Position numbers and translations under genes: made by a program
The notes under the pieces: generated by a model
Databases searched by the model: none
Told to the model about the DNA's origin: nothing
What the model saw: only the letters and a program-made list of their open reading frames with translations
Source of the DNA: a marine gamma proteobacterium HTCC2143
Lineage (GTDB): Bacteria > Pseudomonadota > Gammaproteobacteria > Pseudomonadales > Dasaniaceae
Assembly (NCBI GenBank): GCA_000169075.1
Contig: AAVT01000001.1
Span: 547,201 to 571,200 of the forward strand
Reading direction: 5' to 3'
DNA length: 24,000 nt
Part shown: positions 1 through 24,000 of the stretch, piece by piece
How positions within the stretch are numbered: position 1 is the first letter of the stretch
How the letters are laid out: every line of letters starts with the position of its first letter

Positions 1-22
1 TCCATGGAACTCTCCGCTGTCA

Positions 23-556
23 CTAATCTTCTAATGTTTGTATCTTGATCGTTTTAGGTCTTTCTACCCAACCATCGACGCCGTTTGGTACTATTTCAAT
101 CACCGACAAATAACTTTCACCGGCTTCAACAATTTTGCCATGATTGCGGCCAACGTAATTGCCTGTCTGAATTCTATGGACACCGCCATCACCATCTTGC
201 AATAGCGCCCAGAACTGACCACCCTGCTCCAGCGTTCCGACCATTGACAAGGAATCTAGACTGAACTGTTCAAGATATTCTTTCGTTCTGTTGCTATTCG
301 GTTTCACGTTGCTATTCAATTGCATACGTGTAATTTCGCCAACGTCCACCGGCTGATCAAAGGGCCCACGCATACCGGCGGCACTATAATTAAATGCTTT
401 GTAGGCTTTAAAAACAGGAATCGGCTTTATAACGCCGACAGGTCTGGCTTTTTTCTCAGCCATAAACTCGTCTAGGTCTTGGTAGTTATCACTGGTGCAC
501 GCGGTTAATAGCAGCCCAAGTAGCAGAGGTCCCAAGAGGGAAAATTTAGGCATCAT
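23..556 (-). CDS. pilP: Type IV pilus assembly lipoprotein PilP
   Basis: The 177-aa ORF has a signal peptide ending in a lipobox (LLLGLLLTAC). It overlaps the pilO stop by 11 nt and is the fourth gene of a pilM-N-O-P series. A GGAGAG plus ATG at 5..3 (minus strand) just downstream looks like the start of pilQ. Confidence 0.85.
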   Translation of the reverse strand: MMPKFSLLGPLLLGLLLTACTSDNYQDLDEFMAEKKARPVGVIKPIPVFKAYKAFNYSAAGMRGPFDQPVDVGEITRMQLNSNVKPNSNRTKEYLEQFSLDSLSMVGTLEQGGQFWALLQDGDGGVHRIQTGNYVGRNHGKIVEAGESYLSVIEIVPNGVDGWVERPKTIKIQTLED

Positions 557-1163
557 TTTCCTCCAAGTCTTTATAGCGATAAGTTTTCGCAGTAATTTTC
601 ATGTTTAGCGTTGCGTCATCACTTTGTAGGATTTCGAAATCATGCAGCGTTACGATGCGAGGAAGGCTGGCAATACCGCTGACAAAAGTAGCGATATCAT
701 GGTAGTTACCACGCACCACTATTTGAAACGGTTTCTCCACATAAAATTCCTGAACAATCTCATTACTCAGCGTAATACTGTTGATATCAAGTCCGCTGGA
801 CAGTCCTTTATTGGTAATATCTTCCAATAATCCAGGCACCTCGGTATCGCTAGGTAACTGACTGACAAGGGCACCGAAAGACTCTTCCATCTGCACCATT
901 TGGGTTCGATAGGCATTCAAGTTAGCCGCTTGGTAGGCCTTCCTCTCAAACTCGGACCTCAAGTCCAGCTCTTTCTTTTGCTCCTGTACCAAATTCTTCT
1001 GCAAGCCTGAAACATCGTACATATAGCCGGCCACCAAAACAGCAACAAAGACGATCACCCAAACGATAACTTTAATGGCAATTGGCCACGAGCCAATGTC
1101 GTCTGCGTTGAGCTCATTGACGTCAAATTCTTTTAGTTCCTGTAGTGCGTCGCTAAAAGCCAT
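546..1163 (-). CDS. pilO: Type IV pilus inner-membrane alignment protein PilO
   Basis: The 205-aa ORF has a single N-terminal TM helix (WPIAIKVIVWVIVFVAVLVAGYMY), a coiled-coil segment, then a ferredoxin-like C-terminal region typical of PilO. It sits between pilN and pilP. Confidence 0.85.
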   Translation of the reverse strand: MAFSDALQELKEFDVNELNADDIGSWPIAIKVIVWVIVFVAVLVAGYMYDVSGLQKNLVQEQKKELDLRSEFERKAYQAANLNAYRTQMVQMEESFGALVSQLPSDTEVPGLLEDITNKGLSSGLDINSITLSNEIVQEFYVEKPFQIVVRGNYHDIATFVSGIASLPRIVTLHDFEILQSDDATLNMKITAKTYRYKDLEENDA

Positions 1164-1166
1164 CCG

Positions 1167-1732
1167 TTATTCCTCCTCGCCATCATTAGCTGCTGGCGTG
1201 CTGATACTGAATAACATATTGAACTCACTCGCCTGCTCCCCATATTCCAGCTTTTCTTTTACAGCCGTTAAGTTTGGCGATGCAAACCAGTCCGACTTGT
1301 CCACCTTCCGCATTAGACTCGATACTCTCTGATTTGACTCTGCAATTCCCTGCAACTTAATCTCATCTTTTGTTCTCACCAAGCTCATGTAGAAAACACC
1401 ATCCGGAAGCGTGCGAACCATCTCATCGAATACGCGCACGATAACAGGCCTATTGCCCTGCAGATCCTGAATAACCTTCATTCGCTCCAGCAGATCATTC
1501 TTTTTATCTTCCAGTTCTCTAATTTCTTTGACCTGTTGGTTCAATTCAGTAATTTGCTTTTTCAAATACCCATTACGGCCTTTTTGACCCTCAATGGAAG
1601 CACTGACCAAAGTGTGCATTAGCACCACCACCAGTAACGAAACACCGGCAACCACGCCAAGAGCTATGAGAAACGATTGCTTTTGTTCCTGACGGCGCTC
1701 TTCCCGCCAAGGTAATAAGTTAATAGTGGCCA

Positions 1733-1733
<1 letters not shown>
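1167..1733 (-). CDS. pilN: Type IV pilus inner-membrane alignment protein PilN
   Basis: The 188-aa ORF begins MATINLLPWREERR, the conserved INLLP(W/Y)R PilM-binding peptide. One TM helix and a coiled coil follow. Its ATG overlaps the pilM stop (TAATG). Confidence 0.9.
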
Positions 1734-2824
<1,091 letters not shown>

Positions 2825-2970
2825 TTACAGCGGACTCTTACAACTTACATTAAATATCACGTATGGCTATTACGCAAATTAATCATCATAAATAAGTGCT
2901 TATGCTTTAACACTTAGGCAAACTGACTTGAATTAAAGTATCTATATCATTTTTTTACAACTGGAAAAGT

Positions 2971-5514
2971 ATGGCACAGCTCACAAATATTGCGAAAATC
3001 GCCATTTGGCTTCTCTTGTCATCCCTGGCAGGCACGACGCTCATTTTAAGCAGCGCATACCTCTATCTTAGCCCGAACTTACCGACTGTTGAGGATCTCC
3101 GAGACGTTCGCCTGCAAACCCCGCTAAGAGTATATACCTCGGATCAAAAACTTATTGGCGAATTTGGCGAAGAGCGTCGCTTACCGATCACTTTTGACCA
3201 AATGCCGCCGCTGTTTGTCAATGCCGTTCTTGCAATTGAGGATAAGCGTTTCTATGAGCATCATGGCGTAGATATAAAAGGGTTGCTGAGAGCTGTCTCA
3301 CAACTATTGCTGACCGGAGAAAAAGGTGGCGGCGGCAGCACCATTACAATGCAAGTGGCAAAGAATTATTTCTTTAGTTTTGAAAAGAAATTTTCCCGAA
3401 AATTCAGCGAGATACTCCTTTCGTTACAAATAGAGAGAGAACTCGGTAAAAACGAGATAATGGAGCTCTACGCCAACAAAATTTTTCTCGGAAAACGTGC
3501 CTATGGATTCGAAGCTGCGGCTCAAGTTTACTATGGAAAATCTCTCCAACAGCTAAAATTGCCGCAATTTGCTATGCTTGCGGGCCTGCCTCAGCTGCCT
3601 TCTGTTGCCAATCCAATCATTAATCCGGCCAGAGCAATTCGCCGCCGTAACGTTGTTCTTGGGCGTATGCTCGAGCTCGGATTTATCGATCAGGACGCTT
3701 ATCAATTGGCGGCTGATAGCCCCGTGATTGCCAGCTATCATGGCCCAAGAATAGAACTTTCATCTCCTTACATTGCTGAAATGGTGCGCAAAGAAATGCT
3801 CACAGAGTACGGTCGAGAAGCCTACACCGCTGGGTATAGTGTTTATACCACCATCGATAGTACTCTTCAGGGTGCAGCGCAAAAGGCGGTCTTTGACGGG
3901 CTACTCAACTACGATCAAAGGCATGGTTATCGCGGGCCCGAACAGTCTGTACTGGCAGAAAACGAATGGGAGAATCGCGACTTGTGGCTGAAGAAACTGG
4001 CCAATACAGCTGATGTGAGTGGTCTAATACCCGCTATTGTCAGCGGCATAGATGAGCAGTCATTTATTGCCCTAACCCGGGACGGCAGTGAAACAGTGAT
4101 CTCCTGGGAGCATGGCCTGAAAGGGAAGCGACGCTATGAGTCGGTCGACCGCCGCAGTGGCTCGGCACAGTCGGCCAGCGACTTAGTCGCCATTGGCGAC
4201 ATGGTGCGTCTGCGGAGACGACAAGCAGGCGATTGGCACCTATCACAATTACCAGATGCGCAAGCTGCATTAGTATCGCTCGACGCTGATAATGGAGCGA
4301 TTCTCAGCCTCGTCGGAGGATTTAATTATGGCCAAAGTAAATTCAATCGCATTACTCAAGCTACCCGACAGCCCGGCTCAAACTTCAAGCCTTTTATCTA
4401 TACCGCGGCGCTTGCCAACGGCTACACCCCAGCCAGTATCATCAATGATGCACCGGTAGTATTTAAGGATGAGGGACTGGAAAGCACTTGGCGACCAACC
4501 AACTCGAGCGGCAAATTTTATGGCCCTACGCGGTTACGATCAGCTTTATTCCGATCTCAAAACTTGGTTTCGATCAGACTGCTTCGCAACCTGGGATTCA
4601 ATAGGGCTATTGACTATGTTGAGCGCTTCGGCTTTGATCCTCAGCAACTTCCCAGAGACTTGTCTCTTGCTCTGGGAAGCCATTCTGTAACGCCAATGCA
4701 GATAGTAAGCGGTTACTCCGTTCTTGCAAATGGTGGCTACAAAATAGAACCTTATTTGATTCAACGTATCGAAGATATTGACGCTCAAACTATTTTTAAT
4801 GCGACACCAGATACCGTTTGTAGAAACTGCGATGCGCAGGAACAGCCAAACTCGAAGGATAACTTGATAATAGCGGCAGACAGCGTACCAATTGACCGTG
4901 ATACTCCCGCTATCATCGATAACGATATACTACCGGTATCAACTGATACCACCGACGAACTAGCGACAATGGAGGATATTTTAAACCTACCGGAGCCAGA
5001 ACTGAGCCTACCAGAAGCGGTGCGCGTGGTTGAACCGAGAGTCGCCTATCTCATCAACAGCATGATGCGTGATGTCATTAAAAAAGGCACCGGACGCAAA
5101 GCATTAAGTCTCGGTAGAGATGATCTGGCCGGCAAAACGGGCACCAGTAATGGGCCCACTGATGCATGGTTCTCCGGTTATGGTGGTGGAGTTGTTACTA
5201 CCGCTTGGATGGGCTTTGATAAAAATGGCCTGTTAGGCAGCAACGAATACGGCGGCAAGGCAGCACTACCCATCTGGATCAATTATATGCGAGTTGCCCT
5301 AGACGGAAAACCGGAAACGCAGTTTAAGCAGCCGCAAGGCGTTGTCACTGTCAAAATCGATCCTGCGACAGGGTTGCTAGCCAAACCCGGACAAACAGGT
5401 GCGATTTTCGAAATATTTAGAGAAGAACTTGCTCCGACGGAAGAGGCGGGTATCGACGATATCACCGGGGATACCAGTGATGTCGAGGACGTTATGGTGG
5501 AGGATATTTTCTAG
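2971..5514 (+). CDS. mrcA: Penicillin-binding protein 1A (bifunctional glycosyltransferase/transpeptidase; MrcA/PonA)
   Basis: The 847-aa ORF has an N-terminal TM anchor and GT51 motifs (EDKRFYEHHGVD, GGSTITMQ). Transpeptidase motifs are present: SxxK (SNFK), SxN (SQN) and KTG (KTGT). It is divergent from pilM, as in Pseudomonas. Confidence 0.95.
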   Translation: MAQLTNIAKIAIWLLLSSLAGTTLILSSAYLYLSPNLPTVEDLRDVRLQTPLRVYTSDQKLIGEFGEERRLPITFDQMPPLFVNAVLAIEDKRFYEHHGVDIKGLLRAVSQLLLTGEKGGGGSTITMQVAKNYFFSFEKKFSRKFSEILLSLQIERELGKNEIMELYANKIFLGKRAYGFEAAAQVYYGKSLQQLKLPQFAMLAGLPQLPSVANPIINPARAIRRRNVVLGRMLELGFIDQDAYQLAADSPVIASYHGPRIELSSPYIAEMVRKEMLTEYGREAYTAGYSVYTTIDSTLQGAAQKAVFDGLLNYDQRHGYRGPEQSVLAENEWENRDLWLKKLANTADVSGLIPAIVSGIDEQSFIALTRDGSETVISWEHGLKGKRRYESVDRRSGSAQSASDLVAIGDMVRLRRRQAGDWHLSQLPDAQAALVSLDADNGAILSLVGGFNYGQSKFNRITQATRQPGSNFKPFIYTAALANGYTPASIINDAPVVFKDEGLESTWRPTNSSGKFYGPTRLRSALFRSQNLVSIRLLRNLGFNRAIDYVERFGFDPQQLPRDLSLALGSHSVTPMQIVSGYSVLANGGYKIEPYLIQRIEDIDAQTIFNATPDTVCRNCDAQEQPNSKDNLIIAADSVPIDRDTPAIIDNDILPVSTDTTDELATMEDILNLPEPELSLPEAVRVVEPRVAYLINSMMRDVIKKGTGRKALSLGRDDLAGKTGTSNGPTDAWFSGYGGGVVTTAWMGFDKNGLLGSNEYGGKAALPIWINYMRVALDGKPETQFKQPQGVVTVKIDPATGLLAKPGQTGAIFEIFREELAPTEEAGIDDITGDTSDVEDVMVEDIF

Positions 5515-5651
5515 CTTATTCAGTTGATGGCTTACAACGTGGAGCCCAGCAACGGAGTCGATAGGCTTGCTGTGAACACACTGTTAGACCGCTGAGCCGG
5601 GGGCTGTTGAATCCCTGCTCGTCGCACTTTAGGCATTAAATCAGATCGAAC

Positions 5652-7037
5652 CTATATCGCCTCCAATGCCTCGACCAGCTTTCCGACACCAATTATTTCC
5701 ATCCCCGCGATACCGCCTTTTGGCACATTAGCAGAAGGGACAATAGCTCGCTTAAATCCGTGTTTCGCCGCTTCCTGAATACGCTCCTGCCCACTAGGTA
5801 CTGGCCTAATCTCTCCGGACAGACCAACTTCTCCAAATACTACTAAATCCTGCGGTAACGGCCGATCCCGAAAACTCGAGACAATTGCTAAAAGCAGTGC
5901 CAAATCGGCACTCGTCTCAAGTACTTTAACGCCGCCAACAACATTCACAAACACATCCTGGTCACCAACTTGCAACCCCCCGTGACGATGCAACACGGCC
6001 AGTAACATCGCTAGTCGATTTTGTTCCAAGCCCACGGCAACCCTGCGCGGATTACCGAGTTGGGAGTCATCCACCAAGGCTTGGATTTCTACTAATAGGG
6101 GTCTCGTGCCCTCCCATACAACCATGACAAGACTACCTGAAGCGGGTTCGGATGTGCGCGACAGGAATATGGCTGAGGGATTTTTGACTTCCTTCAAGCC
6201 CTGTTCGGTCATTGCAAATACCCCTAGCTCATTAACTGCACCGAATCGGTTTTTTTGTCCTCGCAACGTCCTAAAACGACTATCCTCCGATCCCTCCAAC
6301 AGAATTGAACAGTCAATCATATGCTCCAGCACTTTTGGTCCCGCCAGACTGCCATCTTTAGTCACATGCCCCACCAAAAACAACACGGTACCTGTTTGTT
6401 TTGCATACCGGGTTAAATACGCAGCGCATTCGCGAACTTGGGATACACTTCCGGGTGCAGAACTCACATCTTCCGTATGTGCCACTTGGATCGAATCAAC
6501 GACTAACACCTTCGGTTTCAACAATTCCGCCTGACTACAAATAGCCTCAACACTGGTTTCTGACAACATATTTAGCTTGTTGGTAGGTAGGCCCAAACGA
6601 CGTGCTCGCATAGCAACCTGTTGCAGGGATTCCTCTCCAGTAACATAGAGCGCCGGCATAGATTCAGCCAAATAACACATGGTTTGCAGCAGCAATGTAC
6701 TCTTTCCGGCCCCAGGATGACCGCCGATAAGAATCGCAGAGCCGTGAACCAAACCCCCTCCAAGAACGCGATCAAATTCACCAGCGCCACAAGGGATCCG
6801 CGGTAAGTCTTCCAAATTTATCTGATCGAGTGTCTGTGCTTTCTGATTATTGGCAGCGCCCGCATAACCTTGAAATCGAATTTCTTTCGCGGCTGCAGAC
6901 GATGACGGTAATTTAATTTCAGTCAATGTGTTCCAGGCGCCACAATCCTTGCATTGACCTTGCCAGTTCGAGTAATCCGAACCGCAATCATTGCAAACAT
7001 AAGCCATTTTTGGTTTTGCCATTGCTTTTCCAGCCAT
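5652..7037 (-). CDS. radA: DNA repair protein RadA/Sms
   Basis: The ORF has an N-terminal C4 zinc finger (CNDCG...CKDCG), a Walker A motif (GHPGAGKST), the RadA-specific KNRFG motif and a Lon-protease-like C-terminal domain. An alternative ATG at 7022 gives MAKPKMAYVC, the usual RadA N-terminus. Confidence 0.95.
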   Translation of the reverse strand: MAGKAMAKPKMAYVCNDCGSDYSNWQGQCKDCGAWNTLTEIKLPSSSAAAKEIRFQGYAGAANNQKAQTLDQINLEDLPRIPCGAGEFDRVLGGGLVHGSAILIGGHPGAGKSTLLLQTMCYLAESMPALYVTGEESLQQVAMRARRLGLPTNKLNMLSETSVEAICSQAELLKPKVLVVDSIQVAHTEDVSSAPGSVSQVRECAAYLTRYAKQTGTVLFLVGHVTKDGSLAGPKVLEHMIDCSILLEGSEDSRFRTLRGQKNRFGAVNELGVFAMTEQGLKEVKNPSAIFLSRTSEPASGSLVMVVWEGTRPLLVEIQALVDDSQLGNPRRVAVGLEQNRLAMLLAVLHRHGGLQVGDQDVFVNVVGGVKVLETSADLALLLAIVSSFRDRPLPQDLVVFGEVGLSGEIRPVPSGQERIQEAAKHGFKRAIVPSANVPKGGIAGMEIIGVGKLVEALEAI

Positions 7038-7084
7038 TCTCTTCAGGGACTAACAGCGAATTAAAAGACTGTATGGTAGCGAGT

Positions 7085-7104
7085 TACTGTATAAATTAAC
7101 AGTG
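7085..7104. promoter_or_regulatory. Candidate LexA (SOS) box TACTGTATAAATTAACAGTG
   Basis: CTGT (7087-7090), an all-A/T 8-nt spacer, then ACAG (7099-7102). It matches 16 of 20 positions of the E. coli-type consensus TACTGTATATATATACAGTA. It lies in the 174-bp divergent region, about 50 nt upstream of the radA start and about 110 nt upstream of the 7212 start. Confidence 0.6.
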
Positions 7105-7211
7105 TCTATTTTTGCACCTACCCCCCCATGCGCTGGTAAACTAATTGATATCTAATCAACAGCGCACGATCAAAGATACACCCAGCGCGCTCAACCCTAT
7201 ACAATCTAACT

Positions 7212-8366
7212 ATGTCATCATTGATTCCAGAGCGCCCTATAGTAATCTCTCCGTCATTGGCCAATACGATTGGCCTGGAAGAGTCCGTACTGCTGCATGT
7301 GCTCAATGATATATGCTCACTAACCAATGGTGACAGCAGGCAGGGCTATCTTTGGTTCAGCATTTCAAAGGCTGATTTAGAGCGTAATATGCCGTTCTGG
7401 GATGTCGGTGAACTGCAGCGAATTAGTAAAAGCCTGAAGGATAAGGGCGTTATATTGATCGAATCACCGCCACTGCAACAAGGCGAACGCCTGTCCTTTG
7501 CAATGAATGAGACGGTGAACAGCACTGAAGCTCTTGAACGTGCTTCATCAACGACTAGGACTAAAGAGCAGGCTGTTGGTCAACGCTCCTCCGGCGCAAA
7601 CCTGCTGGCGAAAAATTGGCATCCTCCGGACGATCTGTTGCAGTTACTGGAACTTAATCACAATATCTCCAGAGATTTTGCCCTGCAACAACGTGAAGAC
7701 TTTCTGATATATTGGCAAGACCGCCAACAGGTATCGCACTCATGGCCCAGTAAATTTCGGCAACACGTGCTAAAACAATGGCGCTTTCACCAGAGTCGAG
7801 TCGCCGAGGTAGAAACGAGACAGGTGCAGTCTAACGCGTTAAATAGTAGCTGGCATCCCAGTCAGGACGCTTTAGACATTTTACACCGGGCAGATGTTAA
7901 CCCCGACTTTATTACTGACGCCATTCCCGAATTTGTTTTGTATTGGCGCGAACGCGGCGAAGCTCACAGCACCTGGAATTCAAAATTTATCGCCCACATC
8001 CGTCGACAATGGGCTATCTACACCAAAACGATGGAGCTGGATTACGAACCTAGGGAAATAGCTGCAAACTGGCAACCAAGCGAAGATGTCTACGATATAT
8101 TAAGATTGGCAAATATCGATATTGCCTTCGCCCGGGGCCTTGTTGCAGAATTTGTTCTTTTTTGGCGCGACACTCAGCAAATTCAACGTTCATGGAATAC
8201 CAAATTCTTACAACATGCCAAGTACCAGTGGGCAACACGTCATCAAATGGGTCAACACTATGCGGGACAGCAAGTCACTGATCGATCAGCTCAGTCGGAG
8301 CGTAAAACAACCTTCGAGCACCTCACCGACCGAAGCTGGGCACAAAACCTCGTCGAGGGCAGCTGA
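7212..8366 (+). CDS. Replication-associated protein: winged-helix-like N-terminus plus three tandem DnaT-C-terminal-like repeats (lambda O / DnaT-like)
   Basis: The ORF is 384 aa. Residues ~20-95 resemble the wHTH of lambda O/DnaD-type initiators (ISKADLERNMPFWDVGELQRISKSLKDKGVILIE). Three ~55-aa repeats at aa 135-190, 213-267 and 286-340 share W-x-P-x-x-D ... F-(L/V)-(I/L)-(Y/F)-W ... S-W-(P/N)-(S/T)-K-F ... Q-W. This is the pattern I recall from the C-terminal domain of E. coli DnaT. No SD is visible upstream. Confidence 0.6.
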   Translation: MSSLIPERPIVISPSLANTIGLEESVLLHVLNDICSLTNGDSRQGYLWFSISKADLERNMPFWDVGELQRISKSLKDKGVILIESPPLQQGERLSFAMNETVNSTEALERASSTTRTKEQAVGQRSSGANLLAKNWHPPDDLLQLLELNHNISRDFALQQREDFLIYWQDRQQVSHSWPSKFRQHVLKQWRFHQSRVAEVETRQVQSNALNSSWHPSQDALDILHRADVNPDFITDAIPEFVLYWRERGEAHSTWNSKFIAHIRRQWAIYTKTMELDYEPREIAANWQPSEDVYDILRLANIDIAFARGLVAEFVLFWRDTQQIQRSWNTKFLQHAKYQWATRHQMGQHYAGQQVTDRSAQSERKTTFEHLTDRSWAQNLVEGS

Positions 8367-8367
8367 G

Positions 8368-8979
8368 ATGAAAACTCCAGATTACTACCGACAAAAAGCG
8401 GCCGACAGTATACCGACTGAAGATCACGTTACTGCGATCAACCAGATGTTTACCGAATTCCAATTGGCTTATCACAACCAATTCCACAAGGCCTTTTCCG
8501 ATGATCAAAAAATCATCATGGCAAAACAGCTGTGGGCGAAAACATTAAGCGACTTATCACCTGACCGCATCATTTCTGCCACTCGCCGCGCTATTAAGGA
8601 ATCAGAGTATCTACCCACTTTACACACCATCAGAAAATTCAGCGAGCCTGTGCTAGAAGAAATGGGATTGCCTGACGCCTACAATGCCTATCTAGAAGCT
8701 TGCCGTGCAGCCACGCCAAAAATCGAGCAGCGCTGGACCCATCCGGCCATTTATCTGGCTGGCAGCGCCTCGGACTGGTTTTTTCTGGCCAATAGTATTG
8801 AAACCAGAGCGTTTCCTGTGTTCAAACGCAACTATGCGATATTGTGTGAACGGGTTATGCGGGGTGAAAGCTTGGAGCTACCTATCCACAAGGCAATCCC
8901 GGAAACTATCAATCATTCGTTATCTAACGAAGAGCGTAAAGACCGTTTGCATGCTCTGCGACAGGAGCTGGATATTTGA
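8368..8979 (+). CDS. Phage lambda P-like replication protein (putative replicative-helicase loader)
   Basis: This 203-aa ORF starts at an ATG 1 nt after the upstream TGA, with GAGGG 9 nt upstream. By hand it aligns along most of its length with lambda P as I remember it: INQMF..F, QLW, YLPTL (lambda FLPSP), GLPDAY (lambda GLPNVS), MRGESLELP (lambda NRGEAIPEP). The track ORF from 8122 is a 5' extension overlapping the previous gene. Confidence 0.6.
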   Translation: MKTPDYYRQKAADSIPTEDHVTAINQMFTEFQLAYHNQFHKAFSDDQKIIMAKQLWAKTLSDLSPDRIISATRRAIKESEYLPTLHTIRKFSEPVLEEMGLPDAYNAYLEACRAATPKIEQRWTHPAIYLAGSASDWFFLANSIETRAFPVFKRNYAILCERVMRGESLELPIHKAIPETINHSLSNEERKDRLHALRQELDI

Positions 8980-9137
8980 ACCATCGTCGAGTCTGGCGCC
9001 CATATCTCCCAGCATAAACGGCAGTATCGCCGTCCATCACCAAAGCGCGTTATAAGCCACCGTCAGCAATGGATTTTATGTGGGGAACCGCTACAATAGC
9101 AGCCTGCCTATCTTACGTATTCACAAGTAGATCACCG

Positions 9138-9899
9138 ATGACAAAATCACAAACCGACTCCAACAGCACTCATTTCGGCTACAAGACTGTGGAAAAAGGT
9201 AACAAGGAAGAAATGGTTGCTGGCGTATTCCACTCCGTAGCGGCCAAATACGACCTGATGAATGATCTCATGTCTGCTGGCGTGCATCGTATTTGGAAAC
9301 GCTTCACAATAGAGCTTTCAGGCGTAAGGCCAGGGCACCATGTTCTGGATATCGCTGGAGGAACTGGTGATCTAGCCGCAAAGTTCAGTAAAATTGTGGG
9401 GCAACATGGCCGCGTGGTGCTCGCCGACATCAACGAGTCTATGCTGCGAGTGGGTCGAGACAAAATGACCGACAGCGGCATTGTCGGCAATATAGAATAC
9501 ACAATGGCAAATGCAGAGTGCCTACCCTTTCCTGACAATACTTTTGACTGCATCACCATCTCTTTCGGTTTGCGCAATGTTACCGACAAAGACGCCGCCT
9601 TGCGATCAATGAACCGCGTGCTAAAACCCGGCGGCCGTTTGTTGGTATTAGAATTTTCCAAGCCCGGTAATGCCTTATTAAGTAAGGCTTATGATACGTA
9701 TTCTTTCAAACTGTTGCCAAAGATAGGTAAGTTAATCACCAACGATGAAGACAGCTATCGCTATCTGGCTGAAAGTATTCGCATGCATCCTGATCAGGAC
9801 ACGTTAAAAGCAATGATGGAAGATGCTGGATTTGCGCGCTGTGAATACCACAATATGACCGGTGGTATCGTCGCCGTTCATAAAGGAATAAAACCTTGA
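9138..9899 (+). CDS. ubiE: Demethylmenaquinone/ubiquinone C-methyltransferase UbiE
   Basis: The protein shows near-continuous similarity to UbiE ([27 protein letters not shown] motif [24 protein letters not shown]). The ATG at 9138 gives the canonical length. The 9069 start adds a hydrophobic extension with no precedent. Confidence 0.95.
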
Positions 9900-10549
9900 T
9901 AGTCAGCAATACCCTTCACACCGCTGCAATTGCAACACTGGAAGCTGCCATCAATAAAGCGCTGCAAATGGACCCTGCAACACTCATCAAATTGAACACG
10001 TTGCAAAACCATGTGTTCTCACTGCACTGCACCGCACCCGAGCTGAGCCTCTATTTCATACCCGGTGAAAACGAGATCCGTCTCTGTAGCATGTTTGATG
10101 GTGAGGCCAACACAAGACTCACAGGTAGTGCCCAGGAATTTATAAAACTGGCAACAGCAACAGATCCCGCTAGCGCACTAATCAATGGCGACCTGGAACT
10201 TCATGGCAATAGTCAGGCGCTAATCCATTTGCAAAAGATCTTCAAGCAGCTAGATATTGACTGGGAAGCGTCCCTCGCCTCTATTTTTGGCGATATCATT
10301 GGCCACCAAATGGGGCGAGATATCCGCCGAGGCGTACGCTTCGGATTACAGGCGCTCAAAGGGATTAAACGGCAGGTCGACGACTATTTGATTGAAGAAA
10401 GCGACTTGCTGCCACCGCGCTGGCAAGCAGATCGCTTTTACAATGATGTCGATCAGCTAACGATGCGCACTGAACGCTTACAAGCGCAAATTCAAAAACT
10501 TTGGCAAAGTGCCACAGATAATCTGACCATAAATCGTCGAGAGCAGTAG
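9896..10549 (+). CDS. ubiJ: Ubiquinone biosynthesis accessory factor UbiJ (SCP2 domain, YigP-like)
   Basis: The 217-aa ORF has an SCP2-like N-terminal half ([31 protein letters not shown]) and a coiled-coil C-terminus. Its TTG start overlaps the ubiE stop (TTGA). It lies between ubiE and ubiB. Confidence 0.8.
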
Positions 10550-10561
10550 AAGGGGTCATTT

Positions 10562-12184
10562 GTGTCACGCATTTTACGACTTGGCAAAATCGCGCGTGTT
10601 GTTACACGTTTCCGACTCGATACATTTGTCGACAAAAGCCAGCTCCCCACCTCACTGGCAATTTTATTTAGTATTGCCCCCTGGCGATTATTTCCGATAC
10701 CGGATCAAACGCGGGGCGCACGTTTGCGTCAGGTACTTGAAGAGTTGGGGCCTATTTTTGTTAAGTTTGGTCAAATGTTATCAACTCGAAGGGATTTATT
10801 ACCCGACGACATTATCGATGAGCTGGCAAAACTTCAGGATCAGGTACCACCGTTTCCGTCGCAGCAAGCTGTCGACATTATTGAGGGCGCTCTAGGTAAG
10901 TCTGTCGACGACCTTTTTGCACAGTTCAGCTCACAACCTATGGCCTCTGCGTCGGTGGCTCAGGTTCATGCCGCTACCTTATTCAGCGGTGAAGAAGTCG
11001 TTGTAAAAGTTGTTCGTCCTGGTATCGAACTGACCATACTGCAAGACATCAAACTGCTTTTTACGCTGGCGGAGTTAATAGAAAAATATTTCCCAGATGG
11101 ACGCCGCTTACGCCCTGTAGATGTCGTCAATGATTATCAAATCACCATACTTGATGAATTAGATCTTCAAAGAGAAGGCGGCAACACTTCACAACTGCGA
11201 CGAAATTTTGTCGACTCTGACCTTTTATATGTACCCGAAGTCTATTGGGACTTTACTAATCGTCAGGTACTGACCATGGAAAGAATCCATGGCATTCCCG
11301 TCACCGATGTCAAAGCACTGGAACAACAGAATACCAATATGCAGGCGCTGGCTGAACGGGGGGTTGAAATATTTTTTACTCAGGTTTTTCGAGACAGCTT
11401 CTTTCACGCAGATATGCATCCGGGCAATATTTTTGTATCCAAACAGAATCCTGAAAAACCTCAATACATCGCCATAGACTGCGCAATTATCGGCTCCCTA
11501 AGTGAATCTGATCAATATTATATGGCACGTAATCTTCTCGCTATTTTCCAACGCGATTACAGGTTGGTAGCTGAATTACATATTGAATGTGGGTGGATTC
11601 CTGCAGAAACCCACGTTCACGAATTTGAATCAGTGATGAGAAGCGTGTGTGAACCCATATTCGAAAAACCTCTGGCGGAGATTTCCTTCGGACAGCTGCT
11701 TATATCTCTATTTGAGACCGCTCGGCGTTTTGAGATGGAGGTGCAGCCATCACTCGTATTGCTGCAAAAAACACTGCTCAACATAGAGGGTTTGGGTCGC
11801 GAGCTATATCCGCAACTAAATCTCTGGGATACTGCACAACCCTTTTTAGAAAAGTGGATAAAAGACCGCTATGCCCCCAGCGGAGTTTACAAACGATTAC
11901 GTAAACACATACCAGCCTTTCTCGAACAACTGCCACATCTACCGGAGACCTTACTGGAAAGCCTGAACCAGCCGAAACAGCTACCCGCCAATAACGATCA
12001 GGCGCAACGCCTCCAACGATTAGAACAGGCATTAGAATCGCAGCGTAATCGCAGTAGCTACCTAATCATTGGACTAATTGCTCTATTAGCGATCACCAAC
12101 CCCCACGTCAATGCAGCATTAGCTCAATTGCCGGTTCCCGGGTGGGCTGCGATCATCATCCTATTACTCTGGCTGCGACGCTGA
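10562..12184 (+). CDS. ubiB: Ubiquinone biosynthesis regulatory kinase-like protein UbiB (ABC1/ADCK family)
   Basis: The 540-aa ORF starts at a GTG preceded by GAAGGGG. It carries ABC1 motifs ([39 protein letters not shown]) and two C-terminal TM helices. Confidence 0.95.
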
Positions 12185-12228
12185 ATATTCTGTGTCATAA
12201 TGCCGTTCTTATTCCAATACGATAACCG

Positions 12229-12645
12229 ATGACCGAGACAAGTTTGCACGATACCGGCAATGAAGAATTTTTGGATCAAGTCCTCTGGAATAGCGACGGC
12301 TTGATACCTGTTATCGCCCAAGATTACTTAAACAATGATATTCTGATGGTCGCTTGGATGAACCGTGAGGCTTTGGTTCTGTCTGTTGCCGAACAGCGTG
12401 CAGTATATTGGTCGCGGTCACGTAAAAGGCTGTGGCGTAAGGGAGAAGAGTCAGGGAATGTGCAATCGATCAAGGAAATACGCATTGATTGCGACGAAGA
12501 TGTGATTATTTTGAAAGTAGAACAGTTAGGCGGTATCGCCTGTCATACAGGAACACGCAGTTGCTTCTATCGTAAACTCGACAACGGCGTATGGAAAACT
12601 GTAGAAAAAGTGATCAAAGATCCCAAAGAAATGTATACAAAATAA
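12229..12645 (+). CDS. hisI: Phosphoribosyl-AMP cyclohydrolase HisI
   Basis: The 138-aa ORF carries HisI motifs ([49 protein letters not shown]). Confidence 0.95.
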
Positions 12646-12666
12646 CCATTGCAAGTGACCCAACGT

Positions 12667-12996
12667 ATGAGTGACGTAATACAACAATTGACAGCCATAT
12701 TGGAACAGCGTAAAAAAAGCGCGGATCCCGACTCTTCATATGTTGCTAGTCTGCATCACCAAGGGCTGAACAAAATTCTCGAGAAAGTCGGTGAAGAAGC
12801 TAACGAGACAATTATCGCCGCCAAAGACTCAGAACAAACCGGTGATACGAAAGCGGTGGTCTATGAAACTGCCGATTTGTGGTTTCATTCGCTGGTGATG
12901 TTGTCACATCTTGGAGCAAACGGCATTGATGTCGTCAATGAGCTAGCCAAACGCTTTGATATGTCGGGACTTGAGGAAAAAGCATCACGTAAATAG
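12667..12996 (+). CDS. hisE: Phosphoribosyl-ATP pyrophosphatase HisE
   Basis: The protein has a MazG-like all-alpha signature (SYVASL...[22 protein letters not shown]...ETADLWFH). I chose the ATG at 12667. A TTG at 12649 would add 6 residues. Confidence 0.9.
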
Positions 12997-13087
12997 CCGC
13001 TATCTCAATGCGGCAATGTAACAATCATATTAATTTCGGTCGCCTTAACAGTGGCGGCTCACTAGAAAGCAATGTTGGAGAGTGACT

Positions 13088-13318
13088 ATGGGCTTAGGTG
13101 GTATTAGCATTTGGCAGTTATTGATTATTCTGGCTATCGTGGTCATGCTGTTCGGCACCAAACGTTTACGAAATATCGGTGGCGACTTGGGTGAAGCGAT
13201 AAAAGGTTTTAAAAACAGCATGTCTAACGATCCCGATGAAAAAAAGCAAAATGACGATGAGCAAACATTGTCTGACAATGAAGGTGTCGAGGTTGATAAC
13301 AAAGACAACGATAAATGA
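13088..13318 (+). CDS. tatA: Twin-arginine translocase subunit TatA
   Basis: The sequence [42 protein letters not shown] is a canonical TatA TM helix plus amphipathic helix. The ATG at 13088 follows GGAGAG. A GTG at 13082 is the alternative start. Confidence 0.92.
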
Positions 13319-13329
13319 TAAGACACTAG

Positions 13330-13728
13330 ATGTTTGATATCGGATTTCAGGAACTACTTCTCATCGGCATAATGTCATTGCTCATTATGGGGCCGGAACG
13401 ACTTCCGGGTGCGATTCGCACCTCGAGTCTGTGGATCGCCAGATTACGCCGTAGCTTTCAGCAAATTAAATCTGAGATCGAGCGGGAGGTTGGTGCTGAT
13501 GAAATTAGACAGCAGATACGCAACGAATCAATAATGAAAGATTTGGAAAATACAAAAAACGCAATTCAAGAGCAAATTCAAATGGTCTCTGATGAGATCC
13601 CATCACAGTTTGAAAATTTACCCTACGATTCAAACAGCAGTGACACCAACGCCGCGCCAGAACCGGAAAGCAGTATTAGCCAAGAAGCTGATGATACGAA
13701 CGTTATCGCGCCTGAAAGTAAACCATGA
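13330..13728 (+). CDS. tatB: Twin-arginine translocase subunit TatB
   Basis: [26 protein letters not shown] is a canonical TatB N-terminus, followed by an acidic, disordered C-terminus. Confidence 0.92.
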
Positions 13729-14477
13729 CTGACACTGAAAAAAATCAAGACCAGGCGCAGCCATTGGTAAGCCACCTTACTGAGCTACGAGATAGATTGC
13801 TGCGCTGCGTATTGGCAATTTTAGTGGTCTTCTTTAGTCTCTTTTATTTCGCTAATGACATATATTATTTTGTTTCAGAGCCTCTGCGAGTATTGTTGCC
13901 AGAGGGAACTAGTATGATTGCTACAGAAGTAGCGTCCCCATTTTTAACGCCCTTCAAGCTAACTTTAGTCGCTTCGTTGATCCTTGCAATGCCTATTATT
14001 CTTTACCAAGTCTGGGGTTTCATTGCTCCGGGTATGTACCGTTCAGAAAAACGTATTGCCATTCCATTACTGGCTTCTAGCATCGTCTTATTCTACGCAG
14101 GTCTGGCCTTCGCGTATTACGTAGTCTTTCCGCTGATTTTTGGCTTTTTCAGCGGCGTAGGACCAGAAGGTGTCGCCTACACTCCTGATATTGCCCGCTT
14201 CCTTGATATCGTATTGAAATTATTTTTTGCGTTTGGCGTCGCCTTCGAAATTCCTATCGCAACTATATTGTTGATTTGGGCTGGTATCACAACACCTGAA
14301 ACCCTCTCTGAAAAACGCCCTTATATTGTTGTTGGGTGTTTTGTGTTTGGCATGCTGCTGACACCACCCGATATAATTTCGCAAGCACTGCTAGCATTAC
14401 CGATGTGGCTACTTTTTGAATTTGGCGTCTTCTTTGGTCGTTTTATTCACCCTCGAGAGGACGAAAAGACCACGTAA
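13725..14477 (+). CDS. tatC: Twin-arginine translocase subunit TatC
   Basis: The 250-aa ORF has six predicted TM helices and TatC motifs ([19 protein letters not shown]). It overlaps tatB by 4 nt. Confidence 0.95.
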
Positions 14478-14840
14478 CTTTACGTCGACAAGTTATTAGC
14501 AGGGTCTACTAGACGAGATAGCCGGATATCCTTCAGCGCCTGATTCTGAGTCACGAACAGCCCCTAGTTTTTTAGCAGCATGTATTAGATCATTCATATC
14601 GAATATCCCCACAATTTACCCAAAAGCCACCGTCGACCTGCAAATTGAGCGTAATAGATATCTCGTCAGCTTTCGATTATTGAAGTGCTTATTAAACCAT
14701 AAGACCTCTTATTAATTCATATTCCCCTACAAATTCACTTCATTTTCCGCTACCCTGATCCCCCGTATGCGCTAATGGGAATGCCGGCAAGGCTCCATCC
14801 GCTAACCTATTTTAAGCACGTATCTTTGGTATTCAATCTA

Positions 14841-16832
14841 ATGTTTGACAACAGCACCCTCTCTCAACTGAAACAATTAAAAAAAGACATCGAAGACAGC
14901 AAGGAATATGCTGAGGGCATTGTCAAAGGGACTCAACGCAAGTTCGGCTTCGTTGTATTGGCAGATGGCCGGGAAATTTTCCTCAATCCCGATGAAATGA
15001 CAAAAGTTTTTCCTGGTGATAACGTCAAGATCCTGATCACCACGGAACAAAGCAAGACTAAAGACAAAAATGCTAAACCCAAAGTAAGCGGAGTTTTGCA
15101 GGCACTACTGCAATCCCCGCTTAAAGAATTTAATGGGCGCTATATTATCAAAGGGCAGGGGCATTTCGTCGAGCCTGACCTGCCGCAGCTGAATCGATGG
15201 ATCTTTATACCTCCAGCTGCAAGAAAAAATGCCGCCGCAGGCGACTATATTCGTTGTAAATTAAGCCGTCATCCATATCCTAATGAAAAGCCGCAGGCAA
15301 AAATACTAGAGGTCATCGGCAATCTTGAGAAAAAAGGTATTGAGACAGAGTATGTAACGAGCAAATTCCAGTTGGACCCTGTGTGGAAAGATAACTGGGA
15401 AGAGTCCTTAGCCGATATAGACTTCTCACAACGTAAGGACATGCAAGACATACCCTTTGTTACCATCGATGCAGCTAGCACTAGAGATATGGATGACGCG
15501 TTGTATGTAAGTAAATCTGACAATGGATGGAGATTGCTGGTCGCTATTGCTGATCCCGGTGCATTTATTATTTCAAACTCTGAGCTGGATAAACAAATAG
15601 CTCAACGAGCAATATCAACATACATGCCCGGCTATGCTATCCCTATGCTACCCGCTAAGTTGGCTAATGATTTATGCTCCCTTGCCCCAGACCAAGTTCG
15701 CCCGGCACTGATTTGCCAGATTGATATCAACGCCACCGGGGACATCGTGAGCCACAATATCGTTGAGGCCGTAATGTCTTCTAAGGCAAAACTAAGCTAC
15801 GACGACGTATCGAGATTTTTGGACCAGCGCGATGACACCATAACGTCGGCCGACTGCAGCAATCATGGCCATGTATTAACTCAGCTCAAAGAACTGTCCG
15901 ATGCTCTATTAATAAATCGCAAAGAAAACCATTTAGTTATACCGAATCGCCCCGACCTACGTCTTGTTCTTAACGCTAACGGCAAAATGGATCGTATAGA
16001 ACTGCAAAATAAAAATTCAGCGAGTCAAGTTGTTGAGGAGTGTATGATCTTAGCTAATCGTTGCGTCACCCAAATACTTGACGATGACGCGATTTTTGTC
16101 AGCCACCCGGGTTTTCGCCCGGAGCGAGTTGCCGATGTTTGTAAGCTAGCAGAAGAGCAGTTGTCGCTAACCGACATAGACGTCACTCAGCCGGATGGTT
16201 ATCGACACATTATGAAATCTATTGATGATGATGCACTGGATTTTCCTCTTCGCGCCGTCCTGAGCCGCTTATTATCGAGGGCTAGGTTAAGTAACAAGCG
16301 CCTGCCACATTTTGGAATGGGATTATCTTCATATACTACTTTTACCTCCCCGATTCGAAAATATACTGATTTGTTAGTACACAGAATCATCAAAGAAAAG
16401 TTACGTGGCCTTCCTCCAACTCGCTGCAGTGATGAGCAGCTAGAAGCAATCCAGCAGCGACAGGATAACTCTCGGCAGGCTCGTTCACAGATGGAACAAT
16501 GGCTAAAATGTCAATTTATACAACCGCTAGTCGGTCAAAATTTTATCGGGCGAGTGTCACAAATAAACAGTAATGGTTTTACTGTTCGTATAGATGAAAA
16601 CCTCATTGAGGGATTTGTAGAAACACGAATTTTACCCGACAAATACAGCTTCGATCCAATGAGACTTAGGCTCAAGAGTAAAACACTCACCATAGAATTG
16701 GATCAAGCTATCGAGATCATTGTTAAGGAAGTCGATTGCGACCAACGCAGTATACGCTTTACTCTTCCGATAGCCGCTCAGCAAGCACAACCTGAAGCAC
16801 AAAAGAAAGTCTCTGCCGATGGCACAAAATAA
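14841..16832 (+). CDS. rnb: Exoribonuclease II (RNase II family)
   Basis: The N-terminus MFDNSTLSQLKQLKKD...GFGFV parallels E. coli RNase II. The RNB catalytic motifs FVTIDAASTRDMDDAL and HFGMGLSSYTTFTSPIRKYTDLLVHR are present, with a C-terminal S1 domain. The track start at 14775 adds 22 non-conserved residues. Confidence 0.9.
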   Translation: MFDNSTLSQLKQLKKDIEDSKEYAEGIVKGTQRKFGFVVLADGREIFLNPDEMTKVFPGDNVKILITTEQSKTKDKNAKPKVSGVLQALLQSPLKEFNGRYIIKGQGHFVEPDLPQLNRWIFIPPAARKNAAAGDYIRCKLSRHPYPNEKPQAKILEVIGNLEKKGIETEYVTSKFQLDPVWKDNWEESLADIDFSQRKDMQDIPFVTIDAASTRDMDDALYVSKSDNGWRLLVAIADPGAFIISNSELDKQIAQRAISTYMPGYAIPMLPAKLANDLCSLAPDQVRPALICQIDINATGDIVSHNIVEAVMSSKAKLSYDDVSRFLDQRDDTITSADCSNHGHVLTQLKELSDALLINRKENHLVIPNRPDLRLVLNANGKMDRIELQNKNSASQVVEECMILANRCVTQILDDDAIFVSHPGFRPERVADVCKLAEEQLSLTDIDVTQPDGYRHIMKSIDDDALDFPLRAVLSRLLSRARLSNKRLPHFGMGLSSYTTFTSPIRKYTDLLVHRIIKEKLRGLPPTRCSDEQLEAIQQRQDNSRQARSQMEQWLKCQFIQPLVGQNFIGRVSQINSNGFTVRIDENLIEGFVETRILPDKYSFDPMRLRLKSKTLTIELDQAIEIIVKEVDCDQRSIRFTLPIAAQQAQPEAQKKVSADGTK

Positions 16833-16888
16833 AGCATCACTAACGAGCCATTCGAGTAGTACACCTATTTATTGAGAGTAAGTATGTG

Positions 16889-17188
16889 TTAGCGATGAAT
16901 ATGAGGGCCATGACTTAGCTTTTTTGCGACGATCAATTGCTGTTGGTCCATTTTTCTTTTGACCTTCGCAACTAAAGAAATCATTTCATCAACTGGCATA
17001 GCCCGCAAAAATTCACCAATGTCTCGTCGGGGAGAATGAGTTAACGACCCTTCTATTGACTCGAGGCAGTCGATAATTCTCTCTTCGGTGTCATTCAATA
17101 CCGATTCGGCATCAAAGATTAACTGGGTGAAAACATCTACGATCAACATCTCGTTGATAACACCTTTGTCATTGCTTGCCAGCGGCAT
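16889..17188 (-). CDS. Hypothetical acidic 99-aa protein with basic C-terminal tail
   Basis: The ATG is preceded by a good RBS (GAAGAGGAAATCGCATG) and there is no competing ORF. I recognise no family. It lies downstream of asnS after a 160-nt gap, so it probably has its own promoter. Confidence 0.5.
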   Translation of the reverse strand: MPLASNDKGVINEMLIVDVFTQLIFDAESVLNDTEERIIDCLESIEGSLTHSPRRDIGEFLRAMPVDEMISLVAKVKRKMDQQQLIVAKKLSHGPHIHR

Positions 17189-17348
17189 TGCGATTTCCTC
17201 TTCACGATAACAGCGACGTTAAGCGCCATTGAATCACTTTCTCATTTTTAGTATGGACTACAATCAGAAAATTGCACAAAAACAGATCAAAAATGCTCTT
17301 CTGTTGACACATTTTGGGTCTGATTTACTAAAATACCGAGGAGAGTGG

Positions 17349-18746
17349 TTAAAAAGGTGCGTTCCCTGGCGTTCGAGGATAGGGAATAACATCACGAATA
17401 TTGTCTAATCCGGTAACGTAACTGATAAGTCTTTCGAATCCGAGACCAAAACCTGCGTGTGGTACGGTCCCGTAGCGTCTCAAGTCTCGATACCACCAAA
17501 GGTCGCCGCCGATATTTTGTTCAGCCATTCTCGCGTCCAACACATCAAGTCGTTCCTCGCGCTGACTGCCGCCAATAATTTCTCCAATACCCGGAGCCAG
17601 CACATCCATGGCAGCTACTGTTTTATTGTCGTCATTCATGCGCATATAAAACGCTTTGATCTCTTTGGGGTAGTTCATCACGATGGTAGGTGCACCAATA
17701 TGCTCTTCACACAAAAATCGTTCGTGCTCAGATTGCAAATCAAGACCCCATTTTACTGGAAATTGAAATTTTCGCGGTGCATTTTCAAGGATTCGAATCG
17801 CTTCACTATAATCGATACGCTCGAAATTTTGCTGCGACACTTTTTCTAAACGTTCGTGGCATGTCTTATCGACAAACTGGGTAAAAAACTCTATGTCGTC
17901 ACCACATTTATTAAGCACGGCATTAAATAGATATTTCAAAAAATCTTCTGCCAGCGTCGCGTCATCATTTAAATCAGCGAAAGCTATTTCCGGCTCGACC
18001 ATCCAAAACTCTGCTAGATGACGACTGGTGTTAGAATTTTCTGCTCTGAATGTGGGTCCAAAAGTATAAACTTTCGACATGGCCATACAAAACGCTTCAA
18101 CATTAAGCTGGCCGGAAACCGTCAGAAAAGATTCGTCAGAGAAAAAATCTTTGGTAAAGTCTACACCACCATCAACACCGCGTGGAAGGTTAGTCAGGTC
18201 TAATGAGCTAACTCGGAATAGCTCTCCGGCGCCTTCACAATCGCTGGCAGTAATTATCGGTGTATTGACCCACTGAAAGTCTCTATCAAAGAAGTAGTTA
18301 TGAATAGAGTTTGCTAGTACATTGCGAACGCGAGTCACCGCACCAAAGGTATTTGTCCTCGGACGTAGATGCGCTATTGTACGTAGATACTCAAAACTAT
18401 GCCGCTTCTTCGCGACAGGGTAGGTCTCTGGGTCATCAACCCATCCTACAACCTCAACAGCCGTCGCCTGTATCTCGAAGTTTTGACCCTTGCCTTCAGA
18501 AGTCACCAGCATGCCAGAAACTCTGACAGAACAACCGGCTCCAGCTTGCAGCACCTCGGATTGATAGTTGTCTAGTGTAGTCGGGATCACTGCCTGAATG
18601 GCAGCAAAACAACTGCCGTCATGAATCGCCATAAACGAAATACCAGCTTTTGAGTCGCGCCGACTGCGCACCCAACCCTGAACTGTTACAACCGACTCTG
18701 ATGCCACGCTTCCCGACAATAATGATTTTATCACAGTGGCTGACAT
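17349..18746 (-). CDS. asnS: Asparagine--tRNA ligase
   Basis: The 465-aa ORF has an OB anticodon-binding N-terminus, class II motifs ([21 protein letters not shown]; GFGLGFERL) and the typical AsnRS C-terminus [15 protein letters not shown]. Confidence 0.95.
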
Positions 18747-18866
18747 GACAGCTTTGCCTCATACATAGATCAATGGATGTCATCGCCGACAAATTATGGC
18801 TATGACAGGGGGCGCTATTCTATCGCCATTCGTTGGGGGTCAAGAGATATCCACAACAAACGACAA

Positions 18867-19358
18867 CTAGTTTAGCTGTGAGGACAACCAATCTTTTAGT
18901 GCTGGACCTGTACCCATATCCCAAGGAATTACATCTGCCTTGTTCTGTAGCTTGTACTCAACTAACTCTTCATTGAGACAAATGGTACCGGTAGCTATTA
19001 CGTGAAAGACTATTAATAACTGGTTAGCTCGATGGAAAGCATAATTGCCAACAAATTCAGCGATTTCACCATTAAGACCAAGCTCTTCATTAACTTCTCG
19101 CAACACCGACTCTTCAGGTGTCTCTCCTCTCTCAAGAAAACCCGTGATTAAAGCAAACATGCCTTCTCTCCACTGGGCATTGCGAGCCAACAATACTTGC
19201 CCGTCATACTCTACAATAGCAGCAACGACCGGCGTAGGGTTATCCCAGTTAACAAAACCACAGGCATAGACACATTGGAGCCGAAGCTGGCCATCCAGAT
19301 GCTCACTAACAACACCACCTCCACACTGGGGACAAAATTTAATGACATGTTGATTCAT
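18867..19358 (-). CDS. NUDIX hydrolase with N-terminal zinc-ribbon
   Basis: An N-terminal CPQCG...C..CG zinc ribbon is followed by a Nudix box, GFLERGETPEESVLREVNEELGL (GX5EX7REUXEEXGU). I cannot infer the substrate. Confidence 0.85.
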   Translation of the reverse strand: MNQHVIKFCPQCGGGVVSEHLDGQLRLQCVYACGFVNWDNPTPVVAAIVEYDGQVLLARNAQWREGMFALITGFLERGETPEESVLREVNEELGLNGEIAEFVGNYAFHRANQLLIVFHVIATGTICLNEELVEYKLQNKADVIPWDMGTGPALKDWLSSQLN

Positions 19359-19557
19359 GTTTCGCTCTCGTTCATTCTATAGTCTACTTATAATGGCCGA
19401 TAGGTTAATGGATAATATCGCTCCAGACAACCTACATGACAGCTTCATTATCGAACTCACACAATATCAGGAAGCTTTGAAGACTTTGCGCTGCTAGGGC
19501 CCTGCCACACCCTACTAATTATAACGTCAACAATATCACCCGGAGCATAAGCCTATT

Positions 19558-19938
19558 ATGAACACGCTATTTGAACATGCCCGCTATCTGTCTTTGAGTA
19601 CTCAAAAGAAAGATGGAAGCTATGTAAGTACACCCGTGTGGTTCGCCGCCGACGAATCGAACAGTATTTATTACGTTTTTTCTGCTAAAAAAGCAGGAAA
19701 AGTAAAACGGCTGAAGAATTTTTCAAGTGCCAGTATTGCGCCCTGCACGGTCTCGGGTAAAACAAATGTGGATTCAATACCGGTGACGGCAACACTGATG
19801 GTTGAGGCTGGTGAGGTTAACGATGCACACCAGCTATTAGTGAGAAAATATCGCTGGCAAATGCATCTTTTGGATCTGTTTTCGCAGCTATCGGGAAAGT
19901 ATAACCAACGGCAATTTATAAAAATCACCGGCATGTAG
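19558..19938 (+). CDS. PPOX-class (pyridoxamine 5'-phosphate oxidase-like) split-barrel flavin/deazaflavin-binding family protein
   Basis: The 126-aa ORF has the pattern ARYLSLSTQKKDGSYVSTPVWFA ... GKVKRLKNFSSASIAPC, typical of small PPOX-class proteins. This is a recollection-based assignment. Confidence 0.6.
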   Translation: MNTLFEHARYLSLSTQKKDGSYVSTPVWFAADESNSIYYVFSAKKAGKVKRLKNFSSASIAPCTVSGKTNVDSIPVTATLMVEAGEVNDAHQLLVRKYRWQMHLLDLFSQLSGKYNQRQFIKITGM

Positions 19939-19973
19939 ATCAGGCGCTCACAATACCGGTTTTTACCAATAAC

Positions 19974-20537
19974 TTACTGATTAAGATCGGCATCTTTCCA
20001 AAACTTCGTTCCCTTTACCGTAGCCTGAAGCGCGAGACCAGTGCCTGTCAGCTGATAGATTTTGATGCCGTCCAGAATGACTTCAGCGGCGACGGCCGCG
20101 CCTTTATCATCAGCCTTGGCAGCTGCATCTGCCTGTCCACCAAATGCCCAGCCACTATCAACGAATCGAGTCATCACTTCTCGATTATCGAAAACAAAAA
20201 CTGCTCGGAAATCTTTTGCCCCCAAACCTAAACCAAGCCCAACTTCGCCCATTTTCATGTATGTATTGGTATTACTTGCGTTGTCGACAACAATGCCAAA
20301 ACCATTTCCTACGCTGGCAAAAACGATATTGAAGTTGAGATTACTAAACACCGCATACCCTGGCGCCTTGCGAATCTCAGCACGGGTATCAGGCTTCAAC
20401 TTATAGAGCTCATCAAGTACTTCGAGCTTCATAGTAGCGATGTGAGCCCGTTGCTCCTGCCTGGTTTTACCAGGCGCAGAACAAGCCGTCACCAAAACCA
20501 CTAGCAGCAATGAGATATATCGTAGAGTTAATGACAT
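19974..20537 (-). CDS. SYLF (Ysc84/DUF500)-like lipoprotein
   Basis: The ATG at 20537 is preceded by AAGAGAGG. The signal peptide ends in a lipobox (LLVVLVTAC). The Gly-rich beta pattern (GEVGLGLGLGAKDF..VFVF...SGWAFGGQADAAA) resembles SYLF domains. The longest ORF starts at 20570 and would overlap the upstream gene. Confidence 0.6.
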   Translation of the reverse strand: MSLTLRYISLLLVVLVTACSAPGKTRQEQRAHIATMKLEVLDELYKLKPDTRAEIRKAPGYAVFSNLNFNIVFASVGNGFGIVVDNASNTNTYMKMGEVGLGLGLGAKDFRAVFVFDNREVMTRFVDSGWAFGGQADAAAKADDKGAAVAAEVILDGIKIYQLTGTGLALQATVKGTKFWKDADLNQ

Positions 20538-20562
20538 AGTTGCCTCTCTTATTAAGTTGCGT

Positions 20563-20769
20563 TTACGCATTGAGATCTGGGATCAACTGCGCTTTGATGT
20601 GCTCGATATTTTGCTTCAAACGTAGCTTTTGCCGTTTCATCCTCTGCAATTTCAGCTGATCAAGATAAGGGAGCTGCTGCAGATTACTAATTTCAGTATC
20701 CAGCATACGATGTTCGGTTTGCAACTGAAAAAGTTGAAAACTGAGCGATGGAATATCGGTATTTTCCAT
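20563..20769 (-). CDS. DUF465 (YdcH-like) small coiled-coil protein
   Basis: The 68-aa ORF has the pattern L..EH..LD.EI..L......D...L.R.K+.KL.LK..I, characteristic of DUF465. No SD is visible upstream. Confidence 0.65.
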   Translation of the reverse strand: MENTDIPSLSFQLFQLQTEHRMLDTEISNLQQLPYLDQLKLQRMKRQKLRLKQNIEHIKAQLIPDLNA

Positions 20770-20872
20770 GTAACGTAAAATAGCCTGTTAGTTGACAAAA
20801 AAACGGACGTTGGTCGTCAGTTAACCATCGACGCGGAGTCACTGAAATTAATAGGAGCTAGCATACTCGTCG

Positions 20873-21970
20873 TCAGGTTATCGTCAATTGGCTGTCAACA
20901 AAGCGCTTAATCGTATATTGGCCAATCTCATCCATCGAAGTAAATTCTAAACTGCACAAAACGCCATCATCGGCATCTTCTGTATTAATAACTCGCGCAT
21001 AAATATCAGTGGTGTCAGCGCCCAGTAACTGCAGCGAAACCTCAATTTTTATCTCGGAAAATGGTACTAAGTCTATCGGGCTGCGCATCAGCAACCCCGC
21101 ATATCCTAAATCAATCACTTCTCCGCGAAATTGGTCCGGCTGAACATGTTTGCCAAGCAAGCGACGAAAGTAACAGGGCATGTTGACATTCACCCGAGGG
21201 CTTTTTCGTATTTCCCGGCGTGGAACAGTGATCGCTCTCGGCCGAGTTGTACCCATCAGATCATACAGATTGACCGGCTCCCGCTTACCTTTGACATGCA
21301 CCTTGTTCGGCTCTCCGACCAAGACAAAAGCCTTCGCCGCGCGATAGGTATTTTCACTGATAAGAATCTGGCCACGGAGGCTTTGCGCTTCAATCCGCGA
21401 CGTCAAGTTAACCTCATCACCAATCACTGTATACTCTCTATGGTGCTCCGAACCGACGGACCCCGCAACGACCTCCCCGGTATTTATCCCAATTCCCATA
21501 AACATCTCAGGCAGACCCAGACCGATATTTTGCTGATTGAATTCAGACATAGCACGCTGCATCTCAACGGCGCAGGCAATTGCGCGCTCAACATCATCTG
21601 TGTCACTATTGGGCGCCCCGAACAACACCATAATAGAGTCACCCATCAATTTATCGATAGTGCCGCCATGCCGGACAATGACATTCGTCATTCGAGAAAA
21701 ATAGCGATTTAACAGTTCCATCACTGTCATCGCTGAAAAAGTTTCAGCAAGGGCCGTAAAGCCGCGAATATCCGACAACAAGATAGTTACGCGCCGAGAT
21801 TCTGGGATCGTGCTGTCAAATTCGTTATCGCTGAGTAGCGTTTCAATGGTGTCAAGCAAGTCAGATCTGGCGTTATCTCTCTCAAGCTCCGCAGGGATAT
21901 AAGCTTGCACTTCGTCACATATCTTACTCGCCAACACTCTTACATTATTGGTGTTTTTTACCATAACCAC
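20873..21970 (-). CDS. Class III adenylate/guanylate cyclase fused to a C-terminal PilZ-like domain
   Basis: The cyclase core spans aa ~59-239 with metal-binding Asp residues (SD67IRGFT, GD111SIMVLFG), substrate Lys107 and Thr181, and Asn188/Arg192 (VNLTSRIE). The C-terminal ~110 aa has R251-R-E-I-R-K-S-P-R259-V and D287-L-G-Y-A-G292, resembling the PilZ RxxxR and (D/N)xSxxG motifs with Ser replaced by Gly. The start is either the GTG at 21970 or the ATG at 21964. Confidence 0.8.
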   Translation of the reverse strand: MVMVKNTNNVRVLASKICDEVQAYIPAELERDNARSDLLDTIETLLSDNEFDSTIPESRRVTILLSDIRGFTALAETFSAMTVMELLNRYFSRMTNVIVRHGGTIDKLMGDSIMVLFGAPNSDTDDVERAIACAVEMQRAMSEFNQQNIGLGLPEMFMGIGINTGEVVAGSVGSEHHREYTVIGDEVNLTSRIEAQSLRGQILISENTYRAAKAFVLVGEPNKVHVKGKREPVNLYDLMGTTRPRAITVPRREIRKSPRVNVNMPCYFRRLLGKHVQPDQFRGEVIDLGYAGLLMRSPIDLVPFSEIKIEVSLQLLGADTTDIYARVINTEDADDGVLCSLEFTSMDEIGQYTIKRFVDSQLTIT

Positions 21971-21972
21971 TT

Positions 21973-22004
21973 GATCACTATCCCCTTAGATCACTATCTT
22001 TTAG
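21973..22004. repeat. Two tandem 16-bp units, each beginning GATCACTATC, abutting the cyclase start codon
   Basis: An exact 10-mer GATCACTATC occurs at 21973-21982 and again at 21989-21998, and the full units match at 13 of 16 positions. Related CACT(A/T)T cores occur at ~22025 and 22035-22040. Each exact copy contains a GATC site. Confidence 0.7.
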
Positions 22005-22128
22005 TACGTTTCGACCCTTCGATATCACTTATAACACTATTAAACAGCGAAGACTAATAACCAAATCCGATCCTAAAAATCGCCATGAAACGAAAGGATT
22101 ATAAACCATAGAAACAACGTCATTCTTT

Positions 22129-22845
22129 CTAATGTAAACAACAGCTTGAAAAATGAATACCGCTCCCGCAGGGGCAAGGCTCATCGTGAGCAACCGGCTC
22201 TAGGGCCAAAAACAATTGCTCGGCGTTGAAGTCCCAGGAGCCATCGGCCCATATACCGCCCATCGTAGCGTAGGTGTTTAATACCTTCGAAAATAGCTCG
22301 TAAGCCTGAGCTAAATGATCACTGCCCAGATCGACTTCGTCGTCAAAGCTTAACTGGCGGGCGCTAGCCGCATCAGCAAATGTAGCGGCAAGATTAAGCG
22401 AGGCATCAATATCGTCAGTCATGGCAATATCATTCACATCATCAATGGTAATCAACCAGACATCTTCTAAATACTGATGTCCCATTAACAAGCCCTCGCA
22501 CCACTCCGCAAGCTCATTTTGCCAACGCTCTGAGTAAATGGAGTCGAACGGTAAAAATCGCCTCTGTTGAGCCCTCTCGGCAATATAGACAGCCAATGAA
22601 ACGACTTGTGAAAAAAAATCGCGAGCCTCAGTTTCATTATCAAACTGAGGCTCGTCATTTAACCAGATCAAATCAAACCACTCTGATGGTTTAATCAGCT
22701 CTGGTGAGCAAGCAACAGCAAACAGGAAGCCTTGCAACTGATGAAAGCTGATCACGGCTTCGTGACCTTGCAATTGCTCCAGCGTCTCGCGCAGTGATTT
22801 CTCCTGTTGCTTATTAAATGTCATGGGAACTAACGATGCCTGCAC
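22129..22845 (-). CDS. YecA-family protein (UPF0149 domain plus C-terminal SEC-C metal-binding motif)
   Basis: The C-terminus CPCGSGIHFSSCC is a SecA-type metal-binding motif, and the N-terminal helical region resembles UPF0149/YgfB-YecA. The start is uncertain: GTG at 22845 or ATG at 22824. Confidence 0.7.
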   Translation of the reverse strand: MQASLVPMTFNKQQEKSLRETLEQLQGHEAVISFHQLQGFLFAVACSPELIKPSEWFDLIWLNDEPQFDNETEARDFFSQVVSLAVYIAERAQQRRFLPFDSIYSERWQNELAEWCEGLLMGHQYLEDVWLITIDDVNDIAMTDDIDASLNLAATFADAASARQLSFDDEVDLGSDHLAQAYELFSKVLNTYATMGGIWADGSWDFNAEQLFLALEPVAHDEPCPCGSGIHFSSCCLH

Positions 22846-22904
22846 TTATGTATAAAATTGGATAAACATAGACAGTAGCCATGATGACTGTCTTTTTTAA
22901 CTCA

Positions 22905-23537
22905 CTAAGAAGCGTTGAGTAATCCCGGATTATCACCGAGGAAGTTTTCAACCGTGTCCACAATAGCCTGTGTTTGCCGATCTATCTCGAAGTTTACTCG
23001 ATCGCCGATCCTCTTAGTACCATGCGTTGTCACGCGTAAGGTTTCAGGGATATAACAGACAGTAAAGGCGTTTTCAGACTTGTTAACATCGGCTATCGTC
23101 AAACTGCATCCATTTAAGCCTACAAAACCCTTTGGAAAGATATATTTCATTTTTTCAGCGGCCACCCGATAGCTGATAAAACAATTATTCTCTGGCTGGT
23201 CAATGGCAATAACTTCTGCACAACCATCAACATGGCCGGATACGATATGACCACCTACCTCCGCACCCTGTTTAGCAGAGCGCTCAAGATTCACAACATC
23301 CTCGGCATTAAGCTCTCCTATTGTTGTCAGCGACAAAGTTTGTTGCATAACATCAAAATTCACACAACTCCCCTCAATAGTAGCGACAGTCAGGCATACT
23401 CCATCAACACTGACGCTGGCGCCGATGGCCAGACCTTCCACTAACGCCGCCGGTAAATCAAAACGTAGCGTATTTAGTCCCGGCTTACGCTCTACCGATA
23501 AAATTGGAAAAGAACCCTGTACAATACCTGTAAACAT
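22905..23537 (-). CDS. ribE: Riboflavin synthase (alpha chain; RibE, also called RibC)
   Basis: The protein starts MFTGIVQG and contains two lumazine-binding repeats (GASVSVDGVCLTV / GFVGLNGCSLTI). The track's TTG at 23549 adds 4 residues. Confidence 0.93.
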   Translation of the reverse strand: MFTGIVQGSFPILSVERKPGLNTLRFDLPAALVEGLAIGASVSVDGVCLTVATIEGSCVNFDVMQQTLSLTTIGELNAEDVVNLERSAKQGAEVGGHIVSGHVDGCAEVIAIDQPENNCFISYRVAAEKMKYIFPKGFVGLNGCSLTIADVNKSENAFTVCYIPETLRVTTHGTKRIGDRVNFEIDRQTQAIVDTVENFLGDNPGLLNAS

Positions 23538-23661
23538 AAAATGACCCAACTAAACTACAAACTCGATAACTTTGAAGCGCTATAGTAATGCAATAGAATC
23601 AAGCCGCATAGGCTAACCCTGCGATCGATCAACTTAAATCACCACAACAAAGGGCAAAACG

Positions 23662-24000
23662 ATGGATGAAGAAATTCAACAAATAACCGCAATCTATCAC
23701 ATGATAGTAGAGTTTTTTGTCACTTACAGTTTTCAGTTAGTAGGCGCAGTTCTGATTATCATTATTGGATTTTGGTTGGGCGGAAAAGTTGCCAACTTGA
23801 TTCATAGCATCTGCCAACGTCACTCATTGGATGTCACACTCAGCACATTTTTGGCCAACACAGCCAAAATTCTTGTCATAGCGATAATGTCGGTCATTGC
23901 CATGGGGAAAATTGGTATCAGCATCGGCCCATTTGTCGCTGCTCTTGGCGCGGTATCGCTGGGAGCTGGTCTCGCCCTCCAAAGCCCTCTATCAAATTAC
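23662..24000 (+). CDS. Small-conductance mechanosensitive channel (MscS family), 5' partial
   Basis: An ATG at 23662 opens a frame that runs to the window end (113 codons). It encodes three hydrophobic helices, the last with the Gly/Ala-rich pore-helix pattern AALGAVSLGAGLALQ typical of MscS TM3. Confidence 0.75.
   Translation, partial: MDEEIQQITAIYHMIVEFFVTYSFQLVGAVLIIIIGFWLGGKVANLIHSICQRHSLDVTLSTFLANTAKILVIAIMSVIAMGKIGISIGPFVAALGAVSLGAGLALQSPLSNY

Follow-up and report, generated by a model that had tools for sequence, protein, structure and literature searches.

Bacteria without DciA and DnaC have been proposed to load their replicative helicase by means of the dopC-dopE gene pair, described by Brézellec et al. 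(2017, Genome Biol Evol; PMC5509034). In that study, the presence of dopCE was correlated with the loss of dciA/dnaC, and the absence of both of these loaders was reported for the Cellvibrionales. We found no experiments on any DopC or DopE in the literature searched, where later papers merely cite PMC5509034; a preliminary description of the locus discussed here had rightly called the pair experimentally uncharacterized.

Phage lambda P (PDB 9oa1/9oa2), a DnaB loader, is the phage counterpart of DopE, and its domain limits and lasso function are taken here from PMC12661323. In the dnaT-dnaC operon of Escherichia coli, a DnaT-domain gene likewise lies directly upstream of a phage-derived loader gene, although this loader is the AAA+ protein DnaC, whereas that of dopCE is P-type. 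Lambda O and other phage initiators (Phage_rep_O, DnaD-like, RepA_N) share with DopC an initiator-type N-terminal winged helix and a gene position upstream of the loader gene. In the initiator of Stenotrophomonas phage StM171, a DopC-type N-domain is already joined to one DnaT domain.

Here, we analyze a gene pair of the marine gammaproteobacterium HTCC2143 (Spongiibacteraceae, Cellvibrionales) within a 24-kb stretch of its DNA (the window). We hold, with a probability of about 0.6, that it is dopC-dopE, a resident lambda O/P-derived module of the Cellvibrionales and some Oceanospirillales and a putative helicase loader. The names dopC/dopE, which the preliminary description had already mentioned, agree with PMC5509034, as does the host order. 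A real and conserved pair is therefore at hand, yet one that has been described before; its one apparently new detail is the dual-coding overlap between the two genes.

Locus and genomic neighborhood

The two open reading frames (ORFs) lie where the preliminary description had placed them, according to the ORF list. The first, dopC, spans 7212..8366 on the plus strand (384 amino acids) with its TGA stop at 8364-8366, and the second runs from an ATG at 8368 to 8979. The latter is 100% identical to GP2143_15041 of HTCC2143. On one side the pair is flanked by radA (5652..7037, minus strand) and on the other by ubiE (9069..9899). All other ORFs of the window that can be assigned to Pfam families are housekeeping genes, namely pilMNOP, PBP1A, ubiE/ubiJ-like/ubiB, hisI/hisE, and tatC, as well as genes for an RNB-family RNase, a class II aaRS, a NUDIX protein, and a cyclase-PilZ protein. 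No integrase, repressor, capsid/structural, or lysis gene was matched in these 24 kb, nor were tRNAs or att-like repeats found there, so that the earlier picture of a phage-free setting between radA and ubiE is borne out for the window.

A scan of a genome collection with dopE as the query yielded 308 related loci from species-level genomes, the nearest being those of Oceanicoccus and other Spongiibacteraceae. Across this family, the order PBP1A-radA-dopC-dopE-ubiE-ubiJ-ubiB is kept, and the same core-gene flanks are found in other genera. Identity drops with taxonomic distance, from Oceanicoccus through other Spongiibacteraceae to Cellvibrio/Thalassolituus. Judged by synteny and this falling identity, dopE is a resident gene in a non-prophage cellular context, with a distribution congruent with the host phylogeny. 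Both genes are under strong purifying selection and show normal coding periodicity, with a codon-phase variability of 1.26-1.29 at position 3, 0.53-0.59 at position 1, and 0.32-0.34 at position 2.

Where an upstream ORF could be called, dopC precedes dopE at nearly all loci (73/77). Four related loci carry dopE without a DnaT-repeat ORF inside about 6 kb, and DopC may therefore not be obligatory. The intergenic region shared by radA and dopC contains a LexA-type box, closer to radA, at only 11 loci of the Oceanicoccus clade, while the 31 loci that lack an adjoining radA are all devoid of it; LexA control as a general trait of dopCE is rejected on the grounds of this confinement.

DopE and the lambda P fold

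Counted from the ATG at 8368-8370 to 8979, the second ORF encodes 203 amino acids. Residues 23-170 of this short form match positions 2-160 of the 162 positions of PF06992 (Phage_lambda_P), with 31.5 bits against a gathering cut-off of 26 (E 1.9e-7), and PHROG 109 is matched at 3e-17. DopE thus belongs to the same Pfam and PHROG families as lambda P, the similarity that the preliminary description had drawn. The AlphaFold2 (AF2) model (pLDDT 82.7) finds its best PDB matches in 9oa1, a complex of DnaB with lambda P, the chains matched being those of lambda P (Foldseek probability 1.00, E 1e-4, 188-211 columns). A profile alignment (hhalign) of DopE 16-204 with lambda P 30-228 is colinear, but reaches only 16-17% identity and a probability of 20%. 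Searches of the PDB with the DopE sequence and with the DopE family profile returned nothing relevant, lambda P being recovered by fold comparison only.

The two proteins have in common the overall fold, the domain order II-III-IV, and a C-terminal helix that comes after an extended segment. The counterpart of lambda P domain II is a helical domain at 8419..8664 (plus strand; short-form residues 18-99), and that of domain III lies at 8677..8859 (plus strand; residues 104-164), both being delimited by AF2, hhalign, and Foldseek, for domain II with 9oa1. After a coil (165-186), the C-terminal helix (8926..8970, plus strand; residues 187-201 in the AF2 model) is paired by hhalign with lambda P 210-228. 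On the other hand, domain I of lambda P (N-lasso, residues 1-29) is unmatched in DopE, which instead has a predicted N-terminal helix of its own, attached through a linker some 40 residues long. DopE further differs from lambda P in being chromosomally encoded and in having a partner gene that is not an origin-containing O.

DopC, a winged helix joined to DnaT-like domains

DopC consists of an initiator-type winged helix, three DnaT-like domains predicted to bind single-stranded DNA (ssDNA), and a conserved C-terminal tail (mean pLDDT of the AF2 model 76). This confirms the expected combination of a winged-helix N-terminus, seen by AF2/Foldseek, and DnaT repeats, of which Pfam finds three copies (PF17948, 219 bits vs. 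a cut-off of 25, E 4e-66). With these, both of the profile matches foreseen for the pair, to lambda P and to DnaT, were obtained (Pfam, PHROG). The 2135 homologs of DopC bear the NCBI name 'DnaT-like ssDNA-binding domain-containing protein'; NCBIfam has no model for DopC or DopE, and a sequence search of the PDB with DopC gave nothing relevant.

The N-terminal domain occupies 7212..7514 on the plus strand (residues 1-101), for which AF2 predicts strands and helices over 14-101 (pLDDT about 88). Its best Foldseek matches in the PDB are the N-domains of RepA_N-type plasmid initiators (5kbj/4pt7/4pql, probability 0.97-0.98, E about 0.1), with MarR/HxlR winged helices ranking next. PHROG matches of DopC are to a 'DnaD-like helicase loader' (1e-5) and a 'replication initiation protein' (5e-4), and residues 1-142 show 30% identity to phage 'replication initiation O-like' proteins (tblastn). 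Neither PF04492 (Phage_rep_O) nor any other Pfam family is matched by the N-domain at E <= 0.01, whereas lambda O and PAJU2 gp63 do match PF04492. The earlier label 'lambda O-like' therefore holds as far as a phage-initiator winged helix goes, and no further.

A variable, disordered linker follows at 7515..7607 (plus strand; about residues 102-132), with a pLDDT below 50 at 104-126 and many indels in the DopC alignment. The three repeats lie, again on the plus strand, at 7608..7796 (residues 133-195, HMM coordinates; three-helix bundle at 140-206), 7842..8027 (residues 211-272), and 8058..8246 (residues 283-345). The first aligns with E. coli DnaT 90-150, and the second and third are likewise delimited by Pfam/HMM, AF2, and the DnaT alignment. 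Exactly three repeats are found at 70/77 DopC loci. At rare loci, a short DopC with two repeats occurs. Equivalents of DnaT Y127, W128, W140, and K143 are present in all three repeats, and those of the ssDNA-binding residues K133, F135, and R146 are not kept. DopC is closed by a tail, FEHLTDRSWAQNLVEGS (8313..8363, plus strand), in which D373, S375, and W376 are invariant in the DopC alignment. This (L)TDRSW tail is kept in every clade, and in Thalassolituus/Oleispira loci the W is the last residue.

With E. coli DnaT, DopC shares the three-helix-bundle C-terminal domain (CTD, PF17948), three tandem copies per chain taking the place of one CTD that oligomerizes, and a winged helix that of the N-terminal domain and linker of DnaT. 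No stretch of DopC can be aligned with DnaT 1-88, the N-terminal oligomerization/PriB-interacting domain, and DopC as an ortholog of DnaT is rejected because only the CTD is in common. Compared with lambda O, DopC has no O C-terminal domain; DnaT C-terminal-like domains stand in its position, as in the published DopC. The dopC gene contains no iterons, its weak DNA repeats being derived from the protein repeats, and DnaA-box matches are at chance level (8 found vs. 5.6 expected) without a cluster. We consequently reject an origin within the gene of the kind found in lambda O, and a lambda O-type initiator is not what we see in DopC, as both PF04492 and iterons are missing.

Taken against PMC5509034, the HTCC2143 pair is a member with no essential difference. 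It shares a PF06992 P-like protein preceded by a helix-turn-helix plus DnaT C-terminal-like protein, a resident non-prophage context, the lack of iterons and DnaA boxes in dopC, and a host from one of the groups named for DopE (Cellvibrionales or dciA-less Oceanospirillales). Absent from the text of that paper are the exact number of three DnaT repeats, the TDRSW tail, the dual-coding overlap of 71-134 nt with a conserved upstream start of dopE, and the rare loci where dopE stands alone or is accompanied by a short DopC of two repeats.

Probable start of dopE and the dual-coding overlap

The preliminary description had regarded the two genes as translationally coupled at the TGA/ATG-8368 junction. 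This junction exists, and its ATG (8368..8370, plus strand), the annotated start of the 203-residue form GP2143_15041, follows a GAGGG Shine-Dalgarno sequence 8 nt upstream. Being limited to HTCC2143 and its two closest relatives, however, it is lineage-specific and probably not the ancestral or conserved start. Comparison of the loci suggests that the conserved start is instead an ATG at 8260, inside dopC, whose equivalent is kept at 61/62 loci, the remaining one having GTG. The probable full-length dopE would thus span 8260..8979 on the plus strand (239 residues) and overlap the 3' end of dopC over 107 nt (8260..8366, plus strand). A clear Shine-Dalgarno sequence is missing before ATG 8260, and 17/39 loci have one.

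The overlap, 71-134 nt long across loci, bears the marks of two reading frames. The DopE frame is open through it at 62/62 loci, compared with 8/62 for the third frame. The DopC codon at the dopE ATG reads H/Y/N/D, with T invariably as its wobble base. In four clades, the codon-phase variability changes frame within the overlap, following DopE in the start and helix segment and DopC in the tail. Amino acid identity in the helix segment is only slightly higher in the DopE frame (0.40) than in the other two (0.35 and 0.34). RNA structure as the cause of the conservation is rejected, since no unusual structure was detected in the overlap (z = +0.84).

The extension would add a predicted amphipathic N-terminal helix, MRDSKSLIDQLSRSVKQ (8260..8310, plus strand), with the motif M[RQK]DS[KN]xL[IL]xQ[VLA]xQx[LIV] across clades and a helical hydrophobic moment of 0.78 (shuffle p = 0.007). 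The match of the PHROG lambda-P profile to long DopE does not extend over this helix, which leaves homology with lambda P domain I unsupported. Because dopE most likely starts at ATG 8260, the DopE N-helix and the DopC tail would share a single 107-nt stretch in two frames. Taken on its own, a dual-coding overlap in which dopE begins at a conserved ATG within dopC (8260) seems to us distinctly probable from the comparison of reading frames, and it is apparently undescribed so far.

Proposed mechanism and alternatives

The profile matches, the 9oa1 fold, synteny, and the lack of prophage genes agree with the earlier proposal of a chromosomally fixed, lambda O/P-derived pair acting as a putative helicase operator. 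In the mechanism that we favor, DopE would be a lambda-P-fold loader. Through both of its helical domains and the 'lasso' helix at its C-terminus, it would be seated on the C-terminal tier of the hexamer formed by the host DnaB. It would open the DnaB ring and hold it until placement on ssDNA. DopC would act as the adaptor marking the loading site, its three linked DnaT-like bundles wrapping ssDNA as a ready-made short DnaT-type filament. For comparison, the E. coli DnaT filament has 2 nt per interface. The winged helix and TDRSW tail may contact DNA and partners such as DopE, DnaB, DnaA, or PriA. The genes dopC and dopE would be expressed as one unit. Binding to DnaB and to ssDNA is what we infer, and the site of action may be oriC, stalled forks, or both.

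A bolder version, which we put forward tentatively, is that dopCE forms a self-contained, ssDNA-targeted helicase-loading system with a covalent 'DnaT trimer' mini-filament and overprinted hand-over elements. DopC would be pre-assembled on exposed ssDNA, where DnaB-DopE would be handed over by means of two short elements, the TDRSW tail of DopC and the N-helix of DopE. A single module could thereby cover initiation at oriC as well as the restart of forks, with no need for DciA, DnaC, DnaT, or PriB. The overlap with its internal start at 8260 is the best-supported part of this version.

Somewhat less likely still, the module could serve restart only, DopC/DopE being the counterparts of E. coli DnaT/DnaC that act downstream of PriA in reloading DnaB onto D-loops or abandoned forks, with oriC served by another factor or none. 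[quoted passage not shown] It would also fit the gene order mirroring dnaT-dnaC, the adjoining repair gene radA with the LexA-type box of the Oceanicoccus clade, and a dopC free of iterons and DnaA boxes. DopC, however, has neither the DnaT N-terminal domain nor the PriB-docking linker, the LexA box is found in one sub-clade only and nearer to radA, and dopE is defined by mutual exclusion with dciA/dnaC, the initiation loaders (PMC5509034). Moreover, initiation and restart roles can coexist.

Lambda P out-competes DnaC for DnaB, and the authors of the 2017 study suggested that some phages could be impeded by a loader that has been domesticated (PMC5509034). A device for phage exclusion or competition, in which a P-like protein sequesters DnaB or out-competes incoming phage loaders rather than serving the cell, nevertheless seems improbable to us. 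It is atypical of defense genes to be inherited vertically between the same core genes throughout whole orders, to be under strong purifying selection, and to occur in single copy, and such a role leaves DnaB loading in these genomes unexplained. The phage relatives of both proteins (Pseudomonas phage PAJU2-type P loaders at 30% identity for DopE, StM171-type initiators for DopC) might suggest that the pair is what remains of a decaying prophage and does nothing for the cell. This reading is effectively refuted by the conservation of synteny, length, and repeat number over the species-level genomes, and the codon periodicity of constrained genes and the surroundings devoid of phage genes, att-like repeats, and tRNAs speak against it as well.

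Significance for DnaB loading

The annotated DopE of 203 residues is probably truncated at its N-terminus, and the construct to clone would be the 239-residue form from ATG 8260. Candidate interaction elements are the tail of DopC and the N-helix of DopE, and mutations within the 107-nt overlap would affect both proteins. In a whole clade of free-living marine and soil gammaproteobacteria reported to be without DciA and DnaC, dopCE stands as the sole candidate for loading the helicase, a function that we infer. If this holds true, every bacterium would be shown to need a dedicated DnaB loader, and there would be a cellular lambda-P-type loader to set beside the recent DnaB-lambda P structures.

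The dopC–dopE locus and its neighborhood

The gene pair between radA and ubiE in HTCC2143 is dopC/dopE, a system described before. In 2017, Brézellec et al. screened for genes shared by all Cellvibrionales and by those Oceanospirillales that have neither dciA nor dnaC/dnaI, but missing from relatives with dciA, and they were left with a single gene, which matched a lambda P profile (PMC5509034). This gene, dopE, was described as resident: it stands without a prophage in four classes of cellular context, and its phylogeny tracks the host (PMC5509034). Its upstream companion dopC, published as always accompanying it, combines a lambda O-like helix-turn-helix (HTH) with a DnaT C-terminal motif; it has neither iterons nor DnaA boxes, and the GC-skew minimum of those genomes lies elsewhere (PMC5509034). 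The authors proposed that DopE represents a third kind of helicase 'matchmaker' and that DopC helps at oriC or in fork reactivation (PMC5509034), and the preliminary description gave this dciA-substitute proposal correctly. Three later papers (PMC11087808, PMC12214026, and PMC12661323) cite it and go no further, and full-text literature searches (including locus tags) found no experimental work on dopE or dopCE, so within the literature searched the function is indeed experimentally uncharacterized. Public annotation already names the products 'replication protein P' and 'DnaT-like ssDNA-binding domain-containing protein'.

The layout read from the bare sequence was confirmed. On the plus strand, dopC (384 aa) spans 7212–8366 with its TGA stop at 8364–8366, and dopE, as opened by the ATG at 8368, runs to 8979 (203 aa). 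Upstream lies radA (5652–7037, minus strand) and downstream ubiE (9069–9899). Housekeeping genes make up all the other ORFs with a Pfam assignment in this stretch, namely pilMNOP, a class A PBP, ubiE/ubiJ-like/ubiB, hisI/hisE, tatC, an RNB-family exoribonuclease, a class II aminoacyl-tRNA synthetase, a NUDIX protein, and a cyclase-PilZ protein; the 24-kb window holds no tRNA. In the cyclase-PilZ ORF (20873–21970, minus strand), a PilZ domain at the C-terminus is fused to an adenylate/guanylate cyclase catalytic domain, an uncommon arrangement that joins the synthesis of cyclic nucleotides to a receptor domain for c-di-GMP. For ubiE, the maximal ORF opens at 9069, yet the Pfam match covers residue 45 onward, a second ATG (MTKSQ...) lies at 9138, and a sigma-70-like site (9120–9147) falls inside the long form; the true start is therefore probably 9138.

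The radA–dopC intergenic region (7038–7211) contains a perfect LexA/SOS-type box, CTGT-N8-ACAG (tTACTGTATAAATTAACAGTg, 7087–7102), the sole strict match within the 24-kb window. Of the 15 strict sites across 855 kb of loci, 11 belong to as many loci of the Oceanicoccus clade, in which the box is invariant; it is missing from every other dopCE locus, including all 31 without an adjacent radA. Since it lies closer to the radA start codon (32–90 nt) than to dopC (100–200 nt), its sequence position makes control of radA the more likely role. A conserved CTGG and a TACAAT element sit on the dopC side of the box.

Distribution

The dopE product and GP2143_15041 of marine gammaproteobacterium HTCC2143 share 100% identity, and the nearest genomes are those of Oceanicoccus and other Spongiibacteraceae (order Cellvibrionales). 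Scanning one genome for each species yielded 308 loci encoding a relative, 80 of which were fetched for synteny comparison. The expected position upstream of ubiE in related genera is kept: the order PBP1A-radA(-)-dopC-dopE-ubiE-ubiJ-ubiB is retained throughout the Spongiibacteraceae fetched, further Cellvibrionales retain radA-dopC-dopE, and in Cellvibrio, Thalassolituus, and Oleispira dopC and dopE are still adjacent. A search of all cluster representatives found 944 DopC relatives at E <= 1e-3 (126 of them at or below 1e-30); among the matches listed, most are colinear and 350–420 aa long.

Four metagenome-assembled loci (L053, L060, L062, and L077) encode a DopE of 48–49% identity, with dopE at about 6001, 2196, 911, and 6001, respectively, and no ORF with DnaT repeats was present anywhere in the fetched loci. 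In L060 dopE is preceded by a gene for a GGDEF protein, and in L077 by one for a P450. These four loci contradict the published claim that dopC always accompanies dopE, unless it is located in another part of the respective genomes. Five further loci carry odd labels (Paraglaciecola psychrophila, or Verrucomicrobiaceae, Paracoccaceae, or Enterobacteriaceae MAGs); L009, L014, L015, and L021 show radA-dopCE-ubiE synteny of the Spongiibacteraceae type and L051 has dopE alone, and mis-binning or mislabeling is likely.

DopE is a lambda P-like protein

The resemblance to lambda P that had been aligned by hand is borne out by profiles and fold alike. DopE matches PF06992 (Phage_lambda_P) with 31.5 bits (cut-off 26) over profile positions 2–160 of 162, and 'P-like helicase loader' in PHROGs (3e-17). 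Its confident AlphaFold2 model (48 homologues, mean pLDDT 82.7) consists of two helical domains (residues 18–99 and 104–164), an extended segment (165–186), and a C-terminal helix (187–201). In the PDB, Foldseek ranks the lambda P chains from the DnaB–lambda P complex 9oa1 first (probability 1.00, E 1e-4 to 1e-3, 188–211 aligned columns, 15–16% identity), with no other significant PDB match. A weak profile-sequence alignment (E 1.2e-3, probability 20%) places DopE 16–204 colinear with lambda P 30–228. The closest phage kin come from Pseudomonas phages PAJU2, Ab31, and PAE2, whose P-like loaders show ~30% identity; in PAJU2 the loader comes after a bona fide Phage_rep_O gene. One DopE helical domain (about 18–99 or 104–164; window 8419–8859) also resembles the N-terminal domain of SPP1 G39P, a helicase loader/inhibitor (1no1, probability 0.98, TM 0.77 over 68 residues), a model-based likeness hinting that phage DnaB loaders may share a module.

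DopC carries three DnaT repeats and a conserved tail

DopC contains three PF17948 DnaT DNA-binding domains (219 bits, cut-off 25). Its AlphaFold2 model (mean pLDDT 76) comprises a winged-helix domain (residues 14–101, pLDDT about 88), a disordered linker (104–126), three three-helix bundles (140–206, 218–278, and 291–350), a second disordered stretch (349–369), and a short C-terminal tail. The DnaT repeats and winged helix of the preliminary description thus stand. The N-domain has no Pfam match, whereas lambda O and PAJU2 gp63 do match Phage_rep_O, so 'O-like' is valid only in the sense of a phage-initiator winged helix. In PHROGs, the first 82 residues match 'DnaD-like helicase loader' and 'replication initiation protein'. 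In the PDB, the N-domain is most similar to N-terminal domains from RepA_N-type staphylococcal plasmid initiators (5kbj, 4pt7, and 4pql; probability 0.97–0.98, yet with E about 0.1) and next to winged helices of the MarR/HxlR type; among predicted viral structures, it matches phage replication/initiator/HTH proteins of 200–330 aa (probability 1.0, E down to 6e-6).

Aligned to E. coli DnaT, every repeat retains WxP (W95/P97), Y127/W128, W140, and K143; the equivalents of K133, F135, and R146 are not retained, and no part of DopC aligns with the DnaT N-terminal domain. Mutagenesis of E. coli DnaT showed that ssDNA binding needs Y127, W128, and K143 (PMC4132743). Exactly three repeats occur in 70 of the 77 upstream ORFs of the fetched loci. 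Beyond a variable linker, the C-terminal motif (L/I)x-D-(R/T)-(S/D)-W is kept in all clades, with D373, S375, and W376 invariant in the DopC alignment. Short variants of about 205 aa between radA and dopE (L027:5248–5874 and L044:5325–5933) have only two repeats and no winged helix, and retain the tail as HTD(T/K)SW.

The initiator of Stenotrophomonas phage StM171 (288 aa, L082:2986–3852), a 'replication initiation protein' also found in phages Suso, HXX_Dennis, and QH16, joins a DopC-like N-domain to one PF17948 domain. The combination of winged helix and DnaT domain, of phage origin, therefore need not have arisen after domestication. No P-like loader lies downstream of it (the next gene is RusA), and this type of initiator may work with a host loader.

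dopE probably begins within dopC

A gene overlap is not among the features that the 2017 text describes (PMC5509034). A dopE-frame ATG lies at 8260, 36 codons 5' of the ATG at 8368 with no stop between, and 62 related loci have an equivalent start (ATG in 61, GTG in one), exactly 22 codons ahead of dopE 'SPTEAG' (read across DopC 'LTDRSWA') in 42 of them. At this site the DopC residue is H, Y, N, or D, and its codon invariably ends in T where the synonymous C would serve as well, which preserves the ATG. The overlap measures 71–134 nt (median 95 nt) and is open in the dopE frame in 62/62 loci, versus 8/62 for the third frame; its RNA structure is not unusual.

Codon-phase nucleotide variability (mean entropy per phase, 39 unique loci) is the main evidence for the frame in each segment. 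The controls behave as expected of their frames, both in dopC only (pos3 1.26, pos1 0.53, pos2 0.34) and in dopE only (1.29, 0.59, 0.32). In the helix segment of the overlap, dopE pos3 (dopC pos1) reaches 1.50, pos1 (dopC pos2) 1.28, and pos2 (dopC pos3) 0.96, with the same phase order in the start segment; as it is the dopC wobble that varies least there, both evolve as sequence coding for dopE. Variability in the tail segment returns to the dopC pattern (dopC pos3 0.85, pos1 0.60, pos2 0.34). This switch appears separately in Oceanicoccus-like, Litorivivens-like, Cellvibrio-like, and Pseudohongiella-like groups; Thalassolituus/Oleispira show flat phases with both frames conserved.

The added N-terminal peptide follows M-[RQK]-D-S-[KN]-x-L-[IL]-x-Q-[VLA]-x-Q-x-[LIV], with a high helical hydrophobic moment, 0.78 in HTCC2143 (shuffle p = 0.007; p = 0.004–0.067 in five other clades). 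Helix-segment peptide identity is 0.40 in the dopE frame versus 0.35 and 0.34 in the others, a modest excess; the helix has no recognizable homology to lambda P domain I, and no clear Shine-Dalgarno sequence was found upstream of 8260. Gene callers mostly avoid the overlap: about 5 of 120 database DopE proteins begin at the conserved Met and the others at unrelated, scattered starts. The TGA/ATG junction at 8368 exists but is probably not the family's dopE start, as that ATG with its GAGGG occurs only in HTCC2143 and its two closest relatives, L001 and L002. On sequence grounds, the ancestral and main product in HTCC2143 is probably the 239-aa form (8260–8979), with a shorter isoform from 8368 possible in this lineage.

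Proposed function

The reading of the pair as a chromosomally fixed helicase operator is supported by its resident core context and by the profile and fold matches, and the best-supported interpretation is that dopCE would be the cell's putative DnaB-loading system. DopE would act on the C-terminal tier of DnaB as lambda P does, and DopC would serve as an ssDNA-binding adaptor whose three covalently linked CTDs might resemble a ready-made short filament. The module may act at oriC, at stalled forks, or at both. Fork restart is suggested by the DnaT domains in DopC, a gene order like that of dnaT-dnaC (separated by 2 nt in E. coli), and radA as a neighbor, and initiation at oriC by the mutual exclusion with dciA/dnaC that the 2017 study described (PMC5509034). 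Because the pair is vertically inherited, stays in a fixed core-gene context, and is under purifying selection, a defense or exclusion device, or a dead prophage remnant, is unlikely.

Besides the function of dopCE, interest now lies in the architectural details that the present analysis brought out: three DnaT repeats as the rule, a conserved tail in DopC, and a dual-coding overlap in which dopE has an upstream start. These details should alter how DopC and DopE are cloned and mutated.
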